Assembly (NCBI RefSeq): GCF_003018255.1
Contig: NZ_CP027440.1
DNA length: 64,000 nucleotides
DNA from: Escherichia coli
Lineage (GTDB): Bacteria > Pseudomonadota > Gammaproteobacteria > Enterobacterales > Enterobacteriaceae
Direction: 5' to 3' (one strand)
Shown here: piece after piece, positions 1 through 64,000 of the stretch
Layout of the letters: the number at the start of each line of letters is the position of its first letter
Numbering within the stretch: the first letter of the stretch is position 1
Position numbers and translations under genes: made by a program
Notes under the pieces: generated by a model
What the model was told of the DNA's origin: nothing
Seen by the model: the letters and a program-made list of their open reading frames with translations, nothing else
Database searches by the model: none

Positions 1-998
1 ACTGGCACACCATCATCACCTTAAGCGGCCTGATGCTGCTGACCAAAGGTGTGGAGTTAAGCGGTTATTTTGATGTGCTGGGGCGCAAAATGGTGCGCCG
101 CTTTGCTACGGAGCGTCGGCTGGCGATGTTTATGGTGCTGGCGGCGGCGCTGCTTTCTACCTTTCTGACCAACGATGTCGCGCTGTTTATTGTTGTTCCG
201 CTGACTATCACGCTAAAAAGACTGTGTGAGATCCCGGTTAATCGGCTGATTATTTTTGAGGCGCTGGCAGTCAACGCTGGTTCGCTACTGACGCCAATTG
301 GCAACCCGCAAAATATTCTTATCTGGGGACGTTCTGGTCTTTCGTTTGCCGGATTTATTGCCCAAATGGCACCGCTGGCTGGCGCAATGATGCTGACACT
401 CCTGCTGTTGTGCTGGTGTTGTTTCCCTGGAAAGGCGCTGCAATACCATACGGGGGCGCAAACGCCGGAGTGGAAACCGCGGCTGGTGTGGAGTTGTCTG
501 GGGCTGTATATCGTCTTTCTGATGGCGCTGGAGTTAAAACAAGAGCTGTGGGGACTGGTGATTGTGGCGGTGGGCTTTGCGCTGCTGGCACGTCGCGTGG
601 TGCTCAGTGTGGACTGGACGCTGCTGCTGGTGTTTATGGCGATGTTTATCGACGTCCATTTACTAACCCAACTGCCAGCTTTGCAGGGGGTGTTAAGTAA
701 CGTGAGTCATTTATCCGAACCCGGATTATGGTTAACGGCAATCGGTTTATCGCAGGTGATCAGTAACGTGCCGAGTACCATATTGTTGCTGAACTATGTG
801 CCGCCGTCGTTGCTGCTGGCATGGGCGGTAAACGTAGGGGGCTTTGGTTTATTACCCGGATCGCTGGCAAATTTGATTGCGTTACGGATGGCGAACGATC
901 GCCGTATCTGGTGGCGTTTTCATCTTTATTCGATACCGATGCTGTTGTGGGCGGCGCTGGTGGGATATGTTTTGTTGGTTATGATCCCGGCCTGGTAG
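1..998 (+). CDS. ybiR: Putative ArsB/NhaD-superfamily transporter YbiR, 5' end outside the window
   Basis: Open frame from the window edge to the stop at 998; hydrophobic multi-TM translation matching the C-terminal part of YbiR; followed by an intrinsic terminator. Confidence 0.85.
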   Translation, partial: WHTIITLSGLMLLTKGVELSGYFDVLGRKMVRRFATERRLAMFMVLAAALLSTFLTNDVALFIVVPLTITLKRLCEIPVNRLIIFEALAVNAGSLLTPIGNPQNILIWGRSGLSFAGFIAQMAPLAGAMMLTLLLLCWCCFPGKALQYHTGAQTPEWKPRLVWSCLGLYIVFLMALELKQELWGLVIVAVGFALLARRVVLSVDWTLLLVFMAMFIDVHLLTQLPALQGVLSNVSHLSEPGLWLTAIGLSQVISNVPSTILLLNYVPPSLLLAWAVNVGGFGLLPGSLANLIALRMANDRRIWWRFHLYSIPMLLWAALVGYVLLVMIPAW

Positions 999-1010
999 GG
1001 TCTGGCAAAT

Positions 1011-1043
1011 AAAAAAGGCGGATTATGAGTCCGCCTTTGTTTT
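1011..1043. terminator. Bidirectional rho-independent terminator between convergent ybiR and ldtB
   Basis: A-run, then stem GGCGGA / TCCGCC with 7-nt loop, then TTTGTTTT. Confidence 0.7.
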
Positions 1044-1055
1044 ACGTTTTGACGA

Positions 1056-1976
1056 TTAATTCAGACGAACCGGCATCCCGGAACGATTTTTGATCGCTTC
1101 ATCAAGAACAACCTGGTCAACATCTGGCTGACCGGTCACTGTCTGCACGCTCTTCGTCAGGGTAATTGGCACAATTTCCTGACCTTCAAACTGGGCTTCG
1201 GTGGTAGACAGCGGGTTATGGACTTCAATGTAACGGCTGCCGTCTGGTTCGGTAGTCGCTTTCACCGGCTCATCAATAAACTGCACGCGAGTACCGACAG
1301 GCACTTTCTCGAACAGGAATTTAATGTCTTCGTTACGCAGACGCACACAGCCATGACTTACACGCAGGCCGATACCGAAGTTGGCGTTGGTGCCATGGAT
1401 AGCGTACAGGCGACCGATGTAGAGTGCATACAGACCCATCGGGTTATCCGGACCTGCCGGAACGACAGCCGGAAGCGGTTCGCCCGCAGCGCGGTACTCT
1501 GCGTGCATTTTGGCGGTCGGCGTCCAGGTCGGGCCTGCTTTTTTACGCTCAACTTTGGTGGTCCAGTTGATAGGCGTGTCTTTGCCTAACTGACCAATGC
1601 CGATCGGCAGCACGATAACGGTGTTGGTTCCTTTCGGATAGTAATACAGACGCATCTCTGCACTGTTAATGACGATGCCTTCATGAACGGTATCCGGCAG
1701 GATCAGCTGCTGCGGAATGTTCAGTACAGTACCGCCTTTCGGCAGGAAGGTATCCACACCCGGGTTCGCTTCCATCATATTGGAAAGTCCCATCTGGTAC
1801 TCGGCGGCAAAATACTCCAGCGGCTGAGTGTTACCTTCAGGAATGGTGATCACCTGATTCTGACCAACCAGGCGACTCCCGTCGGTTGGCAGAGGATAAG
1901 TTACCGCAGAGGCGGTACTGCAAAAGCCGACAACAGCGAAGGCCGCTGCGAATAATGTTTTCAATTTCATATTCAT
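1056..1976 (-). CDS. ldtB: L,D-transpeptidase (YkuD domain) with signal peptide
   Basis: 306-aa ORF; N-terminal signal peptide [24 protein letters not shown]; conserved SHGCVRL catalytic motif. Confidence 0.9.
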
Positions 1977-2194
1977 GTTAAGCGAGATTTTGTGCCTGGC
2001 AGGCCATTGGGTTGAGAATATTAGAGTATTGGAAGCGCATTATAAGTTCATTCCAGCTCACAGTGAAATCAGATGTGTACGAAATCACATTTTTTGCCTT
2101 TGGCTTGAGTGTAGACCTTAAGCGAGGAGCAGGATCTTCTTTCAGATTTATGGCATAATGCGCGGTTTGTCATATCTCTTTTCAGGATACGCCT

Positions 2195-3787
2195 GTGTTA
2201 GTTTCCAGTAACGTCACCATGCAGTTCGGCAGTAAGCCGTTGTTTGAAAACATTTCCGTCAAATTTGGCGGCGGCAACCGTTACGGCCTGATTGGCGCGA
2301 ACGGTAGTGGTAAATCCACCTTTATGAAGATCCTCGGCGGCGACTTAGAGCCGACGTTGGGTAACGTTTCCCTCGATCCCAACGAGCGCATTGGTAAGCT
2401 GCGTCAGGATCAGTTTGCCTTTGAAGAGTTCACTGTGCTGGATACGGTGATCATTGGGCATAAAGAGTTGTGGGAAGTGAAGCAGGAGCGTGACCGCATC
2501 TATGCTTTGCCGGAAATGAGTGAAGAAGACGGCTATAAAGTGGCCGATCTGGAAGTGAAATACGGCGAAATGGACGGTTACTCTGCGGAAGCTCGCGCCG
2601 GTGAACTGTTGCTTGGCGTGGGAATTCCAGTGGAACAGCACTACGGCCCGATGAGTGAAGTTGCTCCTGGCTGGAAGCTGCGTGTGCTGCTGGCGCAGGC
2701 GCTGTTTGCTGATCCGGACATTCTCCTGCTCGACGAACCGACCAACAACCTCGACATCGACACCATTCGTTGGCTGGAACAGGTGCTGAACGAGCGTGAC
2801 AGCACCATGATCATCATCTCGCACGACCGTCACTTCCTTAACATGGTTTGTACCCACATGGCGGATCTGGATTACGGCGAGCTGCGCGTTTATCCAGGTA
2901 ACTACGATGAGTACATGACGGCGGCGACCCAGGCGCGTGAGCGTCTGCTGGCTGATAACGCCAAGAAGAAAGCGCAGATTGCTGAGCTGCAATCTTTCGT
3001 TAGCCGCTTTAGTGCCAACGCCTCGAAATCTCGCCAGGCAACTTCGCGCGCGCGCCAGATTGATAAAATCAAACTGGAAGAGGTGAAAGCCTCCAGCCGT
3101 CAGAACCCGTTCATCCGTTTTGAACAGGATAAGAAACTGTTCCGTAACGCGCTGGAAGTGGAAGGTCTGACCAAAGGGTTTGATAACGGTCCGCTGTTTA
3201 AAAATCTCAACCTGCTGCTGGAAGTCGGTGAAAAACTGGCGGTACTGGGTACCAACGGCGTCGGTAAATCAACACTGTTGAAAACGCTGGTGGGCGATCT
3301 GCAACCGGACAGCGGCACCGTAAAATGGTCTGAAAACGCGCGCATTGGTTACTACGCCCAGGACCACGAATATGAGTTCGAAAATGATCTTACCGTGTTC
3401 GAATGGATGAGTCAGTGGAAGCAGGAAGGCGATGACGAGCAGGCGGTACGCAGCATTCTCGGTCGTTTGCTGTTCAGCCAGGACGACATCAAAAAGCCAG
3501 CGAAAGTGCTTTCCGGTGGGGAGAAAGGGCGGATGCTGTTTGGTAAGTTAATGATGCAGAAGCCGAACATTCTGATCATGGACGAACCGACCAACCACCT
3601 GGATATGGAATCCATTGAGTCGCTGAACATGGCGCTGGAACTGTATCAGGGCACGCTGATCTTTGTGTCTCACGACCGTGAGTTTGTAAGCTCCCTGGCG
3701 ACCCGAATTCTGGAAATCACCCCGGAACGCGTGATCGACTTTAGCGGTAATTACGAAGATTATCTGCGTAGTAAAGGGATCGAGTAA
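2195..3787 (+). CDS. ybiT: ABC-F family ATPase (tandem ABC domains, no transmembrane domain)
   Basis: 530-aa ORF with two Walker A motifs (GANGSGKST and GTNGVGKST) and two ABC signature motifs (LSGG). Confidence 0.9.
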
Positions 3788-3795
3788 GTTATTAT

Positions 3796-3824
3796 CCGTC
3801 AGCCCGATACTGTCGGGGTGACGG
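3796..3824. repeat. Nested stem-loop immediately downstream of the ybiT stop
   Basis: CCGTCA-G-CCCGA-tactg-TCGGG-G-TGACGG inverted repeat; no U-tract. Confidence 0.5.
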
Positions 3825-3847
3825 CGGCTGATGACAAACGCAAGATT

Positions 3848-3946
3848 GCCTGATGCGCTATGCTTATCAGGCCTACGCAGTACCTGCAATATATTGAATC
3901 TGCAGGACTTTGTAGGCCGGATAAGGCGTTAACGCCGCATCAGGCA
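3848..3946. repeat. BIME: two oppositely oriented REP elements between convergent ybiT and ybiU
   Basis: GCCTGATGCGCTATGCTTATCAGGCCTAC and GTAGGCCGGATAAGGCGTTAACGCCGCATCAGGCA match the E. coli REP consensus in inverted orientation. Confidence 0.8.
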
Positions 3947-4027
3947 TTAACAAAGCGCATTTGTCAGCAATCTGAGTAACGTTGAATCGATTTTCTTAAT
4001 CCCACATCAATTCACTTCCATTAACTC

Positions 4028-5287
4028 TCAAACATCCATGCCCAGTGCGCGCTTACCGTGAATGTTCAGATCCTCCAGCGTAAAGCGGCCTTCCCAGTTT
4101 GCTTCATAATCTTCCCGCGGGAAGTCGCCAGGTGATGCGCCTTTTTCCAGCGCCATTTTGACTTTGTGTGCATAAGCCCGATTTTTCTCGCACATTGGCG
4201 CAGCAGGGATATACATCACGTTGCCCCAACCCTGTTGATTGTCTACTGGCGCGACGGAGTGAATCACATCGCAGTGCCACCAGACGGAATCCCCTGCTGT
4301 TATCGCGGGAATGGAAGTCAGCGCTTTAAGCAGTAGTGGATGCCATTTCTCTGAAATGGGCAGAACTTTGCCAGGTGCAACCCCGCACAGTTCATCGTCC
4401 GGTACGTCATCCAGCAGCGGGCGCAATAAAACATACGCCATCGCTTCCGGGATAGGCACCACATGTAACAATCCCTGACCCGATAACATATCAGAGAGCG
4501 CCGTCCAGCCCTGAAACGTGCGGAACACCGAACATTTTGTAGTGTTATCTACCGTGTACTCTTCGACATCGGTCCGGTGTGCAGCATCCCAGGGATCGTA
4601 ATCATCGAAATTACCATTAAACACATTGGCAAAAACGCGCTGATAAGCGGGTAATAACCACCGTTCCAGCGCACCAGAATCGGTATGCGCGCCCAGGCCT
4701 TTAGATGTAGTACCTGGAGGGCGGCGGCGGATCCTGTCTGGATAAATCACACTGATATCAGGATTAAACCACTGTTTGCCGTTGCTTTCAGACTTCCACA
4801 GTCGGTTTAGAAAAGATTGCACAGCAGCCATGTTTTCGCTCTGCCGCGCCTGCATCTGTGCTTGCGACCAGTAAATGGGATAGATTTCGGGACGAGAAGC
4901 CTCCAGCGAGCCGAAAAAACTGTCGCCAGGGCCTTTATAAACATCATCAAAATGATTGATATCAAGATAATCGAGCATGGCACGATCCCACGCCATCGCC
5001 TGCTCGCGAGGGAAATGGCCTTTTATGACTGCACAACCGCGACGTTTAATTTCATTGCGAGTGGCATCGCTTACTGTACCTGCGGCAATATCACTATAAG
5101 AAACTTCCGGCCAAACCGGCAGCCCTTGCGCTTTTAGGGCATCGATTTCAGCAACACGCGTTTCGATTTTTGCAGAGAGTGTATCGAAAACCTGTTGCAC
5201 ATCACTGAGCTGTTCCCGCAGCGCAGCTTTCATCTCTCGGATAGCTGCTTTCGCATCTGTGGGCAGCGTCTCACAGGAAAAAGTCAT
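4028..5287 (-). CDS. ybiU: Conserved protein of unknown function (DUF1479 family)
   Basis: 419-aa ORF whose size and position match K-12 YbiU; no recognisable catalytic motif by eye. Confidence 0.8.
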   Translation of the reverse strand: MTFSCETLPTDAKAAIREMKAALREQLSDVQQVFDTLSAKIETRVAEIDALKAQGLPVWPEVSYSDIAAGTVSDATRNEIKRRGCAVIKGHFPREQAMAWDRAMLDYLDINHFDDVYKGPGDSFFGSLEASRPEIYPIYWSQAQMQARQSENMAAVQSFLNRLWKSESNGKQWFNPDISVIYPDRIRRRPPGTTSKGLGAHTDSGALERWLLPAYQRVFANVFNGNFDDYDPWDAAHRTDVEEYTVDNTTKCSVFRTFQGWTALSDMLSGQGLLHVVPIPEAMAYVLLRPLLDDVPDDELCGVAPGKVLPISEKWHPLLLKALTSIPAITAGDSVWWHCDVIHSVAPVDNQQGWGNVMYIPAAPMCEKNRAYAHKVKMALEKGASPGDFPREDYEANWEGRFTLEDLNIHGKRALGMDV

Positions 5288-5392
5288 ATCAACCTCGCTT
5301 CTTTCATTCGAAAGTAAAATGATTGCGATTGATACATTAAGTTAAAAATAAGTTAACGCAAGATAAAAATATTGAGTCAGTGCACAAAGCGA

Positions 5393-5428
5393 GCAAAAAG
5401 GAGAGAGGCCGAAGTGGTCACTTCGGCC
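5393..5428 (-). terminator. Rho-independent terminator downstream of ybiV
   Basis: Stem GGCCGAAGTG / CACTTCGGCC followed on the minus strand by a T-rich tract. Confidence 0.6.
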
Positions 5429-5438
5429 AGGGGGAAGA

Positions 5439-6254
5439 TCAACTATTGAAAGGAGCGATATTATCCAGCACCGCCTGAATCACATTCAGCGCGCCTTCAT
5501 GATTATTATCATCGGTAGCGTAACGGGCGATTTGTTTAATGTTTTCCGCAGCATTGCCCATCGCAAAGGAATAACGCGCCATTTTCAGCATCTCCGCATC
5601 GTTACCGCTGTCGCCAATCGCTACCACATTTTGCGGTGACAGATCCCAGCGTTTCAGTAACCGCGAAATACCGTTTGCTTTATGTAGACCGGGAATAATC
5701 AAGTCGATAAAGCCAAAACCACTGGTGACGGGTTTCATAATGCCATCCAGCGCTATGTGCAGTTTGTCGATCACTAACGGGATTTGTTCATCCGGCAGGT
5801 TGAGCGAAAACTTGAACAGTACGTCGTCAATCTCCTGATAATCTTTTACAGGTTTCAGGCGATGGTAGTGTTTTGCCATCAGTGCGACGAATGCTTCGGG
5901 GGCATTTTCGCTGACATATGCACTTTGCAGACCGCAGGCGACAAAATTGAGTTGCTTATCTTTTAGCAACTCGCCAATAACAATCCGCGATTCATGTCGG
6001 GTCAGTTCGCCGTGGAACAACTGCTTGCCATGTTCGTAAACCAGTGCGCCGTTTTCCGCGACAAAAGAGATCTCATCCTTTAGCTCAGGAAAGAACGAAA
6101 TAAGCTGGTAATACTGATTACCGCTGGCGACAACGAACTCAATGCCGCGCTTTTTCAGTTCCTGATATTGCGCCATAAAACGTGGTTGGTTGTACGTTTT
6201 GGCGTCGTTAAGAAAAGTACCGTCCATGTCTGTGACGATAACTTTTACGCTCAT
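5439..6254 (-). CDS. ybiV: HAD-superfamily (Cof-type) sugar phosphatase
   Basis: 271-aa ORF; N-terminal DMDGTF motif (HAD motif I) and GDSGND (motif IV); paralog of ybjI in this window. Confidence 0.9.
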
Positions 6255-6399
6255 AGGTGTGCTCCTGGCTCGAAAATGAAACCGTAACAGTGTAATAACA
6301 ATGTGACGCAGAGCACAAATTATATTTCGAATGAAAGCGAGGCTGAAATTGATGATGTGAATGATTTGGCCCGGCGACGACGACGCCGGGCTGAGGGGA

Positions 6400-8832
6400 T
6401 TACAGCATGTGTTCGGTACGGGCGATGATATCGTCCTGTGCGTCTGGAGAGAGCGCGGTGAAGAAGGCGGAATAACCCGCTACGCGTACCACCAGATCGC
6501 GGTATTGATCCGGATGTTTCTTCGCCTCCAGCAATGTTTCGCGGGAAACAATGTTGTACTGAATATGCCAGCCTTTATGCACTTCAAAGAAGGTACGCAG
6601 CAGGATCATCAGTTTCTGCTTGTCAGATTCATTCTCCAGCGTTGCCGGATTCAGTTTCTGGTTGAGCAGCACGCCGCCGAGAATTGCTGCCGTAGGCAGT
6701 TTACCCACCGAGCCAATGACCGCAGTAGGGCCGAGATGGTCAGTACCGGAGGCCGGACTAGCGCCTTCTGCCAGCGGGGTATGTGCTTTACGTCCGTCCG
6801 GCGTTGCCATCGTCTGCGCGCCAAACGGTACGTTAGCGGAGATAGACGATGTGCCCGCATAATAGTTGCCGCCAATCGGACCACGACCGTAGCGCGGGTT
6901 ATGGTACTGCTTCAGTTCGTCGATATAGGTCTGATAAGCGCGAGCCAGCAGCGTATCGACAGTATCATCGTCGTTGCCGTACTTCGGCGCACCGTTAATC
7001 AGCCGCTGACGCAGCTGCTCGTGAGTCAGGCCGTCGAAGTCATCCGCCAGTGCGGCAGCCAGCTGTTGCTGACCAATCGCGCCCTGTTCAAATACCAGTT
7101 TCTTCACTGCCGCCAGGCTGTTGCCGAGGTTAGCAATGCCGACCTGCAGGCCAGAAACCCAGTCATATTTCGCGCCGCCTTGCTTGATACTTTTCGCTCG
7201 CTCAATACAGTCATCGACCAGCGCCGAGCAGAGAATATCGTGTACGTTCTCTTCCAGCATGGTATCGACGACATATTCGATTTCGATTGATTTACGCGTG
7301 TAGTAACGGATTTGCGTATCCCATGCGTCCATTACTTCATCGAAGTTGTTGAAGTTACCCGCTGACAACGCTTTTGCTTGTGGCAGGAACACTTTGCCGC
7401 TGGTGGCATCACGACCACCTTCCAGCGCCGCCAGCATCACGCGGGCGAAGTTGATAAAGCTCATGCCGGTACAGCGATAGCCCCATTTGCCACCGACGGC
7501 GGTTTCGATACAACCAATTGCTGCGTAGTCGTAAGCGTCCTGCGGTTCAATACCGAGTTTAATAAATTCCGGGATCACGATTTCGTCGTTGTTGAACGCC
7601 GGCATCCCGAAGCCGCAGCGGATCACCTGAACACAGGCGTCGAGGAAATCGTTACTCATACCCGCATGGTAACGCACGCTGAGGTTAGGCTGAGTCGAAC
7701 GCAGGCGACCGCAAGATTCGAGGATCGCATAAGAGAGTGGATTTACCGCGTCCATCGGTTGACCATCAACCAGATTTTGCCCGCCAATGGTGACGTTCTG
7801 ATACAGCGGACTTCCCGCAGAGGCTTTTGAGTGTGAGCCGGAGCGGATTTTGTTCACTTCCAGCAGTTTCAGCCAGCAGCTATGCAGCATCTCGATGGCG
7901 TGTTCGCGATCCAGTGTCTGGTTCAGTTCAACGTCACGGCGATAGTATGGGTAGAGATACTGGTCCATACGACCAAACGATACCGAGTGACCGTTAGATT
8001 CGATCTGCAAAATCAACTGGATGAAGTAGCACAGTTGCAGCGCCTGCCAGAAAGTCTGCGGCGGCTGGTGGGCGATAAGATCGCAGTTTTCTGCTATCGT
8101 CAGCAGTTCATCGCGACGGCTTTCGCGGGTTTCGGTTGCGGCCATTTCACGCGCCAGGGCAGCGAAACGTTCAATGTGTTCACTGACTGCCACCAGCACG
8201 ATATCAATCGCTTTCAGGAATTGCTCGCCGTGCAGATCTTCCAGAACCGTCAGATTGATGCGCGAGCGACGTTCCGCCACTTTCTCACGCAGACCATCAA
8301 GACCTTTTTCCAGCAGTAGCGGGAAATTGACCGCCAGGTGCGCATCGCCGGAGGTCATATTGCCCTCCGCTTTAATGATGCCGGTCGCCAGCAGACCTTT
8401 TTGCTCATCGGTAAACATGCCGTAGCAGCGATCCTGTACGGTCTGACCGCGCCACCACGGGCACACTTCATGCAGAACGCGTTTGTTCTCTTCGCTCACC
8501 GCAAAACCAGCACCGGGACGATCTGCCAGATCATCAATCTCTTTTTCGATCCAGGAGACGGTATATTCCGGGAAGATCGGCGCGGCGCGAACTTCGCTTG
8601 CCTGGTTGCCAATGATCAATTCATCATGTTTGATCCAGATGGTGCGATTCGCCAGGTGATGCGCCAGTGCCAGCGCGCGACGTACCGGGATTGGCTTATC
8701 GAGATGTTGTTGATACATCTCGGTATAGTGTTGTGCTCGTTCGGTACAGACCGGCGGTTTCACAATATGCACCAGCGCATTTTTGTGCGCTTTAATGCGG
8801 TCGCTGAGCGTATCCAGTTTTAGTGTTGTCAT
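6400..8832 (-). CDS. ybiW: Glycyl-radical enzyme, pyruvate formate-lyase-like
   Basis: 810-aa ORF with the C-terminal glycyl-radical motif RVAGYSA; an activase gene lies immediately downstream. Confidence 0.9.
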
Positions 8833-8837
8833 GATTG

Positions 8838-9737
8838 TTATCCTCGTAAGGTCGCGGTTAACCCTTTCTGGCAGGCATACTGCTGGGCAAAGTCGAGCAG
8901 TTCTGGCGCATCAAGCGGTTTTTCCGGGGCGTCATAGGGCAGATTAAGTAAGTGATATTTGTTGATGCCCAGCGTGTGGTAGGGCAGGAAATGAATTTCA
9001 CCAACGTGCAGCTCGTCGGCGGCAAAATCGGTAATGGCTTTCACAGAGGTTTCGTCGGCATTAAAGCCCTGAATCAGCGGCACGCGGATAATGATTTTTT
9101 TGCCCGCTGCGGCGAGTTTTTTCAGGTTATCCAGCACTCTGGCGGCGTTACCGTCGGTCCACTGTTTAAATGGCGCGTCGGCAACGTGTTTTAAATCGGC
9201 AAGAAACAGATCGATATAGGGCAGAGAAGGGGCGATATATTTCCACGGCACATGCAGACAGGTTTCTACCGCAGTATGAATGCCGGCCTCGTGGCTGGCT
9301 TGCAGCAGCGCCGTCGCCATTTCCGGCTGCATAAACGGTTCACCGCCAGAAAGCGTTAAGCCGCCGCCGCTGCGCTCGTAAAACGGTTTATCGCGCAAAA
9401 CGGTTGCCATGATCTCCTCAACGCTTTTCACTTCACCACATACGGTTAACGCCTGTGTCGGGCAGCAGTCGGTTAACGCCGTAAAATGCTCCGGGGTTAA
9501 CTTTTCCCGATGGATAAGCAAACCATTCAGCGCGCGCTCAATCACTTCCGGCGCGGCCTTAGCGCACAGCTCGCAGCCTTCCAGACACAGTCGTGCGTCA
9601 TACAGCAGATCCTGCGTGCGGGCGCGGCTTTCCGGGTTCTGACACCAGCGGCAGCCCAGCGAACAGCCTTTAAGAAATACGACCGTGCGGATACCGGGGC
9701 CATCATGGGTCGAGTAGCGCTGAATATTGAAAATCAT
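8838..9737 (-). CDS. ybiY: Glycyl-radical enzyme activating enzyme (radical SAM)
   Basis: CxxxCxxC radical-SAM motif ([11 protein letters not shown]) plus additional Cys clusters; the ORF track start is at 9764, the more likely ATG at 9737. Confidence 0.85.
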
Positions 9738-9867
9738 AGTTGCCTCTCTGTTTCGTTCAAACATTAAAATACTTTCGAATGAAAGTTAGATTGATGTGCG
9801 TCAACTGTTCAGAGAGTTTTCCCGTGATAGTCTACATTCAGACAAAAAGTACATTTTGAGGATGGTT

Positions 9868-10530
9868 ATGGAACTGTATCTGGATACTTCAGACGTTGTT
9901 GCGGTGAAGGCGCTGTCACGTATTTTTCCGCTGGCGGGTGTAACCACTAACCCAAGCATTATCGCCGCGGGTAAAAAACCGCTGGAGGTTGTGCTTCCGC
10001 AACTTCACGAGGCGATGGGCGGTCAGGGGCGTCTGTTTGCCCAGGTAATGGCTACCACTGCTGAAGGGATGGTGAATGACGCACGTAAATTGCGTTCTAT
10101 TATTGCGGATATCGTGGTGAAAGTTCCGGTGACCGCTGAGGGGCTGGCAGCAATTAAGATGTTAAAAGCGGAAGGGATTCCGACGCTGGGAACCGCGGTA
10201 TATGGCGCAGCACAAGGGCTACTGTCGGCGCTGGCAGGTGCGGAATATGTTGCGCCTTACGTTAATCGTATTGATGCTCAGGGCGGTAGCGGCATTCAGA
10301 CTGTGACCGACTTACACCAGTTATTGAAAATGCATGCGCCGCAGGCAAAAGTGTTAGCCGCAAGTTTCAAAACCCCGCGTCAGGCGCTGGACTGCTTACT
10401 GGCAGGATGTGAATCAATTACTCTGCCACTGGATGTGGCACAACAGATGATTAGCTATCCGGCGGTTGATGCCGCTGTGGCGAAGTTTGAGCAGGACTGG
10501 CAGGGAGCGTTTGGCAGAACGTCGATTTAA
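9868..10530 (+). CDS. fsaA: Fructose-6-phosphate aldolase 1 (transaldolase-like)
   Basis: In-frame ATG giving [17 protein letters not shown] (220 aa); the ORF track start at 9796 is an upstream in-frame extension. Confidence 0.9.
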
Positions 10531-10561
10531 CCGGACGTTCTGCATCCTCATAAATTGCTGA

Positions 10562-10606
10562 TGACGTGGCGGAGTGCACCGATGCCTGCCACGTCTTATC
10601 AGGCCT
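10562..10606. repeat. REP-like hairpin between convergent fsaA and moeB
   Basis: Inverted repeat GACGTGGC...GCCACGTC followed by CTTATCAGGCC, resembling REP. Confidence 0.5.
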
Positions 10607-10617
10607 GGAGGTGGCAA

Positions 10618-11367
10618 TTACTGCCCGCACACCTCACACCCCGGATTGCGCATCAGTTTCATTTCGCGAAACTGACAGGTCATCGCATCGTACATCACGA
10701 TTTTCCCGCTGGCTGGTTTGCCATAACCTGCCAGCAGTTTGATCGCTTCCATTGCCTGCAACGAACCAATTACGCCGATCAACGGTGCCATCACGCCTGC
10801 TTCTACGCAGGTTAACGCGTTCTCGCCAAACAAACGGCTAAGGCAGCGATAGCACGGTTCGCCGTCCTGATAAGTGAAGACCGTGATTTGCCCTTCCATA
10901 CGAATTGCCGCGCCGGAAACCAGCGGCACCTTCGCGGCAAAACAGCCTGCGTTCAGTTGATTACGTACTGCAACGTTATCCGTACAGTCGAGCACCAGAT
11001 CGTGTTTTGCAATCATCGCAGCAAGTTCAGCGTCATCAAGCAGCGCATTGACTGGCGTAATCGCGATATGTGGGTTGATCCGCGTCAGGGCGTCACGGGC
11101 GGATTCCACCTTTGGTTGCCCGACCGTGGCATCACTGTGCAGCGTCTGGCGTTGCAGATTGGAGAGCGAAACCGTGTCGAAGTCGAGCAGCGTCAGGTTG
11201 CCGACACCGGCGCTTGCCAGATACTGCGAAGCTGCGCAGCCGAGTCCACCAAGGCCGACGACCAGCACGCGGGAATCTTTCAATGCTTCCTGACCGTCAA
11301 AATCAAAACCGCGCAGAATGATTTGCCGGTTGTAGCGCAGCATCTCCTGATCGCTGAGTTCTGCCAT
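10618..11367 (-). CDS. moeB: Molybdopterin-synthase adenylyltransferase
   Basis: 249-aa ORF; ThiF/MoeB Rossmann motif GLGGLGC; C-terminal CxxC pairs; start overlaps the moeA stop. Confidence 0.9.
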   Translation of the reverse strand: MAELSDQEMLRYNRQIILRGFDFDGQEALKDSRVLVVGLGGLGCAASQYLASAGVGNLTLLDFDTVSLSNLQRQTLHSDATVGQPKVESARDALTRINPHIAITPVNALLDDAELAAMIAKHDLVLDCTDNVAVRNQLNAGCFAAKVPLVSGAAIRMEGQITVFTYQDGEPCYRCLSRLFGENALTCVEAGVMAPLIGVIGSLQAMEAIKLLAGYGKPASGKIVMYDAMTCQFREMKLMRNPGCEVCGQ

Positions 11368-12602
11368 TACAGGCCTCCGAACAACGCGTTAAATGGTTCT
11401 ACTTCCACCCATTCGCCCGCTTCTACATTGCCGCGCTCGCGTTCCAGTACGATAAAGCAGTTGCCGAGGCTAAAAGAGCTAAATATATGTGAGCCCTGAT
11501 GCCCGGTGGTGGTGACTTCCAGTTCACCGTCAGCATTACGTTGCAGCACGCCGCGCTGGAAATCAAGGCGTCCTGGCGATTTCTTCAGAGGCGATGTCGT
11601 GCGTACGCGCTGACGCGCGGGCAGGCCGCTGGCGGTGTTGCCGCTCAATTTTGCCAGTAACGGCTGTACCAGTTGATAGAAGGTCAGCGTTGCTGAAACC
11701 GGATTACCCGGCAGGCCGCAGAACCAGCTATTGCTGAGTTTACCGAACGCGAACGGTTTACCCGGTTTAATCGCCAGCTTCCAGAAGGCGATTTCACCCA
11801 GCTCTTCGAGAATGGTTTTGGTGTAATCCGCTTCACCCACTGAAACACCGCCGGAACTGATCACTACATCCGCCTGGCTGTCGGCTTCAATAAATGCGGC
11901 GCGCAGGGCATGGGGATCGTCGCGGATAATCCCTAAGTTGATTACCTCGCAACCCAGCTGTTCTAACATCAGGTGTACGGCGAGACGGTTGGTATCGTAG
12001 ATTTGGCCATCGCCCAGTGGCTGACCAGGCAACTGGAGTTCATCACCGGTAGAAAACAGCGCTACACGCACTTTACGAATCACCGGAACTTCGGCAATCC
12101 CCAGTGAAGCAATCACTGGCAGTTCAGCGGTAGTCAGGCGAGTTCCCGCCGGGAAAACAACCGCACCTGCAGAGATATCTTCACCGCGACGGCGAATATT
12201 TTGCCCGCTACGCACTTCAGCAGTAAAACGCACGCCATTGTCCGTTTGTTCAGTCTGCTCCTGCATCACCACCCCTTCGCAGCCTTCTGGCACCGGCGCA
12301 CCGGTCATAATACGAATGCAGGTACCCGCAGGCCATTCACCATGGTACGGCTGACCGGCAAAGGATTTACCGGCAACGGGCAGCGGTTGCCCGGAGGCAA
12401 TATCGGCTAAACGCACCGCGTAGCCGTCCATAGCGGAGTTATCAAACCCCGGGACATCCAGTGGCGAAACGACATCGCTCGCCAGAATACGACCAAAACA
12501 CTGAACCAGTGGCAGCGTTTCCTGGGCGGTCAGTGGGGTAACGCGAGAAAGCATCTCATTAAGCGCGGTGTCGAGCGACATCAATCCGGTGGTAAATTCC
12601 AT
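11367..12602 (-). CDS. moeA: Molybdopterin molybdenumtransferase
   Basis: 411-aa ORF matching MoeA; translationally coupled to moeB (ATGA overlap). Confidence 0.9.
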
Positions 12603-12805
12603 GAAAACACTCCTGCGGAGGCAAAATCGAATTTGCCTATTATGTCAGAAAAACGCCACAGACTGTATGCCACCTCGGGCGTAGTGCTGGCTCCTGCCTT
12701 TACATGCCATATCCATCTTTCTATATTCAAAAATTGAATGAGTAATTCATAAAAATTCTGATATTTATAGCAAAAGTGGCGAGCCACCCTTAATGGACGA
12801 ATACT

Positions 12806-13771
12806 ATGGGCAAAGCTGTCATTGCAATTCATGGCGGCGCAGGTGCAATTAGCCGCGCGCAGATGAGTCTGCAACAGGAATTACGCTACATCGAGGCGCT
12901 GTCTGCCATTGTTGAAACCGGGCAGAAAATGCTGGAAGCGGGCGAAAGTGCGCTGGATGTGGTGACGGAAGCGGTGCGTCTGCTGGAAGAGTGTCCACTG
13001 TTTAACGCCGGAATTGGCGCTGTCTTTACGCGTGATGAAACCCATGAACTGGACGCCTGTGTGATGGATGGTAACACCCTGAAAGCCGGTGCGGTGGCGG
13101 GCGTTAGTCATCTGCGTAATCCGGTTCTTGCCGCCCGGCTGGTGATGGAGCAAAGCCCGCATGTGATGATGATTGGCGAAGGGGCAGAAAATTTTGCGTT
13201 TGCTCATGGCATGGAGCGCGTCTCGCCGGAGATTTTCTCCACGCCTTTGCGTTATGAACAACTACTGGCAGCGCGCGAGGAAGGGGCAATGGTTCTCGAC
13301 CATAGCGGTGCGCCACTGGATGAAAAACAGAAAATGGGCACCGTGGGGGCCGTGGCGTTGGATTTAGACGGCAATCTGGCGGCAGCCACGTCCACGGGCG
13401 GAATGACCAATAAATTACCCGGACGAGTTGGCGATAGTCCCTTAGTGGGGGCCGGATGCTACGCCAATAACGCCAGTGTGGCGGTTTCATGTACCGGCAC
13501 GGGCGAAGTCTTCATCCGCGCGCTGGCGGCATATGACATCGCCGCGTTAATGGATTACGGCGGATTAAGTCTCGCGGAAGCCTGCGAGCGGGTAGTAATG
13601 GAAAAACTCCCTGCGCTTGGCGGTAGCGGTGGCTTAATCGCTATCGACCATGAAGGTAACGTCGCGCTACCGTTTAACACCGAAGGAATGTATCGCGCCT
13701 GGGGCTACGCAGGCGATACGCCAACCACCGGTATCTACCGTGAAAAAGGGGACACCGTTGCCACACAGTGA
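12806..13771 (+). CDS. iaaA: Isoaspartyl dipeptidase / L-asparaginase (Ntn hydrolase)
   Basis: 321-aa ORF with the autoproteolytic GTVGAV threonine site; overlaps the gsiA start. Confidence 0.9.
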
Positions 13772-15629
13772 TGAACTTGATGCCGGTGATGTGCTGGCGG
13801 TTGAAAATCTGAATATTGCCTTTATGCAGGACCAGCAGAAAATAGCTGCGGTCCGCAATCTCTCTTTTAGCCTGCAACGCGGTGAGACGCTGGCAATTGT
13901 TGGCGAATCCGGCTCTGGTAAGTCAGTGACTGCGCTGGCATTGATGCGTCTGTTGGAACAGGCGGGCGGTTTAGTGCAGTGCGATCAAATGCTGTTGCGG
14001 CGGCGCAGTCGTGAAGTGATTGAACTTAGCGAGCAGAGCGCTGCACAAATGCGCCATGTGCGCGGTGCGGATATGGCGATGATATTTCAGGAGCCGATGA
14101 CATCGCTGAACCCGGTATTTACTGTGGGTGAACAGATTGCTGAATCTATTCGTCTGCATCAAAACGCCAGTCGTGAAGAAGCAATGGTCGAGGCGAAGCG
14201 GATGCTGGATCAGGTACGCATTCCGGAGGCACAAACCATTCTTTCACGTTATCCGCATCAACTCTCTGGCGGGATGCGCCAGCGAGTGATGATTGCGATG
14301 GCACTGTCATGCCGCCCGGCGGTGCTGATTGCCGATGAGCCAACCACCGCGCTGGATGTCACTATTCAGGCGCAGATCCTGCAATTAATCAAAGTATTGC
14401 AAAAAGAGATGTCGATGGGCGTTATCTTTATCACTCACGATATGGGCGTGGTGGCAGAGATTGCCGATCGGGTACTGGTGATGTATCAGGGCGAGGCGGT
14501 GGAAACGGGTAGCGTCGAACAGATTTTTCATGCACCGCAACATCCTTACACCCGTGCGCTGTTAGCTGCTGTTCCGCAACTTGGTGCGATGAAAGGGTTA
14601 GATTATCCCCGACGTTTCCCATTGATATCGCTTGAACATCCAGCAAAACAGGAACCACCCATCGAGCAGAAAACGGTGGTGGATGGCGAACCTGTTTTAC
14701 GGGTGCGTAATCTGGTCACCCGTTTCCCTTTGCGCAGCGGTTTGTTGAATCGCGTAACGCGGGAAGTGCATGCCGTTGAGAAAGTCAGTTTTGATCTCTG
14801 GCCTGGCGAAACGCTATCGCTGGTGGGCGAGTCTGGCAGCGGTAAATCCACTACCGGGCGGGCGTTGCTGCGCCTGGTCGAATCGCAGGGCGGCGAAATT
14901 ATCTTTAACGGTCAGCGAATCGATACCTTGTCATCCGGTAAACTTCAGGCTTTGCGCCGGGATATTCAGTTTATTTTTCAGGACCCTTACGCTTCGCTGG
15001 ACCCACGTCAGACCATCGGTGATTCGATTATCGAACCGCTGCGCGTACACGGTTTATTGCCAGGTAAAGAAGCGGCTGCACGCGTTGCGTGGTTGCTGGA
15101 GCGCGTGGGCCTGTTACCGGAACATGCCTGGCGTTACCCGCATGAGTTTTCCGGCGGTCAGCGCCAGCGCATCTGCATTGCTCGCGCGTTGGCATTGAAT
15201 CCAAAAGTGATCATTGCCGACGAAGCCGTCTCGGCGCTGGATGTTTCTATTCGCGGGCAGATTATCAACTTGTTGCTCGATCTCCAGCGTGATTTCGGCA
15301 TTGCGTATCTGTTTATCTCCCACGATATGGCCGTGGTAGAGCGGATTAGTCATCGTGTGGCGGTGATGTATCTCGGACAAATTGTTGAAATTGGTCCACG
15401 GCGCGCGGTCTTCGAAAACCCGAAGCATCCTTATACGCGTAAATTACTGGCGGCAGTTCCGGTCGCTGAACCGTCCCGACAACGACCGCAGCGTGTACTG
15501 CTGTCGGACGATCTTCCCAGCAATATTCATCTGCGTGGCGAAGAGGTTGCAGCCGTCTCGTTGCAATGCGTCGGGCCGGGGCATTACGTCGCACAACCAC
15601 AATCAGAATACGCATTCATGCGTAGATAA
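13758..15629 (+). CDS. gsiA: Glutathione ABC importer ATPase (two fused ABC domains)
   Basis: TTG start giving [10 protein letters not shown]; two Walker A motifs (GESGSGKS twice); the ORF track start at 13650 is an upstream extension. Confidence 0.85.
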
Positions 15630-15648
15630 CATTCAGGCGGAGAATAAA

Positions 15649-17187
15649 ATGGCAAGAGCTGTACACCGTAGTGGGTTAGTGGCGCTGGGCATTGCGACAG
15701 CGTTGATGGCATCTTGTGCATTCGCTGCCAAAGATGTGGTGGTGGCGGTAGGATCGAACTTCACCACGCTCGATCCGTATGACGCAAATGACACGTTATC
15801 TCAGGCCGTAGCGAAATCGTTTTACCAGGGGCTGTTCGGTCTCGATAAAGAGATGAAACTGAAAAACGTGCTGGCGGAGAGTTATACCGTTTCCGATGAC
15901 GGCCTTACTTACACCGTGAAACTGCGGGAAGGAATTAAATTCCAGGATGGAACCGACTTCAACGCAGTGGCGGTAAAAGCGAATCTGGACCGGGCCAGCG
16001 ATCCGGCGAATCATCTTAAACGCTACAACCTGTATAAGAATATTGCCAAAACGGAGGCGATCGATCCGACAACGGTAAAGATTACTCTCAAACAGCCGTT
16101 CTCAGCGTTTATTAATATTCTTGCCCATCCGGCGACCGCGATGATTTCACCGGCAGCGCTGGAAAAATATGGCAAGGAGATTGGTTTTCATCCGGTGGGA
16201 ACCGGGCCGTATGAACTGGATACCTGGAATCAGACCGATTTTGTGAAGGTGAAAAAATTCGCGGGTTACTGGCAGCCAGGATTGCCCAAACTGGACAGCA
16301 TAACCTGGCGTCCGGTGGCGGATAACAACACCCGCGCGGCAATGCTGCAAACCGGTGAAGCGCAGTTTGCTTTCCCCATTCCCTACGAGCAGGCCGCACT
16401 GCTGGAGAAAAACAAAAATATCGAGTTGATGGCCAGTCCGTCAATTATGCAGCGTTATATCAGTATGAACGTGACGCAAAAGCCGTTCGATAACCCGAAG
16501 GTCCGTGAGGCGCTGAATCACGCCATTAACCGCCCGGCGCTGGTGAAAGTGGCCTTCGCGGGCTATGCAACGCCAGCTAGTGGTGTGGTACCGCCGAGTA
16601 TCGCCTACGCGCAAAGTTATAAACCGTGGCCTTACGATCCAGTGAAAGCGCGCGAATTACTGAAAGAGGCGGGATATCCCAACGGTTTCAGTACCACGCT
16701 GTGGTCGTCACATAACCACAGCACCGCGCAGAAAGTGCTGCAATTTACCCAGCAGCAGTTAGCGCAGGTCGGGATTAAAGCCCAGGTGACTGCGATGGAT
16801 GCCGGACAGCGGGCGGCAGAAGTCGAAGGTAAAGGGCAAAAAGAGAGCGGCGTGCGGATGTTCTACACTGGCTGGTCGGCTTCAACCGGCGAAGCCGACT
16901 GGGCTCTATCGCCGCTGTTTGCCTCGCAGAACTGGCCACCAACGCTGTTTAATACCGCGTTTTACAGCAATAAACAGGTGGATGACTTCCTGGCTCAGGC
17001 ACTGAAAACTAATGATCCGGCGGAAAAGACCCGCTTGTATAAGGCGGCGCAGGATATCATCTGGCAAGAGTCGCCGTGGATCCCGCTGGTGGTAGAAAAA
17101 CTTGTGTCGGCACACAGTAAAAACCTGACCGGTTTTTGGATCATGCCAGACACCGGCTTCAGCTTTGAAGATGCGGATTTGCAATAA
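15649..17187 (+). CDS. gsiB: Glutathione ABC importer periplasmic binding protein
   Basis: ATG giving [26 protein letters not shown] (signal peptide); SBP family 5; the ORF track start at 15382 overlaps gsiA and is not used. Confidence 0.9.
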
Positions 17188-17204
17188 GCAACGCAGGGAG
17201 TGGA

Positions 17205-18125
17205 ATGCTTAATTACGTTATCAAACGCTTACTGGGGTTGATTCCGACGCTGTTTATCGTCTCGGTGCTGGTGTTTTTATTTGTCCACATGCTGCCCGGC
17301 GATCCGGCGCGATTAATTGCCGGGCCCGAAGCTGATGCGCAGGTTATAGAACTGGTGCGTCAGCAGCTGGGGTTGGATCAGCCGCTGTATCACCAGTTCT
17401 GGCACTATATCAGCAATGCTGTGCAGGGGGATTTTGGCCTGTCGATGGTGTCGCGTCGTCCGGTTGGCGATGAGATTGCCAGCCGCTTTATGCCAACGCT
17501 GTGGCTGACCATAACCAGTATGGTCTGGGCGGTGATATTTGGTATGGCGGCGGGAATTATCGCCGCCGTCTGGCGTAACCGTTGGCCGGATCGATTGAGT
17601 ATGACTATTGCGGTGTCGGGGATTTCGTTTCCGGCATTTGCTCTGGGGATGCTTTTAATTCAGGTATTCTCTGTTGAACTGGGCTGGCTGCCTACCGTGG
17701 GAGCAGACAGTTGGCAGCACTACATTTTACCCTCCCTGACGCTCGGCGCGGCAGTGGCCGCCGTGATGGCGCGCTTTACCCGCGCGTCGTTTGTCGACGT
17801 TTTAAGCGAAGATTATATGCGTACCGCGAGGGCGAAAGGGGTGAGCGAAACCTGGGTTGTCCTCAAACACGGGCTACGCAACGCGATGATCCCGGTAGTG
17901 ACCATGATGGGCTTACAGTTTGGATTTTTACTCGGTGGTTCCATCGTGGTGGAGAAAGTTTTCAACTGGCCCGGACTTGGACGCTTACTCGTTGACTCCG
18001 TTGAAATGCGCGATTACCCGGTGATTCAGGCGGAAATTCTGCTTTTCTCGCTGGAATTTATTCTTATCAACTTAGTGGTGGATGTGCTTTACGCCGCCAT
18101 TAACCCGGCTATCAGGTACAAGTAA
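17205..18125 (+). CDS. gsiC: Glutathione ABC importer permease
   Basis: 306-aa hydrophobic ORF, DppB/OppB-like. Confidence 0.9.
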
Positions 18126-18127
18126 GG

Positions 18128-19039
18128 ATGCGACTATTTAACTGGCGACGTCAGGCGGTGTTAAACGCCATGCCACTGGTCAAACCTGACCAGGTACGTA
18201 CACCGTGGCATGAATTCTGGCGACGATTTCGCCGTCAGCATATGGCGATGACCGCCGCATTGTTCGTTATTTTATTGATTGTGGTGGCCATTTTTGCACG
18301 CTGGATCGCTCCCTATGACGCCGAAAATTATTTTGATTATGACAATCTGAATAACGGACCTTCTTTGCAGCACTGGTTTGGTGTCGATTCACTGGGGCGC
18401 GACATTTTCAGCCGTGTCCTGGTTGGTGCGCAAATATCGCTGGCGGCGGGCGTGTTTGCCGTGTTTATCGGTGCGGCGATCGGGACGTTGCTGGGCTTGC
18501 TGGCTGGATATTATGAAGGCTGGTGGGATCGGCTGATCATGCGCATTTGCGATGTGTTGTTTGCCTTCCCGGGTATTTTACTGGCGATCGCTGTTGTTGC
18601 GGTGTTGGGAAGCGGCATTGCTAACGTGATTATCGCAGTCGCCATTTTTTCCATCCCCGCGTTTGCCCGGCTGGTGCGCGGCAACACGCTGGTGTTGAAA
18701 CAGCAAACCTTTATCGAGTCAGCACGCAGTATTGGTGCCAGCGATATGACCATTTTGTTGCGTCATATCTTGCCTGGGACCGTCTCTTCTATCGTGGTGT
18801 TTTTCACCATGCGCATTGGCGCCTCGATTATCTCTGCCGCCAGCCTGTCATTTCTCGGCCTCGGTGCGCAGCCGCCGACACCAGAGTGGGGTGCAATGCT
18901 CAATGAGGCACGAGCGGATATGGTTATCGCGCCGCATGTCGCTGTTTTTCCGGCCCTGGCTATTTTTCTGACCGTACTGGCGTTCAATTTGTTGGGCGAT
19001 GGTTTACGCGATGCGCTGGATCCGAAAATTAAAGGATAG
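18128..19039 (+). CDS. gsiD: Glutathione ABC importer permease
   Basis: 303-aa hydrophobic ORF, DppC/OppC-like; 2-nt gap after gsiC. Confidence 0.9.
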
Positions 19040-19215
19040 TTACGTTTGAATATTGCTTGAAAGGGTAATCACCTCACAGGAAATTATTGCCCTAAGCAAG
19101 TGTTGTAACTTTCTGCTGATTTTGTAGAATCGGGTAATTTGGTTAAAAAGCCGCAGCAAGGGACTATTTTGCAGCGGCACAGCGTTCAGACAGTTATTTT
19201 GTTAAATGTATTAAC

Positions 19216-21564
19216 ATGCTGAGTTTATACGAAAAGATAAAGATAAGGCTGATAATTTTATTTTTATTGGCAGCACTGTCATTTATTGGTCTTTTTTTCA
19301 TCATTAACTATCAACTGGTATCGGAACGCGCGGTAAAACGTGCCGATAGCCGCTTTGAACTTATTCAGAAAAACGTTGGCTATTTCTTTAAAGATATTGA
19401 ACGTTCGGCCCTGACATTAAAGGACTCACTATATTTATTAAAAAATACAGAGGAGATTCAACGCGCCGTAATTCTGAAAATGGAAATGATGCCATTTTTA
19501 GACTCGGTGGGACTGGTACTTGATGATAATAAATATTATCTCTTTTCGCGGAGGGCGAATGATAAAATCGTTGTTTATCATCAGGAACAAGTAAATGGAC
19601 CGCTTGTCGACGAGTCAGGGCGGGTTATTTTTGCCGATTTTAACCCATCGAAACGACCGTGGTCGATGGCTTCAGATGACTCTAACAACAGCTGGAATCC
19701 GGCATACAATTGCTTTGATCGTCCGGGTAAAAAATGTATCTCTTTTACGCTACGCATCAACGGCAAAGATCACGATTTGTTAGTGGTGGATAAAATTCAT
19801 GTCGATTTAAACTGGCGATATCTGAACGAGTATCTTGATCACATCAGCGCTAATGATGAAGTTCTATTTTTAAAGCAAGGTCATGAGATCATTGCCAAGA
19901 ATCAACTCGCGCGTGAAAAATTGATTATTTATAATAGCGAAGGTAATTATAATATTATTGATTCTGTCGATACGGAATATATTGAAAAAACATCAGCGGT
20001 GCCAAACAACGCATTATTCGAAATCTATTTTTATTATCCTGGTGGTAATTTATTGAACGCATCAGATAAACTTTTTTATCTGCCGTTTGCGTTCATTATT
20101 ATCGTATTGTTGGTGGTTTATTTAATGACCACTCGTGTGTTCCGTCGGCAATTTTCTGAAATGACCGAGCTGGTTAATACGCTGGCGTTTTTGCCCGACT
20201 CAACGGATCAGATCGAGGCTCTGAAAATTCGCGAAGGCGATGCGAAAGAGATTATCAGCATCAAAAATTCGATCGCGGAAATGAAAGATGCCGAAATTGA
20301 ACGGTCAAATAAATTGCTCTCACTGATCTCTTACGATCAGGAAAGCGGTTTTATTAAAAATATGGCGATTATTGAATCCAACAATAATCAGTATCTGGCT
20401 GTGGGGATCATCAAACTGTGTGGTCTGGAAGCTGTGGAAGCGGTGTTTGGTGTTGATGAACGCAATAAAATCGTCAGGAAATTGTGTCAGCGAATTGCCG
20501 AGAAATATGCGCAATGCTGCGATATCGTGACATTTAATGCCGATCTCTATTTACTCCTGTGCCGGGAAAATGTACAGACGTTTACCCGTAAGATAGCGAC
20601 GGTAAACGATTTTGACAGCAGTTTTGGCTACCGCAATCTGCGCATCCATAAGTCTGCTATTTGTGAACCTTTGCAGGGGGAAAACGCCTGGAGTTACGCA
20701 GAAAAGCTGAAACTGGCGATTTCCAGTATCCGCAACCATATGTTCTCAGAGTTTATTTTCTGTGATGATGCGAAACTCAACGAAATAGAAGAGAATATCT
20801 GGATTGCGCGTAATATTCGCCATGCAATGGAAATTGGCGAACTATTCCTCGTCTATCAACCGATCGTTGATATTAACACCCGCGCCATTCTGGGCGCGGA
20901 GGCGTTGTGCCGTTGGGTGTCTGCGGAGCGGGGGATCATTTCACCGCTGAAGTTCATTACCATTGCTGAAGATATCGGGTTTATCAATGAGCTGGGCTAT
21001 CAAATTATTAAAACCGCGATGGGTGAATTCAGACATTTTAGTCAGCGTGCGTCGCTGAAGGATGATTTCTTACTGCATATTAATGTTTCGCCCTGGCAGT
21101 TAAACGAACCACACTTTCATGAGCGTTTTACTACCATCATGAAAGAAAATGGCCTGAAGGCGAACAGCCTTTGTGTTGAGATCACTGAAACCGTGATTGA
21201 GCGAATTAATGAACATTTTTATCTCAATATTGAACAACTGCGTAAACAAGGGGTACGGATATCGATTGATGACTTTGGCACCGGTTTGTCAAACCTGAAA
21301 CGTTTTTATGAAATTAATCCAGACAGCATAAAGGTGGACTCGCAGTTTACCGGCAATATTTTTGGTACTGCGGGAAAAATTGTGCGCATTATTTTCGATC
21401 TGGCACGCTATAACCGGATCCCGGTGATTGCGGAAGGCGTAGAGAGCGAAGACGTTGCGCGCGAATTAATCAAATTAGGATGTGTTCAGGCTCAGGGGTA
21501 TCTGTACCAGAAACCCATGCCATTCTCCGCCTGGGATAAAAGTGGAAAATTAGTAAAAGAGTAG
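19216..21564 (+). CDS. pdeI: Membrane c-di-GMP phosphodiesterase (EAL domain)
   Basis: 782-aa ORF; N-terminal TM segment and periplasmic domain; C-terminal EAL motif (AEALCRW); AT-rich. Confidence 0.85.
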
Positions 21565-21571
21565 TTTACGT

Positions 21572-22900
21572 ATGTCCAGAATCAATAAGTTCGTACTTAC
21601 AGTCAGTCTGCTGATTTTTATCATGATTTCAGCAGTTGCCTGCGGGATCTACACTCAAATGGTAAAGGAACGGGTGTATAGCCTGAAACAGTCCGTTATT
21701 GATACTGCTTTTGCGGTGGCAAATATTGCTGAATATCGGCGTAGCGTGGCAATTGATCTTATCAACACGCTAAATCCCACGGAGGAACAGCTGTTGGTTG
21801 GCTTACGCACAGCTTACGCCGACTCGGTTTCACCCTCTTATTTGTACGATGTCGGTCCTTATCTGATTTCCAGTGACGAATGTATTCAGGTAAAGGAGTT
21901 CGAGAAAAATTATTGTGCAGATATTATGCAGGTTGTGAAGTATCGACATGTCAAAAATACAGGGTTTATCTCTTTTGATGGTAAAACCTTCGTCTATTAC
22001 CTCTATCCGGTAACTCACAATCGTAGTCTGATATTTTTGCTTGGTCTGGAACGTTTTTCTTTACTGTCAAAATCGCTGGCGATGGATAGCGAGAACCTGA
22101 TGTTCTCCCTGTTCAAGAACGGTAAATCGGTGACCGGTGATGAATATAACGCTAAAAACGCCATCTTCACTGTTTCGGAAGCGATGGAGCACTTCGCCTA
22201 TTTGCCGACCGGGTTGTACGTATTTGCTTATAAAAAAGACGTTTATTTTCAGGTATGTACATTGATTATTTTCTTTGCCGCATTGGTGGCAGTGATATCG
22301 GGTGCCAGTTGCCTCTATCTGGTACGCAGAGTGATTAATCGTGGTATTGTGGAGAAAGAAGCCATTATTAATAACCATTTTGAACGCGTACTGGATGGCG
22401 GGCTTTTCTTTTCGGCTGCCGATGTCAAAAAACTCTACAGTATGTATAACTCGGCATTCCTGGACGATCTGACCAAAGCGATGGGCAGAAAATCCTTTGA
22501 CGAAGATTTAAAAGCGCTGCCGGAAAAAGGCGGTTATTTGTGCCTGTTTGACGTCGATAAATTCAAAAACATTAACGACACCTTCGGTCATTTGCTGGGC
22601 GATGAAGTGTTGATGAAAGTGGTGAAAATCCTTAAATCACAGCTCCCCGTAGATAAAGGTAAAGTCTACCGCTTCGGCGGTGACGAATTTGCGGTGATTT
22701 ATACGGGTGGAACGCTGGAAGAGTTGCTATCGATTCTAAAAGAAATTGTTCATTTCCAGGTGGGAAGCATTAATTTAAGCACCAGTATCGGTGTAGCGCA
22801 TTCAAATGAATGTACTACCGTCGAACGCTTGAAAATGCTGGCGGATGAGCGACTGTATAAGAGTAAGAAAAACGGCAGGGCGCAGATTAGCTGGCAGTAG
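21572..22900 (+). CDS. dgcI: Membrane diguanylate cyclase (GGDEF domain)
   Basis: 442-aa ORF; GGDEF motif (RFGGDEF) near the C-terminus; 7-nt gap after pdeI. Confidence 0.85.
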
Positions 22901-22913
22901 AATTAGAATAGTG

Positions 22914-22941
22914 TTAGTACCCCTTAATCAAGGGGTACTAA
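22914..22941. repeat. 28-bp perfect stem-loop at the dgcI-distal edge of the two-gene cassette
   Basis: TTAGTACCCCTT-aatc-AAGGGGTACTAA: 12-bp perfect arms, 4-nt loop, no U-tract on either strand. Confidence 0.7.
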
Positions 22942-22969
22942 TGAATGTGGTAAATCATTTGCAAACATT

Positions 22970-23299
22970 TTACTTTGCAAAAACTTCCGGCCCTTTTATT
23001 GCCAATGTATTCAAAATACGTAATGCCGGGCCGCTCGGTTTTATTTCATTACGTTCCCATTTCGAGACACTTTCTTTTGACATTCCCATTGTATGTGCCA
23101 GCACGGATTGTGACATGCCGTATCGGGTGCGGATGGCTTTGATCTCTTCACCCGTCATTGATTTGACTTTGGCTATACGGGCGCTGACTTCACGAGCTTT
23201 GACCATGACGGCAATGGCATCAACTTCACTATCAGACATCAGGCCCAGTGCATTCAGTTCCTTTGCATCTTCCAGCATCATTTGTAATTTATCGCTCAT
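22970..23299 (-). CDS. HTH (XRE/MqsA-C-terminal-like) DNA-binding protein; candidate antitoxin and autorepressor
   Basis: 109-aa ORF; C-terminal HTH region (YGMSQSVLAHTMGMSKESVSKWERNEIKPSGPALRILNTLA); GAGGTG Shine-Dalgarno; ATG overlaps the upstream ORF's stop by 11 nt. Confidence 0.7.
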   Translation of the reverse strand: MSDKLQMMLEDAKELNALGLMSDSEVDAIAVMVKAREVSARIAKVKSMTGEEIKAIRTRYGMSQSVLAHTMGMSKESVSKWERNEIKPSGPALRILNTLAIKGPEVFAK

Positions 23300-23675
23300 T
23301 TTTCACCTCAATCAAAAAGCCAGTTTCGATCAAATCCTCTATTTGCTTATTGCTAAAGGCCAGAAATGCATTTGCCATTTTTTTGTAGGCCGCCAGTTCA
23401 TCATCTTCGATTTCTTTGGTTCCTTTACTGCTTAGACCACTCTTGGACCAACCATCATAAAAAAACACATGATTTGCTGATTTAAAAAAGATAATTGTTC
23501 TGGCTCCACCACTCTTTCCTTGTTGGAGGGGTAAACGTTTTTTGATGACACCGCTACCTAAATCAGCCTCCCATATGCCCTGAATCACTTCTTCAGCGGC
23601 AGCCATGAGAACTTTATCGTGAATACCAAGTTTTTTCGTGCTTTGGCTGAATCGTCTTGCCTTATACACACCCAT
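23289..23675 (-). CDS. RelE/ParE-superfamily-like toxin candidate (DUF1044/COG4737-type, GKSGGxR motif)
   Basis: 128-aa ORF; AGGA Shine-Dalgarno 7 nt upstream of the ATG; conserved DLGSGVIKKR...GKSGGARTIIFF core typical of this toxin family; AT-rich relative to flanking core genes. Confidence 0.65.
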   Translation of the reverse strand: MGVYKARRFSQSTKKLGIHDKVLMAAAEEVIQGIWEADLGSGVIKKRLPLQQGKSGGARTIIFFKSANHVFFYDGWSKSGLSSKGTKEIEDDELAAYKKMANAFLAFSNKQIEDLIETGFLIEVKNER

Positions 23676-23690
23676 ACATCCATCCTTGTG

Positions 23691-23727
23691 GTAATGTTTA
23701 CTATAGTAACCATTACGCTTATTTCAA
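23691..23727 (-). promoter_or_regulatory. Sigma70-like promoter (-35 TTGAAA, 16-nt spacer, -10 TATAGT) overlapped by a 26-bp palindromic operator
   Basis: Minus-strand read TTGAAA-N16-TATAGT; palindrome GTAATGTTTACTATAGTAACCATTAC (23691-23716) contains the -10 and sits about 15 nt upstream of the toxin ATG. Confidence 0.6.
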
Positions 23728-23900
23728 GTAATTGCGATCAAAACTTTAATTTGGTGTGAAAAAGTGAGAGTTGCCTCGAGTACGATTCATTTTTCTCGAT
23801 TTATGCGTCAGGGGATTTTGTGCGTAAGGGTAGGACATCGGGAAGGGTAGCAGAGGCAGATCGAAGAACAATATCCTTGTTAGATCTGCCTTAAGATTAA

Positions 23901-25226
23901 TTAAACCCGGCTACCCCACAAATCGTACTCATCGGCGTGCTCGACTTTCACACGCAGGATATCACCCGGCTTAACGTTGGTTTCACCATTGAGATAAACC
24001 GCGCCGTCGATTTCCGGTGCATCTGCCATGCTGCGACCAATCGCACCTTCTTCGTCCACTTCGTCGATAATCACCAGAATTTCACGGCCCACTTTCTCTT
24101 GCAGGCGCTCGGCGGAAATCTGCTGCTGCAACTGCATGAAACGGTTCCAGCGTTCTTCTTTCACTTCTTCCGGAACCTGGTCAGGCAGGGCATTGGCGTC
24201 TGCACCTTCAACCGGGCTGTATTTAAAGCAGCCAACGCGATCCAGACGTGCTTCTTTCAGGAAGTCGAGTAGCATCTGGAAATCTTCTTCCGTCTCGCCA
24301 GGGAAGCCGACAATAAAGGTTGAGCGTAGGGTCAGTTCCGGGCAGATTTCGCGCCACTGTTTGATGCGCGCGAGTTGGCGATCTACAGAACCCGGACGCT
24401 TCATCAGTTTGAGAATGCGCGGGCTGGCGTGCTGCAACGGAATGTCCAGATAGGGCAGGATTTTGCCTTCTGCCATCAGTGGGATGACGTCGTCCACATG
24501 CGGATAAGGGTAAACGTAGTGCAGACGTGTCCAGATCCCCAGTTTCGATAACTGTTCGCACAGGCTGACCATGCTGGTTTTTACCGGCTCGCCGTTGTGG
24601 AAGCCAGTACGATGTTTAACATCGACGCCATAGGCGGAAGTATCCTGCGAGATCACCAGAATCTCTTTAACGCCCGCATCAACCAGACGTTTCGCTTCAC
24701 TTAACACTTCGCCAATCGGACGGCTCACTAGGTCGCCGCGCATAGACGGAATAATGCAGAAGGTGCAGCGGTGATTACAGCCTTCAGAAATTTTCAGATA
24801 GGCATAATGACGCGGCGTCAGTTTCACACCTTGTTCTGGCACCAGGCTCAGGAATGGGTTGTGTTTCGGTTTTGGCACGTAGTGATGAACGTGCTCCAGA
24901 ACCTGCTCATAGCTATGAGGCCCGGTGATTTCCAGCACTTTCGGGTGGACTTCGCGGATCTGATCTTCTTTTGCCCCCAGACAACCGGTCACAATTACCT
25001 TGCCGTTTTCATTCAACGCTTCACCAATGGCTTCCAGTGATTCTTGTACCGCGCTGTCAATAAAGCCGCAGGTGTTGACGATCACCATGTCCGCATCGTC
25101 ATAGCTCGGTACCACGTCATAACCTTCAGTGCGTAGTTCGGTGAGAATACGCTCTGAATCGACAAGGTTTTTCGGGCAGCCAAGGGAAACAAAGCCGATT
25201 TTCGGCTGGGGAGTTACTTTGCTCAT
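23901..25226 (-). CDS. rimO: Ribosomal protein S12 methylthiotransferase (radical SAM)
   Basis: 441-aa ORF; N-terminal MTTase domain; radical-SAM motif CNHRCTFC; C-terminal TRAM domain. Confidence 0.9.
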
Positions 25227-25438
25227 AGCTTAAAAAATATTCAGTTACAGTAAAGGTCAGGGCAGGGATTCTACAGAGTTCTGGATAAAATTTGTATCGC
25301 AATCTCATTCGCTGGCGGAGGCGAAGGAAATGTAAATTTTGTTAATTCGGCGTGAAGAATTGATCCTAGACAGCATTTTGCTCAAAAAATAGCCATACTA
25401 TTTAATTGCAACAAGGCTGGAAAGAGGAGGATCGAAGT

Positions 25439-25822
25439 ATGTTCGTTGACAGACAGCGAATCGATCTGCTGAACCGGTTGATCGACGCACGCGTTGACCT
25501 CGCCGCATACGTGCAACTGAGGAAGGCAAAAGGATACATGTCCGTCAGCGAAAGCAATCATCTACGAGATAACTTTTTTAAACTGAATCGCGAACTGCAC
25601 GATAAATCGCTGCGGTTGAATCTTCATCTGGATCAGGAAGAGTGGAGTGCTCTTCATCATGCTGAAGAAGCATTAGCGACAGCCGCAGTATGTTTGATGA
25701 GTGGGCACCATGATTGCCCGACTGTTATTACCGTCAACGCCGATAAGCTTGAAAATTGTCTGATGAGCTTAACGCTGAGTATCCAGAGCCTGCAGAAGCA
25801 CGCCATGCTTGAGAAGGCCTGA
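25439..25822 (+). CDS. bssR: Biofilm regulator BssR
   Basis: In-frame ATG giving MFVDRQRIDLLNRLIDARVDLAAYV (127 aa); the ORF track start at 25406 is an upstream extension. Confidence 0.8.
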   Translation: MFVDRQRIDLLNRLIDARVDLAAYVQLRKAKGYMSVSESNHLRDNFFKLNRELHDKSLRLNLHLDQEEWSALHHAEEALATAAVCLMSGHHDCPTVITVNADKLENCLMSLTLSIQSLQKHAMLEKA

Positions 25823-25932
25823 AAACTAAGGGGGAGAAAGCGTCTCTCCCTTCATGTTTAAGTTTTTGTAAAAATAAATTTGTTATCTCCTCCACTGACT
25901 ACGCTTTAAGCCAGAGTCAATCCGGAGGCGTT

Positions 25933-27048
25933 ATGCATCGACAATCCTTTTTCCTTGTGCCCCTTATTTGTCTTTCTTCCGCTCTCTGGGCGGCTCCTGC
26001 AACGGTAAATGTCGAAGTACTGCAGGACAAACTCGACCATCCCTGGGCGCTGGCCTTTTTACCCGACAATCACGGTATGTTAATCACTCTGCGCGGCGGC
26101 GAGTTGCGTCACTGGCAAGCAGGAAAAGGATTATCTGCGCCGCTTTCCGGAGTGCCGGACGTTTGGGCGCACGGGCAGGGCGGCCTGCTGGACGTGGTTT
26201 TAGCGCCCGATTTTGCTCAGTCGCGCCGCATCTGGTTAAGTTATTCCGAAGTTGGCGATGATGGCAAAGCCGGAACTGCTGTGGGTTATGGCCGCTTAAG
26301 TGATGATCTCTCAAAAGTGACCGACTTCCGCACCGTCTTTCGTCAGATGCCAAAACTGTCTACCGGCAACCATTTTGGCGGGCGGATGGTATTTGACGGT
26401 AAAGGTTATCTTTTTATTGCTCTGGGCGAAAACAATCAGCGCCCGACGGCGCAGGATCTGGATAAATTACAGGGCAAACTGGTGCGACTGACCGACCTGG
26501 GAGAAATCCCGGATGATAATCCTTTTATAAAGGAATCCGATGCACGCGCCGAGATCTGGTCTTATGGCATTCGTAATCCGCAAGGAATGGCGATGAATCC
26601 GTGGAGTAATGCACTATGGCTGAATGAACATGGCCCGCGCGGTGGCGATGAAATTAATATCCCGCAAAAAGGCAAAAACTACGGCTGGCCGCTGGCAACC
26701 TGGGGAATCAACTATTCAGGCTTTAAGATACCGGAGGCGAAAGGGGAGATCGTCGCCGGGACCGAGCAACCTGTTTTTTACTGGAAAGATTCGCCCGCCG
26801 TGAGCGGCATGGCCTTCTATAACAGCGACAAATTCCCCCAGTGGCAGCAAAAATTATTTATTGGCGCGCTGAAAGATAAAGATGTCATTGTGATGAGCGT
26901 CAACGGCGACAAAGTGACAGAAGATGGCCGTATTTTAACGGACAGAGGGCAGCGAATTCGTGATGTTCGCACTGGACCCGACGGTTATTTATACGTTCTC
27001 ACCGACGAGTCCAGTGGGGAATTACTTAAAGTTAGCCCACGCAATTAG
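25933..27048 (+). CDS. yliI: Soluble aldose sugar dehydrogenase (PQQ-dependent beta-propeller) with signal peptide
   Basis: 371-aa ORF; signal peptide [20 protein letters not shown]; 4-nt convergent overlap with gstB. Confidence 0.85.
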
Positions 27049-27671
27049 CTAACGGGAATCATCACCACTTTGCGCACTGCGGGGCGTTCAGTGAGTTGCT
27101 GATACCAGCGTTGCAGATTTGGACGCGGTGTCCAGGTCAGGCCAACGTTAAACAAATTGTAGATGAACGGTGCGATAGCGATATCGCCCACACCAAACTC
27201 GTCGCCTGAGAACCATTTTACTTTTGCCAGTTCCGCATCGAGCAGGGCAAACAGGGCGTCGCACTCTTTGCAACTGGCATCAATGGCGGCCTGATCGCGC
27301 TCTTCCGGTGGTGTTCTGACTAATCCCATCAGGATCCCGCGATGAGCATTACTGAGCGTCTGGTTTGCCCAGTCCATCCATTTTTCGGCTTCCGCACGAC
27401 GTGCCGGTGAGTCGATCCACAGGCGTTTTTGCCCGTACTGTGCCGCCAGATAGCGGACAATGGCGTTTGATTCCCAAAGAATGAGATCACTTTCGTCGTC
27501 ACGCAACAACGGCACCAGCCCGTTAGGGTTCATCGCCAGAAAATCAGCATCGTGATTTATCCCAAACTCACGGCCCGCGAGAATTTGCTCATAAGGTAGT
27601 TCCAGTTCTTCGAGCGTCAGCAATACTTTTTTTACGTTGGTTGAATTATTCCGACCCCACAGCGTAATCAT
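27045..27671 (-). CDS. gstB: Glutathione S-transferase
   Basis: About 208-aa ORF of GST fold (start probably the second ATG of the track ORF). Confidence 0.85.
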
Positions 27672-27917
27672 ACTCACCCCTTTTCCGACAGGCAGCCACA
27701 GGCTGAACAGGACTCCGATGGTGAAGTAAAGTTAACTTTTAAGCAACAGCTGGCAAAAAAATGACACCAGAAGCAGCGAAGCGGCAGGATATTGCATAAA
27801 CTTTAAAAACTTTACCAACTTACGGTTTCTTTAAGTTTGTGTGTGCGTTATTAATCACCGAACTTATCATACGGCGATATAACGTATTTTTTTTGAATGG
27901 ATACTCGGGTGGCATTT

Positions 27918-29120
27918 ATGACGCAATACTCCTCTCTCCTTCGTGGTCTTGCAGCGGGTTCTGCATTTTTATTCCTTTTTGCCCCAACGGCATTCGCGGC
28001 GGAACAAACCGTTGAAGCGCCGAGCGTGGATGCGCGTGCATGGATTTTAATGGATTACGCCAGCGGTAAAGTGCTGGCAGAAGGCAATGCGGATGAAAAA
28101 CTGGACCCCGCGAGCCTGACTAAAATCATGACCAGCTATGTGGTTGGGCAGGCGCTTAAGGCCGATAAGATTAAACTCACCGATATGGTGACGGTCGGTA
28201 AAGATGCCTGGGCGACGGGAAATCCGGCACTGCGTGGTTCATCGGTAATGTTCCTCAAACCGGGCGATCAGGTTTCGGTGGCAGACTTGAACAAAGGTGT
28301 GATTATCCAGTCCGGTAATGACGCCTGTATTGCGCTGGCTGATTACGTTGCCGGGAGCCAGGAGTCATTTATTGGTCTGATGAATGGTTATGCCAAAAAA
28401 CTGGGTCTGACCAACACTACCTTCCAGACGGTGCACGGTCTGGATGCGCCGGGGCAGTTCAGTACCGCGCGCGATATGGCATTGCTGGGTAAAGCATTGA
28501 TCCACGATGTGCCGGAAGAGTACGCCATTCATAAAGAGAAAGAGTTCACCTTCAACAAAATTCGTCAGCCTAACCGTAATCGTCTGCTGTGGAGCAGCAA
28601 TCTGAATGTTGATGGCATGAAGACAGGAACCACGGCAGGCGCGGGATATAATCTGGTTGCTTCGGCTACCCAGGGCGATATGCGTTTAATCTCCGTAGTG
28701 CTGGGGGCGAAAACTGACCGTATCCGTTTTAATGAGTCTGAGAAATTATTGACCTGGGGCTTCCGTTTCTTTGAAACCGTGACGCCAATTAAACCTGATG
28801 CCACATTTGTGACTCAGCGCGTCTGGTTTGGTGATAAGAGCGAAGTGAATCTCGGGGCAGGCGAAGCGGGCTCAGTGACCATACCGCGTGGGCAGCTGAA
28901 AAACCTGAAGGCGAGTTATACGTTAACGGAACCGCAGCTTACCGCACCGCTGAAAAAAGGTCAGGTTGTCGGCACCATTGATTTCCAGCTTAACGGTAAA
29001 TCCATTGAGCAGCGTCCGCTGATCGTGATGGAAAATGTGGAAGAGGGCGGATTCTTTGGTCGGATGTGGGATTTCGTGATGATGAAATTCCATCAGTGGT
29101 TCGGCAGCTGGTTCTCTTAA
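27918..29120 (+). CDS. dacC: D-alanyl-D-alanine carboxypeptidase (PBP6)
   Basis: Start giving [27 protein letters not shown] (signal peptide); SxxK active-site motif (SLTK); SGN motif. Confidence 0.9.
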
Positions 29121-29129
29121 TCTTCTGAT

Positions 29130-29158
29130 AACCGGATGGCGCGAAACGTCATCCGGTT
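29130..29158. terminator. Hairpin between convergent dacC and deoR
   Basis: Stem AACCGGATG / CATCCGGTT with a 12-nt loop; weak flanking U-tracts. Confidence 0.5.
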
Positions 29159-29166
29159 ATACGTCA

Positions 29167-29925
29167 TTAATACATCAACTTAATACGCTGCGTCTGCGCG
29201 TACTTCACATACTCATCTTCCGGGCAACAATCGCTCACAACAATATCAAAGCGTTTCAGGTCACCCATGCGCGCCGGACGCACCTTGCCAAATTTACTGT
29301 GGTCGACAACCAGCACATGCTTTTGCGCCATCGACATGGCCCAGTGTTTTACCGGCAACTCTTCAAGATTAAAGCAGGTAGCGCCTTTACTGACATGCAC
29401 GCCCGCAGCGGAATAAAAAGCGATATCCGGGCAAAAATTATTCAGCGTTTGCTGAAAATCGATGGGTTTGAAAATGGCGTTGCTGGCGTGAAATTCACCA
29501 CCGCAAAGAAACGCGCGGCAATGGGGTTTCTCTTTCAGCGCCAGAAAGGTATTTAGCGAATAACAAACGGCGGTAAAAGGGATTTCATTATCAATTGCTT
29601 CAATAATCCACGGCGTGGTGGTGCCACAGTCAAAAAAGAGGGTCTGATCGGGTTCTACCAGCGTCGCAGCCAGTTTTGCCGCCCGGCGTTTTTCTTCCAC
29701 CAGGCGGGATTTTTGATCGCTTAACAGGTAATGGCTGGCGCTGCGTGGTTCCAGAACAATATAGCCGCCGAGCAAAACGACGGGCGCACTGTGGTTGTTC
29801 AGATCGCGACGAATCGTCATCTCCGAAACCCCAAGCAGGGCGGCGGCGTCTTTAAGATGTAACTTATCACTGCGTTTTAATTCTTGCAGCAGCTGCCCGA
29901 TACGCTCTTCGCGACGTGTTTCCAT
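29167..29925 (-). CDS. deoR: DeoR-family transcriptional repressor
   Basis: 252-aa ORF with N-terminal HTH (LKDAAALLGVSEMTIRRDL) and C-terminal sugar-phosphate-binding domain. Confidence 0.9.
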   Translation of the reverse strand: METRREERIGQLLQELKRSDKLHLKDAAALLGVSEMTIRRDLNNHSAPVVLLGGYIVLEPRSASHYLLSDQKSRLVEEKRRAAKLAATLVEPDQTLFFDCGTTTPWIIEAIDNEIPFTAVCYSLNTFLALKEKPHCRAFLCGGEFHASNAIFKPIDFQQTLNNFCPDIAFYSAAGVHVSKGATCFNLEELPVKHWAMSMAQKHVLVVDHSKFGKVRPARMGDLKRFDIVVSDCCPEDEYVKYAQTQRIKLMY

Positions 29926-29982
29926 AATCCCTCTGAATAGTTATTGAAGCGAGCCGCTCAATACTACACTTTTTAGCAGAGA

Positions 29983-30579
29983 TCAGTCACGCACCCAGCC
30001 TTTGCGGATCGGTAATGCAAAACAGAAGCGATACCACGATTGCAGACGTTGATAGAGTTTATGCCCCATCGCTTGCCAGATAATCTGGGCGCTAAGGCAG
30101 CCAATCATACCTGCCAGCAATCCACCGAGCATATCCAGCGGCCAGTGGACGCCAAGATAAACGCGCGACCAGGCAATGACGACGGCCAGCACCATTAAAA
30201 GTGAGCCGGACCACAGGCGATGCCAGCATAAAAATGCCAGTGCAAAGGTGAAAATCACCGTACCGTGATCGCTCGGGAATGAGTCATCCGCCGCATGATG
30301 CAGGAAGTTATAGCCGATATTTTCGACAAAGGGTCGGTCGTGCGGAAAAAGATGCCCCATCGACCAGGACACAAACAGGCTGACCGCCAGCGCGATAGCG
30401 ATTTTTATCACCAGTTGCCGTTGTGCTGTAAGCCCCCACAGCCAAAGTACCGCGGCCAGCAACGGCACCACGGTAATCAAATCTTTTGCAATAAAAATCG
30501 CCAACGAGATCATCCACGGCGCAGAGTCTGGCGTCGCGTTAATAAGAGAGAATAGAGAGAGATTCAAATTTTCCAGCAT
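29983..30579 (-). CDS. ybjG: Undecaprenyl-pyrophosphate phosphatase (PAP2 family)
   Basis: About 198-aa multi-TM ORF with PAP2 motifs (SFPSDHG). Confidence 0.85.
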   Translation of the reverse strand: MLENLNLSLFSLINATPDSAPWMISLAIFIAKDLITVVPLLAAVLWLWGLTAQRQLVIKIAIALAVSLFVSWSMGHLFPHDRPFVENIGYNFLHHAADDSFPSDHGTVIFTFALAFLCWHRLWSGSLLMVLAVVIAWSRVYLGVHWPLDMLGGLLAGMIGCLSAQIIWQAMGHKLYQRLQSWYRFCFALPIRKGWVRD

Positions 30580-30863
30580 AACTTCCCGACGCAAAGTGAT
30601 TAAAAGGGAGCCAATACAGGCAAGTCGTTGAGAATAAAGTGCAGGTTAAACTGGGTAAAGCGGCATCGTCTTATTTCCCTCAAGCGGCCTGTTTACGGTG
30701 GGTGATTGTAACGGGCAAAGGTTAAATAAAACTTAAAGAAAGCGTAGCTATACTCGCAATAATGTAAGAATGTGCTTAACCGTGGTTTCAGCTACAAAAT
30801 TCGCTTTCTCGTTAGCTGCGCTTTTATTAAACTTTGCGCGATTATTATTGGCGAAGAAATTGC

Positions 30864-32096
30864 ATGCAAAATAAATTAGCTTCCGGTGCCAGGCTTGGAC
30901 GTCAGGCGTTACTTTTCCCTCTCTGTCTGGTGCTTTACGAATTTTCAACCTATATCGGCAACGATATGATTCAACCCGGTATGTTGGCCGTGGTGGAACA
31001 ATATCAGGCGGGCATTGATTGGGTTCCTACTTCGATGACTGCGTATCTGGCGGGCGGGATGTTTTTACAATGGCTCCTGGGGCCGTTGTCGGATCGTATT
31101 GGCCGCCGTCCGGTGATGCTGGCGGGAGTGGTGTGGTTTATCGTCACCTGTCTGGCAATATTACTGGCGCAAAACATTGAACAATTCACCCTGTTGCGCT
31201 TCTTGCAGGGCATAAGCCTCTGTTTCATTGGCGCTGTGGGATACGCCGCAATTCAGGAATCCTTCGAAGAGGCGGTTTGTATCAAGATCACCGCGCTAAT
31301 GGCGAACGTGGCGCTGATTGCTCCACTACTTGGTCCGCTGGTGGGCGCGGCGTGGATCCATGTGCTGCCCTGGGAAGGGATGTTTGTCTTGTTTGCCGCA
31401 TTGGCAGCGATCTCCTTTTTCGGTCTGCAACGAGCCATGCCTGAAACCGCCACGCGTATAGGCGAGAAACTGTCGCTGAAAGAACTCGGTCGTGACTATA
31501 AGCTGGTGCTGAAGAACGGCCGCTTTGTGGCGGGGGCGCTGGCGCTGGGATTCGTTAGCCTGCCGTTGTTGGCGTGGATCGCCCAGTCGCCGATTATCAT
31601 TATTACCGGTGAGCAGTTGAGCAGCTATGAATATGGCTTGCTGCAAGTGCCTATTTTCGGGGCGTTAATTGCGGGTAACTTGCTGTTAGCGCGTCTGACC
31701 TCGCGCCGCACCGTACGTTCGCTGATTATTATGGGCGGCTGGCCGATTATGATTGGTCTGTTGGTCGCTGCTGCGGCAACGGTTATCTCATCGCACGCGT
31801 ATTTATGGATGACCGCCGGGTTAAGTATTTATGCTTTCGGTATTGGTCTGGCGAATGCGGGACTGGTGCGATTAACCCTGTTTGCCAGCGATATGAGTAA
31901 AGGTACGGTTTCTGCGGCGATGGGGATGCTGCAAATGCTGATCTTTACCGTCGGTATTGAAATCAGCAAACATGTCTGGCTGAACGGGGGCAACGGACTG
32001 TTTAATCTCTTCAACCTTGTCAACGGAATTTTGTGGCTGTTGCTGATGGTTATCTTTTTAAAAGATAAACAGATGGGAAATTCGCACGAAGGGTAA
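30864..32096 (+). CDS. mdfA: MFS multidrug efflux transporter
   Basis: ATG giving [27 protein letters not shown] (410 aa); 12-TM MFS. Confidence 0.9.
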
Positions 32097-32133
32097 AAAA
32101 ATGCCTGATTGCTTTGTGCGATCAGGCATTCTC
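32097..32133. terminator. Bidirectional intrinsic terminator between convergent mdfA and ybjH
   Basis: A-run, then stem AATGCCTGAT / ATCAGGCATT; strong U-tract on the minus-strand reading. Confidence 0.7.
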
Positions 32134-32136
32134 GAA

Positions 32137-32421
32137 TTAATGGTGATGGTCGTCAATCTGGTGTTCGATAACCATCCCTTCACCTACGCTGGCAAGATGG
32201 CGAACATAAGGATGCGGGCGGTAAGCCGGAGCTGGCGCAGGAGCCACATAGACGGTTTGCGGCACAGTCGCGACGCTGACCGCTTGTGGAACGCTGACTG
32301 AATCAGGAACCACAACCACTTTGTATCCACTCGGCACATCGACGGTGACACTTTGCGCCATCGCCACACCAGTAAAGCCCATTAAAAGCGCGCCCAACAG
32401 TAGACAATTTTTCATAATCAT
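32137..32421 (-). CDS. ybjH: Small secreted protein of unknown function
   Basis: 94-aa ORF with signal peptide MIMKNCLLLGALLMGFTGVAMA. Confidence 0.75.
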   Translation of the reverse strand: MIMKNCLLLGALLMGFTGVAMAQSVTVDVPSGYKVVVVPDSVSVPQAVSVATVPQTVYVAPAPAPAYRPHPYVRHLASVGEGMVIEHQIDDHHH

Positions 32422-32505
32422 TTCGCCTGAAATAATGCAGCGGGTTAATTTCCGCGAATTATGCAGCCTTCATTCAGGTATTGTGTTGCCGGGCGTGCTG
32501 CCGTT

Positions 32506-33321
32506 TTATTGGTTAAATGGCGCTTCGTGTTTAAGCACTTTATCGATCACATCCAGTACGCCTTCACGGTTATTGGAGCCTGCCCGGTATTTTGCCGCTG
32601 CGACGACCGCGCTGCCGGCATTTTCCATTGCAAAACTAAAGCCTGCCTGACGCAGCATCTCAATATCGTTACCGCCATCGCCAAAGACCACCACTTCGCT
32701 GTCGTCTATTCCCCATAATTTCTGCAGTTGGCGAAGGCCATTGGCTTTATGTACGCCGGGGATAATCAGATCGATGCTGCCGTTGCCGGTGTGGACCGGC
32801 ACCATAATATCGCCGATGGCCTCATGTAATGCTTTTTGTACTTGTGGAATCAGTTCATCGGAAAGATTCAGACCAAACTTAAAGAAGATATCTTCTAAGT
32901 TGTCAAAGTTATCGACGTATTCCAGACGGTGATAATACATTTCCGCCACCGTTTTCATGGCATCGTCATATTTTTTGAGTGTATAGGCGCTATTTTTTCC
33001 GCAGGCAATAATTTCCACTTCCGGGCGCGTCAGCAAATGTTCCACGACAGTAGAAAACGCATCCTTCGACAGCTCGCCATTAAAAACATCTTTGCCTTCG
33101 CTCACTACCCAGCCGCCGTTTTCAGCCACAAAGGCTATTTCATTAGCAATTTCCGGAAAGAAAGAGATCAACTGATAATATTGATTCCCGCTGGCGACCA
33201 CAAAGCGAATGCCTTGTGCTTTCATTTGCTGATACTGAGCCATAAACCGCTCACGGTTATAGGTTTTTTGATCGCTTAAGAAAGTACCATCCATGTCTAC
33301 CGCAATTAATTTAATGCTCAT
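32506..33321 (-). CDS. ybjI: HAD-superfamily (Cof-type) phosphatase
   Basis: DMDGTF and GDGGND HAD motifs; close paralog of ybiV; overlaps the ybjJ stop. Confidence 0.9.
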   Translation of the reverse strand: MSIKLIAVDMDGTFLSDQKTYNRERFMAQYQQMKAQGIRFVVASGNQYYQLISFFPEIANEIAFVAENGGWVVSEGKDVFNGELSKDAFSTVVEHLLTRPEVEIIACGKNSAYTLKKYDDAMKTVAEMYYHRLEYVDNFDNLEDIFFKFGLNLSDELIPQVQKALHEAIGDIMVPVHTGNGSIDLIIPGVHKANGLRQLQKLWGIDDSEVVVFGDGGNDIEMLRQAGFSFAMENAGSAVVAAAKYRAGSNNREGVLDVIDKVLKHEAPFNQ

Positions 33322-34529
33322 CAACTATTCTCCATCGCCGTCTGCGTTTTGGTATCGGGTTTGGCGACGGCTTTCGCGACAATAGCCGCGAGAATAACCA
33401 GCGCCAGTACAACCAGCATTGCACTACGTAATCCATAATGTTCGCCGAGATAGCCCAGCAGTGGCGGCCCGACGAGGAAAGCCAGATAACCGGTCGTAGC
33501 TACCACGCTGACGCGGGTTGGTGCATCGGGGCCGGTATCGCTGGCGGCAGAAATGGTCAGCGGGAAGCCCAACGAGGCACCCAGTCCCCAAAGTACAACA
33601 GACACCCCAGCAACCCAGGCGCTATCGACAAAAATAATCAGCCCAATACCCAACGCCCCCATTAGTGCACTGGCCCGAACCACGGCAACGCGACTGTAAC
33701 GGTCAATGAACCAACCGCCGGTAAAGCGTCCAACGGTCATCCCCAGGGTAAAACCGGCATAAATCAGCGAGCCGGAAGTAGGGCTAAAACCGTGACCGTC
33801 AACCATTAATAAGGGTAACCAGTCGTTGGCAGAACCTTCGGCAAAGGCCATCGCCAGCACCACAACACCAATCAGCAGCAACTGGATATCGCGATAAAAA
33901 GGTACGCCTTTTTCACCATGCTGGGTGCCATCGGCAGCATTTTTGCCCGTACCATCAGGGATTGCCTGAATGGCGATATAAATAGGCGCGATGCCTACCA
34001 GCGCCGCCAATAAAATGTGCACCGTTGCCGGAACGCCAAAGGCCGTTAGTGCCATCCCGACACCAGCGCCTGCCAGCGTGCCCAGGCTATAAAAACCGTG
34101 CATCATCGGCAAAACCGTCTTATTCATTTCTCGCTCAACGGCAGCACCTTCAACGTTTATCGCCACTTCCGCAGAACCAAAACTTGCCCCAAAGACGCCG
34201 AGACCAACCGCGAAGAGCAGGGGCGATGTCAGCCAGAGTGCCAGACTTAGTATCATCATCCCGATCAATGCGCAGGACATCGTGACCAGGATGACATTAC
34301 GCGTCCCAAAGCGTTTCACTAACCACGCCGAGCAGAGAATACCGCTCATTGAACCGATCGACAGACCAAAGAGGACTCCGCCCATTTCAGCGATCGAAAC
34401 AGAAAGAATATCGCGGATAGCAGGCGTACGGGTTGCCCAGGACGCCATTAACAGGCCTGGCAAAAAGAAGAACATAAACAGCGCCCAGGTTCGGCGTTTC
34501 AATGCATTACGTGAAGAATTTACGGTCAT
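33321..34529 (-). CDS. ybjJ: MFS-type inner membrane transporter
   Basis: 402-aa multi-TM ORF. Confidence 0.85.
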
Positions 34530-34612
34530 AGATCACGTCAAAATAAGAAGAGGGAAGACAACATTAGCAAGGTTGTGTACATTTGTACACAATTGCAGAG
34601 AGAGGAAATGAC

Positions 34613-35149
34613 ATGCGTCGCGCTAACGATCCGCAACGGCGAGAAAAAATTATCCAGGCCACGCTGGAGGCGGTGAAACTTTATGGAATACATGCTGTTA
34701 CGCACCGCAAAATTGCTACCCTTGCCGGGGTACCGTTGGGGTCGATGACCTACTATTTTTCAGGAATTGATGAGTTGTTGCTGGAGGCGTTCAGCAGTTT
34801 TACTGAGATCATGTCCCGGCAATATCAGGCATTTTTTAGCGATGTTAGTGATGCTCCGGGCGCATGCCAGGCTATCACCGATATGATTTACAGCTCACAG
34901 GTTGCAACGCCGGATAACATGGAGCTGATGTACCAGCTCTACGCGCTGGCTAGCCGAAAACCGCTATTAAAAACGGTAATGCAAAACTGGATGCAGCGCA
35001 GTCAGCAAACGCTCGAACAATGGTTTGAACCCGGAACCGCCCGCGCGCTTGATGCGTTTATTGAGGGGATGACGCTGCATTTTGTCACCGACCGTAAGCC
35101 GCTATCGCGCGAGGAGATTTTGAGGATGGTTGAGAGGGTTGCAGGGTAG
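34613..35149 (+). CDS. rcdA: TetR-family transcriptional regulator
   Basis: ATG giving [21 protein letters not shown] (178 aa); N-terminal TetR HTH. Confidence 0.85.
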
Positions 35150-35168
35150 TAGATAAATTTTAGACAAC

Positions 35169-35247
35169 AAAAAACCCACCAACCTTGAACCGAAATGGCG
35201 GGGTTGATGGGCTCCACAAAATGGGGACATCAAAGAAAAGCAGTGGC
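35169..35247 (-). ncRNA. rybB: RybB small RNA (sigma-E-dependent, Hfq-binding)
   Basis: Minus-strand read GCCACTGCTTTTCTTTGATGTCCCCATTTTGTGGAGCCCATCAACCCCGCCATTTCGGTTCAAGGTTGGTGGGTTTTTT matches RybB, including the terminator hairpin and U-tail. Confidence 0.9.
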
Positions 35248-35290
35248 ACTAATTAAGACTGATGCCCTGCGGAAAAGTTCTGCGGTTGTG
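35248..35290 (-). promoter_or_regulatory. Sigma-E-type promoter of rybB
   Basis: Minus-strand GAACTT (-35-like) and TCTTA (-10-like) upstream of the RybB 5' end. Confidence 0.55.
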
Positions 35291-35323
35291 CAAAAAAATT
35301 TCATTTTCAGGGCAACTTCAGTT

Positions 35324-37009
35324 TTATCCTAATCCTGGCCATACCATGACGATGATTGTCCCTGCCAGCGTCAGCAGGACGTTGGCGATTGCGTAAGTGC
35401 CCGCATAGCCCAGTGCCGGGATATTACTGCGAGCTGTATCACTGATGATCTCCATTGCCGGCGCGCAGGTGCGTGCGCCCATCATTGCGCCGAACAACAG
35501 TGCGCGGTTCATTCGCAATACATAAGCACCGAACAAGAAGCAGATAACCACTGGCACCAGACTGACAATCAATCCGGCAATCAACATCTGACCGCCAATC
35601 GCGCCCAGGCCGTTATTAATACCGCTACCAGCGCTCAGACCAACGCCTGCCATAAACACCATCAAGCCGAACTCCTTCACCATGCTTAATGCACCCTGCG
35701 GAATGTAACCGAAGGTCGGGTGGTTAGCACGCATAAAGCCCAGCATAATTCCGGCGAATAACAACCCGGCAGCGTTCCCCATACCGAAACTGAATGTGCT
35801 GAACTGGAAGGTGATCATCCCGATCATCAGCCCAATAACAAAGAAGGCGCAGAATGCCAGCAAGTCAGTGACCTGGCTGTGAATCGAGATAAAGCCGATG
35901 CGATCGGCGATGGTTTTTACCCGGCGGGCATCGCCGCTGACTTGTAAAACGTCACCTTTGTTAAGCACGACGTTGTCATCAATCGGCATCTCAATCTGGC
36001 TACGTATGACGCGGTTAAGGAAGCAACCGTGATCGGTCAACTTCAGTTGTGCCAGGCGTTTGCCAACAGCGTTATGGTTTTTAACGACCACTTCTTCAGT
36101 GACGATACGCATGTCGAGAAGGTCACGATCGAAAACTTCTTTGCCATTACGGAAACTGGGATCGAGTCGGGCGTGGGCGTCAGGATAGCCTACCAACGCT
36201 ATTTCATCGCCCATTTGTAGTACGGCATCACCGTCTGGATTTGCCAGAATCCCGTTACGCCGAATACGTTCAATGTAACAGCCAGTTTGTCGATAAATAC
36301 CCAGTTCACGCAGATTTTTGCCGTCGGTCCAGGCTACCAGCTCCGGGCCGACGCGGTAGGCGCGGATCACCGGCAAATAAACCTTACGGTTGGCATCTGT
36401 GTCCAGGCCACGTTCGCGGGCGATTTGCTGGGCGCTGGTCTGTAAGTCCTGATGCTGCAATTTCGGCAAGTAACGCGCACCAACAATCAAACTCACCAGG
36501 CCGATTAAATAGGTTAAGGCATACCCGAGGCTCAGATTATCCAGTGCCAATGAGAGCTGCCTGCTTTCCATGCCGGAATGACGCAGTGTATCGCCAGCAC
36601 CGACCAGAACCGGTGTTGACGTCATAGAGCCTGCTAACATACCGGCCGTCAGGCCAATATCCCAGCCAAACAGCTTACCTAACCCTAAGGCGATGACCAG
36701 CGCACTGCCAACCATCACCAGTGCTAACATTAGGTAATTTTTCCCATCGCGAAAAAAAATGGAAAAAAAGTTCGGTCCGGCTTCGACCCCGACGCAGAAA
36801 ATAAACAGCATAAAGCCAAGATTAAGCGCGTCGGTGTTAATGCTGAAATGTTGTTGGCCTAATAACAGCGATACGACTAAAACGCCAATGGAATTACCCA
36901 GTTGGATCGAACCAAGTCGTAATTTCCCGAGACATAGCCCAAGCGCGAGGACCACAAATAATAACAGAATGTAATTCCCATTTAACAATTCGGCGACGTT
37001 TATATTCAC
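35324..37009 (-). CDS. ybjL: Putative AAE-family transporter with TrkA-C domains
   Basis: 561-aa ORF with two hydrophobic domains flanking a soluble central region. Confidence 0.85.
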
Positions 37010-37278
37010 GGAGGCTAACTTCTTGTTTACTAGTAAGCTGTTGAAAGAAATGGTAATTTACGATAATGTTTTTTACCAGAATTCAGGGCGCAGATTCATT
37101 CAGCGCACCTAAACGATAGTAAAGTAACAATATATTTTACTAGTGTAATCACATTAGGTATCAACGGCTATATGAATTGCGTTGGCCTATATTAGCATGG
37201 AATGCGAAGCGGCTTTATCTTACTGAACGCCACACTGGCGAAAAATGTGTTCGATAGACGCAGTGTCAGGAGGAACGA

Positions 37279-37656
37279 GTGAAACATAAACAACGTTGGG
37301 CGGGGGCAATCTGCTGTTTTGTCCTCTTCATTGTGGTGTGTCTTTTTCTGGCGACACACATGAAAGGCGCTTTTCGGGCTGCCGGGCATCCTGAAATCGG
37401 TTTGCTATTTTTCATTCTTCCTGGTGCAGTTGCCAGCTTCTTTTCACATCGTAGAGAAGTCCTGAAACCTCTGTTTGGCGCAATGCTGGCGGCACCCTGT
37501 TCGATGCTCATTATGCGGCTGTTTTTTTCACCGACGCGCTCATTCTGGCAAGAGCTGGCATGGTTATTAAGTGCGGTGTTCTGGTGTGCGCTGGGGGCAT
37601 TGTGTTTCTTATTTATCAGTAGTTTGTTTAAACCACAGCACAGAAAAAATCAATAA
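37279..37656 (+). CDS. ybjM: Inner membrane protein
   Basis: 125-aa hydrophobic ORF. Confidence 0.8.
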   Translation: MKHKQRWAGAICCFVLFIVVCLFLATHMKGAFRAAGHPEIGLLFFILPGAVASFFSHRREVLKPLFGAMLAAPCSMLIMRLFFSPTRSFWQELAWLLSAVFWCALGALCFLFISSLFKPQHRKNQ

Positions 37657-37668
37657 AGCCCTCAACGC
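37647..37668. terminator. Hairpin between convergent ybjM and grxA
   Basis: Stem AGCCCTC / GAGGGCT with 5-nt loop; T-rich tract on the minus-strand reading. Confidence 0.6.
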
Positions 37669-37685
37669 GAGGGCTTGTCAGACGA

Positions 37686-37943
37686 TCAGGCGTCCAGATT
37701 CTCTTTCACCCATGCAGCAAAATCGGTATAGCCGCCGATATGTTGCTGATCGACAAAAATCTGCGGCACGGTTTCTACGGGTTTTCCTGCCTTTTGTTGT
37801 AGATCTTCTTTAGTGATCCCTTCCGCACGAATATCTACATACTGATACTGGAAATCATCGCGTTCATTGCTCAATTTCTCAGCCAGATCTTTTGCACGCA
37901 CACAGTAAGGGCAACCCGGACGACCAAAAATAACGGTTTGCAT
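37686..37943 (-). CDS. grxA: Glutaredoxin 1
   Basis: About 85-aa ORF with CPYC active site (MQTVIFGRPGCPYC). Confidence 0.9.
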   Translation of the reverse strand: MQTVIFGRPGCPYCVRAKDLAEKLSNERDDFQYQYVDIRAEGITKEDLQQKAGKPVETVPQIFVDQQHIGGYTDFAAWVKENLDA

Positions 37944-38102
37944 TATTTCTCTCCTCATAGATTTATACCTGTAATGATCACGCTAAAATGTATTCGCTGA
38001 AAGTAGGTTTAACCTGTTGCATTAATTGCTAAAAGCTATAACTGTTAAACACAATACAGTGAAAAGTTTTAGACTGAAGGCTCACTTTGCAGAGGGAAGC
38101 GT

Positions 38103-38390
38103 ATGCGCGCGATCGGTAAATTGCCTAAAAGCGTGTTGATACTGGAATTTATCGGAATGATGTTGCTGGCGGTGGCGCTGCTGTCGGTAAGCGGCTCCCT
38201 GTCGCTGCCTGAGCCATTTTCTCGGCCAGAAGTGCAGATTCTGATGATTTTTCTCGGTGTTTTGCTCATGCTTCCCGCTGCGGTGGTGGTTATTCTTCAG
38301 GTGGCAAAACGTCTTGCCCCACAGCTGATGAACCGTCCACCGCAATATTCACGTTCAGAAAGAGAAAAAGATAATGACGCCAACCATTGA
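38103..38390 (+). CDS. ybjC: Small inner membrane protein
   Basis: 95-aa hydrophobic ORF; its 3' end overlaps the nfsA start. Confidence 0.8.
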   Translation: MRAIGKLPKSVLILEFIGMMLLAVALLSVSGSLSLPEPFSRPEVQILMIFLGVLLMLPAAVVVILQVAKRLAPQLMNRPPQYSRSEREKDNDANH

Positions 38391-39096
38391 ACTTATTTGT
38401 GGCCATCGCTCCATTCGCCATTTCACTGATGAACCCATTTCCGAAGCGCAGCGTGAGGCGATTATTAACAGCGCCCGTGCGACGTCCAGTTCCAGTTTTT
38501 TGCAGTGCAGTAGCATTATTCGCATTACCGACAAAGCGTTACGTGATGAACTGGTGACGCTGACCGGCGGGCAAAAACACGTAGCGCAAGCGGCGGAGTT
38601 CTGGGTGTTCTGTGCCGACTTTAACCGCCATTTACAGATCTGTCCGGATGCACAACTTGGCCTGGCGGAACAACTGTTGCTCGGTGTCGTTGATACGGCA
38701 ATGATGGCGCAGAATGCATTAACCGCAGCGGAATCGCTGGGATTGGGCGGGGTATATATCGGCGGCCTGCGCAATAATATTGAAGCGGTGACGGAGCTGC
38801 TGAAATTACCGCAGCATGTTCTGCCGCTGTTTGGGCTGTGCCTTGGCTGGCCTGCGGATAATCCGGATCTTAAGCCGCGTTTACCGGCCTCCATTTTGGT
38901 GCATGAAAACAACTATCAACCGCTGGATAAAGACGCACTGGCGCAGTATGACGAACAACTGGCGGAATATTACCTCACCCGTGGCAGCAATAATCGCCGG
39001 GATACCTGGAGCGATCATATCCGCCGAACAATCATTAAAGAAAGCCGCCCATTTATACTGGATTATTTGCACAAACAGGGTTGGGCGACGCGCTAA
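38374..39096 (+). CDS. nfsA: Oxygen-insensitive NADPH nitroreductase
   Basis: 240-aa ORF of the nitroreductase family (MTPTIELICGHRSIRHFTDEPISEAQREAII). Confidence 0.9.
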   Translation: MTPTIELICGHRSIRHFTDEPISEAQREAIINSARATSSSSFLQCSSIIRITDKALRDELVTLTGGQKHVAQAAEFWVFCADFNRHLQICPDAQLGLAEQLLLGVVDTAMMAQNALTAAESLGLGGVYIGGLRNNIEAVTELLKLPQHVLPLFGLCLGWPADNPDLKPRLPASILVHENNYQPLDKDALAQYDEQLAEYYLTRGSNNRRDTWSDHIRRTIIKESRPFILDYLHKQGWATR

Positions 39097-39156
39097 AACC
39101 GCCACGCCGATGTATGATACGCGGGCTTTTGACCAGGTCTGACAGAGAGGTGCAGG

Positions 39157-40059
39157 GTGAAAATTGCCATATTGTCCCGGGATGGAACGCTCTATTCGTG
39201 TAAGCGGCTGCGTGAAGCCGCTATACAGCGCGGTCACCTGGTTGAAATTCTTGATCCGCTTTCTTGCTACATGAACATAAATCCTGCGGCGTCTTCTATT
39301 CACTACAAAGGCCGCAAGTTACCCCATTTTGATGCTGTGATCCCGCGTATTGGTACCGCCATTACCTTTTATGGGACGGCGGCACTGCGCCAGTTCGAGA
39401 TGCTGGGGAGCTATCCGCTCAATGAGTCGGTCGCCATTGCCCGGGCGCGTGACAAATTGCGTTCCATGCAACTGCTGGCGCGTCAGGGCATCGACCTGCC
39501 TGTCACGGGCATTGCGCATTCGCCGGATGATACCAGCGATTTAATCGACATGGTCGGTGGTGCGCCGCTGGTGGTCAAGCTGGTTGAAGGCACGCAGGGA
39601 ATTGGTGTCGTGCTGGCGGAGACGCGCCAGGCGGCGGAAAGCGTGATTGACGCTTTCCGCGGTCTGAACGCGCATATTCTGGTGCAGGAATATATCAAAG
39701 AGGCGCAAGGGTGCGATATCCGCTGTCTGGTTGTTGGCGATGAAGTGGTCGCTGCGATTGAACGGCGGGCGAAAGAGGGCGATTTTCGTTCCAATTTGCA
39801 TCGTGGCGGCGCGGCAAGCGTCGCCAGTATCACACCACAGGAGCGTGAAATCGCGATAAAAGCCGCGCGAACGATGGCGCTGGACGTTGCTGGTGTGGAT
39901 ATTCTGCGTGCTAATCGCGGGCCATTGGTGATGGAGGTGAATGCGTCGCCGGGGCTGGAAGGAATAGAAAAAACCACCGGTATCGACATCGCGGGTAAAA
40001 TGATCCGCTGGATCGAACGCCACGCTACGACGGAATATTGCCTGAAAACGGGTGGTTAG
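39157..40059 (+). CDS. rimK: Ribosomal protein S6 glutamate ligase (ATP-grasp)
   Basis: 300-aa ATP-grasp ORF. Confidence 0.9.
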
Positions 40060-40146
40060 TCGCAATCACATTACTGATCATGGTTTTGCCTGCGCTTTTT
40101 GCGTAAGCTGTGCCGGTCTTTTTATCGAAAGAGGTTGTACAAAATT

Positions 40147-40623
40147 ATGACATCGCTGGTCGTTCCTGGTCTGGATACGCTGCGTCAATGGCTCGATGAC
40201 CTGGGGATGAGTTTTTTTGAATGTGATAACTGTCAGGCTCTGCATCTGCCCCATATGCAGAATTTCGACGGTGTCTTTGATGCCAAAATCGATCTGATCG
40301 ATAACACGATCCTGTTTTCTGCCATGGCGGAAGTCCGACCTTCAGCCGTATTGCCGCTGGCGGCGGATTTATCTGCCATCAATGCCAGTTCGCTGACCGT
40401 GAAAGCATTTCTTGATATGCAGGATGATAATCTGCCAAAGCTGGTGGTTTGCCAGTCTTTATCCGTTATGCAGGGCGTAACCTATGAGCAGTTTGCATGG
40501 TTCGTGCGTCAGAGCGAAGAGCAGATTTCGATGGTCATTCTTGAAGCTAATGCCCATCAACTGCTGTTACCGACTGACGATGAAGGGCAAAACAACGTTA
40601 CCGAAAACTATTTCCTCCACTGA
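40147..40623 (+). CDS. ybjN: Conserved protein YbjN
   Basis: ATG giving MTSLVVPGLDTLRQWLDDLG (158 aa); the ORF track start at 40099 is an upstream extension. Confidence 0.8.
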   Translation: MTSLVVPGLDTLRQWLDDLGMSFFECDNCQALHLPHMQNFDGVFDAKIDLIDNTILFSAMAEVRPSAVLPLAADLSAINASSLTVKAFLDMQDDNLPKLVVCQSLSVMQGVTYEQFAWFVRQSEEQISMVILEANAHQLLLPTDDEGQNNVTENYFLH

Positions 40624-40973
40624 TAACTCCTTTCGAGTACGCAGTCGCTGCCGCAGTGACTGCGTGCTGCAAAATTATCTGCTATTCTTAACCTTTTCTT
40701 AAAGATTATTTCACTTCTCTTGTGCCGATTTGGCTTTATCACATAGAGCAAATACGCATAAAAATTTGTTAAATACCGTTTTTTAATCCGAGCTATAGTC
40801 TCAAACCCTGGCTAAAGTTATTCTTGCGATGCTTTTATATAGCGAGCAGTGCTGGCCGGGAGAGAGTTCTCTTTTCTTACACCGCGCCGATAAAAAATAT
40901 GCACGTTTATTGCATATCTTTCAGTGTGACAACTTTTGTTCGTTTGTTAACGAACTTTCAGAAGGAAAGAGAT

Positions 40974-42086
40974 ATGACCGCCTTAAATAAAAAATGGCTA
41001 TCGGGTCTGGTTACGGGTGCTCTGATGGCCGTCTCTGTCGGCACGCTCGCGGCTGAACAAAAAACACTTCACATTTATAACTGGTCTGATTATATCGCCC
41101 CGGACACGGTGGCCAATTTTGAAAAAGAAACCGGTATTAAAGTCGTCTACGATGTTTTCGACTCTAACGAAGTACTGGAAGGCAAATTAATGGCGGGTAG
41201 CACCGGCTTTGACCTGGTGGTGCCGTCAGCAAGCTTTCTTGAACGCCAGTTGACTGCGGGAGTTTTCCAGCCGCTGGACAAAAGCAAATTGCCGGAGTGG
41301 AAGAATCTCGATCCGGAGCTGCTGAAGTTAGTTGCCAAACACGATCCCGACAATAAATTTGCTATGCCCTATATGTGGGCGACGACCGGGATTGGCTATA
41401 ACGTTGATAAAGTTAAAGCGGTGCTGGGCGAAAACGCGCCCGTCGATAGCTGGGACTTGATCCTCAAGCCTGAAAATCTGGAAAAACTGAAAAGCTGCGG
41501 CGTCTCTTTCCTTGATGCACCGGAAGAAGTGTTTGCTACCGTGCTGAATTATCTCGGTAAAGATCCCAACAGCACTAAAGCAGATGATTACACCGGACCG
41601 GCAACCGATCTGCTGTTAAAGCTGCGCCCGAACATTCGTTATTTCCATTCATCTCAATACATTAACGACCTGGCAAACGGCGATATCTGCGTCGCTATTG
41701 GCTGGGCGGGCGATGTCTGGCAGGCGTCAAACCGCGCGAAGGAAGCGAAGAATGGCGTTAATGTCTCGTTCTCGATTCCGAAAGAAGGGGCGATGGCGTT
41801 CTTTGATGTCTTCGCCATGCCTGCGGATGCCAAAAATAAAGACGAAGCCTATCAGTTCCTGAATTACCTGCTGCGCCCGGATGTGGTGGCGCATATTTCC
41901 GACCATGTGTTCTATGCTAACGCCAATAAAGCAGCTACGCCGCTGGTGAGTGCGGAAGTCCGTGATAACCCGGGTATTTACCCGCCTGCGGATGTTCGTG
42001 CGAAGCTGTTCACTCTGAAAGTACAGGATCCGAAAATCGACCGTGTGCGCACCCGCGCGTGGACCAAAGTGAAGAGCGGAAAATAA
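40974..42086 (+). CDS. potF: Putrescine ABC transporter periplasmic binding protein
   Basis: ATG with GGAAAGAG Shine-Dalgarno giving MTALNKKWLSGLVTGALMAVSVGTLA (signal peptide); the ORF track start at 40824 is an extension. Confidence 0.9.
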   Translation: MTALNKKWLSGLVTGALMAVSVGTLAAEQKTLHIYNWSDYIAPDTVANFEKETGIKVVYDVFDSNEVLEGKLMAGSTGFDLVVPSASFLERQLTAGVFQPLDKSKLPEWKNLDPELLKLVAKHDPDNKFAMPYMWATTGIGYNVDKVKAVLGENAPVDSWDLILKPENLEKLKSCGVSFLDAPEEVFATVLNYLGKDPNSTKADDYTGPATDLLLKLRPNIRYFHSSQYINDLANGDICVAIGWAGDVWQASNRAKEAKNGVNVSFSIPKEGAMAFFDVFAMPADAKNKDEAYQFLNYLLRPDVVAHISDHVFYANANKAATPLVSAEVRDNPGIYPPADVRAKLFTLKVQDPKIDRVRTRAWTKVKSGK

Positions 42087-42180
42087 TCCGCAGTCGTAGA
42101 TGCCGGACGGGCGCACCACGCCCGCCGGCAATTCGCACCATTATGGTGCGCTTGCACACATTCAATGCCGGAGAGCAGCC

Positions 42181-43314
42181 GTGAATGACGCTATCCCTCG
42201 CCCGCAGGCGAAAACCCGTAAGGTGCTGACGCCGCTATTAGAAATCCGTAATCTGACTAAATCTTACGATGGTCAGCATGCGGTCGATGATGTCAGCCTG
42301 ACCATCTATAAAGGCGAAATCTTCGCGCTGCTGGGCGCATCCGGCTGTGGCAAGTCCACGCTGCTGCGTATGCTGGCAGGTTTCGAACAACCTTCTGCCG
42401 GACAGATAATGCTTGATGGCGTCGATTTGTCACAGGTTCCGCCTTACCTGCGCCCCATAAATATGATGTTTCAGTCTTACGCGCTGTTTCCGCATATGAC
42501 CGTGGAACAGAACATCGCTTTTGGCCTGAAACAGGACAAACTACCGAAAGCGGAAATTGCCAGCCGGGTCAATGAGATGCTCGGGCTGGTGCATATGCAG
42601 GAGTTCGCCAAACGCAAACCGCATCAGCTTTCCGGCGGTCAGCGACAGCGTGTGGCACTGGCCCGAAGCCTTGCCAAGCGCCCGAAACTATTACTGCTCG
42701 ATGAGCCTATGGGCGCGCTGGATAAAAAGCTGCGTGACCGGATGCAGCTTGAAGTGGTGGATATTCTGGAGCGTGTCGGTGTGACTTGTGTGATGGTCAC
42801 CCACGATCAGGAAGAGGCGATGACCATGGCGGGGCGTATCGCCATTATGAATCGAGGGAAATTTGTCCAGATTGGCGAACCGGAAGAGATCTACGAGCAT
42901 CCGACCACTCGCTACAGCGCCGAATTTATTGGCTCGGTTAATGTCTTTGAAGGTGTACTCAAAGAGCGTCAGGAAGATGGTCTGGTGCTTTATTCGCCGG
43001 GGCTGGTGCATCCACTGAAAGTCGATGTAGATGCTTCGGTGGTCGATAATGTGCCGGTGCATGTGGCGCTGCGCCCGGAAAAAATCATGCTTTGCGAGGA
43101 ACCTCCCGCTGACGGTTTTAACTTTGCGGTAGGTGAGGTGATGCACATTGCCTATCTCGGCGATCTTTCGGTGTATCACGTTCGTCTCAAGAGCGGACAG
43201 ATGATCAGCGCTCAGCTACAAAACGCTCATCGATATCGCAAAGGGTTACCAACCTGGGGCGACGAAGTGCGTTTGTGCTGGGAAGTGGACAGCTGTGTGG
43301 TGCTGACGGTTTAA
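42181..43314 (+). CDS. potG: Putrescine ABC transporter ATPase
   Basis: GTG start; Walker A GASGCGKST; ABC signature LSGGQ. Confidence 0.85.
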   Translation: MNDAIPRPQAKTRKVLTPLLEIRNLTKSYDGQHAVDDVSLTIYKGEIFALLGASGCGKSTLLRMLAGFEQPSAGQIMLDGVDLSQVPPYLRPINMMFQSYALFPHMTVEQNIAFGLKQDKLPKAEIASRVNEMLGLVHMQEFAKRKPHQLSGGQRQRVALARSLAKRPKLLLLDEPMGALDKKLRDRMQLEVVDILERVGVTCVMVTHDQEEAMTMAGRIAIMNRGKFVQIGEPEEIYEHPTTRYSAEFIGSVNVFEGVLKERQEDGLVLYSPGLVHPLKVDVDASVVDNVPVHVALRPEKIMLCEEPPADGFNFAVGEVMHIAYLGDLSVYHVRLKSGQMISAQLQNAHRYRKGLPTWGDEVRLCWEVDSCVVLTV

Positions 43315-43323
43315 GGAGCAAAG

Positions 43324-44277
43324 ATGAGTACACTTGAACCTGCTGCCCAGCCCAAACCGCCGGGCGGATTTAAGCTGTGGTTGTCGCAGCTGCAAATGAA
43401 GCATGGGCGCAAACTGGTCATTGCGTTGCCGTATATCTGGTTGATCCTGCTGTTTCTGCTGCCATTTCTGATCGTCTTTAAAATAAGTCTGGCGGAGATG
43501 GCGCGCGCCATTCCGCCTTATACCGAACTGATGGAGTGGGCTGACGGGCAACTGTCCATCACTCTTAATCTCGGTAATTTTCTGCAACTGACTGACGATC
43601 CGCTCTATTTCGATGCTTATCTCCAGTCGCTACAGGTGGCTGCGATTTCGACATTTTGCTGTTTACTGATCGGCTATCCGCTGGCGTGGGCGGTGGCGCA
43701 CAGTAAGCCTTCGACCCGTAATATCTTATTACTACTGGTGATCCTGCCGTCGTGGACCTCGTTTCTGATCCGCGTTTATGCCTGGATGGGAATATTAAAA
43801 AACAACGGTGTGCTGAATAATTTTCTGCTGTGGCTGGGGGTTATCGATCAACCGTTGACCATTCTGCATACCAACCTGGCGGTTTATATCGGCATTGTTT
43901 ACGCCTATGTGCCGTTTATGGTGCTGCCGATCTACACCGCCTTGATTCGTATTGATTATTCGCTGGTGGAAGCGGCACTGGATCTCGGTGCACGACCGCT
44001 GAAAACGTTCTTTACTGTGATCGTGCCGCTGACCAAAGGCGGGATTATTGCCGGATCGATGCTGGTGTTTATCCCGGCTGTGGGCGAGTTTGTGATCCCT
44101 GAACTGCTCGGTGGCCCGGACAGCATCATGATCGGGCGCGTGCTGTGGCAGGAGTTTTTCAATAACCGCGACTGGCCGGTGGCCTCGGCGGTAGCGATCA
44201 TCATGTTGCTGCTGCTAATTGTGCCGATAATGTGGTTTCACAAACACCAGCAAAAAAGCGTGGGAGAACACGGATGA
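43324..44277 (+). CDS. potH: Putrescine ABC transporter permease
   Basis: 317-aa hydrophobic ORF. Confidence 0.9.
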   Translation: MSTLEPAAQPKPPGGFKLWLSQLQMKHGRKLVIALPYIWLILLFLLPFLIVFKISLAEMARAIPPYTELMEWADGQLSITLNLGNFLQLTDDPLYFDAYLQSLQVAAISTFCCLLIGYPLAWAVAHSKPSTRNILLLLVILPSWTSFLIRVYAWMGILKNNGVLNNFLLWLGVIDQPLTILHTNLAVYIGIVYAYVPFMVLPIYTALIRIDYSLVEAALDLGARPLKTFFTVIVPLTKGGIIAGSMLVFIPAVGEFVIPELLGGPDSIMIGRVLWQEFFNNRDWPVASAVAIIMLLLLIVPIMWFHKHQQKSVGEHG

Positions 44278-45119
44278 ATAATTTACCGGTTGTTCGTTCG
44301 CCCTGGCGGATTGTGATTTTGCTGCTGGGCTTCACCTTTCTCTACGCGCCAATGCTGATGCTGGTGATCTATTCATTCAACAGCTCGAAACTGGTGACGG
44401 TGTGGGCCGGCTGGTCAACACGCTGGTATGGTGAGTTATTGCGCGATAACGCGATGATGAGTGCGGTTGGTTTAAGCCTGACAATTGCGGCCTGTGCGGC
44501 GACGGCGGCGGCGATCCTCGGGACGATTGCGGCGGTCGTGCTGGTGCGCTTTGGTAGGTTTCGCGGATCAAATGGTTTTGCCTTTATGATCACCGCGCCG
44601 CTGGTGATGCCAGATGTCATCACGGGCTTGTCGCTATTGTTGTTATTCGTCGCGCTTGCTCATGCTATTGGCTGGCCTGCGGACCGCGGTATGCTCACCA
44701 TCTGGCTGGCGCATGTCACTTTCTGTACGGCTTATGTGGCAGTCGTTATTTCGTCGCGTCTGCGGGAACTGGATCGCTCGATAGAAGAAGCCGCGATGGA
44801 TCTCGGTGCGACGCCGCTGAAAGTGTTTTTTGTCATTACGCTACCGATGATCATGCCCGCGATCATTTCTGGCTGGTTACTGGCTTTTACTTTGTCGCTT
44901 GATGATCTGGTGATCGCCAGCTTTGTTTCCGGGCCGGGAGCCACCACTTTACCGATGCTGGTCTTTTCCAGCGTGCGGATGGGGGTGAATCCGGAAATCA
45001 ACGCCCTGGCAACATTGATCCTCGGCGCGGTCGGAATTGTCGGATTTATCGCCTGGTATCTGATGGCGCGCGCAGAAAAACAGCGGATACGCGACATCCA
45101 GCGTGCAAGACGTGGCTGA
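44274..45119 (+). CDS. potI: Putrescine ABC transporter permease
   Basis: ATG overlapping the potH stop (ATGA); MNNLPVVRSPWRIVILLLGF; 281 aa. Confidence 0.9.
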   Translation: MNNLPVVRSPWRIVILLLGFTFLYAPMLMLVIYSFNSSKLVTVWAGWSTRWYGELLRDNAMMSAVGLSLTIAACAATAAAILGTIAAVVLVRFGRFRGSNGFAFMITAPLVMPDVITGLSLLLLFVALAHAIGWPADRGMLTIWLAHVTFCTAYVAVVISSRLRELDRSIEEAAMDLGATPLKVFFVITLPMIMPAIISGWLLAFTLSLDDLVIASFVSGPGATTLPMLVFSSVRMGVNPEINALATLILGAVGIVGFIAWYLMARAEKQRIRDIQRARRG

Positions 45120-45150
45120 AGACACTAAAATTTGCCAACCTGGCTACATA

Positions 45151-45178
45151 ATGCCGCGCATGTCGCGGCATTGTTTTC
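45151..45178 (+). terminator. Rho-independent terminator after potI, ending directly at the ybjO start codon
   Basis: Stem ATGCCGCG / CGCGGCAT with 5-nt loop, then TGTTTTC, then ATG of ybjO at 45179. Confidence 0.7.
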
Positions 45179-45667
45179 ATGGAAGACGAAACGTTGGGAT
45201 TTTTTAAGAAAACATCTTCATCTCATGCTCGCCTGAATGTGCCTGCGCTGGTGCAGGTGGCGGCGCTCGCCATTATTATGATCCGTGGCCTCGACGTGCT
45301 GATGATTTTCAATACGCTGGGCGTGCGCGGTATTGGCGAGTTCATTCATCGCAGCGTACAAACCTGGAGTTTAACGCTGGTCTTTTTGAGCAGTCTGGTG
45401 CTGGTTTTCATTGAGATCTGGTGTGCGTTTTCACTGGTGAAAGGGCGTCGCTGGGCGCGCTGGCTGTATCTGTTGACACAAATCACGGCCGCAAGTTACT
45501 TGTGGGCAGCTTCGCTGGGGTATGGTTATCCGGAGCTGTTCAGCATTCCCGGTGAATCAAAACGTGAAATCTTCCATAGCCTGATGCTGCAGAAGCTGCC
45601 GGATATGCTCATCCTGATGCTGCTGTTCGTTCCCTCGACCAGTCGGCGGTTCTTCCAGTTGCAATAA
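45179..45667 (+). CDS. ybjO: Inner membrane protein
   Basis: 162-aa ORF with hydrophobic segments. Confidence 0.8.
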   Translation: MEDETLGFFKKTSSSHARLNVPALVQVAALAIIMIRGLDVLMIFNTLGVRGIGEFIHRSVQTWSLTLVFLSSLVLVFIEIWCAFSLVKGRRWARWLYLLTQITAASYLWAASLGYGYPELFSIPGESKREIFHSLMLQKLPDMLILMLLFVPSTSRRFFQLQ

Positions 45668-45707
45668 TGTGTATAATCGTCGCCCCTGATGATGTGAAGG
45701 TCAATGT

Positions 45708-46835
45708 ATGCAGTGCGCACTTTACGACGCGGGTCGCTGTCGTTCCTGTCAGTGGATAACGCAGCCGATTCCAGAGCAACTCTCCGCTAAAACCGCCGAT
45801 CTTAAAAATCTGCTCGCCGACTTTCCGGTTGAGGAATGGTGCGCGCCGGTGTCAGGCCCGGAACAAGGGTTTCGTAATAAAGCCAAAATGGTGGTGAGTG
45901 GTAGCGTTGAAAAACCACTGCTCGGTATGCTGCATCGCGACGGCACGCCGGAAGACCTTTGTGACTGTCCGCTTTATCCTGCCTCATTTGCGCCCGTTTT
46001 TGCGGCGCTAAAACCGTTTATCGCCCGAGCGGGGTTAACGCCCTACAACGTGGCGCGTAAGCGTGGCGAACTGAAATACATTCTGCTGACTGAAAGCCAG
46101 AGCGATGGCGGCATGATGCTGCGCTTTGTACTGCGTTCTGATACCAAGCTGGCGCAACTGCGTAAGGCGCTGCCGTGGTTACAGGAACAACTACCGCAGC
46201 TGAAAGTTATTACCGTCAATATTCAGCCGGTACATATGGCGATTATGGAAGGGGAGACGGAGATTTACCTGACTGAACAACAGGCGCTGGCAGAGCGTTT
46301 TAATGACGTACCGCTGTGGATCCGTCCGCAAAGTTTCTTCCAGACTAATCCGGCGGTCGCCAGCCAGTTGTACGCCACCGCGCGCGACTGGGTACGACAG
46401 CTGCCGGTTAAACATATGTGGGATCTGTTCTGCGGTGTGGGGGGCTTTGGTTTACACTGCGCGATGCCTGACATGCAGTTAACCGGGATCGAAATTGCGC
46501 CAGAGGCCATTGCCTGTGCAAAGCAGTCAGCCGCTGAACTGGGCTTAACGCGTTTGCAATTTCAGGCGCTGGACTCCACTCAGTTTGCCACTGCTCAGGG
46601 GGAGGTGCCGGAGCTGGTGCTGGTTAACCCGCCGCGCCGCGGCATTGGTAAACCGCTGTGTGATTATCTCTCAACGATGGCACCGCGTTTTATTATCTAC
46701 TCCAGCTGTAACGCCCAAACCATGGCGAAAGATATCCGCGAACTGCCAGGTTACTGCATCGAACGGGTACAGCTTTTTGATATGTTCCCGCACACTGCGC
46801 ATTACGAAGTGCTGACACTGCTGGTTAAGCAATAA
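45708..46835 (+). CDS. rlmC: 23S rRNA (uracil747-C5)-methyltransferase
   Basis: 375-aa ORF; N-terminal Fe-S Cys cluster ([14 protein letters not shown]); SAM-dependent MTase domain. Confidence 0.9.
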
Positions 46836-46858
46836 AAAAGCCGCAGGTGCGGCTTTCT
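46836..46858. terminator. Bidirectional intrinsic terminator between convergent rlmC and artJ
   Basis: Stem AGCCGCA / GCGGCT with 3-nt loop, flanked by an A-run and T-run. Confidence 0.75.
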
Positions 46859-46863
46859 GAATC

Positions 46864-47595
46864 TTACTGCGGGAACCACTGGTCATTGATTTTCTGATAT
46901 GTACCGTCAGCTTTAATTGCTGCCAGCGCGTTATTCAGTTTTTCCAGCAGAGCTTTGTTATCCGGACGTACAGCGATACCCAGGCCGGTGCCGAAGTATT
47001 GCGGATCGGTCACTTTTTCAGTCGCAACGCCCAGTTGCGGGTTGGTTTTCAGCCATTCATTAACCACCGCTGTGTCACCAAATACCCCATCAATACGGCC
47101 ATTTTTCAGATCGATAAAGGCATTCTGATAACTGTCATAGGAGACAGTTTTCACTTCCGGGTGCTGATCCTGAATATATTTCTGGTGCGTAGTACCGTTT
47201 TCCATCCCAATACGTTTGCCTTTCAGATCGGCAAACGTTTTGTAGGTATCTTTTTTGGCAATCACGACGGCTGAGTTTTCATAGTAGGGCGTGGTAAACG
47301 ATACCTGTTTGCTACGCTCTGGAGTGATATCCATACCGGAGATTACGGCGTCATATTTTCTGAATTTCAGTGACGGGATCAGGCTGTCGAACGCGTGATT
47401 AGTAAAAGTACATTCTGCCTGCATTTGTTTGCACAAGGCTTTTGCCAGGTCGATATCAAAGCCGACAATCTCATTATTAGCACCTATAGATTCAAAGGGT
47501 GGATAGGTGGCTGAAACGCCAAAATTGATTTTCTCTGCGGCAGAAGCACCGAAAGTAAAGGAAGCAAGTAATGCGGCAAGAACTAACTTTTTCAT
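46864..47595 (-). CDS. artJ: Arginine ABC transporter periplasmic binding protein
   Basis: ATG giving MKKLVLAALLASFTFGASA (signal peptide, 243 aa); paralog of artI. Confidence 0.9.
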   Translation of the reverse strand: MKKLVLAALLASFTFGASAAEKINFGVSATYPPFESIGANNEIVGFDIDLAKALCKQMQAECTFTNHAFDSLIPSLKFRKYDAVISGMDITPERSKQVSFTTPYYENSAVVIAKKDTYKTFADLKGKRIGMENGTTHQKYIQDQHPEVKTVSYDSYQNAFIDLKNGRIDGVFGDTAVVNEWLKTNPQLGVATEKVTDPQYFGTGLGIAVRPDNKALLEKLNNALAAIKADGTYQKINDQWFPQ

Positions 47596-47666
47596 GATGG
47601 AACTCCCGTCTGTCAATCTTATGATTTTTGGCCGTGTCTGCGGCATGGGATAACAATGCCATCAAG

Positions 47667-47684
47667 TGAATTTATATGCAATAA
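47667..47684. promoter_or_regulatory. Candidate ARG box (ArgR operator) upstream of artJ
   Basis: GTGAATTTATATGCAATA matches TnTGAATwwwwATTCAnw with one mismatch in the second half-site. Confidence 0.4.
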
Positions 47685-47710
47685 ATATGATTAAATAATT
47701 TAAATGAAAT

Positions 47711-47744
47711 AAAAAAAGACGGACAACTTAGTGAGTTGTCCGTC
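47711..47744 (-). terminator. Rho-independent terminator of the artPIQM operon
   Basis: Stem GACGGACAAC / GTTGTCCGTC with 7-nt loop, followed on the minus strand by a run of seven T. Confidence 0.8.
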
Positions 47745-47769
47745 TTCATTATAAGAATTTATGCACTAT

Positions 47770-47806
47770 GTAGGCCGGATAAGGCGTCCGCGCCGCATCC
47801 GGCATC
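47770..47806. repeat. REP element downstream of artM
   Basis: GTAGGCCGGATAAGGCGTCCGCGCCGCATCCGGCATC matches the REP consensus. Confidence 0.8.
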
Positions 47807-47820
47807 AGCACGCAGCCAAA

Positions 47821-48489
47821 TTAATTCCTTCGCTCAAACGCCAGCGCTTTACGCTCGATCAGACGCATCATCAGCGTCAGCAGGCCGTTAACGACCAGAT
47901 AAATAATCCCTGCCGCGCCGAACACCATGACATCGTAGGTGCGTCCGTACAACAACTGGCTGTATCCCATCACTTCCATCAGCGTAATGGTGTAGGCCAG
48001 CGAGGTACTTTTGAACACCAGCACTACTTCGTTGGAATAAGAAGAGAGCGAGCGTTTAAAGGCATACGGCAGCAGGATCGCCAGCGTATCTTTTTTGCTC
48101 ATTCCCAGGGCGCTACAGGACTGCCACTGACCTTCCGGGATCGCACGAATTGCACCGTAAAACAGCTGCGTGGTATACGCCGCACTGTTCAGCGACAACG
48201 CAATCAGCGCACACAGCCACGGTTCTGACAACAAATGCCACAGTGCCGGATACTCCTGCAACGTCGGGAACTGGCCCGGTCCGTAATAAATCAGGAAGAT
48301 CTGCACCAGCAGCGGCGTACCGGTAAACAGCGTGATATAGCCCCGCACCAGCCACACCAGCACCGGCGTTTTCAGCGTCAGGATGATGGTAAAAATCAAT
48401 GCCAGAATCAGTGCCACAATCAGCGAGGCAACGGTTAGCGTCAGGCTGGTGTGCAACCCTTTCATCAGTTCGGGTAAATACTCAAACAT
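47821..48489 (-). CDS. artM: Arginine ABC transporter permease
   Basis: 222-aa hydrophobic ORF; start overlaps the artQ stop. Confidence 0.9.
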   Translation of the reverse strand: MFEYLPELMKGLHTSLTLTVASLIVALILALIFTIILTLKTPVLVWLVRGYITLFTGTPLLVQIFLIYYGPGQFPTLQEYPALWHLLSEPWLCALIALSLNSAAYTTQLFYGAIRAIPEGQWQSCSALGMSKKDTLAILLPYAFKRSLSSYSNEVVLVFKSTSLAYTITLMEVMGYSQLLYGRTYDVMVFGAAGIIYLVVNGLLTLMMRLIERKALAFERRN

Positions 48490-49205
48490 TAGCTGGGCCT
48501 CCGCTCAAAACGTGTCGCGCGCAGGTCAATGCGTTTGAGAATGTACTGACTGAGCAGGGTGATCACCAGGTAAATCGCCGCCGCCACAATGTACCAGGTA
48601 AACGGTTCCTGGGTACGGGTAGCGATGCTTTTGGTTTGTAGCATTAAATCATTCACACTAATCAAACTGACCAGCGCGGTATCTTTCAGCAGCACCAGCC
48701 ACTGGTTACCGAGACCCGGCAGCGCATGACGCCACATCTGCGGCATCACCAGACGGAAAAAGATAGCCGATTTCGACAGCCCCAGCGCCTGACCAGATTC
48801 CCACTGGCCCACCGGCACCGCTTTCAACGCGCCGCGCAGCGTTTGCGAGGCATAGGCGGCATACAGCAGTGACAGAGCGATGACACCACAAAGGAACGGG
48901 CTAACGTCGAAGTTCTCAATGTCCATCTGCACCGGGATCTGCACGAACCCAAGATTGATAGTGAAGCCATCCGAAAGCGTCAGCAGCAGCTGCGAGGAGC
49001 CAAAATAGATAAACAGCACCACCAGAATTTCTGGCAGGCCGCGCAGAACCGTCACCAACGCTGAACCTGCCCACGCGACAGGACGCCATTTTGCAGACTC
49101 CCATACCGCAAAGAACATCGCCAGCGCCAGCCCGACAATCAATGCACAAACGGCAAGGCCGACGGTCATCCCGGCGGCGCTTGCTAAAGGAAAAAATTCA
49201 TTCAT
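48489..49205 (-). CDS. artQ: Arginine ABC transporter permease
   Basis: 238-aa hydrophobic ORF. Confidence 0.9.
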
Positions 49206-49211
49206 CAGGAA

Positions 49212-49943
49212 TTACTTCTGGAACCATTTGTTGTAGATGGTTTCGTAAGTGCCATCTTTCTTCACTTTTTCCAGCGCAGTGTTGAGTTTCTGCTGCAGTT
49301 CAGTGTTGCCCTGGCGTACTGCGATGCCGAGGCCAGTACCGAAGTAATCTTTATCGGTCACTTTATCGCCCACTGCCGCCAGTTTCGGGTTATCTTTCAG
49401 CCATTCGGTTACCACTGCGGTGTCACCAAATACGCTGTCGATACGACCGTTTTGCAGATCCAGTTTTGCGTTCTGGTAACTGTCATATGGCACGGTAGTG
49501 ATTTCCGGATGCTTATCCATAATGAACTTCTGGTGTGTCGTCCCGTTCTGAACGCCGACTTTTTTGCCTTTCAGCTGATCAACACTGGTGTATTTGCCTT
49601 GCTGACCCACAAACAGGGCAGAGTTGTCATAGTACGGGGTGGTAAACAGCACCTGCTTTTCACGCTCCGGAGTGATATCCATGCCCGCCATCACTGCTTC
49701 TACGCGACGGAATTTCAGGCTTGGGATCAGGCTGTCAAACGCCTGGTTAGAGAAAGTGCAGGTTGCATCAATCTCTTTACACAATGCCTGCGCCAGGTCG
49801 ACATCAAAACCAACGATCTGGTTGTTTGCATCAATCGATTCAAACGGAGGATAGGAGGCTTCGGTGGCAAAACGAATGGTTTCGGCTGCTGTGGCGGAAA
49901 GACTAAAACCTGCAATTAACGCGGCAATCAGAACTTTTTTCAT
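49212..49943 (-). CDS. artI: Arginine ABC transporter periplasmic binding protein
   Basis: 243-aa ORF with signal peptide MKKVLIAALIAGFSLSATA. Confidence 0.9.
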   Translation of the reverse strand: MKKVLIAALIAGFSLSATAAETIRFATEASYPPFESIDANNQIVGFDVDLAQALCKEIDATCTFSNQAFDSLIPSLKFRRVEAVMAGMDITPEREKQVLFTTPYYDNSALFVGQQGKYTSVDQLKGKKVGVQNGTTHQKFIMDKHPEITTVPYDSYQNAKLDLQNGRIDSVFGDTAVVTEWLKDNPKLAAVGDKVTDKDYFGTGLGIAVRQGNTELQQKLNTALEKVKKDGTYETIYNKWFQK

Positions 49944-49960
49944 TGTTGTTATCCCGAATC

Positions 49961-50689
49961 TTAGTGAGAGAGATAGTTTTTAAATGCTTCGGTTTGCGGC
50001 TCGGTAAAGCAGCTCGCGTCGCCTTGTTCTACGATATGACCGTTTTCCATATACACCACTCGGCTGGCGGTTTTACGCGCCACTTCAACTTCGTGGGTGA
50101 CGATCACCTGGGTAATATTCGTTTCTGCCAGCTCACGAATGATGCTGACGATTTGTGCCGTAATTTCGGGGTCCAGTGCGGCGGTCGGTTCATCGAACAG
50201 CAGTACCTGCGGTTCCATCATCAACGCACGGGCAATAGCAACACGCTGCTGCTGACCTCCAGAAAGATGCAGCGGGTAACGATCGCTATAAGGTTTGAGA
50301 CGCAGACGTTCCAGCAGTTTTTCTGCACGGGCCAGCGCCTGATCTTTACTCAACCCCAGTACACGACAGGGCGCTTCAATCAGGTTTTGCTGCACGGTCA
50401 GATGCGGCCACAGGTTGTATTGCTGAAACACCATGCCAACGTTACGACGCAAATCGCGAATCGCTTTGTCAGAGGGGGTTTTGGTGAAATCGAAATGGTT
50501 GCCTGCAATGTTGAGCGTACCGGAGCGCGGCATCTCAAGCAGATTGAGTACACGCAGCAGCGAGCTTTTACCCGCGCCGCTGGGGCCAAGTAACACCAGC
50601 GTTTCGCCCTGTGGGCAATCCAGCGTGATATCGAACAGCGCCTGATGCGCGCCGTAGAAGCAATTAATGCCGTTTAATTGAATACTCAT
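49961..50689 (-). CDS. artP: Arginine ABC transporter ATPase
   Basis: ATG giving [21 protein letters not shown] (242 aa); Walker [10 protein letters not shown]; LSGGQQQR signature. Confidence 0.9.
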
Positions 50690-50744
50690 TGACACTCGTA
50701 TACTGGCAGTCTGATAGCTATTGAGGTCGAAGATAGTACCTTTG

Positions 50745-50762
50745 ACAGAATAATTATGCAAT
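50745..50762. promoter_or_regulatory. Candidate ARG box upstream of artP
   Basis: CAGAATAATTATGCAATA resembles the ARG-box consensus with one mismatch in each half-site. Confidence 0.35.
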
Positions 50763-50906
50763 ATTTCTGCTTTAAAAGTTAAAAGCAAAGCGCATTATTC
50801 AATAAACATAGCACAAAATAACGGGGGCGGTGGTCGGCGAGCATAAATGTCGGCATTCCTCACGAAATGCCGTACAATTTACGGGGTTTATTGGTTGATC
50901 AAGACG

Positions 50907-51422
50907 TTAGCGATTCTCGATGGACTGACGGAGCGTACCCGCTGTGGCATGAACGCTACCGCCTAAGTAGCGCACATCGTCGATGACCCAACACTGGCCT
51001 TCCTGAATCATTAACACTTCATCCTGCCAGCCCTGGTCACCCTGCTTGAGATCCACGCGCAATGGAATGTTACGGGCATCACGATTAGGGATAGTCGATG
51101 CACTGGCAACGTGGGCGCTGTCTGGCAAGGTGGTTCGACTGGAGAACGGATCGCTGCTTAACAATTCACGATGACTATTATCGCGGCTGGCATCGCTAAG
51201 TAGGGTTGCCAGTTTGTCACTCAAATAGGGGCGCAGAGCGGTAATGTCATTGCCGCGATGTTGAATGCGGTAGTCATAGAACTGTTGAGCCACGCTATCA
51301 GGCCCCCCCTGGACACAGGAACCGGTGCGGGGGCCGTTATCTTTATAAGCTGGCGTGACGGTGGTACAGGCACTGAGTAGCAGTGCGCAAGGGATAAGCA
51401 TGGTCAATTTGCTATAGCGCAT
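50907..51422 (-). CDS. ybjP: Lipoprotein of unknown function
   Basis: ATG giving MRYSKLTMLIPCALLLSACTT (lipobox LSAC). Confidence 0.8.
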   Translation of the reverse strand: MRYSKLTMLIPCALLLSACTTVTPAYKDNGPRTGSCVQGGPDSVAQQFYDYRIQHRGNDITALRPYLSDKLATLLSDASRDNSHRELLSSDPFSSRTTLPDSAHVASASTIPNRDARNIPLRVDLKQGDQGWQDEVLMIQEGQCWVIDDVRYLGGSVHATAGTLRQSIENR

Positions 51423-51547
51423 GATGATTTCCTTATAAGCGAACACCTTGAAAGCGTTCTACGATAATAATGATATCCTTTCAATAATAGCGTATCAGTC
51501 CGATAATGCTTTGAAGATCGAAGGCTTAGCAAACAAGGAGATCGATC

Positions 51548-51871
51548 ATGCAATTTTCTACAACCCCAACTCTGGAAGGCCAGACCATCGTCGAATATTG
51601 CGGTGTGGTGACCGGCGAAGCGATTTTAGGTGCCAATATTTTCCGTGATTTCTTTGCCGGTATCCGCGATATCGTTGGCGGACGCTCCGGGGCTTATGAA
51701 AAAGAATTGCGTAAAGCGCGGGAGATCGCCTTTGAGGAGCTCGGCGATCAGGCCCGGGCGCTGGGGGCTGATGCCGTAGTCGGTATTGATATCGACTACG
51801 AAACGGTCGGGCAAAATGGCAGTATGCTGATGGTTAGCGTCAGCGGTACGGCGGTGAAAACGCGTCGATGA
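51548..51871 (+). CDS. ybjQ: UPF0145 family protein
   Basis: 107-aa ORF; overlaps the amiD start by 4 nt. Confidence 0.8.
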
Positions 51872-52698
51872 GAAGAGTCTTTTGGCTGGTCGCTGTCGCT
51901 CTGTTACTGGCAGGGTGTGCAGGCGAAAAAGGCATTGTCGAGAAAGAGGGATATCAGCTTGATACCCGACGCCAGGCGCAGGCGGCGTATCCGCGCATTA
52001 AAGTGCTGGTTATCCACTACACCGCAGATGATTTTGATAGCTCGCTGGCGACACTGACCGATAAGCAGGTCAGCTCGCATTATCTGGTCCCTGCGGTACC
52101 ACCGCGATACAACGGTAAACCGCGCATCTGGCAACTGGTGCCGGAACAGGAACTGGCCTGGCATGCGGGGATTAGCGCCTGGCGCGGGGCAACGCGTCTT
52201 AACGACACCTCTATTGGCATTGAGCTGGAAAACCGTGGCTGGCAAAAATCATCCGGAGTGAAATATTTTGCCCCGTTTGAACAGGCACAGATTCAGGCGC
52301 TTATTCCGCTGGCGAAAGATATTATTGCCCGTTATCACATCAAGCCGGAAAACGTAGTGGCGCATGCGGATATTGCGCCGCAGCGCAAAGACGATCCGGG
52401 GCTGTTATTCCCCTGGCAACAACTGGCGCAGCAGGGGATTGGTGCCTGGCCGGATGCGCAGCGGGTGAACTTTTACCTTGCCGGGCGCGCGCCGCACACA
52501 CTGGTAGATACCGCATCATTACTGGAGCTTTTGGCGCGCTACGGTTATGACGTTAAACCTGATATGACACCGCGCGAGCAGCGGCGCGTGATTATGGCGT
52601 TCCAGATGCATTTCCGCCCGACGTTATACAACGGCGAAGCGGATGCAGAAACTCAGGCGATTGCCGAAGCGTTGCTGGAGAAATACGGGCAGGATTAG
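51868..52698 (+). CDS. amiD: N-acetylmuramoyl-L-alanine amidase (lipoprotein, Amidase_2/PGRP fold)
   Basis: 276-aa ORF; lipobox LLAGCAG. Confidence 0.85.
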
Positions 52699-53708
52699 CG
52701 CGGCAGTTTTCCGTGGTCGCGTAGCCAGGCGGCAGTTTTCTCGATACCTTCATCCAGGGTGATGACCGGCTGATAACCTAACTCTTCCTGCGCGCGCGTA
52801 ATATCCAGCGTAAAGTCAAAATTCAACTTGGAGACGCCGTAGTGGGTCAGCGGCGGCTCTTTTGCTGACTTGCGGCCTAAACGCTCCATGCTGCGGGCGA
52901 TCATATCCAGCATCGGGTAGGGGACGGAACGAATACGACAGTCAATATTCAACTCGTCGATCAGCTTCTGCACGATGCTGCGCAGTGTGCGATGCTCGCC
53001 GTTGGTGATGTTGTACACACGCCCGGAAGGTAGCTTATCGCAGGCTTCCTGGCTTGCCAGCCACATGGCGTGCACGGCATTTTCATAGTAGGTCATATCG
53101 ACCAGCGCACTGCCGCCATGCGGTAACAGAATGCTGCCGTAGTGGTGCATCATATGCGCCAGACGGGGAATAAAGACTTTATCGTGCGGTCCGAACAGAC
53201 TTTGTGGGCGCAGAATAGTAAAGCGCGTTTGTGGATTCGCCTGCGAAAGCATATTGATCACCTCTTCGCTGGCTGCTTTGCTACGGGCAAACTCGTTGGC
53301 GAAGCGGTGAGGGCGAAAATCTTCTTTAATATCGCGATGGTGGTGATAATCGAAGTACAGGGAGGGTGAAGAGATATGAATAAAGTTACGCACACCCCAG
53401 GCGACAGCCCATTCACCCAGGCGGCGAGTGGCGCGAACGTTAGCCAGATCGAAAGCCTGTTGTGTCCCCCAGGGCGAGGTAAAGCTGGAGCAGTGCCACA
53501 GCGTATCAATGCCCGCGAGCATCACTTTAGCTTGTGATGAGACCAGCTCGGTCAGATCCGCCGGAACAAACTCTGCGCCCATTTTTTCCAGCAATTTACC
53601 CATTGCCTCGTTGCGACCGGTCGCTCGCACGCTGATGCCTTTCTGGCATAAAAACTCTACCGCGTTTCGACCTAAGCCGCTGGTGGCGCCGGTAACCAGT
53701 ACCTTCAT
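52695..53708 (-). CDS. ybjS: NAD(P)-dependent epimerase/dehydratase-family protein
   Basis: ATG giving [20 protein letters not shown] (Rossmann GxxGxxG); 337 aa. Confidence 0.8.
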
Positions 53709-53806
53709 ATCAATCCACTGTTGTTGAGAAAATAACGTGCGCATTCTTCCGTGATTTCCCCCATGATGCAATGGGAAACATGAAAGAATAACGCAGGTTT
53801 TGTCGA

Positions 53807-55237
53807 TTAATCTGTGCTTTGTTCTGCCAGTCTGGCGATTCGTTTTGCCATTCCGCGAAAAATAAACAGATGCGCGGGGATCATCAATAACCAGTAAAAC
53901 AGCCCCGGCATACCGTGCGGATGCCAGAATGCGCGAACATCGATAGTACGATAGTCACCTTTATCTTCCAGGGTAAAACACAGTCGTCCCAGCCCCGGCG
54001 CTTTCATGCCAAATAACAGCGTAAGTTGTTTTTCCGGTTCAACGACAATCACTTTCCAGCTATCCACCGCATCGCCGGTCTGCAAATATTCACGCTCCGG
54101 GCGGCCTTTCGCCAGCTTATGACCGATCGCGCGGTCCATCAACGCCCGTGTCTGCCACAAAATATTGCCAAAGAAATAACGCTCTTTACCGCCGATTTGA
54201 TTCACCACCTGCCATAAAGCCGCAAGGCTGGCGGACGCTTTAACGGTAAACCCCGCCTGTTTGGCGAAATAACCGTACTCCGGTCGCCAGCGGGCAAAGG
54301 CCTGAGCGTCGTAGCCCCAGTCGCTGGAGTTGACCAGCTTTTCTTCTTCTTTCAGGGTGCGACGTACCGCGTCATCGAAAGCGATCAGCCGTTGTGGGAT
54401 GAGTGCACGTAGCGCGGTGTCATCCGCCAGCAGATCATGTTTCAGCCCCTGAATCAACGCCCTGGCGGTGGTGGGCGGTACGGAAGTAATCACATTGAGA
54501 AACCACACCGAAATCCAGCGGGTGGGGAGGGGGATGGGGATCAACCAGCGGCGCTTACCGCTCACCGCCATAAAATGTTCAAACTGTTGCTGATAACTGA
54601 GCACTTCTGGTCCGGCGGCTTCGAAGATGCGATGTTCGCTGGCCGGATGATCTAACAGCGCCACCAGATAGTGCAGCAAGTTTTCCAGCGCGATGGGCGT
54701 GGTGCGTGAACGAACCCAGCGTGGCGGCGTTAACACCGGCAGGTTGTAGACCATATCGCGCATGACTTCGAACGCCGCTGAACCTGCACCAACGATTATT
54801 CCGGCACGTAGTTCGGTCACCGGGACACCCGCTTCACGAAGAATATCCGCCGTAGCCTGACGGGCGCGCAGATGGTCAGACTGCTCATGTGCCGGGGCCT
54901 GCAACGAACTGAGGAAGATTAATTGCTTAACAGGGACTTCGCGTAGCGCATCGCGGACGTTGAGAGCCACCTGGCGCTCCTGAGCGATAAAATCGCCGCC
55001 TTCGCCCATGCTGTGCACCAGAAAATAGACCGTATCGATATCCTGCAACAGGGCCGGAAGGTTATCCGGCCAGCTGAGATCGACTTTATGGCAACTGACG
55101 TTTGCCAGTTGCAGCTTTGCAAGCCTGTCGACATGACGTGCCGCCGCCAGGATCTGATGCCCTTGCTGGCTGAGAGTTCGCACCAGATGCTGACCAATGT
55201 AGCCACTGGCACCGAGAACTAAAATGCGTTGCGGCAC
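53807..55237 (-). CDS. ybjT: NAD(P)-binding (NmrA-like) protein with C-terminal membrane-associated domain
   Basis: Probable GTG start giving [19 protein letters not shown]; start uncertain, the track ORF extends to 55312. Confidence 0.7.
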
Positions 55238-55247
55238 GTCTCTCTCC

Positions 55248-56249
55248 TTAACGCGCCAGGAACGCACGCCAGTGGGCGGCAACTTCCGCCAGTTGTTCAC
55301 GCGAGACGTCAAGATGGGTCACCAGGCGGACAATCGGCGAGGCGTTAATCAGCACGTTTCTCGCTTTCATGTATTCGCCTAACGCGGCAGCATTTTCTTC
55401 CCCGACGCGAACAAACAGCATATTGGTGTCCTGACGCATCACATCCGCGCCTGCTTCACGCAACTGCTCCGCCATCCAGGCGGCGTTATCGTGGTCTTCC
55501 TGCAAACGTGCGACGTTATTTTTCAGGGCATACATCCCGGCGGCAGCCAGAATGCCGGACTGACGCATCCCGCCACCTGTCATTTTCCGCCAGCGAATGG
55601 CACGTTTAATGTAATCACGATTACCGACGAGTAATGAACCGACCGGCGTCCCAAGACCTTTCGACAGGCAAATGGTGAACGAATCACAATATTGCGTGAT
55701 CTCTTTCAGTTCGCAGCCGTAAGCCACCACGGCATTAAAGATGCGCGCACCGTCAACATGCAGCGCCAGATTGCGCTCGCGAGTAAATTCCCATGCTTCT
55801 TTCAGGTATTCCCGCGGCAACACTTTGCCGTTGTGGGTGTTTTCCAGACTGAGTAATTTGGTGCGGGCGAAATGGATATCGTCGGGTTTGATCTTCATCG
55901 CCACTTTATCCAGAGGTAGCGTGCCGTCGGCAGCCGCGTCGATGGGTTGCGGCTGAATACTGCCCAGCACTGCTGCGCCACCGGCTTCAAACAGATAGTT
56001 ATGCGCGGCCTGACCGACGATATACTCTTCGCCGCGTTCGCAGTGACTGAGCAGAGCGACCAGGTTGGCCTGAGTGCCGGTAGGCAGAAAAATGGCGGCT
56101 TCTTTACCGGAAAGCTCTGCTGCATAGTCCTGCAGAGCATTAACGGTAGGGTCGTCTCCGTAAACGTCGTCCCCAACCGGGGCGGCCATCATCGCTTCGA
56201 GCATGGCGCGGCTCGGTCGGGTAACGGTATCACTGCGTAAATCAATCAT
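55248..56249 (-). CDS. ltaE: Low-specificity L-threonine aldolase (PLP-dependent)
   Basis: 333-aa ORF ([33 protein letters not shown]). Confidence 0.9.
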
Positions 56250-56285
56250 GGCATGTCCTTATTATGACGGGAAATGCCACCCTTT

Positions 56286-58004
56286 TTACCTTAGCCAGTT
56301 CGTTTTCGCCAGCTCGATCACTTCATCGCCGCGTCCGCTGATAATTGCGCGCAGCATATACAGGCTGAAACCTTTGGCCTGTTCGAGTTTGATCTGCGGT
56401 GGAATGGCTAACTCTTCTTTGGCGACCACCACATCCACCAACACCGGACCGTCGATGGAGAAGGCGCGTTGCAGGGCTTCATCGACTTCAGAGGCTTTTT
56501 CTACACGAATACCCGTAATGCCGCACGCTTCGGCAATGCGGGCAAAGTTGGTGTCGTGCAGCTCAGTACCGTCTGTCAGGTAGCCTCCGGCTTTCATCTC
56601 CATCGCCACAAAGCCCAGCACGCTGTTATTAAAGACGATAATTTTCACCGGCAGTTTCATCTGCACTACTGAGAGGAAATCGCCCATCAACATGCTAAAA
56701 CCGCCATCGCCGCACATGGCGACCACCTGACGTTCCGGCTCGGTTGCCTGCGCACCCAGCGCCTGCGGCATGGCGTTAGCCATCGAACCGTGGTTAAACG
56801 AACCTAACAGGCGACGCTTGCCGTTCATTTTTAGATAACGTGCCGCCCACACCGTTGGCGTACCAACGTCACAGGTGAAAATAGCGTCATCGGCGGCAAA
56901 ATGACTAATTTGCTGCGCCAGATATTGCGGGTGAATGGCTTTCTCGCTCGGTTTAGCTAAATCGTCCAGCCCTTTGCGGGCGTCGCGGTAATCTTCCAGC
57001 GCTTTATCCAGAAACTTGCGATCGGCTTTTTCTTCCACCAATGGCAGCAATGCACGCAGAGTCGACTTGATATCGCCGACCAGTGCCATATCAACCTTGC
57101 TGTGAGCGCCGATGCTGGCTGGGTTGATATCAATCTGAATGATTTTGGCATCGGTCGGGTAGAAGGCGCGGTAGGGAAATTGCGTGCCGAGTAGCACTAA
57201 CGTGTCGGCGTTCATCATGGTATGGAAACCTGACGAAAAGCCGATTAACCCGGTCATTCCAACATCATACGGATTATCGTATTCGACATGTTCTTTACCG
57301 CGCAGGGCATGAACTATAGGCGCTTTAATTTTCCCGGCAAACTCAACTAACTCTTTATGCGCCCCCGCGCAGCCGCTGCCACACATCAGGGCGATATTGC
57401 TGGAATAACGCAGCAGTTGCGCCAGTTTGCGTAACTCTTCTTCTTCCGGCGTCACGACTGGTTGTGGCGCATGATACCAGTGCGTGGTTGCCCCTTCTGG
57501 CGCAGGTTTTAACGCCACGTCGCCCGGTAACACGACAACGGAAACGCCACGGTTTAGCACCGCTTTGCGCATGGCAATCGCCAGCACTTGTGGGATTTGC
57601 TCCGGGCTGGAAACCAGCTCGCAATAGTGACTACATTCGCGGAATAACTCTTGTGGGTGGGTTTCCTGGAAATAGCCGCTGCCAATTTCGCTGGAGGGAA
57701 TATGAGCGGCAATCGCCAGTACCGGAACGTGATTGCGGTGGCAATCGAACAGGCCGTTGATTAAGTGCAGGTTGCCGGGGCCGCACGATCCGGCACAGAC
57801 CGCCAGTTCTCCGCTAAGTTGTGCTTCAGCGCCAGCGGCAAACGCCGCCACTTCTTCATGCCGGGTGGACATCCACTCGATGGTGCCCATGCGATTAAGA
57901 CTGTCACTAAGACCGTTCAGAGAGTCGCCCGTGACTCCCCAGATGCGTTTCACGCCTGCCGATTCGAGTGTTTTGGCGATATAAGCTGCAACCGTTTGTT
58001 TCAT
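56286..58004 (-). CDS. poxB: Pyruvate oxidase (ubiquinone), TPP/FAD enzyme
   Basis: 572-aa ORF of the TPP-enzyme family. Confidence 0.9.
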
Positions 58005-58101
58005 GGTTCTCCATCTCCTGAATGTGATAACGGTTACAAGTTTAGTTCATCTGACGGAGGGGGAAGGGATGGGAGAAAAAGGAGGCACTAACGGTTAAAT
58101 A

Positions 58102-58128
58102 GCCCGATGAAAGGAATATCATCGGGCA
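58102..58128 (-). terminator. Hairpin downstream of hcr
   Basis: Stem GCCCGATG / CATCGGGC with 11-nt loop; T-rich tract on the minus strand; lies within the poxB upstream region. Confidence 0.5.
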
Positions 58129-58136
58129 TCAGGCGA

Positions 58137-59105
58137 TTATGCGAGAACCAAATCCCCCTGCGGATGGCAGGAGCAGGCCAGTACGTAACCTTCAGCGATT
58201 TCGGCGTCGGTCAGCGTCATTGTGCTGCTCACCGTATATTCACCGGAAACCACTTTCGTCTTACAGCAGCCGCAAACACCTGCGCGGCAGGCGGCGACAA
58301 CCGGAACGTTATTGCTTTCCAGCGCCTCCAGTAGCGTGGTGCCAACCGGGGCGTAAAATTCTCGTGCCGGTTGCAGTTTGGTGAATTTCAGACCGCTGGT
58401 CGCCGCTTCCGCTACTGGGGTGAAGAATTTCTCTTTAAAGAAACGCGTCACGCCGAGCGCTTTCACTTCCTGCTCTACCCAATCCATATATGGAGCAGGG
58501 CCACAGGTCATCACGGTACGTGAGGCTAAATCAGGGACACCTGCCAGCAGTTCGCGAGTGAGACGACCAGCGATAAAGCCTTCGGTAACGTTATTTTCCG
58601 CCACCAGCGTTACCGGATAGTTACGCCACTCATCGGCGAAAATCACATCCTGCGGCGTACGCACGTTGTAGATCACCTGCACATCGGCCTGTGGACGGTT
58701 CTTCGCCAGCCAGCGACGCATCGACATAATCGGCGTAACGCCGCAGCCTGCCGCCAGCAACAGGAATTTATCTTCTGCTTTATCATCGCAGGTAAATTCC
58801 CCCATCGCGTCCGAAAGCCAGAGATAATCACCGCGTTTTACATCGCGCGTCAGCCACCGGGAGCCGACACCGTCATCAATCCGCCGCACAGTCAGGGTGA
58901 TGTATTCACTCACGCCTGGCGTGGAGGAAATGGTGTAAGCACGCAGCGTTTCCGCTGAGTTACGCACGCTGACCAGTGCATATTGCCCGGCGCGATATGG
59001 GTAGTAATCGTGGCAAATCAGGGAAATCGTCCACACATCCGGCGTTTCTTGCGTAATGTGATGAACCTGCATCCGCCACGGGCATTGATTCGTTGGCATC
59101 GTCAT
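58137..59105 (-). CDS. hcr: NADH oxidoreductase for the hybrid-cluster protein (FNR-like FAD/NAD domains plus 2Fe-2S)
   Basis: About 322-aa ORF; C-terminal 2Fe-2S Cys motif (CRAGVCGCC...C); start may be 59105 or 59111. Confidence 0.85.
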   Translation of the reverse strand: MTMPTNQCPWRMQVHHITQETPDVWTISLICHDYYPYRAGQYALVSVRNSAETLRAYTISSTPGVSEYITLTVRRIDDGVGSRWLTRDVKRGDYLWLSDAMGEFTCDDKAEDKFLLLAAGCGVTPIMSMRRWLAKNRPQADVQVIYNVRTPQDVIFADEWRNYPVTLVAENNVTEGFIAGRLTRELLAGVPDLASRTVMTCGPAPYMDWVEQEVKALGVTRFFKEKFFTPVAEAATSGLKFTKLQPAREFYAPVGTTLLEALESNNVPVVAACRAGVCGCCKTKVVSGEYTVSSTMTLTDAEIAEGYVLACSCHPQGDLVLA

Positions 59106-59116
59106 CGACAAACTCC

Positions 59117-60769
59117 TTACGCGCTCAACAGTTGCTTCATGTCTTCTTCAACAGTGGTGATAGAACGCAGGCCGAATTTCTCGTTCAGCACCGCCAGCAG
59201 GTCTGGTGTCAGGAAACCAGGTGCAGTCGGGCCGGTGACGATATTTTTCACACCCAGAGAAAGCAGCGTCAGCAGAATGACAATCGCTTTCTGTTCAAAC
59301 CAGGAGAGCACCAGCGACAGCGGCAGATCGTTGACTCCGCAGCCCAGTTTCTCTGCCAGCGTTACCGCCAGAATAATTGCTGAGTAAGCATCGTTACACT
59401 GACCAGCATCTACCAGACGCGGCAGACCTTCGATATCGCCAAACTCAAGTTTATTAAAGCGATATTTACCGCAAGCGAGGGTCAGGATCAGGCAGTCATC
59501 CGGCACGCTGGTGGCGAAATCGGTGAAGTAGTGACGCTCGCCGCGTGCGCCGTCACAGCCGCCAAGCAGGAAGATATGACGCAGTTTTTCACGGCTCACC
59601 AGATCAATCAGCGTATCGGCTGCGCCAAGCAGTGTCTGGCGACCAAAGCCCACGGTGATCAGGTGCGGAATTTCGCTGTACGGGAAGCCCGCCATCTGTT
59701 GCGCCTGGGCGATGACCGCAGAGAAATCTTCGCCATCCAGATGACGCACACCCGGCCAGCCAACGATGCTGCGGGTCCAGATACGATCGTCATAAGCGCC
59801 TACGGTTGGGTCGATGATGCAGTTCGAGGTCATCACGATGGGGCCAGGGAAACGAGCGAACTCCACTTGCTGATTCTGCCAGCCGCTGCCGTAGTTACCG
59901 ACCAGATGCTTGAATTTACGCAGCTCCGGGTAGCCATGCGCAGGCAGCATTTCACCGTGGGTGTAGACATTAACGCCCGTGCCTTCGGTCTGTTCCAGCA
60001 GGTTGTAGAGATCTTTGAGATCGTGACCGGAAATCAGAATGCATTTACCTGCCGTCGCTTTGACGTTGACCTGGGTTGGGGTCGGGTGACCGTATTTACT
60101 GGTTTCGCCTGCATCCAGAATGCTCATCACTTTGAAGTTCATCTGGCCGATTTCCATTGAACACTCAAGAAGCGCGTTCATATCGGCAGGCCAGGTCCCC
60201 AGCCACGCCATGATTTTATGGTACTGGGCATAAATATCGTTGTCGTATTGACCGAGAACATGCGCGTGTTCCATATAGGCCGCCGCACCTTTCAGGCCAT
60301 ACAGGCACAGTAGACGCAGGCCGAGAATGTTTTCGCCAATCGCCGCTTTATCTTTGTTAGGGGTAAATTCTGCTGCCTGACGTTGCAGCTCGCCGAGATC
60401 GTCGCTCACCAGTTGCAGGTCAGCCATCGGGTTATCGACGCGGGCGTTGGCATCTACAGCCAGGCATTGTGCTTTCAGCGCCTCGCGCAGGGCAATCGCT
60501 TCACGAGCGTAGCCGACAATACGCGGAGAATCGAAGTTAACGTTGGTCAGGGTTGAGAAAAAGGCACGTGGCGCAAAGCTGTCTACATCGTGGTTGATGA
60601 TGCCGTATTCACGTGCTTTCACTGCCCAGGCCGAAAGCCCTTGCAGCGCCGCGATGAGTAAATCCTGAAGGTCAGAGGTTTCCGCCGTTTTACCACACAT
60701 CCCCTGCGCGTATGAGCAGCCGTTTCCTGCCGGAGTACGGATAGTTTGTTCACATTGCACACAAAACAT
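59117..60769 (-). CDS. hcp: Hybrid-cluster protein (hydroxylamine reductase)
   Basis: N-terminal Cys cluster MFCVQCEQT...C; 550 aa. Confidence 0.9.
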
Positions 60770-60783
60770 GATCACACCTTTTA

Positions 60784-60826
60784 AAGTTATATTTAATATA
60801 CATGTTTAAGGTTAAGACGCTTAACG
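60784..60826. promoter_or_regulatory. Palindromic elements in the hcp promoter region (NsrR-like AT-rich inverted repeat plus GTTAAG-acg-CTTAAC)
   Basis: Minus-strand AACATGTATATTAAATATAACTT resembles the NsrR consensus; adjacent perfect 6-3-6 palindrome. Confidence 0.4.
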
Positions 60827-60912
60827 CGGGGATAAAAGAGATTTTTAATGCAACTTTAAGGGAGATTGATTTAGCGCAATTTTGGCGGCAGAGATCTACC
60901 GCCAGAGAGGTA

Positions 60913-61812
60913 TTATGCAGAGAAAAAGGCGATGAGAATCGGCACTAACAGACTAAGAATAAAACCGTGAACAATCGCCGCCGGGACCATATCCAGCCCG
61001 CCTGTACGTTGAAGAACGGGCAGGGTGAAATCCATCGACGTCGCACCGCATAAGCCCAGTGCAGTAGAGCGGCTACGGCGAATCAGCCCAGGGATTAACA
61101 TAATAGCAATCAGCTCACGGGCCAGATCATTAAAAAACGCCGCGCTCCCGATTACCGGACCAAAAGATTCGGTCAATAAAATACCGGAAAGAGAATACCA
61201 GCCGAAACCGGAGGCCATTGCCAGCGCGGTATTGATGGGAAGATCAAGAATAAAGGCGTTAATTAAACCACCAATTAATGAACTGGCAACCACCACCACG
61301 GCGACAATCATTCCCCGGCGATTAAGGACAATCTGCTTTAAGGTCATGCCATTATTGCGCAACTGAATACCGACGAGGAAAAGTAGCAGAATTAAGGTGT
61401 ATTCACTGGCTTCGGTCGCGTGTTGTAAGAAAGCCAGTCCACTCAGACCAATGGCAAAACCAATCACTACTACGCCGCACAGTTTTAGCGACTCCAGCGC
61501 CATCGCAATACGCGACGGGAGTTTTTCTTGATGATGGTGGTTGCGCCATGGCAGGCCGCGCTCCAGCCACATCAGGGCGGCAATATTACACAGTAAAATA
61601 ACGGTAATACTGACGGCAGAATAATGCAGAATTGCCAACAAGTTACTGGCGAGGTTATCGAGAAACGCCAGACTGATACCCATAAAAAAGAGAATAAGGT
61701 AAACCATCCAACTTAATAGCTGATTAATAACTCTTAATGCAGCTTTTTGGCGAAGCGGAATGAGGTAACCCACAATCAGGGGAACCAGAATGATTAACAG
61801 CCCAGAAAACAT
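60913..61812 (-). CDS. ybjE: Inner membrane exporter (LysO-type)
   Basis: About 299-aa multi-TM ORF (start MFSGLLIILVPLIVGYL). Confidence 0.8.
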   Translation of the reverse strand: MFSGLLIILVPLIVGYLIPLRQKAALRVINQLLSWMVYLILFFMGISLAFLDNLASNLLAILHYSAVSITVILLCNIAALMWLERGLPWRNHHHQEKLPSRIAMALESLKLCGVVVIGFAIGLSGLAFLQHATEASEYTLILLLFLVGIQLRNNGMTLKQIVLNRRGMIVAVVVVASSLIGGLINAFILDLPINTALAMASGFGWYSLSGILLTESFGPVIGSAAFFNDLARELIAIMLIPGLIRRSRSTALGLCGATSMDFTLPVLQRTGGLDMVPAAIVHGFILSLLVPILIAFFSA

Positions 61813-62132
61813 GAAAAACCAGTCCTTGCAAAGAAGATTCGAAATGCGCGATGACACACTACTGAAAGCGGAAGGACGAGTAAAGTTGCAATTAAAAGGA
61901 AATGTTATGCATCAGAGGGGGATTTTTAATTCTATATGAGTGTTTAGCATTGTTGCGCTCCTTTCATGTGCAATGCCATATAAAGCCACTGGCGCAGGGA
62001 GCGGCCAGTTGCCGCCGCTCCCTGCCCCCCCGGCCTTCGGGGAACGCCTCGGCGATTTTAACGCCACCAACACCCGTGCGGTTTGTAACGTCGAAGATAA
62101 AACCACCAGGGCAGACAACATGCCAATGCTAA

Positions 62133-62828
62133 TTAATCGCGTTTTTCCAGTAGAGTCCGGTAAATCAGACCACCGATAATACCGCCGACAATTGGCACCA
62201 CCCAGAAGAACCACAGTTGTTCTAATGCCCAGCCGCCCTGGAAGATAGCAACCGCAGTACTGCGCGCCGGGTTAACGGAAGTGTTAGTCACCGGAATACT
62301 GATTAAGTGAATCAGGGTTAAGGCCAGACCAATGGCAATTGGCGCAAAACCAGCAGGAGCGAATTTGTCAGTTGCGCCGTGGATCACCAACAGGAAACCT
62401 GCACTCAATACCAGTTCAACTACCAGCGCGGAAAGCATGGAATAACCGCCTGGTGAATGCTCGCCATAACCGTTAGAAGCAAAACCGCTGGCTGCCGCGT
62501 CAAAACCCGTTTTACCACTGGCAATTAAATACAGCAGCGCCGCCGCAACAATACCGCCGACAACCTGGGCAATTACGTAGCCAACGACTTCTTTTGCCGG
62601 GAAACGTCCGCCAGCCCATAAACCAATAGTGACCGCCGGGTTAAAATGACCACCAGAAATATGACCAACAGCAAAGGCCATTGTCAGAACGGTCAGACCG
62701 AACGCCAACGCCACGCCGGCAAAACCAATGCCTAATTCCGGGAAGCCTGCGGCCAGTACGGCACTACCACAGCCGCCAAAAACAAGCCAGAAAGTACCAA
62801 AACATTCAGCTGCTAATTTTCTGAACAT
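62133..62828 (-). CDS. aqpZ: Aquaporin Z
   Basis: [19 protein letters not shown] with two NPA motifs (HFNPAVT, NPARS); 231 aa. Confidence 0.9.
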
Positions 62829-63253
62829 ATCCACCTCAATTAAAAATTGACCCTGTGAAAAATATGGTCGTTTTATAGGGTCGTCGTAAAAAAGTGACGA
62901 CGGAAATAATGCGCGGCTATTTTAAAAACGAAGGCAAGTCATTCACCAGATAAATAAATCCAGTAAATTTGATTTAAGGCAACAGCGGGTTGCCCCATAT
63001 AGTCATTTGTCTGATTGACAGTGTAGTGCAAGCGAAAGATTTAATCCTTTAGGCGTAATAAAAAATAATTTATCATGCTAATTATTTGATTTTGTTGTTT
63101 TTGCAGACTTATCAGCAAGAGGGAGTATAACGCGATTATTCGCTCATTTTTCAGACATTTGCCATGCTTAAATGTGATGTCATCACGTATTAGCATGGCC
63201 TTTCCCGTTATACTGCCAGCGTAAAGGATAAGTCACATATTTCTGGAGGGGAT

Positions 63254-64000
63254 ATGATTCTTGAGCGCGTTGAAATTGTGGGTTTTCGCGGTATCAACCG
63301 TTTGTCGTTGATGCTGGAACAAAACAACGTCCTGATTGGGGAGAACGCGTGGGGTAAATCCAGCTTGCTGGACGCCTTAACCCTGCTGCTATCGCCAGAA
63401 TCAGATCTCTACCATTTTGAGCGCGACGATTTCTGGTTCCCGCCGGGAGATATCAACGGGCGAGAACATCATCTGCATATTATTTTGACCTTCCGCGAAT
63501 CGCTGCCAGGCCGACATCGGGTTCGCCGCTATCGGCCGCTGGAAGCGTGCTGGACGCCATGCACCGATGGTTATCACCGTATTTTTTATCGTCTGGAAGG
63601 GGAGAGTGCGGAAGACGGCAGCGTGATGACACTGCGCAGTTTTCTCGATAAAGACGGACATCCGATTGATGTTGAGGATATTAACGATCAGGCTCGTCAT
63701 CTGGTGCGTTTAATGCCGGTGCTGCGCTTGCGTGATGCCCGTTTTATGCGCCGTATTCGTAACGGCACGGTGCCAAATGTCCCCAATGTGGAAGTCACCG
63801 CGCGCCAGCTCGATTTCCTCGCCCGTGAATTATCCTCACATCCGCAAAATCTCTCTGATGGGCAGATTCGTCAGGGACTTTCCGCAATGGTGCAACTTCT
63901 TGAGCATTATTTTTCTGAGCAGGGAGCTGGACAGGCGCGATATCGTTTAATGCGGCGGCGAGCCAGCAATGAGCAACGAAGCTGGCGCTATCTGGATATC
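63254..64000 (+). CDS. ybjD: OLD-family ATP-dependent endonuclease-like protein (AAA ATPase N-terminus), 3' end outside the window
   Basis: GGAGGG Shine-Dalgarno; MILERVEIVGFRGINRL...GENAWGKSSLLDAL (Walker A); frame open to the window end; not listed in the ORF track because no stop lies inside the window. Confidence 0.8.
   Translation, partial: MILERVEIVGFRGINRLSLMLEQNNVLIGENAWGKSSLLDALTLLLSPESDLYHFERDDFWFPPGDINGREHHLHIILTFRESLPGRHRVRRYRPLEACWTPCTDGYHRIFYRLEGESAEDGSVMTLRSFLDKDGHPIDVEDINDQARHLVRLMPVLRLRDARFMRRIRNGTVPNVPNVEVTARQLDFLARELSSHPQNLSDGQIRQGLSAMVQLLEHYFSEQGAGQARYRLMRRRASNEQRSWRYLDI

Follow-up and report, generated by a model that had tools for sequence, protein, structure and literature searches.

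An 8-nt direct repeat flanking the dgcI-rimO toxin-antitoxin genes of Escherichia coli is very probably an accidental identity

Background

Among described toxin-antitoxin systems, HigB-2/HigA-2 of Vibrio cholerae (5JA8, 5JA9 and 5JAA) is the nearest to the gene pair treated here. As in that system, the toxin gene comes first, the two genes overlap and a palindrome, the predicted operator, lies over the promoter, and the C-terminal HTH domain of HigA-2 is matched by the antitoxin. The relationship is nevertheless remote. The toxin protein alone has no PDB match, and it took a profile built from 18 homologues to reach HigB-2 (5ja8/5ja9), with E=0.0017 and a match of about 45 residues that spans the conserved G-x-K-x-R...GKSGG-x-R core. 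The best PDB matches of the antitoxin are the P22 C2 repressor (9e-6) and HigA-2 (5jaa, 5.7e-4). The V. cholerae pair lies in the superintegron, whereas the pair described here is flanked by core genes of the E. coli chromosome.

The toxin-first order is also common to MqsR/MqsA of E. coli K-12, and the HTH region of the antitoxin resembles the C-terminal domain of MqsA (Pfam MqsA_antitoxin, E=5e-4; TIGR03830, E=1.8e-12). However, the antitoxin stays below the curated cut-offs of the MqsA-family models (20.6 vs 30 bits for PF15731 and 47.1 vs 61.8 bits for TIGR03830) as well as those of the NadS models, and the toxin belongs to PF06296 and not to the MqsR family. Moreover, the antitoxin harbors no cysteine in its 109 aa and therefore has no MqsA-type CxxC zinc-binding N-terminal domain. 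An assignment of the antitoxin to MqsA was rejected on these scores and on the lack of cysteines.

The surroundings of the two genes also call to mind the target-site duplications made by insertion sequences and transposons (9-bp in the case of IS1), the likeness being a short direct repeat, here of 8 nt, around accessory genes in a strain-variable region. Real IS1 insertions are found at this locus as well, and they look quite different from the arrangement described below.

Here, we analysed a stretch of 64,000 nucleotides of E. coli DNA (the window), in which the gene pair occupies the intergenic region between dgcI and rimO. The original prediction made for this DNA had drawn attention to two copies of the 8-nt word TGTGGTAA that bracket the two ORFs of a supposed cassette, and had left the choice between chance and a duplication or microhomology junction. 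The positions that it gave for the two copies are exact (Table 1). A literature search on this dgcI-rimO toxin-antitoxin locus returned nothing relevant.

Table 1. Features of the dgcI-rimO region, in window positions
Feature	Position	Strand	Description
dgcI (yliF)	21572..22900	+	Left core-genome flank
Long allele of the strain-variable dgcI-rimO intergenic segment	22901..23895		995 bp; alignment A1
Hairpin between the convergent dgcI and antitoxin genes	22914..22941		Perfect 12-bp stem
Left copy of TGTGGTAA	22946-22953	+	16 nt past the antitoxin stop, between the 22914-22941 hairpin and that stop
Antitoxin gene	22970..23299	-	109 aa; C-terminal HTH_3 domain, E=1.9e-9; stop codon at 22970-22972
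Toxin gene	23289..23675	-	128 aa; Pfam PF06296 ('RelE', HigB-2-like family), E=2.9e-32
Toxin Shine-Dalgarno	23686-23683	-	AGGA; immediately adjoins the right copy of TGTGGTAA
Right copy of TGTGGTAA	23687-23694	+	Abuts the toxin Shine-Dalgarno; reads TTAC then CACA on the coding strand
Predicted operator	23691..23716		Two tandem 11-bp mini-palindromes GTAA-N3-TTAC (23691-23701 and 23706-23716), central TATA
Predicted sigma-70 promoter	23700..23727	-	-35 TTGAAA (23727-23722), 16-nt spacer, -10 TATAGT (23705-23700)
Orphan non-coding DNA, operon promoter to rimO hairpin	23732..23853		Imperfect 17-nt tandem repeat at 23800-23833
Hairpin just downstream of the rimO stop, within the long allele	23854..23891		-16.2 kcal/mol, z = -3.8
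rimO (yliG)	23901..25226	-	Right core-genome flank

Results and discussion

A HigB-2-like toxin-antitoxin gene pair

The toxin matches PF06296 over its full length with 111.9 bits (cut-off 27), and the antitoxin matches HTH_3 with 37.8 bits (cut-off 23). The family PF06296, also called 'PF_RelE', has members named HigB-2, RelE or StbE; according to PMC11980606, they are toxins that cleave mRNA in a ribosome-dependent manner and are encoded ahead of the antitoxin. The two genes lie on the same strand, toxin first, with an 11-nt overlap, and this arrangement is the same in all related loci. Taken by its sequence, the pair is a distant HigB-2/HigA-2-like type II toxin-antitoxin module, i.e. a representative of a known family. 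Following the standard type II scheme, the antitoxin would neutralise the toxin, and free toxin would cleave mRNA on the ribosome; an mRNase activity of this particular toxin is suggested by analogy with its family. E. coli is the source of all named proteins in the toxin cluster at 90% identity, and about 21% of its genomes carry the toxin-antitoxin allele. Toxin-inactivating mutations next to an intact antitoxin gene are recurrent in these carriers, a pattern that is consistent with an active toxin but is no proof of one.

Promoter, operator and non-coding parts

The predicted promoter of the operon (10/12 consensus matches in a consensus scan) has its -10 box at the centre of the palindrome at 23691-23716, an inverted repeat with 92-93% complementarity. 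Within the window, the tandem GTAA-N3-TTAC pattern is present only at this operator, and it is found at the equivalent position in related loci. An alignment of eight lineages (A7) shows that the operator core TTACTATAGTA and the outer TAC are invariant, and both the -35 region and the -10 box are conserved in Kluyvera, in UBA5654 and in the relative from SRR26188678. The HTH antitoxin, alone or complexed with the toxin, would bind the two GTAA-N3-TTAC sites over the -10 box, and this binding would lead to repression of its own operon. Operator binding, autoregulation and the position of the transcription start are presumed here.

The right copy of TGTGGTAA does overlap the operator palindrome, as the original prediction had stated, by 4 nt (GTAA). 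On the coding strand, its TTAC half is the outer operator half-site, and the copy as a whole lies between the -10 box and the Shine-Dalgarno, covering the predicted transcription start region. In A7, only the TAC of the motif is invariant, and the positions occupied by CACA read CATC, GGCA, GATA, GATC, CAGG, CACT or CGCT in the other lineages, so that the CACA half appears to be a variable 5'-UTR spacer just 5' of the Shine-Dalgarno. The right copy is present for functional reasons, as part of the promoter/operator region. The left copy lies in an E. coli-specific spacer: six other lineages show no conservation past the antitoxin stop, where each has its own unrelated hairpin. Nor does the left copy fall in any GTAA-N3-TTAC sub-site in a pattern scan of the window. 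The stretch over which the relatives resemble the window begins at the antitoxin stop (22970) and ends at the -35 region (about 23731). This conserved module thus includes the right copy but not the left one.

The hairpin at 22914-22941 has a folding energy of -18.7 to -24.4 kcal/mol (z = -3.3 to -4.4) and is likely a bidirectional transcript-end structure; no T-run follows it. At the other end of the segment, the hairpin at 23854-23891 replaces a different hairpin of the short allele described below, which in the K-12 spacer reaches -20.3 to -23.5 kcal/mol. An Rfam search of the non-coding parts gave no match at E <= 1. The DNA at 23732-23853 does not resemble the sequence upstream of the genes in any related locus. 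It was also considered as a remnant of a SUKH gene, which is found in the same position in UBA5654, and this was rejected, no tblastn or blastn similarity being detected.

Two alleles of the dgcI-rimO spacer

The long allele with the two ORFs is present in about 1,130 of the 5,425 complete E. coli genomes matching the region, and a short allele, consisting of a 46-bp hairpin spacer (TCATTATTCGCAGGCCGGACAAATGATTTTGCCCGGCCTGAATTAA), in 4,287 genomes including K-12 MG1655. The site can be regarded as biallelic because these two counts together cover essentially all genomes. According to alignment A1, the alleles diverge at 22900/22901 and rejoin at 23895/23896. At the point of divergence, dgcI ends in TAG when followed by the long allele and in TAA when followed by the short one, a difference in the third base of its stop codon; the right boundary lies 5 nt past the rimO stop. 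These outer boundaries are identical in the long alleles of O157:H7 TW14359, 1919D3, AB66 and EFF60. The copies of TGTGGTAA are located inside the variable segment, 45 bp from its left end and 201 bp from its right end.

From one allele to the other, the 995-bp intergenic region is exchanged for 46 unrelated bp, and because these are not a sub-sequence of the long allele, the short allele is not explained by a simple deletion. The long alleles differ among themselves by up to 1.4%, approximately the same as the flanking core genes, a level of divergence that fits a long residence in the species. Divergent variants of the short allele were considered as possible intermediates and rejected, since one has lost 20 bp and one carries a 7-bp tandem duplication, both within the short allele. 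The 46-bp spacer was also rejected as a dispersed repeat, since genomes have a single occurrence of it and the window has none. Finally, the rimO-proximal spacer of UBA5654, which was tried for polarising the alleles, is unrelated to both of them and uninformative.

The motif TGTGGTAA is absent from the 46-bp short allele, from the empty-site loci L001-L004 and L021, and from every non-E. coli locus fetched. The original prediction had proposed that a single copy at the empty site would support a duplication or microhomology junction; K-12 and 4,286 other genomes have none, and the boundaries of the variable DNA map elsewhere. Such a junction is refuted by both results, which the prediction itself had named as refuting outcomes.

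The repeat does not exceed chance expectation

A third copy of TGTGGTAA is present in the window at 60690 on the - strand. Three copies compare with 1.61 expected, and at least three were obtained in 18 of 100 shuffles. We also examined dinucleotide-preserving shuffles of the two non-coding flanks, i.e. the 69 nt from dgcI to the antitoxin stop and the 225 nt from the toxin start to rimO, which share a word of at least 8 nt in 24.6% of cases (n=5,000). Similarly, exact 8-mer direct-repeat pairs number 15 in the 995-bp segment, where shuffles give 14.4 +/- 5.9. By the flank and segment shuffles alike, the repeat is neither longer nor rarer than chance predicts. The two copies are 741 bp apart, and the identity between them ends at 8 nt. 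The left copy is invariant in five long-allele E. coli sequences, and both copies are so across all long alleles sampled; this invariance carries little weight because strains share at least 98.6% identity over the whole segment. Chance, one of the options raised in the original prediction, is supported by the word sharing of the flanks (P = 0.25) and by the number of repeat pairs in the segment. The TGTGGTAA repeat is not a biological feature, and the pair very probably represents an accidental 8-nt identity of two unrelated AT-rich non-coding pieces, with no target-site duplication, insertion junction or excision scar involved.

Alternative origins of the repeat

The insertion of a two-gene cassette between dgcI and rimO, with TGTGGTAA as its target-site duplication or as a microhomology junction, would account for the presence of copies on either side of both ORFs and for their length, 8 nt being typical of target-site duplications. 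It is nonetheless extremely improbable. In contrast to known target-site duplications, neither copy marks an edge of the variable DNA, which reaches well past each of them, and the empty site has no copy at all; the segment harbors neither a transposase or other mobility gene nor terminal inverted repeats, it is known from one locus and never from a second one, and the repeat itself is at chance level. Moreover, an element bounded at the right copy would leave out the promoter and operator found with the genes in all eight lineages. The cassette model is incompatible with this organisation because a junction at 23687-23694 would split the operon from its own promoter/operator. The suggestion that the operon has another functional site for the antitoxin at its 3' end, namely the left copy, which would act by looping or as a decoy and have a GTAA half-site in common with the operator, has next to no probability either. 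It draws on an imperfect 24-bp palindrome, GTAAATCATTTGCAAACATTTTAC (22950-22973, 79-80% complementary), which is opened by the left copy and, like the operator, starts with GTAA and ends with TTAC. However, AT-rich palindromes of this quality are common, both the GTAA-N3-TTAC unit and the core TTACTATAGTA are missing at the left copy, and this region has no counterpart in any other lineage; a second operator was rejected on the missing sub-site and the lack of conservation.

The repeat could also be a latent deletion route, through which recombination or replication slippage would remove the gene pair precisely, without being the cause of the existing polymorphism. Short direct repeats at this locus have indeed undergone slippage. 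One of the other chance repeats of the segment, the 9-mer ACCACTCTT, is found at 23436 and 23508; on the coding strand it reads AAGAGTGGT, which is translated as Lys-Ser-Gly in both copies. The 104-aa toxin variant P0013, present in E. coli assemblies that fall in 41 indexed blocks of the assembly collection, has lost the 72 bp between the copies of AAGAGTGGT in frame and keeps exactly one copy, as in microhomology-mediated deletion. This deletion is a positive control for repeat-mediated loss, and there is nothing comparable for TGTGGTAA: a synthetic excision junction, made of the outer parts of the long allele joined via one copy, was found in 0 of 5,426 complete genomes at >=80% coverage, and the short allele that does exist is a replacement by unrelated sequence. 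The frequency of slippage falls steeply with the distance between repeats, and the 741 bp that separate the two copies of TGTGGTAA count against this route, as do the 14 other 8-mer repeat pairs of the segment, which are equally eligible. A role of TGTGGTAA in excision is highly improbable, and we retain an accidental identity as the explanation of the repeat.

Relatives of the gene pair and residence at the locus

Relatives of the gene pair were identified in seven other lineages, and promoter and operator accompany the genes in all eight lineages examined. Relatives on plasmids of Xenorhabdus and Providencia have roughly 68-71% nucleotide identity. Chromosomal relatives are present in Kluyvera sichuanensis, K. 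georgiana, the Kluyvera-like assembly ERR3870190 and the MAG 'Enterobacteriaceae bacterium UBA5654', and run SRR26188678 contributes a further one on a short contig. In UBA5654, whose RimO has 96% amino acid identity to that of the window, the genes are arranged as rimO, SUKH gene, toxin, antitoxin, gsiD-gsiC-gsiB; the arrangement is bssR, toxin, antitoxin, gsiD-gsiC-gsiB in K. sichuanensis and PTS operon, toxin, antitoxin, gsiD-gsiC-gsiB-gsiA in both K. georgiana and ERR3870190. The pair thus abuts gsiD in these four genomes, and its other side is rimO or bssR in two of them. E. coli has bssR, rimO, toxin, antitoxin, dgcI, pdeI, gsiD-gsiC (assigned in part by blastp), with pdeI-dgcI interposed, and the orientation of the toxin-antitoxin genes is the same in all these neighbourhoods.

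No sign of mobility was found in the segment. Its true ends have no terminal inverted or direct repeats, and no inverted repeats are found at the motif positions either; the only substantial ORFs between dgcI and rimO are those of the toxin and the antitoxin, with no mobility gene. Among complete E. coli genomes, the segment occurs at >=98.6% identity only at the dgcI-rimO site, and no true plasmid copy of high identity was found, the 4.9-Mb 'plasmid' records being mislabelled chromosomes. Copies elsewhere were also considered as a means of defining a mobile unit, and this was rejected on the lack of high-identity copies. In the distant plasmid homologues of Xenorhabdus and Providencia, the shared part spans no more than promoter to antitoxin stop. 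The word 'cassette' used in the original prediction is doubtful in view of the missing terminal repeats and mobility genes, of high-identity copies restricted to one locus, and of relatives in the same neighbourhood in other genera; the pair is probably not a recent insertion.

As the simplest reading of these gene orders, we lean slightly towards the gene pair being an old resident of the gsi-rimO neighbourhood, with the K-12-type short allele as a secondary loss by spacer replacement. The preference is kept this weak because the short allele is a replacement and because other Escherichia species provide only a weak negative, a peptide scan of their representative genomes having given no match. 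For the direction of change, we infer loss rather than gain. A fuller scenario, to which we give about an even chance, is an ancient presence/absence polymorphism, in which a HigB-2-like pair has stood beside the gsi operon since before the split of Escherichia and Kluyvera and now segregates as two sharply distinct spacer alleles, the short one having arisen by replacement, with repeated decay of the toxin.

Conclusions

Direct repeats of 8 nt around a block of genes are expected by chance in AT-rich intergenic DNA, at about 15 pairs per kb in the present case, and short bracketing repeats should not be taken for insertion scars before the empty site has been compared. Here, this comparison is decisive because thousands of genomes with the alternative allele exist. 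The dgcI-rimO locus would represent an ordinary, long-resident chromosomal type II toxin-antitoxin module with a well-conserved operator, rather than a recently inserted element.

Two alleles of the dgcI-rimO intergenic region

In a set of 5,425 complete E. coli genomes, the DNA between dgcI and rimO takes one of two sharply distinct forms, a long allele, which carries the toxin-antitoxin pair, and a short one, and no intermediates were seen. The spacer of the short allele is unrelated in sequence to the long allele, and the difference extends even to the stop codon of dgcI, whose last base makes it TAG in the long and TAA in the short form. Variants of the short allele are minor: a 7-bp tandem duplication (ATTCGCA) in strain STS63-1-E, and in 2015C-4136CT1 a 20-bp deletion through which one arm of the hairpin and the stop codon of dgcI are lost and the annotated dgcI gains two codons. 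A larger change occurs in strain STK78-E, which lacks pdeI, dgcI and the entire intergenic region and has an IS1 element in the interval from gsiD to rimO; this is an IS1-associated deletion of both c-di-GMP genes.

Features of the locus (L-numbers denote fetched loci, P-numbers toxin protein variants)
Feature	Window	Other loci	Remarks
Long allele, with toxin-antitoxin pair	22901-23895		995 bp; about 21% of genomes
Short allele		L001 602-647	46 bp, own strong hairpin; about 79% of genomes
Short-allele variants		L003 about 600-655; L021 401-441	
IS1 in STK78-E		L004 1661-2358	
Predicted operator	23691-23716	equivalent position in L011-L020	
Orphan non-coding DNA	23732-23853		about 120 bp, between operon promoter and rimO-proximal hairpin
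Imperfect 17-nt tandem repeat	23800-23833		inside orphan DNA
9-bp repeat copies	23436-23444, 23508-23516	deletion variant at L022/L023 701-1015	
Inactivated toxin genes		L006 689-1075; L010 1389-2218	P0016, P0024, P0025, P0034, P0052
gsiD-adjoining related pairs		L012 267-6381; L013 2333-6372; L014-L018 3205-8387	

Non-coding elements of the long allele

The predicted operator consists of two 11-bp mini-palindromes (GTAA-N3-TTAC) in tandem, with the TATA of the -10 box between them. Its TTACTATAGTA is invariant in eight lineages, including plasmid-borne homologues of roughly 68-71% nucleotide identity. The orphan DNA has no match in Rfam, and no relatives of it were found outside E. coli; among long alleles its conservation is at least 98.6%.

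A 1,198-bp contig of a “Collinsella sp.” MAG (JAIJJM010000872.1, locus L011) matches the dgcI/toxin-antitoxin segment of E. coli at 99% identity; it almost certainly comes from E. coli and was binned wrongly. The plasmid collection PLSDB holds 4-5 Mb records (NZ_CP134663.1, NZ_CP141089.1, NZ_OL790811.1 and NZ_OL790812.1) that are evidently mislabelled chromosomes and lead to spurious “plasmid” matches for chromosomal loci. The segment was also found on CP088669.1 (730 kb), which may be a chromosome fragment.

Decay of the toxin gene and proposed origin of the module

Among E. coli strains, inactivation of the toxin gene is recurrent: 1919D3 has a stop at codon 4, an IS1A insertion interrupts the gene in EFF60, and several further versions are truncated or frameshifted. 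The four annotated strains examined, TW14359, 1919D3, AB66 and EFF60, all share one antitoxin protein (WP_001280945.1). A 72-bp in-frame deletion takes out the toxin's conserved core (24 residues, GARTIIFFKSANHVFFYDGWSKSG). It is bounded exactly by copies of a 9-bp repeat, AAGAGTGGT, and one of the two is kept. The index of the assembly collection lists this variant in 41 blocks.

Finally, related pairs, with toxins of 68-73% identity, directly adjoin gsiD-gsiC-gsiB in Kluyvera sichuanensis, K. georgiana, the Kluyvera-like assembly ERR3870190 and the MAG “Enterobacteriaceae bacterium UBA5654”; in two of these four the opposite side of the pair is occupied by rimO or bssR. This gsi/rimO/bssR setting is the same neighbourhood as in E. 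coli, suggesting that the toxin-antitoxin module is ancestral in the gsi-rimO neighbourhood and has since been lost from most E. coli.

Follow-up and report, generated by a model that had tools for sequence, protein, structure and literature searches.

Setting of the toxin-antitoxin cassette

The window (the whole 64,000-nucleotide stretch of Escherichia coli contig NZ_CP027440.1 analysed here) carries two overlapping minus-strand genes between dgcI (plus strand, ending at 22900) and rimO (minus strand, ending at 23901), encoding proteins of 128 and 109 amino acids that we assign to a toxin and an antitoxin, respectively (Table 1). In an alignment to E. coli K-12, homology ends at the dgcI stop codon and restarts around 23893–23896, and examination of the flanks by alignment revealed no direct repeats and no mobility genes. 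The cassette occurs in 1128 of 5426 complete E. coli genomes (~21%), O157:H7 EDL933 among them, with 95–100% identity in all but two of the matching records. The same two coding sequences (toxin WP_001562827.1, antitoxin WP_001280945.1), overlapping by the same 11 nt, are annotated by RefSeq (PGAP) in genomes identical or nearly identical to this one, EDL933 included. A literature search by protein accessions and by guessed O157 locus tags returned nothing useful on this E. coli module. The HigBA-2/PF06296 family is known, and this E. coli member of it is uncharacterised.

Table 1. Features of the toxin-antitoxin cassette and its immediate surroundings (positions in the window)
Feature	Position	Strand	Evidence or remarks
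Toxin-antitoxin cassette, ~1 kb	22901..23892		Takes the place of the 46 nt between dgcI and rimO in E. coli K-12; whole operon inside
-35-like hexamer TTGAAA	23722..23727	-	Promoter scan
Palindrome GTAATGGTTACTA/TAGTAAACATTAC, 26 bp	23691..23716		Centred on the -10 hexamer; candidate operator, putatively bound by the HTH antitoxin
-10-like hexamer TATAGT	23700..23705	-	Promoter scan; TATAGT/TATAAT kept at this position in homologous loci
Toxin Shine-Dalgarno AAGGA	23683..23687	-	7 nt 5' of the toxin ATG
Toxin gene, 128 aa, PF06296 'RelE'/HigB-2 family	23289..23675	-	Pfam match, homolog profile, fold
Antitoxin Shine-Dalgarno GAGGTG	23304..23309	-	Toxin codons Glu123-Val124; 4-nt spacer AAAA to the ATG
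Overlap ATGAGCGATAA, 11 nt	23289..23299	-	Antitoxin ATG (23299-23297) through toxin TAA (23291-23289)
Antitoxin gene, 109 aa, HTH	22970..23299	-	HTH_3 domain, HigA-2 sequence match, fold
Hairpin, perfect 12-bp stem, 4-nt loop	22914..22941		Between the convergent antitoxin and dgcI genes

Family assignment of the toxin

The 128-aa protein matches the entire Pfam profile PF06296 (positions 1–120 of 120) at 111.9 bits (cut-off 27; E 2.9e-32), and NCBIfam offers no model for it. Used as a single-sequence query against PDB sequences the toxin gave no match at all, so that its link to HigB-2 surfaced only through a homolog profile and a fold search. A profile built from 23 toxin homologs matches HigB-2 chains (E 1e-4) via a core G-x-x-K-x-R...GK-x-GG-x-R motif. 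All six best Foldseek matches in the PDB to the AF2 model (pLDDT 86) are HigB2 chains, the best being 5jaa_D (E 3.2e-4, probability 1.00, TM 0.48/0.57), with lower-ranked matches to the RelE/ParE-superfamily toxins BrnT and ParE. The active site of HigB2 comprises K49, R51, R64, Y82 and K84 (PMC10098735). In the profile alignment four of these correspond to identical toxin residues, K45, R47, R59 and K78 (for K84), that are invariant in the 23 homologs, and the fifth, Y82, corresponds to the nearly invariant W76, a Tyr-to-Trp change that appears conservative. We infer that the 128-aa protein is toxic by cleaving mRNA. PADLOC returned no match for the toxin and only generic HTH matches for the antitoxin, and hence no evidence for a catalogued defence system.

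Among the closest known systems is V. cholerae HigB-2/HigA-2 (higBA-2; PDB 5JAA, 8A0X), which shares with the E. coli module a PF06296 toxin, the toxin-first gene order, the toxin core motif and four of five active-site residues. Gerdes (2025) named this family PF_RelE, included V. cholerae HigB-2 in it and gave the gene order as toxin/antitoxin (PMC11980606). The two toxins are nevertheless distant, with just 14–16% identity in the fold alignment, and the E. coli protein is longer than the 110-aa HigB-2 by two extra C-terminal helices and an L-x-E-V end.

The antitoxin and its start codon

An HTH_3 domain spans residues 53–94 of the 109-aa protein (E 1.9e-9), and phmmer matches it to HigA-2 (E 5.7e-4). 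The AF2 model (pLDDT 90) superposes its C-terminal domain on that of HigA2 (5j9i) with TM 0.82–0.84 and an rmsd of 1.1 Å, the next fold match being MqsA. V. cholerae HigA-2 combines an N-terminal toxin-binding part with a C-terminal XRE HTH domain; the antitoxin here has a conserved N-terminus, a candidate toxin-binding and neutralising region by analogy with HigBA-2-type operons. It is modelled here as two helices, in contrast to the disordered region of V. cholerae HigA-2.

More specific names for the antitoxin were considered and rejected. For MqsA, TIGR03830 scores 47.1 bits, below its cut-off of 61.8, with only the C-terminal HTH part aligning. The resemblance of that part to MqsA is also seen in Foldseek (3gn5/3fmy), and E. 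coli MqsR/MqsA is likewise toxin-first; however, the N-terminal zinc-binding domain of MqsA (CxxC...CxxC) is excluded in a protein with no cysteine, and MqsR belongs to Pfam PF15723 rather than PF06296. The model NF007481 (listed as 'HTH-type transcriptional regulator'; NF007481/PRK10072 is presumably the YiaG model) scores 26.7 against a cut-off of 110, NadS (NF041265) 36.7 bits against 60, and DicA and HipB also fall below their NCBIfam cut-offs.

In Enterobacterales homologs an N-terminal M-S/T-x-K-L/M motif aligns from residue 1, and Lys4 (AAA) is kept in most of them, whereas many have Leu or some other residue at position 7. The N-terminus is thus conserved from Met1 and M7 is not, which confirms the annotated start. 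A start upstream is also excluded, since a TGA in the antitoxin frame at 23305-23303, two codons 5' of the ATG, leaves no earlier start possible. The sole other candidates are M7 and M8 (ATGATG, 23281-23276), two in-frame ATGs that lie 7 and 10 nt past the toxin stop, from which translation would begin with no overlap at all. SD scoring found no Shine-Dalgarno sequence before either, residues 1–6 are conserved, and an upstream start with an SD is present in all loci compared, and we therefore regard a misannotated start as highly improbable.

Anatomy of the gene junction

The original prediction described an 11-nt overlap between the toxin stop and the antitoxin start, with the antitoxin ATG inside the last toxin codons, and GAGGTG just upstream. 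Direct reading of the sequence bears out each of these elements and their coordinates, and both ORF lengths agree with the ORF list. The toxin frame ends in ATT GAG GTG AAA AAT GAG CGA TAA and the antitoxin frame begins ATG AGC GAT AAA TTA, such that the toxin stop arises from antitoxin codons 3–4 (GAT AAA). The observation is confirmed, and the junction is non-random. Overlap as such is an ordinary and already tabulated trait of this gene family: Table S1 of Gerdes (2025) lists -14 for V. cholerae higBA-2, -17, -8 and -4 for others and -8 for an E. coli paralog (PMC11980606).

The two genes of the window have similar start signals. Both begin with ATG, and the SD duplexes are of similar strength (-6.9 kcal/mol for the antitoxin, -7.6 kcal/mol for the toxin); differential initiation therefore gives no obvious antitoxin excess here.

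Predicted promoter, operator and transcript end

The TTGAAA and TATAGT hexamers, separated by 16 nt, match the consensus at 10 of 12 positions and form the only promoter-like site found 5' of or inside the toxin gene, the sole other match of the scan lying inside the antitoxin ORF, downstream of the antitoxin start. Toxin-first mqsRA and rnlAB use internal promoters (as cited in PMC10098735), and by the same arrangement the antitoxin could be expressed mainly from a separate promoter within the toxin gene, making the overlap irrelevant to its expression. The scan is a crude consensus match that a weak internal promoter could escape. However, no site at 9/12 or better occurs in the toxin ORF, the internal promoters predicted in the homologous Coxiella toxP are inactive (PMC10098735), and A. 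baumannii higBA2, compared here as a toxin-first module, likewise has no active one. We accordingly give an internal promoter little probability, and favour a single promoter serving both genes.

The palindrome centred on the -10 hexamer has gap-free 13-nt arms that are 92% complementary, and is present as a single copy in the window (0 matches expected by chance). The same motif occurs at -41 to -16 relative to the toxin start in Enterobacterales homologs, including those of Kluyvera, Siccibacter, Pantoea, Enterobacter, Proteus, Providencia, Photorhabdus and Xenorhabdus. The operator that HigA2 protects in V. cholerae extends from after the -35 across the -10 (PMC11006873), at the corresponding place and with a different sequence (TGTACGC-N5-GCGTACA vs GTAATGGTTACTA/TAGTAAACATTAC here). 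A conserved palindrome on the -10, combined with the position of the HigA2 operator, makes autoregulation by the antitoxin a reasonable inference.

The hairpin that separates the antitoxin gene from the convergent dgcI is a 100% complementary inverted repeat and probably marks the transcript end; it was missed by the terminator scan because it has no T-run. A second palindrome just past the antitoxin stop (22950–22973) is unconserved in homologs and was treated as chance.

Conservation of the junction in homologous loci

One genome per species was searched and 40 loci were retrieved, in 39 of which the toxin is followed directly by an antitoxin homolog. The 36 intact pairs among these, together with the window, make up the 37 pairs compared here. 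All 37, at toxin identities down to ~33%, have an SD-preceded antitoxin start within the toxin ORF, and this start is ATG in 35. Overlap length is far more variable: 1 nt (one locus), 4 nt (one), 8 nt (11), 11 nt (12), 17 nt (four), 29 nt (four), 47 nt (one, ambiguous), 50 nt (two) and 65 nt (one). Lengths of 8 and 11 nt are thus the two modal values and the exact 11 nt is unconserved; short overlaps of 1–11 nt are found in 25 loci, overlaps of 17–65 nt in 12, and a gap between stop and start in none.

What is kept is the ribosome binding site. Among the 35 loci with a contiguous toxin alignment, the antitoxin GAGG is built by conserved toxin Glu codons of the L-x-E-V/I end in 32, namely by the aligned Glu codon in 25 and by the preceding Glu in seven ("E-E-I" cases), and in the remaining aligned loci the SD is formed a few codons downstream. 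In 25 of 34 cases the aligned Glu codon reads GAG, compared with 203 of 534 (38%) among the remaining Glu codons of these genes (Fisher p 8.6e-5), a statistic that, like the other SD statistics given here, counts related loci as independent. Past the conserved Glu-Val the toxin tail varies among homologs in both length and sequence. The conserved feature is therefore the position of the antitoxin RBS on the last conserved toxin codons, and overlap length is set by the distance to the next stop in the toxin frame. A programmed frameshift on the A-run (GTGAAAAATG) producing a toxin-antitoxin fusion was considered and rejected, as the A-run is unconserved in homologs.

Start signals across the family differ between the two genes. 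The toxin start is GTG in 15 of 33 homologs and the antitoxin start ATG in 32 of 33, and the antitoxin SD pairs slightly better than the toxin SD (-7.5 vs -6.5 kcal/mol; Wilcoxon p 0.012, related loci again being counted as independent), which hints at differential initiation.

Translational coupling and stoichiometry

The original prediction held that the overlap enforces co-translation and fixed stoichiometry and so supports the view of the two ORFs as a functional pair. There is good support, drawn largely from beyond the overlap itself, for the ORFs forming such a pair: a PF06296 toxin, a HigA-2-like antitoxin, adjacency in 39 of 40 loci, and a single promoter-like site with a conserved candidate operator. 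The mechanistic part of the claim fared differently, and enforced co-translation with a fixed stoichiometry is not supported. The antitoxin has a conserved, well-spaced and accessible SD of its own, the overlap drifts from 1 to 65 nt in homologs, and strict reinitiation in a toxin-first operon would put the antitoxin at or below the level of the toxin.

Coupling through RNA structure was assessed on a 121-nt junction RNA, which folds no better than its shuffles (z -0.55). The antitoxin RBS has an unpaired probability of 0.58 against a segment mean of 0.48 (family means 0.50 and 0.47). The RBS is therefore not sequestered, which leaves coupling by RNA unfolding without support, and initiation there by free ribosomes should be possible.

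Overlapping gene pairs coupled by termination and reinitiation (Huber et al. 2019/2023) resemble the junction in being co-directional, with the stop after the start, an SD in the upstream gene and, by analogy, complex-forming products. The commonest E. coli overlaps are -4, -1 and -8, with -8 less efficient than the shorter ones, and only distances of -8 to +10 nt are taken as predictive of reinitiation (Huber et al. 2023; PMC10666635). At -11 nt the junction exceeds these common classes and falls just outside the reinitiation range. Reporter coupling drops steeply from -4 and is nil at -25 nt (Brown & Wade 2025, review; PMC12548453). Partial reinitiation may occur at the 11-nt overlap; it would not be expected in the homologs with overlaps of 29–65 nt, though these keep the same SD and start.

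Two readings of the overlap lie at opposite ends of this evidence. In the first, coupling is obligatory and the two proteins are produced in constant proportion. The stop/start overlap, the presence of both genes on one predicted transcript, the enrichment of heteromeric-complex subunits among overlapping pairs (PMC10666635) and the defined tetramer formed by HigB2-HigA2 (PDB 8a0x) all point in this direction. However, the antitoxin has a strong, accessible SD of its own, the overlap length is unconserved, -11 nt lies beyond the predictive window with longer overlaps coupling less, and an antitoxin supply limited to that of the toxin is a consequence that authors working on relatives have themselves seen as a problem. 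More specifically, Wachter et al. (2022) made the toxin-first coupling problem explicit and concluded that "some other mechanism" balances the proteins (PMC10098735), and Armalytė et al. (2018) raised the same concern for toxin-first A. baumannii higBA2. We regard obligatory coupling as improbable, and the overlap alone does not lock toxin and antitoxin in a fixed ratio. The steady-state ratio of toxin to antitoxin depends also on protein turnover.

In the second reading the overlap is neutral: the antitoxin is made only by independent SD-directed initiation, and the 11 nt are a by-product of drift in the toxin frame with no meaningful reinitiation. Overlaps of 17–65 nt in about a third of the loci (12/37), the nil reporter coupling at -25 nt (PMC12548453), the variable toxin tail beyond Glu-Val, and an accessible antitoxin SD kept by codon choice are all consistent with this. 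It sits less easily with the excess of short overlaps (25/37) and the complete lack of loci with a gap. Furthermore, gene pairs for subunits of heteromeric complexes are enriched in short overlaps, and in E. coli such overlaps support reinitiation (PMC10666635). A ribosome stopping 8 nt past an SD-preceded ATG is well positioned to reinitiate. We consider a neutral overlap less likely than not.

We posit that the junction belongs to a type II toxin-antitoxin operon of the HigBA-2 type, with the toxin gene first, an explanation we consider probable. A single sigma-70 promoter (-35 at 23727-23722, -10 at 23705-23700) would give rise to a bicistronic mRNA, and the antitoxin HTH dimer, alone or with the toxin, presumably binds the 26-bp palindrome and represses the operon. 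The toxin would be translated from its own AAGGA and ATG, and the antitoxin RBS is built into toxin Glu123-Val124 (GAGGTG). With the RBS in the last conserved toxin codons, the antitoxin ATG consequently falls inside the unconserved C-terminal tail of the toxin, and the toxin frame continues to a chance stop, in antitoxin codons 3–4 and after 11 nt here, and after 1–65 nt in relatives. SD-directed initiation on the shared mRNA probably accounts for most of the antitoxin made, and ribosomes terminating 8 nt past the antitoxin ATG may add a partial reinitiation boost. Such an arrangement would tie the antitoxin to the toxin transcript and leave the protein ratio unfixed.

Comparison with related modules

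V. cholerae higBA-2, distant though its toxin is in sequence, has overlapping genes like the E. coli module, and its operator lies over the -10, as does the candidate operator here. The closest experimentally tested relative found is ToxP/AntitoxP of Coxiella burnetii plasmid QpH1 (CBUA0028/CBUA0027), at 35% and 33% identity. Its toxin ends in LIEV, with GAGGTG as the SD, and the genes also overlap at stop and start, by 4 or 1 nt (GTGA or TGATG) in contrast to 11. In this system AntitoxP binds the promoter as well as ToxP, translation is blocked by ToxP, and toxP has no active internal promoter (PMC10098735). Unlike the cassette described here, ToxP/AntitoxP is plasmid-borne and essential for plasmid maintenance, and it is annotated with a 30-aa N-terminal extension.

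The relE-yiaG modules of Gerdes (2025), for example in E. coli VREC0535 (SQP90372.1/SQP90371.1), also combine a PF06296 toxin with a following HTH antitoxin that has two N-terminal helices; a -8 nt overlap is listed for them, and a HigB2-like fold was noted in the same work. Their toxin, which ends in QFTEVPNE, is a different paralog by visual sequence comparison. The window's antitoxin falls below the PRK10072 model (26.7 vs 110 bits), and the window's toxin has no N-terminal extension. The mqsRA module differs in expression as well, as mqsA has internal promoters (PMC10098735).

Implications for toxin-first modules

For the window itself the importance of the junction is small, given that RefSeq already annotates the genes, descriptions exist of the family and of its toxin-first order, and overlaps are tabulated. 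The one point of mild interest left is that conserved toxin codons carry the antitoxin SD throughout the family. This bears on a question that two experimental papers, on the Coxiella module and on A. baumannii higBA2, treat as unsolved, namely how toxin-first modules avoid an excess of toxin. The antitoxin SD within toxin codons, together with the overlapping start, could supply the mechanism, so far missing, by which toxin-first HigBA-2-type modules hold antitoxin no lower than toxin, a proposal we advance tentatively and hold rather unlikely to be correct. If true, each ribosome translating the toxin would pass to the antitoxin start, with free ribosomes adding more, and the weak GTG toxin starts of many family members would tilt the balance further towards the antitoxin. 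We thus put forward the SD in toxin Glu-Val codons, in combination with the overlapping start, as a testable translational hypothesis for how modules of this family may avoid toxin excess.

Distribution and possible decay of the cassette in E. coli

The toxin–antitoxin (TA) cassette is a presence/absence polymorphism in E. coli, being carried by 1128 of 5426 complete genomes, O157:H7 EDL933 among them. It wholly replaces the terminator spacer that separates dgcI and rimO in K-12, and no repeats or mobility genes were found flanking it. Several E. coli genomes have a shortened toxin ORF (73–108 aa) or a partly deleted cassette, which suggests that the toxin gene decays now and then while the locus itself is kept. 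The gene pdeI is an intact 782-aa ORF in the window, whereas the annotation of strain JNE23-011, the cassette of which is 100% identical to that of the window, marks this gene as a pseudogene with a frameshift. A 1198 bp contig binned as the actinobacterial MAG 'Collinsella sp.' (L003, JAIJJM010000872.1) has 99–100% protein identity to the E. coli cassette and most likely represents E. coli DNA placed in the wrong bin.

Coordinates and identifiers of features of the cassette and of related records
Feature	Record	Position	Remark
TA cassette	window	22901-23892	
K-12 dgcI-rimO terminator spacer	L002	2665-2710	
pdeI, intact	window	19216-21564	
pdeI, annotated pseudogene	L001 (JNE23-011)	3887-4101	
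26-bp palindrome	window	23691-23716	GTAAT-nn-TTACTATAGTAA-nn-ATTAC; centre is the -10 box
Second palindrome	window	22950-22973	GTAAATCATTTGCA/TGCAAACATTTTAC; spans the antitoxin stop codon and runs just beyond
Promoter/operator-encoded toxin extension	L014	about 1953-2003	
ToxP N-terminal extension, as annotated	L044	26086-26175	Coxiella CBUA0028
Phage toxin homolog	PV340552.1 (Escherichia phage PhiR12_3)	4340-4657	37% identity
Shortened toxin or partly deleted cassette	proteins P0013, P0025, P0034, P0039, P0052; hit H40 (strain BS-01)		

Candidate operator and toxin start codons

A 26-bp palindrome over the -10 box of the predicted operon promoter is likely to be the antitoxin operator, and is kept about -41 to -16 relative to the toxin start in Enterobacterales homologs (L004–L027) whose genomic contexts are unrelated to one another. 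The second palindrome is probably due to chance, because it lacks conservation in the homologous loci.

Some PF06296 toxins are recorded with 'extended, disordered N-termini', including database entries of 144–179 aa (P0037, P0038, P0043), the 151-aa annotation of Coxiella ToxP, and another example in Gerdes 2025 (PMC11980606, Fig. 4). These extensions come from reading the promoter/operator DNA as coding sequence, that of the Providencia toxin, MALATIVIGTTWRVVV, being the translation of ...gctactatagtaa..., and for this reason they probably represent misannotated start codons rather than true domains. Among homologous loci L007–L036 the toxin starts with GTG in 15 of 33 cases and the antitoxin with ATG in 32 of 33; the family may thus tend towards weaker toxin initiation, a pattern absent from the window itself.

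Homologs on mobile elements

Homologs of the toxin occur in 204 plasmid records, among them plasmids from Coxiella, Piscirickettsia, Sinorhizobium, Providencia and Moellerella; one E. coli phage carries a homolog too. This occurrence on both plasmids and a phage is consistent with a mobile TA family.

Follow-up and report, generated by a model that had tools for sequence, protein, structure and literature searches.

The higBA operon of Proteus vulgaris (Rts1) reportedly has its toxin gene first, an antitoxin with an Xre-type helix-turn-helix (HTH) and two inverted-repeat operators, O1 and O2, that overlap promoter elements. The promoter of E. coli mqsRA carries two palindromes. In the higBA2 system of Vibrio cholerae, for which structures exist (PDB 5JAA, 8A0W/8A0X), the HigA2 antitoxin is a dimer that contacts DNA via helices α2/α3 and represses in vivo, and its footprint is one inverted repeat, TGTACGC-N5-GCGTACA, extending from after the -35 over the -10 (PMC11006873). 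HigB2 is the characterised member of the PF06296 toxin family, and the toxin of Rts1 higBA is of the HigB type, PF05015 or PF09907 (PMC11980606, Table 1). AntitoxP of Coxiella burnetii QpH1, alone and complexed with its toxin, shifts the promoter in EMSA, and PtoxP is repressed in cells carrying toxP/antitoxP; the exact site was left unmapped in this published promoter-binding work (PMC10098735). HigA2 of A. baumannii represses its own promoter, and the toxin enhances the repression (PMC5906591). MqsA binds AACCT-N3-AGGTT (PMC4894380), which shows that arms of 4-5 bp with a 3-bp spacing can be read by an Xre-type HTH dimer.

The locus analysed here lies in an E. coli window of 64 kb, by which we mean the whole stretch of DNA that was studied (64,000 nucleotides). 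A ~1-kb insert (22901-23895) is found there between dgcI, which ends at 22900 on the plus strand, and rimO (25226-23901, minus strand), and it carries a two-gene cassette in which the toxin ORF lies 5' of the antitoxin ORF on the same strand, with an 11-nt overlap; homologs keep the same order. With a probability that we put at roughly 85%, judging from the sequence and from comparison with relatives, the palindrome in front of the toxin gene serves as the autoregulatory operator of a type II toxin-antitoxin (TA) operon of the HigBA2 family, consisting of two 11-bp sites within a σ70 promoter. The features are as follows.

22915-22940, no strand assigned: stable GC-rich hairpin in the gap where dgcI and the antitoxin gene converge (minus strand, z = -4.3; plus strand, z = -4.8)
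22970-23299, minus strand: antitoxin gene, 109 aa, predicted repressor (HTH_3, HigA2 profile match)
23289-23675, minus strand: toxin gene, 128 aa, PF06296, HigB2-type RelE-fold toxin (Pfam, family profile)
23683-23687, minus strand: Shine-Dalgarno AAGGA of the toxin gene (sequence; GG-rich column at the same offset in homologs)
23691-23701, minus strand: putative operator unit O2, GTAAACATTAC (homolog conservation; motif rarity)
23691-23716, no strand assigned: composite palindrome O1 + TATA + O2 (sequence, simulation)
23700-23705, minus strand: predicted -10 hexamer TATAGT (promoter scan; TATA conservation in homologs)
23706-23716, minus strand: putative operator unit O1, GTAATGGTTAC, GTAA-N3-TTAC (arms conserved and N3 variable in homologs)
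23722-23727, minus strand: predicted -35 hexamer TTGAAA of the cassette promoter (promoter scan; TTG-type hexamer in homologs)
23855-23892, minus strand: stable hairpin just 3' of the rimO stop, within the insert (-16.2 kcal/mol, z = -3.6)

The toxin matches the full model (1-120) of Pfam PF06296 "RelE" with E = 3.3e-32. The antitoxin has an HTH_3 domain at residues ~50-96 (E = 3e-9) with SKESVSKWERNE as the recognition helix region, and residues 1-45, N-terminal to the HTH, are poorly conserved. The closest solved relative of the antitoxin is V. cholerae HigA2 (E = 3e-12 for the family profile against the PDB, E = 6e-4 by single-sequence phmmer), while V. cholerae HigB2 is reached from the toxin by the family profile only (E = 1e-4), single-sequence phmmer giving no match to the toxin in the PDB. 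The E. coli toxin has K45, R47, R59, W76 and K78 at the places that the profile alignment assigns to the HigB2 active-site residues K49, R51, R64, Y82 and K84 (PMC10098735). Four of the five catalytic residues are identical and are invariant in 22 homologs; Tyr82 is replaced by a tryptophan which is itself nearly invariant in the homologs. NCBIfam assigns no family to the toxin, the RefSeq annotation of the two genes is RelE/ParE-family toxin and HTH protein, and similarity of the antitoxin to MqsA and NadS is sub-threshold. Its gene order, toxin family and antitoxin domain place the cassette among the HigBA2/PF06296 modules. A literature search found no publication specific to the E. coli cassette.

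What separates dgcI from rimO is an insertion/replacement polymorphism: of 5426 complete E. coli genomes, 1128-1135 (~21%) carry the cassette, O157:H7 strains and EAEC 042 among them, and in cassette-free (K-12-like) genomes the gap is filled by 45 bp of spacer containing another hairpin (CAGGCCGG...CCGGCCTG). The junctions of the cassette showed neither repeats nor mobility genes. Across the 1135 E. coli genomes with the cassette, identity in the promoter region never falls below 99%, so that a within-species comparison has no power as a test of constraint. The hairpin at 23855-23892, GGCAGATC...GATCTGCC, has no T-run after it and may, if it works as a terminator, insulate the cassette from rimO read-through. 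The one at 22915-22940, TAGTACCCCTTAATCAAGGGGTACTA, is a second near-perfect 26-bp palindrome placed just past the antitoxin stop, likewise without a T-run, and probably serves the cassette as a transcription stop in both directions. Stable hairpins at both ends of the insert fit a self-contained transcription unit.

The earlier note had described a 26-bp palindrome with one mismatched pair and a perfectly self-complementary core in front of the toxin gene, and both parts of the description are accurate. In GTAATGTTTACTATAGTAACCATTAC (23691-23716, plus strand) 12 of 13 pairs are self-complementary, the sole mismatch being at positions 7/20, and its inner 12 bp, TTACTATAGTAA, have no mismatch at all. 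Allowing one mismatch at most, the window contains just two palindromes of 26 bp, this one and that at 22915-22940, against a mean of 0.037 expected per window in 300 first-order Markov simulations of the 64 kb, none of which (0/300) reached two. The promoter proposed on the minus strand, TTGAAA (23727-23722) followed after a 16-nt spacer by TATAGT (23705-23700), was recovered by a consensus promoter scan, with 10 of 12 consensus matches and as the top promoter match in 22800-24000. The Shine-Dalgarno AAGGA (23687-23683) and the ATG (23675-23673) of the toxin gene follow closely downstream, as had also been stated, with 24 nt from the -10 to the ATG. By sequence and promoter scan the inverted repeat overlaps the core promoter of the cassette operon. 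O1 occupies the promoter spacer and abuts the -10. Of the -10 hexamer, the first four bases, TATA, separate O1 from O2, and the last two, GT, open O2, which reaches roughly to the predicted transcription start; the two units are 15 bp apart centre to centre. A weak promoter-like match, ATGTCA-17-TACAAT (23088-23116, minus strand), lies inside the antitoxin gene; it is probably due to chance and is too far downstream for an internal antitoxin promoter. Exact GTAANNNTTAC occurs three times in the 64 kb, two of them in the palindrome. The third, GTAAAGATTAC at 16075-16085, falls within a 601-aa ORF (15382-17187, plus strand). We considered a wider regulon within the window and rejected it: this sole further exact copy is intragenic, 0.6 are expected per window, and it is most likely a chance occurrence.

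Scanning one genome per species by means of a toxin alignment gave a set of 62 homologous loci, whose proteins are 33%-99% identical to the query. We scored the composite GTAA-N3-TTAC-TATA-GTAA-N3-TTAC within 100 nt upstream of the toxin start and found it in 47 of the 62 loci, with 14-20 of the 20 specified positions and with its end always 13-24 nt before the start codon. As controls, 2294 random 100-nt segments of the same loci had a median best score of 10 and never exceeded 16. The recurrent order in the 47 loci is -35, [GTAA-N3-TTAC], TATA, [GTAA-N3-TTAC], Shine-Dalgarno, ATG. The Enterobacterales are represented by Escherichia, Kluyvera, Siccibacter, Photorhabdus, Xenorhabdus, Proteus, Morganella, Providencia, Pantoea, Enterobacter, Pectobacterium, Pluralibacter and Phytobacter, and the set further includes many Legionella. 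In all motif-bearing loci TATA(G/A)T is 22-33 nt from the start codon, and a TTG-type -35 hexamer is found 15-19 nt (mostly 16-18) upstream of it in 28 of 44 homologous regions. Column information in the 42 distinct upstream regions, counts which overstate independence since the aligned sequences are phylogenetically related and Legionella is over-represented, is 1.0-2.0 bits at most arm and TATA positions (one arm position has 0.93), at most 0.7 bits per column in both N3 blocks, and mostly below 0.7 bits in the 20 columns upstream of the motif, one of which reaches 1.04. Despite the excess of Legionella, the pattern extends across orders. In these 42 sequences the TATA columns vary hardly or not at all, and this could reflect promoter function alone.

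Several individual loci deserve a remark. One (L002; JAIJJM010000872.1, a contig of 1198 bp from a 'Collinsella sp.' MAG) is 99% identical to the E. coli cassette, operator included, and is almost certainly an E. coli fragment that was wrongly binned into an Actinomycetota MAG. Six others (L030, L048, L059, L060, L062 and L063) have truncated or frameshifted toxin ORFs of 42-110 aa; all six keep the operator-type motif, and in L048, L059 and L060 the antitoxin ORF is intact despite the damaged toxin ORF, which suggests recurrent decay of the toxin with the repressor retained. Six Legionella loci (L033, L034, L036, L052, L056 and L063) have, upstream of the two main units, a third and degenerate repeat of the GTAAA type (GTAAAATATA / GTAAAGTATA), which overlaps the -35 region and is possibly one more half-site.

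In cassettes of more distant relatives just one N3-spaced palindrome is seen; it directly abuts the -10, at the position of O1, and its arms are different ones, which include CAC/GTG, GCAC/GTGC and GGAC/GTCC. Representative sites and the helix regions of the corresponding antitoxins are listed here.

L059: CCAC-TAG-GTGG, helix region SLSTVRKWEIG
L057: TCAC-TTA-GTGA, helix region SLSTVRQWEIG
Coxiella QpH1: TCAC-TTA-GTGA, helix region SVSTVKQWELGE
L044: GCAC-TTA-GTGC, helix region SKSTVQKWEQG
Sinorhizobium: GCAC-GGA-GTGC, helix region SESTVQKWETG
Halomonas: ACAC-TAT-GTGT, helix region VSRNLISDWERG
Trichlorobacter: GGAC-TTG-GTCC, helix region VSVDTISKWEQG

In the GTAA/TTAC clade the helix region reads (S/T)(K/V)(E/D)SVSKWER or TPSTYQKWER. 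The arm sequence shifts together with the recognition helix of the antitoxin, a correspondence that is qualitative and group-wise.

What is the unit read by the antitoxin then? The earlier note treated the whole 26 bp as the operator. The repressor-site part of that proposal is supported, as the layout is conserved while the flanks diverge, but the functional unit is most likely the 11-bp GTAA-N3-TTAC palindrome, present in two copies which share the -10 TATA. The E. coli palindrome is nearly perfect over its 26 bp, two of the three N3 pairs being also complementary, as would suit one antitoxin dimer or a toxin-bridged tetramer reading it whole, for example via contacts with the central TTAC-TATA-GTAA plus the outer arms; such symmetry, however, arises automatically when two palindromic 11-mers flank a palindromic TATA. 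Complementarity of the N3 blocks across the units, which amounts to 41/108 in 36 distinct homologs, is not above chance (34.8 ± 4.5; 41 was reached in 192 of 2000 shuffles), and so we rejected the 26-bp palindrome as a single selected unit. The columns of highest conservation in the 42 sequences, TAC-TATA-GTA, would favour a single site, and so would the central and outer arm complementarity, conserved as well as that within the units. Since unit-internal, central and outer arm symmetries are all equally well kept, arm conservation is uninformative on the binding centre. There are also loci with a single unit, in Pantoea (L022/L035) and Providencia (L016), where an intact 11-bp palindrome adjoining the -10 is kept, and the distant relatives and Coxiella have one N3-spaced palindrome; a single 26-bp operator is unlikely in our opinion. 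In many relatives TATA flanks the outer sides as well, resulting in TATA-GTAA-N3-TTAC-TATA of 19 bp, which is the length of the V. cholerae HigA2 site (PMC11006873). We put forward only tentatively that in the GTAA/TTAC clade the recognition sequence and the -10 are fused, so that there would be two such 19-bp sites sharing one TATA, which is the -10. In this case the two dimers, 15 bp apart, would occupy nearly opposite sides of the double helix, with only the toxin or the disordered N-termini available to connect them. The promoter would then be a switch sensitive to the toxin:antitoxin ratio and mechanistically distinct from the single-site V. cholerae system.

The conserved bases might instead be contacts of RNA polymerase, the sigma factor or another host factor in a plain promoter to which no antitoxin binds. 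The conserved TATA(G/A)T and -35-like hexamer and the AT-richness of the motif agree with this, but GTAA/TTAC in the spacer or 3' of the -10 is not a σ70 requirement, the arms vary with antitoxin subfamily while TATA stays constant, and homologous antitoxins bind at this position (PMC10098735, PMC11006873), so we consider it very improbable. An element acting in RNA, as a hairpin of the 5' leader or of rimO read-through RNA that serves as terminator, processing site or translational control, can practically be dismissed. Although rimO lies upstream on the same strand and read-through RNA would include the palindrome, the hairpin predicted for it has little stability (-7.7 kcal/mol, z = +0.65, equalled or bettered by 149 of 200 shuffles), there is neither a T-run nor a terminator call at the palindrome, and a far stronger hairpin stands directly 3' of rimO. 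Transcripts from the predicted promoter would include no more than about 3 nt of the palindrome, and the pattern of N3 and loop-proximal conservation matches DNA half-sites, not a stem. We thus rejected an RNA hairpin or intrinsic terminator here on the z value against shuffles and the lack of a terminator call. We attach equally negligible weight to a recombination or insertion site of a mobile cassette, or a chance AT-rich palindrome. The cassette is indeed an indel in ~21% of E. coli genomes and higBA2 of V. cholerae is integron-borne, but the palindrome lies ~180 bp inside the insert, away from the junctions, stands at a constant distance from the start codon in genomic contexts that are unrelated to one another and has the low expectation of 0.037 per window given above.

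The preferred reading, that of an autoregulatory operator with two 11-bp units, is supported by the conservation of the layout in many genera while the flanking DNA diverges, by arms that change with the recognition helix in distant relatives, and by the binding and repression of the same promoter position by V. cholerae HigA2 and Coxiella AntitoxP (PMC11006873, PMC10098735). We propose that a dimer of the 109-aa antitoxin would sit on each of O1 and O2 via its C-terminal Xre-type HTH. With the spacer, the -10 and the start site covered by bound antitoxin, RNA polymerase would be excluded and transcription of both toxin and antitoxin shut off. Loss or depletion of the antitoxin would relieve the repression and allow the promoter to fire. 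The toxin is a probable co-repressor, by analogy with the relatives. For the E. coli cassette itself we infer the binding, the two-dimer stoichiometry and a transcription start near 23693.

The analysis provides an exact, testable map of the predicted operator and promoter for a TA cassette found in about one fifth of sequenced E. coli. It also suggests a family rule for PF06296 cassettes, in which an N3-spaced palindrome abuts the -10 and its arms track the antitoxin recognition helix; such a rule could guide studies of specificity and the design of orthogonal repressor-operator pairs.

How does the cassette compare with the known systems? As in V. cholerae higBA2, the operon is toxin-first, the toxin is of the PF06296 type, the HTH at the C-terminus of the antitoxin is an Xre one and the probable operator, an inverted repeat, starts after the -35 and covers the -10. 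However, protein similarity to V. cholerae is low by single sequence, the operator there is one 19-bp site of 7-N5-7 while here there are two 11-bp GTAA-N3-TTAC sites, and the four published base-contacting residues of HigA2, R68, E71, N72 and R77, are all replaced, by E, S, K and E in the register of the profile alignment (PMC11006873). The Coxiella pair toxP/antitoxP is homologous to the E. coli pair over the full length (35% identity for the toxin, 33% for the antitoxin). Its promoter, PtoxP of QpH1, reads TTGACA-aatagt-TCACTTAGTGA-TATAGT and has the same plan, namely -35, 6 nt, an 11-bp N3-spaced palindrome and TATAGT. The difference is that Coxiella has a single unit with TCAC/GTGA arms and another helix, against two units in E. 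coli. With E. coli mqsRA the cassette shares the toxin-first order and a putative HTH dimer site with 3-bp spacing between short arms, and the antitoxin HTH is weakly similar to the C-terminal domain of MqsA. Nevertheless, the antitoxin scores 47.1 bits against TIGR03830, where the cut-off is 61.8, it has no zinc-binding (CxxC) N-terminal domain such as that of MqsA and no cysteine in its 109 aa, and the toxin is PF06296 and not MqsR; the cassette is therefore not MqsRA. The arms, AACCT/AGGTT in the mqsRA operator and GTAA/TTAC here, also differ and have the N3 spacing alone in common, so that we rejected MqsA membership on the bit score, the zinc domain and the arms. Like higBA of Rts1, the cassette has a toxin-first operon, an Xre-HTH antitoxin and two probable operators overlapping promoter elements, but the Pfam family of the toxin differs and the operator sequences are unrelated. 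No new kind of mechanism is revealed by the cassette operator: dual operators overlapping TA promoters are well known from higBA of Rts1 and from mqsRA, so that it represents an ordinary type of control element.

Follow-up and report, generated by a model that had tools for sequence, protein, structure and literature searches.

The window analysed here comprises 64,000 nt of one strand of the Escherichia coli contig NZ_CP027440.1 (assembly GCF_003018255.1) and is colinear throughout with positions 853,768-917,219 of the K-12 MG1655 chromosome. Within it, two protein-coding genes are convergent. The gene rcdA (synonym ybjK; 34613-35149, plus strand) codes for a TetR-family regulator; its coordinates were derived from the offset to K-12 and from RefSeq annotation of identical DNA. 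The gene ybjL (35324-37009, minus strand) codes for a member of the aspartate:alanine antiporter family (NCBIfam NF003440, 1178 bits). Between the two, the minus strand carries a 79-nt sequence, GCCACUGCUUUUCUUUGAUGUCCCCAUUUUGUGGAGCCCAUCAACCCCGCCAUUUCGGUUCAAGGUUGGUGGGUUUUUU, which we assign to the small RNA RybB (35169-35247). Its 5′ end lies 76 nt from the stop codon of ybjL, which is encoded on the same strand, and its 3′ end lies 19 nt from the stop codon of the downstream gene rcdA.

The RNA begins with a G at 35247, and its tail ends with a U at 35169. The whole 64-kb window was scanned against Rfam release 15, which resulted in two matches above the gathering score. RybB (RF00110) was the top match: it scored 104.1 bits (gathering score, 40; E = 2.5e-20) and extended over all 79 model positions (1-79). 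This match corresponds to 35166-35244 on the minus strand, with a posterior probability of 1.00, and its frame is offset by 3 nt from that of the transcript, leaving out the 5′ GCC and taking in three bases beyond the U-tail. In a permissive rescan of the region 34400-36000, RybB was the only family with E ≤ 1. The initial annotation had assigned a 79-nt RybB RNA to the minus strand of the rcdA-ybjL spacer and had named, in advance, a search with Rfam or a covariance model as the check, which the RF00110 score has now borne out. It had also described the match as extending along the full length of RybB; while this is correct end to end in Rfam, the agreement with K-12 is 78 of 79 nt, the window carrying a G at nt 69.

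The rybB gene of K-12 (b4417, 887979-888057, minus strand) has the same position, strand, and neighbours as that in the window, and the two RNAs agree in seed, terminator architecture, and U-tail. When the 301 bases surrounding rybB were compared to 5426 complete E. coli genomes, matches were obtained in 5422, eight of them at 100%; the rybB locus was found in 5418 of the 5426 (99.9%). In the window, rybB is a single chromosomal copy with the usual synteny. The locus was also encountered in sixteen PLSDB records which are labelled as plasmids. Several of these, of 0.7-4.9 Mb, probably represent chromosomes, or fragments thereof, that have been mislabelled; others are 36-74 kb long and are classified as non-mobilizable.

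Upstream of the RNA, we found both elements of a sigma-E promoter on the minus strand. The -35 element AGAACTTTT (35273-35281) agrees with the sigma-E consensus GGAACTTTT at 8 of 9 positions, and the -10 element GTCTTA (35254-35259) agrees with the consensus GTCAAA at 4 of 6 (consensus sequences from PMC1804206). The boxes GAACTT (35275-35280) and TCTTA (35254-35258), which had been noted as sigma-E-like by the initial annotation, are contained in these elements. They are separated by 16 nt, and 6 nt lie between the final A of the -10 element and the +1 G at 35247. The pattern GAACTT-N15-17-TCTTA has this single match in the 64-kb window, compared to 0.04 matches expected by chance. The 75 nt located 5′ of RybB are identical to those of K-12 at all 75 positions.

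To delineate the promoter across species, orthologous loci were retrieved from one genome per species by searching for RybB nt 5-24 as an exact 20-nt pattern; the invariance of these nucleotides in the resulting set is thus built into the search and is no evidence, and divergent RybB genes lie outside the sample. A match in a Syntrophobacterales MAG proved to be a chance occurrence of the 20-nt pattern, with no RybB around it, and was excluded (L022). The 113 distinct loci represent many genera of the Enterobacterales (Escherichia, Citrobacter, Salmonella, Enterobacter, Klebsiella, Serratia, Yersinia, Proteus, Providencia, Xenorhabdus, and others) and were compared in ungapped register from +1. 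The heptamer GAACTTT at -33 to -27 carries 1.87-2.0 bits per position. Position -13 is an A in 106 of the 113 loci, and G-12, T-11, C-10, and A-7 occur in every one of them, while -9 and -8 vary. The two mismatches of the E. coli -10 element to the consensus fall precisely on these two variable positions, and the K-12 box is identical to that of the window. Between the boxes, the spacer from -25 to -14 carries mostly 0.05-0.6 bits per position, the exceptions being -19 (0.74 bits) and -18 (0.81 bits). The search pattern is located inside the RNA, and this promoter footprint is therefore not a by-product of the way in which the loci were retrieved.

A second block of conservation was found further upstream. 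The A/T tract AAATTTTTTT (-54 to -45; 35292-35301, minus strand) carries 0.7-1.6 bits per position, compared to 0.03-0.3 bits in its flanks. It is probably an UP-like element and as such part of the functional promoter. The extent given in the initial annotation thus has to be revised: both boxes had been placed correctly, but the -10 element is better described as GTCTTA than as TCTTA, and the A/T tract lies beyond the interval that had been noted, which ended at 35290.

The RNA itself was examined by folding and by alignment of the 64 distinct RybB sequences, in which base pairs were counted. The 5′-terminal pairing domain GCCACUGCUUUUCUUU is unchanged with respect to K-12 and Salmonella; in the window, this target-pairing ('seed') domain comprises nt 1-16 (35232-35247, minus strand). 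Nucleotides 3-12 (35236-35245) contain the motif CRCUGCUUUU, which has been described as the conserved seed of sigma-E-dependent small RNAs that repress OmpA and OmpC (PMC6694218). Folding of the whole RNA yields -24.6 kcal/mol, and the energy-minimised structure pairs nt 2-5 with nt 31-34, by which the seed would be masked. We rejected this helix, as it shows zero covariation and as 17 of the 64 distinct RNAs cannot form its A4-U32 pair; this fits, if indirectly, with a free 5′ end of RybB and an accessible seed. Complements of the seed with at most one mismatch occur three times in the window, one of them being rybB itself on the opposite strand; this does not differ significantly from the 1.5 that are expected. 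The genes for the known targets lie outside the window.

The 3′ part forms a Rho-independent terminator (35173-35213, minus strand), and the hairpin and U-tail described by the initial annotation could be confirmed. The fold has a 12-bp stem made up of the 5′ arm nt 35-46 (35202-35213) and the 3′ arm nt 64-75 (35173-35184), a 17-nt loop with a small inner helix, and a tail of six U residues. Seven of the 12 pairs show compensatory changes among the 64 RNAs (e.g., A-U to G-C, U-A to A-U, C-G to U-A). Overall, 98.1% of the cells are paired in this stem, compared to 20-48% when the partner strand is slid. The three tested helices were also evaluated jointly, and none of 500 shuffles matched the observed covariation score, although the loci are related and their independence is overstated by this figure. 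A generic terminator scan had missed this terminator, which is explained by its restriction to loops of 3-8 nt and is no evidence against the terminator. The T-run which encodes the U-tail is conserved in the 64 distinct RNAs. The tail (35169-35174, minus strand; read from the sequence) forms the 3′ end of the transcript and is part of the Hfq-binding module. It is known that the U-tail of RybB has a role in Hfq binding. The 3′ part of RybB has been described as an Hfq-binding domain plus terminator which acts as a scaffold (PMC6694218).

The Rfam match, the synteny, the near-identity to K-12, the identical promoter, the footprint of the sigma-E boxes, and the covariation in the terminator stem make us all but certain, as far as a sequence can tell, that this locus is the rybB gene. 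At the sequence level, all features that define the RybB family are present in the window.

The close spacing of ybjL and rybB raises the question of where ybjL transcripts end. The promoter and the A/T tract occupy nearly all of the ybjL-rybB spacer. A location of ybjL upstream on the rybB strand was seen in 86 of the 104 loci which have enough flanking sequence, with a spacing of 61-98 nt. A consensus scan did not detect a terminator in the 76-nt spacer of the window. The E. coli spacer RNA (35248-35323) does fold into a long hairpin around the -35 box (z = -2.97), the arms of which pair GCCCUG at -66 to -61 with CAGGGC at -22 to -17. The 85 distinct spacers linked to ybjL had a mean z of -1.39, compared to -0.31 in a control segment taken from within ybjL, so that the spacers appear more structured than the control; as the loci are related, this difference is no more than suggestive.

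We considered that this hairpin might be the intrinsic terminator of ybjL and a general feature of the locus, and rejected this possibility: in 72 of the 85 loci, the stablest hairpin has its end between or within the promoter boxes (-25 to -6), and just 4 of the 85 show a T-rich tail after it. When the hairpin is forced to end before the T-run of the -35 element, a stability of at least -10 kcal/mol is reached in 14% of the ybjL-linked loci, and in E. coli such a hairpin is weak (-6.4 kcal/mol, z = -1.7). Only in Enterobacter-type loci, which make up these 14%, is a terminator-like hairpin with its end in the -35 box both strong and supported by visible compensatory changes. We conclude that a terminator-like hairpin within the promoter is specific to certain lineages and is not general. 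E. coli ybjL is without a convincing terminator of its own, and some of its transcripts may run into rybB and end at the RybB terminator.

This leads to a reading in which the RybB hairpin and U-tail serve mainly, or in addition, as the terminator of ybjL, so that part of the RybB-containing RNA would represent the 3′ ends of ybjL read-through transcripts and not the product of the sigma-E promoter. The short distance on the same strand, which recurs in most orthologous loci, the negative result of the consensus scan, and the weakness of the E. coli hairpin before the -35 T-run speak for it. On the other hand, the hairpin with z = -2.97 might itself pause or stop the polymerase, and the strong terminator-like hairpin inside the promoter of Enterobacter-type loci suggests that insulation of rybB is sometimes selected. 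In addition, RybB levels were strictly sigma-E-dependent in published work (PMC1804206), and a ybjL read-through RNA would not have the seed at its 5′ end. We consider such a dual use possible but on balance rather unlikely; it would be compatible with the assignment of the locus to rybB. A more elaborate version holds that ybjL of E. coli ends at the RybB terminator, generating mRNAs with a complete but 5′-masked RybB in their 3′ UTR, and that the spacer hairpin and the minority allele G69 might tune read-through, processing, or phage integration. We regard this as distinctly improbable speculation, given that the spacer hairpin is moderately supported and lineage-specific and that S. Typhimurium also has G69.

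Transcription from the opposite side may also reach this region. On the plus strand, a terminator scan detected no terminator-like site downstream of rcdA before position 35894, and the RybB hairpin is not followed by a T-run on that strand. Judging from this arrangement, rcdA transcripts may extend antisense across RybB.

Between the ybjL stop codon and the 3′ end of the RNA, promoter included, the window differs from K-12 at a single position: RNA nt 69 (35179, minus strand) is a G in the window, while it is an A in K-12. This converts the pair U41-A69 into U41.G69, and the helix is kept. Two more substitutions with respect to K-12 occur just 3′ of the RNA, at positions 35164 and 35156 of the window. 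Among 5420 E. coli records, 738 contain the exact 79-nt allele of the window and 4497 contain that of K-12. The G69 allele did not occur in any other species of the genome scan; however, an S. Typhimurium record carries the same G. RybB from S. Typhimurium (located between STM0869 and STM0870) was reassembled from two halves which overlap by an 8-bp duplication. It is identical to the RNA of the window at 79 of 79 positions, including G69, and it has the same flanking genes, whereas the promoter spacer and the flanking sequences differ and the -10 element is GTCATA rather than GTCTTA. Given this complete identity, the window carries the RNA of the Salmonella experiments (PMC1804206), and it is thus the exact allele for which sigma-E dependence and omp mRNA decay have been studied.

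The same data bear on the possibility that the window holds a decayed or silent copy of rybB, with, for example, the terminator/Hfq module being weakened by G69. The one substitution with respect to K-12 does fall inside the terminator stem, but a U.G wobble keeps the pair, the promoter corresponds base for base to that of K-12, and an RNA which is shared by 738 E. coli records and which is expressed and active in S. Typhimurium (PMC1804206) is hard to reconcile with decay, as is a single chromosomal copy in normal synteny. We therefore consider a silent copy very unlikely. That the locus codes for a small protein instead of, or besides, the RNA regulator is hardly credible and was rejected: while the six-frame list contains overlapping ORFs (35102-35233, minus strand, 43 aa; 35002-35217, minus strand, 71 aa; 35195-35332, plus strand, 45 aa), both minus-strand ORFs overrun the RNA, having their stop codons at least 65 nt past its 3′ end at 35169, so that a RybB transcript cannot contain either of them in full, the plus-strand ORF crosses the rybB promoter in antisense orientation, indels of 1 and 2 nt among the orthologues at nt 25-26 and in the loop would shift the frame, the substitutions in the stem are paired and compensatory as predicted for an RNA structure, and the curated K-12 record has no CDS at rybB.

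The 3′ end of rybB corresponds to the attachment site of P2-like (Peduoviridae) prophages. In Klebsiella phage 4LV2017, a RybB match underlies the annotated attR, and the core common to attL and attR is ATGGGTTTTTTGTTGCCTG, made up of RybB nt 69-79 and the 8 nt downstream. The equivalent of this 19-nt core in the window (35161-35179, minus strand) is unoccupied and differs from the Klebsiella core at 3 of 19 positions. The attachment site was also located at 8-27 and 33422-33440 in record L125 and at 1501-1529 in record L126. In an E. coli Peduoviridae prophage record, the integrase gene is located directly beside rcdA. It has been reported that Felsduovirus prophages reside in rybB in 109 E. 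coli genomes (hotspot #29; PMC10121019) and that an island in Klebsiella lies "precisely within" rybB (PMC4048246). In the window, G69 occupies the first position of the att core. An origin of this base from a prophage remnant was nevertheless rejected, as both phage-side copies have an A at this position.

Another type of insertion was encountered in S. Typhimurium AB571791.1 (GI-Cluster 7-6), where an IS26-bracketed resistance island of ca. 125 kb splits rybB. The two halves comprise nt 1-36 and nt 29-79 and share the 8-bp target duplication TTGTGGAG (L127 630-684; L128 2308-2420). Because the gene is split by the island, this strain should be devoid of intact RybB.

Several other regions of the window differ from K-12. 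The segment 1-22899 (ybiR to dgcI) is 95.8% identical to K-12 with 53 gap openings. Between dgcI and rimO, ca. 1 kb (22899-23896) is not present in K-12 and contains two overlapping ORFs on the minus strand: the ORF at 23289-23675 codes for a RelE-family toxin (Pfam PF06296, E = 2.9e-32), and that at 22970-23299 codes for an HTH_3 protein with a weak match to the MqsA antitoxin. From their similarities, the two look like a type II toxin-antitoxin pair. With respect to K-12, ca. 150 bp are missing between rlmC and artJ and ca. 64 bp between artJ and artM, and the lysO-aqpZ spacer carries a shorter replacement sequence. The sites of difference are located within 1-22899 and at 46838-46855, 47810, and 61912-62130; they probably reflect differences in REP-type intergenic elements. 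The Rfam scan also reported the small RNA ES036 (CssrF; RF02751) at 3869-3911 on the minus strand, in the ybiT-ybiU intergenic region, with 41.6 bits at a gathering score of 37.6; K-12 has no annotation at the corresponding site.

RybB belongs to a set of regulators with a common logic, to which MicA and MicL (E. coli) as well as MicV and VrrA (Vibrio cholerae) can be assigned: a sigma-E promoter, dependence on Hfq, and the repression of mRNAs for envelope proteins. MicV and VrrA have the CRCUGCUUUU seed in common with RybB (PMC6694218; PMC4102768). Outside the seed, however, all four are unrelated to RybB in sequence, and they are encoded at different loci.

The following mechanism is drawn from experimental work on E. 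coli K-12 and on Salmonella, and for the window the sigma-E dependence, the Hfq binding, and the target set of RybB are thus adopted from the literature, as is the accumulation of the RNA under envelope stress or in stationary phase. When unfolded outer-membrane proteins build up, the anti-sigma factor RseA would be degraded and sigma-E set free. RNA polymerase carrying sigma-E would then bind to the -35 element AGAACTTTT and the -10 element GTCTTA, probably aided by the upstream A/T tract, and would start transcription at the G at 35247. The GC-rich hairpin and the U6 tail would end transcription, resulting in the 79-nt RNA, and this 3′ module of hairpin and U-tail would be bound by Hfq. The single-stranded 5′ end (GCCACUGCUUUU...) would pair with the mRNAs of ompC, ompA, ompW, tsx, and lamB, among many others, by which translation would be blocked and decay would be accelerated. 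Fewer new porins would then be inserted into the damaged envelope, which would feed sigma-E activity back down.

Several published experiments support the individual steps. The activities of the rybB and micA promoters drop to near background in an rpoE deletion strain, and omp mRNA decay is accelerated by RybB (PMC1804206). In a genomic SELEX analysis of E. coli, the rybB promoter was the highest peak for RpoE holoenzyme, with a 55-fold signal (PMC5493296). A rybB-lacZ fusion was found to be induced by RpoE, with repression being exerted through RseA and NsrR (PMC12249550). Every sequence element behind the published RybB experiments stands unchanged in the window.

RybB is among the best-studied bacterial small RNAs and is a model for seed pairing. 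It is already known and characterised and is ordinary in this genome, so that no new biology arises from its presence. What remains is the matter of annotation. The curated K-12 record has a minus-strand ncRNA feature for rybB (b4417) in the rcdA-ybjL spacer, whereas the PGAP-annotated RefSeq records of E. coli have no feature over rybB among the records listed. The remark in the initial annotation that ORF-based annotation misses this gene thus proved to be justified. Because rybB occurs in 99.9% of the genomes and yet is without a PGAP feature in the records listed, pipelines which are based on ORFs or on PGAP need an additional Rfam scan in order not to miss a central regulator of the envelope stress response, the gene for which at the same time serves as a prophage integration site.

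Follow-up and report, generated by a model that had tools for sequence, protein, structure and literature searches.

The ompA 5' hairpins belong to the stem-loops that stabilise or insulate a 5' UTR, and structured elements also act as obstacles to RNase E scanning; the classical 5' stabilisers lie within 2-4 nt of the 5' end. In classical experiments, NtrC sites that were moved far from glnAp2 still activated that promoter. The region upstream of potF in E. coli can be compared with both of these systems and with the sigma-54 promoters of the Ntr regulon (glnAp2, glnHp2, glnK). Like the Ntr promoters, it carries a site of the form YGCAYG-N4-TTGCA at fixed spacing, which is occupied by sigma-54 in vivo and belongs to an operon that is induced by nitrogen depletion and has a consensus NtrC site. 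Unlike them, the potF site has TG for the hallmark GG in its -24 element and is bound weakly in vivo, and the only good NtrC site of the operon lies about 1.2 kb downstream instead of 100-150 bp upstream. A high-quality NtrC site far from the sigma-54 promoter that it would serve recalls the displaced glnAp2 enhancers, but at potF the site would naturally be placed far downstream, and a gSELEX study assigns it to a separate 'potG promoter'. A second element of the potF region, palindrome 2, resembles the ompA-type stem-loops in that it is short, is found in a short 5' UTR just 5' of an accessible Shine-Dalgarno (SD) sequence, and shows compensatory substitutions rather than sequence identity. 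It differs from those stabilisers in starting about 13 nt from the predicted 5' end and in its conserved loop sequence.

The window analysed here is the whole stretch of 64,000 nucleotides. It represents E. coli chromosome, as 401 bases around the palindromes are 100% identical in several complete E. coli genomes, and the annotation of these identical chromosomes together with our own translation gives ybjN and potF as the flanking genes. The ybjN coding sequence ends at 40623, leaving a ybjN-potF spacer of 350 nt with 39% G+C. Relative to K-12 the spacer carries ten substitutions, none of them from 40865 to the potF ATG. Because it is collinear with K-12, published K-12 coordinates could be transferred directly to the window (the potF ATG at window position 40974 is 893007 in U00096.2 and 893784 in U00096.3). 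The principal features of the region are as follows.

40631 to 40673, plus strand: hairpin of the ybjN terminator, a 21-nt inverted repeat with a mapped 3' end close by
40685 to 40716, minus strand: published ArcA binding site with three direct-repeat elements (Park 2013 supplement, potF1 site, U00096.2 892718-892749)
40897 to 40917, no strand assigned: palindrome 1, ATATGCA-N7-TGCATAT, with arms at 40897-40903 and 40911-40917 and a 7-nt spacer
40938 to 40955, plus strand: palindrome 2, GUUCGUU-UGUU-AACGAAC, with the arms GTTCGTT (40938-40944) and AACGAAC (40949-40955) and a 4-nt loop
40962 to 40966, plus strand: SD AAGGA, read from the sequence, 7 nt upstream of the ATG
40974 to 42086, plus strand: potF coding sequence, 370 aa, putrescine-binding periplasmic protein (translation and annotation of identical E. 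coli sequences)

The ybjN terminator hairpin sets the upstream bound on any potF leader, and a mapped 3' end assigned to ybjN, U00096.3 893482, corresponds to about 40672 in the window (Adams et al. 2021, PMC7815308). The ArcA site is far 5' of both palindromes, more than 180 bp upstream. In EcoCyc, Lrp and ArgR sites lying close together are annotated at the potF promoter. At the potF SD, the sequence AGAAGGA is kept across genera in the leader alignment.

Both inverted repeats had been pointed out in an earlier note on this DNA, and they are present with the sequences and coordinates that it gave, including the 18 nt between palindrome 2 and the potF ATG. Palindrome 1 can be extended to 11-nt arms (40893-40903 and 40911-40921) with 91% complementarity. 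By sequence statistics only, the palindromes are unremarkable. Perfect 7-nt inverted repeats with loops of 3-10 nt occur 0.27 times per dinucleotide-preserving shuffle of the 350-nt spacer, with a probability of 0.19 for at least one repeat and 0.06 for at least two, and the 64-kb window contains on average 0.45 such repeats per 350 nt. Because repeats of this kind are frequent by chance, the case for function rests on conservation and on published binding data, not on the palindromes as such. The best joint explanation, considered probable here, is that palindrome 1 is the core of a sigma-54 promoter and that palindrome 2 is a leader RNA stem-loop with a structural role.

The sigma-54 promoter of potF has its -24/-12 core in palindrome 1, which is already a published sigma-54 site. 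The promoter and its start are placed as follows.

40898 to 40914, plus strand: sigma-54 promoter core TATGCACGTTTATTGCA, with the -24 element ATGCAC at 40899-40904 and the -12 element TTGCA at 40910-40914
40925, plus strand: predicted sigma-54 start, 19 bp downstream of the motif centre by the rule of Bonocora 2015, 49 nt from potF and giving a 49-nt leader

The 17-mer TATGCACGTTTATTGCA is letter-for-letter identical to motif OS08 from sigma-54 ChIP-seq, which is on the plus strand, was assigned to potF (start predicted 49 nt 5' of the gene), and lies with its centre 5 bp from that of the ChIP-seq peak (Bonocora et al. 2015, PMC4591121). The OS08 signal is weak, with a fold above threshold of 2 and a PSSM score of 6.8, the latter falling inside the range of 4.9-13 covered by the bound sites of the same table (PMC4591121). 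The ybjN-potF spacer is also the genome's strongest peak for the RpoN holoenzyme in gSELEX, in vitro (PMC8743547); the coordinate of this peak, about 300 bp upstream of the sigma-54 motif, is a point against the assignment. On nitrogen depletion, potG mRNA increased 6.0-fold and potI mRNA 3.2-fold, which the authors attribute to RpoN and NtrC (PMC8743547). In EcoCyc, the potF sigma-54 promoter has the status predicted only.

The site agrees with the consensus TGGCACG-N4-TTGCA at 10 of 12 positions and with the obligatory spacing exactly, and a consensus scan of 40000-41000 found no other plus-strand match of such quality. Thus, the bipartite -24 (TGGCAC) and -12 (TTGCW) elements are found at their invariant spacing, the first G of the GG being replaced by T. 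Conservation was assessed in the potF loci of 80 Enterobacterales species. The pattern ATGCAY-N5-NNGCA is retained at fixed spacing in 54 of 55 Enterobacteriaceae-type loci, 74-124 nt 5' of the ATG. Among 47 distinct sequences, the unforced positions track the sigma-54 consensus, with Y at 40904 in all 47, G at 40905 in 42, and T at 40910, 40911 and 40915 in 43, 46 and 47, respectively; these conserved positions are asymmetric about the dyad of palindrome 1. The outer palindrome pairs are complementary in just 26 and 32 of the 47 sequences, and no compensation is seen. The T that replaces the first G of the hallmark GG is itself invariant (47/47 distinct Enterobacteriaceae sequences), which fits the weak ChIP signal. 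The dyad symmetry is an incidental by-product, because the self-complementary TGCA, which is part of the -12 element of every such promoter, here sits in the -24 element too, the latter reading ATGCAC and not TGGCAC. Readers of raw sequence should expect an operator-like look of sigma-54 promoters that have TGCA in both elements; beyond explaining the palindromic look of a published site, palindrome 1 offers nothing new.

According to the proposed mechanism, sigma-54 RNA polymerase would bind TATGCACG-N4-TTGCA as a closed complex, which an ATP-dependent activator would open (under nitrogen limitation, most likely NtrC), and potF transcription would then be initiated at about 40925. The earlier note had suggested an operator or a leader structure. 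Of this, a protein-binding DNA site stands for palindrome 1, although for the RNA polymerase holoenzyme and not for a repressor. A leader structure has to be given up for the sigma-54 transcript, as palindrome 1 lies upstream of its start and is absent from it.

The alternative that dimeric factors use either palindrome, or both, as a DNA operator, with a repressor overlapping the promoter at palindrome 1 or an elongation block at palindrome 2, is quite unlikely. Both are perfect 7-bp dyads at fixed spacing, several factors bind the potF control region (Lrp, ArcA, ArgR), and expression responds to putrescine. In addition, ATGCA-N7-TGCAT is loosely similar to the point where two ARG boxes join, and the invariant non-consensus T at 40900 could mark a second, overlapping site. 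On the other hand, the mapped ArcA site is distant from both palindromes, the conservation of palindrome 1 is asymmetric and sigma-54-like with its outer pairs often broken, and the half-sites of palindrome 2 change with pairing kept, as described below. Symmetric conservation of half-sites was found for neither palindrome. ARG-box matches in the window occur at chance frequency, and the only hits in the spacer all carry three mismatches, so that ARG boxes were rejected; the text of the ArgR ChIP-exo paper does not mention potF. A possible ArcA box in palindrome 2 was likewise discarded, since TGTTAA is a perfect half-element but its partner at the required 11-bp spacing is missing. Palindrome 1 was also considered as an NtrC site and rejected, the spacing of TGCA-N7-TGCA being wrong for TGCACC-N5-GGTGCA. 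A second sigma-54 promoter in the spacer at TGGCTAAAGTTATTCTTGC was dismissed by hand and by scan, as its GG and GC doublets are 16 nt apart and 12 are required.

A consensus scan of the ybjN-potF spacer revealed no NtrC-like site scoring at least 10. The best match to the NtrC consensus within the 64-kb window is instead found between potF and potG.

42134 to 42150, no strand assigned: NtrC-consensus site CGCACCATTATGGTGCG, matching 12 of 14 consensus positions, in the potF-potG spacer

This site is about 1.2 kb downstream of the sigma-54 promoter. Almost every locus with the sigma-54 motif has it, and it is absent from the families without the motif; given this co-occurrence, CGCACCATTATGGTGCG would supply the binding site for the enhancer-binding protein that a sigma-54 promoter requires. 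A gSELEX peak of NtrC at 894130 and a gel shift coincide with CGCACCATTATGGTGCG and were read by the authors as a potG promoter (PMC8743547). No sigma-54 motif placed for local use of the site was seen by eye in its flank. CGCACCATTATGGTGCG may be a naturally downstream enhancer for the potF sigma-54 promoter.

The extent of the potF leader depends on where transcription starts. Besides the predicted sigma-54 start, one mapped start is available.

40831, plus strand: mapped potF start giving a 143-nt leader (Kim 2012 supplement, TSS 892864 on the plus strand, 18 reads)

This start is reported as U00096.2 892864 with a 5' UTR of 143 nt and the upstream sequence ...GTTATTCTTGCGATG (Kim et al. 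2012, PMC3415461). TATTCT at 40819-40824 is its putative -10 element, and an 80-nt block with very strong conservation between genera has 40831 at its end. In published start data it is the sole mapped start, and no mapped 5' end was found near 40925, nor any start mapped in nitrogen-limited cells. The leader of roughly 350 nt assumed in the earlier note is not upheld, as 350 nt is the length of the spacer, the 3' end of ybjN is at about 40672, and the leaders measure 49 nt (predicted) or 143 nt (mapped). Palindrome 2 is inside both transcripts, and palindrome 1 is transcribed only from 40831. The reading frame of potF is open back to 40824 with an in-frame ATG at 40899. An N-terminally extended PotF or a leader peptide was rejected, because the distance between the motif and the ATG varies among genera (74, 75 or 76 nt), and the interval is thus not coding.

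For palindrome 2, the comparison of leaders points to a conserved plus-strand RNA stem-loop of 5-7 bp in the potF 5' UTR. It is located 3' of both starts and 5' of the ATG at 40974, at approximately +14 to +31 of the predicted sigma-54 transcript, and ends 6 nt before the SD. In E. coli, the centroid structure predicted for the leader is this hairpin (-7.5 kcal/mol); the fold of this single leader is equal in stability to its shuffles (z = -0.02). In a covariation alignment of 43 Enterobacteriaceae leaders, aligned on sequence alone, the seven pairs of palindrome 2 are formed in 88.8% of cells, compared with 22-47% when the 3' partners are slid by one to three columns. Among distinct sequences, pair 23:36 is U-A in 18, C-G in 12 and U-G in 6, and pair 22:37 is U-A in 20, U-G in 13 and C-G in 2. 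If the two columns were independent, the pair counts would predict about 6 cells with the forbidden combination C-A at pair 23:36, and there are none. In the three lowest pairs, transition-type departures from Watson-Crick pairing amount to 20 cells with G·U and none with A·C. The presence of G·U without A·C argues for a helix in plus-strand RNA and not for a DNA palindrome read by a dimer.

Compensatory as well as wobble changes were thus found on the transcribed strand, three pairs being changed on both sides. The half-sites vary with pairing kept, as GTTCG, GTCCG, GCCCG and GTCCA on the 5' side versus CGAAC, CGAGC, CGGGC and CGGAC on the 3' side, and the lower stem is recovered by RNAalifold. 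As few as two or three separate events in these related genomes may account for the compensatory changes. Many species have lost the two uppermost pairs, the 5' side being variable opposite the nearly invariant TGTTAACG, and in many species the element consists of a 5-bp stem and an 8-nt loop with conserved loop sequence. In leaders of the 'GTTAAC' type, the hairpin is found at a constant 6-7 nt upstream of AAGGA. The leaders of Siccibacter, Cedecea, Buttiauxella, Mangrovibacter, Yersiniaceae and Pectobacteriaceae could not be aligned and have a different hairpin in the same place. Over 50 species, the leader segment that begins at the predicted start and stops just short of the SD is in most cases more stably folded than shuffled versions of itself, with a mean z of -1.22 and a coding-region control at +0.37. 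Of the two suggestions in the earlier note, a leader RNA structure is therefore retained for palindrome 2, given the covariation, the G·U changes and the position next to the ribosome-binding site in both leaders, and an operator is not. Conservation analysis and structure prediction, which the note had proposed, were carried out: across enterobacterial potF regions, the sigma-54 motif is kept in 54 Enterobacteriaceae loci and the lower stem of palindrome 2 across genera, and structure prediction returned palindrome 2 both as the centroid hairpin in E. coli and, for its lower stem, in the RNAalifold consensus.

It is hardly likely that palindrome 2 is a functionless chance repeat, its conservation reflecting slow divergence beside the ribosome-binding site. 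Such repeats are common in shuffles, the fold of the E. coli leader is of ordinary stability, and the sequences compared are related, a circumstance to which the shuffle control is blind. However, the first 13 nt of the sigma-54 leader are poorly conserved and the hairpin block is conserved, C-A is missing at pair 23:36 where independent columns would have produced it, and different hairpins occupy the same place in independent clades.

Two further candidates for palindrome 2 were rejected. As an intrinsic terminator or attenuator it has few G-C pairs and three U residues after the stem, and a terminator scan was blank, finding no terminator-like site in 40550-41050. An extension of the helix into the SD (CUUUU/AGAAG) is kept trivially as a U-run facing the purine-rich SD, with no informative covariation. 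After the stem, E. coli has UUUCAG, and most genera have AUUGAG or GUUGAG. A covariance-model search against Rfam 15 found no family, the hits being eukaryotic snoRNA and lncRNA models at chance level (E >= 0.35, far below gathering thresholds).

On the basis of folding predictions, palindrome 2 may act in cis as a structural element, keeping the ribosome-binding site accessible and impeding decay, a role that is proposed tentatively and at well below an even chance. The hairpin would lock the U-rich leader in a compact form and so bar its pairing with the purine-rich ribosome-binding site. It would also hinder 5'-end-dependent attack by RNase E, and both effects together would set the stability and the translation efficiency of potF mRNA. 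In silico, the SD is unpaired with a probability of 0.055 in the wild type and of 0.015 or 0.008 in mutants with one arm disrupted, in which the leader becomes free to pair with it. With some 13 nt between the predicted 5' end and the hairpin, the latter lies too deep for a direct block of RNase E binding to that end.

The loop and the 3' arm, UGUUAACG, are conserved beyond structural need, and this excess hints at sequence-specific recognition, which the stabiliser idea leaves unexplained. Palindrome 2 might then be a docking site for a trans-acting sRNA or RNA-binding protein that reads the loop UGUUAA and controls translation or decay, maybe as polyamine feedback; this is regarded as unlikely, with real scope for such a partner nevertheless given by the conserved loop. 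TGTTAACG, comprising the loop and the top of the 3' arm, is near-invariant across genera and the 5' arm facing it varies. The expression data can be read in the same direction, as potFGHI mRNA increases in E. coli when putrescine synthesis is blocked, and in Dickeya putrescine made by SpeA inhibits potF expression. However, literature searches on the potF leader (sRNA/Hfq, GcvB, Term-seq) gave nothing relevant for enterobacteria and thus no reported sRNA or protein partner, an Rfam match is absent, and the genera with an alternative hairpin do not have the UGUUAA loop. If the hairpin or its loop acts in putrescine feedback, it would provide a simple, testable entry into polyamine homeostasis; if palindrome 2 is a stabiliser and nothing else, it is routine. 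In either case it is a conserved, apparently undescribed stem-loop of an ordinary 5'-UTR kind beside the ribosome-binding site of the main putrescine uptake operon, and a modest addition.

The long leader contains an additional element.

40867 to 40878, plus strand: pyrimidine tract UUCUCUUUUCUU, complementary to the potF SD region and present in the long transcript only

In the fold of the long transcript, this tract can form an 11-bp duplex with the SD region, and the probability that the SD is unpaired is about 0. The energy of the duplex relative to shuffles has a z of -3.7 in E. coli and a mean z of -1.37 over 50 species, the excess being missing in many genera. An anti-Shine-Dalgarno role of the tract is a lead; together with the NtrC site and the hairpin upstream of the promoter, the tract suggests that the choice of start site may influence how well potF can be translated.

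The earlier note's idea can be rephrased for the mapped sigma-70 transcript, such that palindrome 2, or both palindromes, would constitute an attenuator or translational switch in the 143-nt leader. As the start at 40831 is mapped, both palindromes are transcribed from it, and the minimum-energy fold of the long leader contains both hairpins and exceeds its shuffles in stability (z = -2.07). This fold buries the SD, for which the short transcript gives an unpaired probability of 0.055, and leader hairpins rich in G+C with UUUU after them are present in some other genera. Yet the SD is occluded by the pyrimidine tract and not by the palindromes, and whatever supports pairing in palindrome 1 is already imposed by the promoter elements. 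For the reasons given above, palindrome 2 does not resemble a terminator, its 3' flank is AUUGAG or GUUGAG in most genera, and no 3' ends inside the potF leader are reported (Adams et al. 2021, PMC7815308). A switch of this kind is judged quite unlikely.

A wider view would treat the potF control region as a two-promoter device, in which RNA started at 40831 is silent or attenuated, sigma-54 RNA is translated, and NtrC fires from 1.2 kb downstream. Transcripts from 40831 would carry the tract that pairs with the SD, and in some genera a terminator-like hairpin, and would be silenced or attenuated by these. The sigma-54 start would lie downstream of the tract, with palindrome 2 keeping the remaining U-rich leader off the SD and so permitting translation. 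NtrC, bound at the natural enhancer in the potF-potG spacer, would fire the sigma-54 promoter. As a speculative extension, putrescine feedback on potF might act at the conserved UGUUAA loop. The device as a whole is unlikely, in contrast to the joint reading of a sigma-54 promoter core and a structural leader stem-loop.

For the hairpin upstream of the promoter, RNAalifold gave no consensus structure on the sequence-based alignment, and the folding z is weak (mean -0.42). In Klebsiella spallanzanii and Pluralibacter gergoviae, the two loci scanned, a terminator-like hairpin followed by a U-tract is present in this same upstream region, and the folds of other loci contain hairpins similar to it.

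The best-scoring match to the NtrC consensus across the 64-kb window is located upstream of potG, which starts at 42181:

42134-42150, potF-potG spacer: NtrC-consensus site CGCACCATTATGGTGCG, matching 12 of 14 consensus positions

A published NtrC gSELEX peak coincides with this site and was interpreted in that study as the 'potG promoter' (PMC8743547). Because inspection by eye revealed no sigma-54 motif placed for local use of the site, it may be a natural enhancer for the potF promoter, which lies 1.2 kb upstream of it. Across the Enterobacteriaceae loci the NtrC site goes together with the potF sigma-54 motif, and the Yersiniaceae and Pectobacteriaceae loci, which are without the spacer site, are likewise without that motif.

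The potF leaders of Yersiniaceae and Pectobacteriaceae carry a separate conserved inverted repeat, TTGTATC-(4-11 nt)-GATACAA, about 40-62 nt upstream of potF (loci L044-L058, L061, L063-L067, L069, L072 and L079 of the 80-species set). In this repeat 90.6% of cells are paired, the loop varies in length, and there are three compensatory changes, each in a single sequence. The sole Enterobacteriaceae-type locus that does not have the standard sigma-54 motif comes from Yokenella regensburgei:

Yokenella regensburgei (L008), beginning of potF some 20-45 nt further on: ATATGCATTTATTGCATA

Here the TGCA cores are 2 nt nearer to each other than in the standard motif and lie much closer to the start codon. 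Sigma-54 should not be able to recognise cores at this spacing.

Further upstream in the E. coli window, a second region stands out by its cross-genus conservation:

40756-40832: 80-nt conserved block TGCATAAAAAATTGATAAAAGGCGTTTTTTAATCTGGGCTATAGCC...CTGGCTACAGTTATTCTTGCGA

Conservation of this block is far above that of palindrome 1, the -24/-12 core of the potF sigma-54 promoter, and of palindrome 2, the leader RNA hairpin. Its downstream end is the mapped potF start at 40831, and it includes a minus-strand IHF-like core, which reads TATCAATTTTTTA in most genera, as well as the palindrome GGCTATAGCC. Since several genera have large insertions immediately downstream of it, the block is a separable module.

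Transcripts from the mapped start have a 143-nt leader, which contains a candidate partner of the potF Shine-Dalgarno (SD) region:

40867-40878, upstream of the sigma-54 promoter: pyrimidine tract UUCUCUUUUCUU, predicted to pair with 40960-40972

The predicted duplex comprises 11 bp, and the predicted probability of an unpaired SD is close to 0 in the 143-nt leader, compared with 0.055 in the short transcript. E. coli, Citrobacter, Trabulsiella and Pluralibacter show tract/SD complementarity above that of shuffles; Kosakonia, Phytobacter and Enterobacter do not.

Two hairpins, one in the same stretch of leader and one at the promoter itself, score as terminator-like in two other species:

~40852-40886 (L018 1085-1103; L060 1086-1104), between the mapped start and the sigma-54 promoter: purine-arm/pyrimidine-arm hairpin
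Minus strand, L018 1144-1126; L060 1148-1126 (corresponding to 40921-40890 of the E. coli window): terminator-like reading of palindrome 1

The equivalent of the upstream hairpin scores as intrinsic-terminator-like in Klebsiella spallanzanii and Pluralibacter gergoviae (GGGAGAGG-TCC-TCTCTCC, then TTTTCTT), and the E. coli version is weak. Sequence-based alignment gave no consensus structure for this hairpin, and folding z-scores in the region average only -0.42. In the same two species, palindrome 1 together with the A-tract that precedes the -24 element gets a terminator-like score on the minus strand, the hairpin being followed by TATTTTTT or TTTTGT. Such a site could stop antisense transcription leaving potF, or its score could be a coincidence arising from the A-rich upstream flank of the promoter.

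An ARG-box-like element overlaps the published ArcA site:

40700-40713: ARG-box-like TAAAGATTATTTCA in the E. coli window

Most other genera read TAAAGAATTATTCA here, with two mismatches to the ARG-box consensus. The element may be the ArgR site that EcoCyc reportedly annotates at the potF promoter.

The potF frame is open for 50 codons 5' of the ATG (40824-40973), with an in-frame ATG at 40899 within the -24 element. A conserved coding extension was rejected, because the motif-to-ATG distance varies by 1-2 nt between genera. The ybjN terminator hairpin (40631-40673) differs from that of K-12 at five arm positions (40638, 40651, 40652, 40659 and 40665).

Follow-up and report, generated by a model that had tools for sequence, protein, structure and literature searches.

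The closest described counterpart of the junction considered here is the one between the frd operon and ampC of Escherichia coli, where the ampC promoter lies within the last frd gene and the frd terminator serves as the ampC attenuator (Grundstrom and Jaurin, 1982; Jaurin et al., 1981; both via PMC6045580). A related arrangement is known from Burkholderia pseudomallei, in which a promoter arising immediately upstream of the nlpD1 terminator leads to readthrough and constitutive expression (PMC6045580). This readthrough sets a precedent for promoter-proximal transcripts that cross such a hairpin.

We examined the potI-ybjO junction in a 64,000-nt stretch of the E. coli chromosome (the window; contig NZ_CP027440.1), whose positions 44900-45500 were matched in 5,417 of 5,426 complete E. 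coli genomes at at least 95% identity. The annotated genes of this region are potF, potG, potH, potI, ybjO, and rlmC, with artJ on the opposite strand. Coordinates are those of the window, and all features described lie on its plus strand. MG1655 v3 (NC_000913.3) coordinates equal the window position plus 852,810, as derived from ybjO (897989..898477). U00096.2 coordinates equal the window position plus 852,033, as derived from an entry of tetracycline-inhibited ribosome profiling (TetRP) at 897227, whose shift of 15 places the annotated ATG at 897212. This second conversion was cross-checked, in that 897227 corresponds to 45194 and the rlmC transcription start site (TSS) also fits. The comparative set consisted of 80 species-representative loci, all from Enterobacteriaceae, which were anchored on the invariant HA..NVP..VQVAA motif; codon counts were taken from 76 of them.

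Both the RefSeq annotation of the identical strain and the list of open reading frames give potI, which closes the potFGHI operon, at 44274..45119, with TGA 45117-45119 as its stop codon. ybjO is annotated as a 162-amino-acid frame beginning at ATG 45179-45181, and RefSeq makes the same call in the matching strain and in MG1655. A preliminary description of this DNA had pointed out that a hairpin and T-tract directly abut this ATG, which we confirmed (hairpin, 45150-45172; T-tract, 45173-45178; ATG, from 45179). It had proposed that any ybjO ribosome-binding site would be sequestered in the hairpin, and that expression may depend on readthrough, an internal promoter within potI, or a leaderless mechanism, or else that the annotated start may be wrong.

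The start codon and ribosome-binding site of ybjO

Conservation, published initiation profiling, and the annotation of orthologues all place the ybjO start at TTG 45194..45196. The codon at this position is TTG in 68 and GTG in 8 of the 76 Enterobacteriaceae species loci, and other leucine codons never occur there, while each of 12 other conserved leucine positions in the ybjO genes is encoded in three to six ways, mostly by CTG. Restriction to TTG and GTG where other leucine positions vary is the signature of a start codon. By contrast, the position of the annotated ATG holds ATG in only 27 of the 76 loci, and CAG, AGG, ACG, CAT, TCA, or TGG in the remaining 49. The ATG is kept throughout Escherichia, and in these 27 loci, which include all of Escherichia, it is in frame with the TTG with no intervening stop codon. 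Among close relatives, single-base indels between the T-tract and the TTG break the frame, and in-frame stop codons occur between the ATG position and the TTG in five species. Trabulsiella, Raoultella terrigena, and Silvania confinis carry such a stop two codons 5' of the TTG or GTG, which leaves the codon matching 45194 as the only possible start in those species.

TetRP in E. coli lists the ybjO start as TTG at +15 nt and classes it as a "new site" (Nakahigashi, 2016; PMC4909307, Table S2 row 88). Read counts in the three samples were 129, 60, and 17 at the TTG compared to zero in each at the annotated ATG, and the lacZ fusions with which the ybjO TTG was tested were too weak to interpret (PMC4909307). 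The RefSeq annotation of ybjO still does not carry the TetRP start change. Many orthologues, including that of Salmonella, are annotated as 157-amino-acid proteins that begin at the codon matching 45194. Moreover, the shorter form retains all of the Pfam YbjO domain, which spans residues 21-160 in the numbering of the 162-amino-acid form. Thus, we conclude that the annotated ATG is very probably a mis-annotation and that ybjO starts at the TTG 15 bases later, which gives a revised reading frame of 45194..45667 (157 amino acids plus stop). The RefSeq and K-12 versions of ybjO are therefore very probably five codons too long, in conflict with the annotation of Salmonella and other orthologues and with the published profiling. 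One exceptional locus was noted in the comparative set. Leclercia adecarboxylata NCTC13032 (locus L072, approximately 2493-2540) has an apparent 1-nt insertion in the first ybjO codons relative to other Leclercia, which puts the TTG out of frame with the HARLNVP motif and which is either a sequencing error or a mark of a pseudogene.

The TTG is preceded by a weak Shine-Dalgarno (SD) sequence, GGAAG (45181..45185), which overlaps the annotated ATG such that the G of that ATG is the first SD base. Across 65 distinct sequences, the invariant columns 3' of the hairpin are one T of the T-tract, the G, G, and A at 45181, 45182, and 45184, and the second and third bases (TG) of the start codon. The first base of GGAA or GGGA lies 12-14 nt 5' of the start in all 60 distinct species sequences compared, and in E. 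coli GGAAG ends 8 nt before the TTG. Predicted pairing with the anti-SD sequence amounts to -3.3 kcal/mol for GGAAG versus -1.7 kcal/mol for the sequence upstream of the ATG. This overlap also explains why an N-terminal "ME(D/G)" looks conserved wherever the ATG exists. The very low activity of the ybjO reporters in PMC4909307 is in keeping with a weak SD combined with a TTG start.

The distance from the end of the hairpin to the start codon is held at 19-23 nt in the 60 distinct sequences. The hairpin thus ends at about the 5' edge of a 30S footprint, and the real ribosome-binding site is left unmasked. Two other arrangements of the leader were considered and set aside. A long-range interaction between codons 6-11 and the T-tract plus SD appears in the predicted fold of the E. 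coli sequence alone and is gone in the consensus fold of 73 sequences. Likewise, an upstream reading frame running through the hairpin from ATG 45151 or 45160 has no SD, and its start is missing in the Citrobacter freundii group and Klebsiella.

These results bear directly on the preliminary description. Its suspicion that the annotated start may be wrong was strongly supported, with TetRP reads at the +15 TTG and none at the ATG, and with TTG or GTG plus GGAAG conserved where the ATG is not. It had named a mapped downstream in-frame start with its own SD as evidence against a buried ribosome-binding site, and TTG 45194 with GGAAG is such a start. The claim of sequestration holds for the mis-annotated ATG only; the real site lies just 3' of the hairpin. 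The apparent paradox of a buried ribosome-binding site dissolves because the start codon was mis-annotated.

The promoter and transcription start of ybjO

A Cappable-seq TSS (Ettwiller et al., 2016; PMC4782308) maps to 45138 (U00096.2 position 897171; score 19.7; log2 enrichment 4.5), which is 41 nt 5' of the annotated ATG and gives a 56-nt leader to the TTG. It lies exactly 7 nt 3' of a -10 hexamer, TAAAAT (45126..45131), found six bases past the potI stop codon. All 65 distinct sequences keep the TAnnAT pattern of a -10 element; positions 1, 2, 5, and 6 never vary, and the variants seen are TATTAT, TACTAT, TAGAAT, and TAATAT. In Kosakonia the potI stop codon falls inside the hexamer.

Farther upstream, synonymous sites are frozen in a block of the last potI codons (45093..45110; GAT ATC CAG CGT GCA AGA). 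Among 73 distinct sequences, CGT, GCA, and ATC were each found in 73, GAT in 72, and the rare codon AGA in 70, and the remaining position is CAR. Arginine, alanine, and isoleucine codons further 5' in potI vary freely. The near absence of synonymous variation in this block suggests an overlapping DNA signal at the place expected for a -35 element, for which GTGCAA (45103..45108) is the candidate, at 17 bp from the -10 hexamer and with a 3/6 match to TTGACA. A consensus promoter scan of the window did not call the ybjO promoter, which departs from the strict rules of the scan. On the basis of the published mapping and this conservation, we conclude that ybjO has its own sigma-70-type promoter located 5' of the hairpin. 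A second hexamer, CATAAT (45147-45152) in the 5' flank of the hairpin, was rejected as a -10 element; it has no Cappable-seq TSS at the expected spot and is not conserved.

Several further observations were made on promoters and 5' ends in and around this junction. In Klebsiella spallanzanii (locus L048, 2243-2445), an element of about 190 bp lies between the potI stop codon and the ybjO -10 hexamer; the -10 hexamer, hairpin, SD, and TTG are intact, and the putative -35 element in potI is displaced. The insert, which looks ERIC-like, matches a dispersed, unannotated intergenic repeat with a median of 8 copies in each E. coli genome. Two weak plus-strand Cappable-seq 5' ends, at 897208 (45175; score 2.7) and 897298 (45265; score 1.55), may be noise. 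The former lies 4 nt 5' of the annotated ATG, within the T-tract, and no recognizable -10 hexamer precedes it. Downstream of ybjO, the 40-nt spacer before rlmC (45668-45708) appears to hold a separate promoter for that gene, in which a perfect TATAAT (45672-45677) is followed after 7 nt by a TSS at 45684 (897717; score 6.0; log2 enrichment 6.6) with a 24-nt leader to ATG 45708. At the other end of the region, a TSS at 40831 (892864; score 27.1; log2 enrichment 8.7) lies 143 nt 5' of the potF ATG (40974). The potF promoter has been described as the strongest RpoN-holoenzyme site and an NtrC target (PMC8743547), and the TSS at 40831 presumably belongs to this top-ranked RpoN site.

The hairpin between potI and ybjO

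Fold energy and covariation both support a conserved hairpin at 45150..45172, beginning 31 nt past the potI stop codon. Its stem core, ATGCCGCG (45151-45158), pairs with CGCGGCAT (45164-45171), and an additional pair extends it to AATGCCGCG (45150-45158) and CGCGGCATT (45164-45172) around the loop CATGT (45159-45163). The resulting 9-bp stem contains six G-C pairs and folds at -13.3 kcal/mol, or at -15.7 kcal/mol if two more pairs reach into the T-tract, and the 96-nt potI-ybjO spacer is more stable than its own shuffles (z = -2.6). Hairpin energies ranged from -11 to -22 kcal/mol over 60 distinct species sequences. Compensatory changes were found at all nine stem pairs in 65 distinct sequences from other species, and the stem has been replaced by wholly different ones in the Citrobacter freundii group, Klebsiella, Pluralibacter, Pseudocitrobacter, and Raoultella. 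Bases were paired in 94.7% of the cells in the stem columns, compared to 25-61% in slid controls, and none of 500 shuffles reached the observed values. In a consensus fold of 73 sequences, the hairpin is the sole conserved structure between the TSS and codon 22.

The hairpin is followed by a short T-tract, GTTTTC (45173..45178), directly 5' of the annotated ATG. It has four consecutive T residues in E. coli and, with a single exception, the 60 distinct species sequences have a run of three to five T residues there. A consensus terminator scan of the window did not call this hairpin, whose tract fails the rule of at least five T residues in eight, probably because pairing of the stem can continue into the T-tract and leaves too few T residues after it. 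The features of the hairpin and T-tract suggest a short-tailed terminator that is probably leaky, and termination of potFGHI transcripts would be the best reading of its role. Since the ybjO promoter lies 5' of the hairpin, the hairpin is also an element of the ybjO mRNA leader, and every ybjO transcript must cross it.

Two proposals of the preliminary description can be judged from this arrangement. That of an internal promoter within potI was nearly right, in that the last potI codons contain the putative -35 region, with the -10 hexamer six nt past the potI stop and the mapped TSS at 45138. Dependence of ybjO on readthrough is retained in a changed form, namely that transcripts from a promoter 5' of the hairpin all pass through it.

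Searches of published data and sequence families for this hairpin gave negative results. The supplements of the Term-seq study of Adams 2021, of TERMITe, and of SMRT-Cappable-seq contained no 3' end matching potI, ybjO, or these coordinates, and a literature search for a described potFGHI terminator returned nothing relevant. No Rfam family matched above threshold; asX2 gave a sub-threshold chance match of 20.9 bits compared to a gathering score of 70. A REP-like repeat was also rejected as the nature of the hairpin, which had only one match in the window at three or fewer mismatches.

Probable overlap of transcription units at potI-ybjO and its relation to frd/ampC

We consider it probable that the potI-ybjO junction is a compact overlap of two transcription units combined with an ATG artefact, in which ybjO has a TTG start and its own promoter and the hairpin is shared between the units. 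The annotated ATG would be an artefact of choosing the longest reading frame, and translation would begin at TTG 45194, driven by the weak SD GGAAG just 3' of the hairpin and T-tract. ybjO, and rlmC via ybjO, would be transcribed from the sigma-70-type promoter with its -35 element in the end of potI, its -10 hexamer at 45126-45131, and its start at A45138, such that the hairpin forms part of the 56-nt ybjO leader. In the other unit, the hairpin and T-tract would end the nitrogen-regulated potFGHI transcript and thereby insulate ybjO-rlmC, which is plausible given that potF is an NtrC target with the top-ranked RpoN site. The same leaky hairpin may partly attenuate or shape transcription from the ybjO promoter, in the way that ampC is attenuated at the frd terminator. 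The start and promoter steps of this scheme are based on published mapping and conservation, and those of termination, insulation, and attenuation are suggested by sequence and conservation.

The start-codon part of this scheme has two competitors. If the annotated ATG were real, its ribosome-binding site would be buried in the terminator hairpin and ybjO would be expressed by readthrough or by leaderless or other unusual initiation. This account draws on the direct contact of the T-tract with the ATG, the 3' arm of the hairpin over the place where an SD is expected, the weak Cappable-seq signal at 45175 (score 2.7), and the conservation of the ATG within Escherichia. It must be reconciled with the lack of the ATG in 49 of 76 loci, the indels and in-frame stops before the TTG, the zero TetRP counts at the ATG in three samples, and the absence of a -10 hexamer before 45175; the "ME(D/G)" conservation is accounted for by the overlapping SD. 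It is already largely refuted, and we regard it as scarcely tenable. Its leaderless variant in particular is not supported, as the main TSS is 41 nt 5' of the ATG, only the weak signal occurs at -4, and no TetRP signal appears at the ATG. A milder version, that Escherichia and some relatives use the TTG as the main start and the ATG for a minor 162-amino-acid isoform, is compatible with the uninterrupted frame from ATG to TTG in 27 of 76 loci, among them all of Escherichia. However, no SD lies 5' of the ATG (-1.7 kcal/mol), a hairpin of -13 kcal/mol ends 6 nt before it, TetRP counts there are zero, and positions 4-5 of the extra codons vary non-conservatively (codon 4 being E, D, I, F, or N). 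We think dual starts improbable.

The role of the hairpin can likewise be read in other ways. It might be no terminator, but a stem-loop of the ybjO 5' leader that protects against 5'-end-dependent decay or sets the boundary of the ribosome-binding site, with the T-tract as a U-rich translational enhancer and potFGHI transcription running on into ybjO-rlmC. The run of only three to five T residues, the failure of the consensus scan to call a terminator, the fixed hairpin-to-start distance of 19-23 nt, and the lack of a 3' end at the hairpin in the Term-seq tables searched are all consistent with this possibility, as is the Enterobacter-type hairpin, which begins about 2-3 nt after the predicted start in the geometry of protective 5' stem-loops. 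In the E. coli type, however, 12 unpaired nt precede the hairpin, a poor fit to 5'-end protection, and a covarying GC-rich stem with a T-run after the last gene of an operon is the standard signature of an intrinsic terminator. Moreover, the 3'-end tables may have gaps, and expression of potFGHI is low in rich medium. We estimate a purely leader-borne role to be unlikely, though worth keeping in view. The ybjO promoter and terminator might instead define a functional small RNA of about 40 nt (45138 to about 45178), since a mapped TSS, a hairpin 12 nt later, and a U-tail have the formal layout of one. But conservation is lacking in the 12 single-stranded nucleotides at its 5' end, which are deleted in the Enterobacter type (an 11-nt gap), no Rfam family matches above threshold, and no such RNA appears in the 3'-end tables searched, which makes this explanation very improbable.

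A stronger version of the shared-hairpin reading is that the hairpin is a regulated attenuator common to both units, which would stop NtrC/sigma-54-driven potFGHI transcription and tune the flow from the ybjO promoter into ybjO and rlmC. By analogy with ampC, such tuning could respond to growth rate, or to polyamine or nitrogen status. We hold this version to be doubtful. If it is true, the attenuator would link expression of rlmC, which encodes a 23S rRNA methyltransferase and hence ribosome modification, to the adjacent putrescine importer.

The start change and the TSS were each already present in published data sets; what is new here is their combination with comparative evidence and the ampC-like reading. 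The outcome of our preferred reading, two overlapping units with a shared hairpin, is ordinary biology plus an annotation correction, and general principles are unchanged. It has a consequence for operon and terminator annotation, in which such hairpins are scored as plain "terminators" and the downstream gene is wrongly assumed to be promoterless. With respect to start codons, ybjO resembles other genes re-annotated from TetRP in being listed with a new TTG start (PMC4909307). Its reporter test failed and RefSeq is unchanged, and the comparative evidence given here adds the missing support.

The arrangement as a whole was compared with the frdD-ampC junction of MG1655, which as we read it runs TACAAT, TAA, the GGCCCGCC/GGCGGGCC hairpin, GTTTTGTATGGAAACC, and the ATG about 15 nt later. 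At potI-ybjO the order is TGA, TAAAAT, the AATGCCGCG/CGCGGCATT hairpin, GTTTTCATGGAAGAC, and the TTG. Both junctions have the -10 hexamer of the downstream gene at the stop codon that closes the upstream operon, a leader carrying a GC-rich hairpin with a short T-tract, and a weak GGAA-type SD before a start about 15 nt past the T-tract, and their dimensions are nearly equal. The sequences that follow the two hairpins are also alike (GTTTTGTATGGAAACC of the ampC attenuator compared to GTTTTCATGGAAGAC after potI; locus L083, 245-320, minus strand), each containing an ATG that runs into a GGAA-type SD some 15 nt 5' of the real start, and this likeness is probably convergence or coincidence. The junctions differ in that only the putative -35 element lies inside the upstream gene at potI-ybjO and the start codon is TTG. 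They also differ in that attenuation of ampC and its dependence on growth rate were shown experimentally, whereas any attenuation of ybjO is putative.

The nlpD1 terminator and penA attenuator of B. pseudomallei are similar to this junction in that the downstream leader contains the upstream gene's terminator. There, however, the promoter arose by mutation in resistant isolates, whereas that of ybjO is ancestral and conserved in the Enterobacteriaceae genera sampled. In having a promoter at the end of the last gene of the upstream operon, 5' of what is best read as its terminator, the potI-ybjO junction belongs with frd/ampC, and it would be a second clear E. coli example of this layout, conserved across the family.
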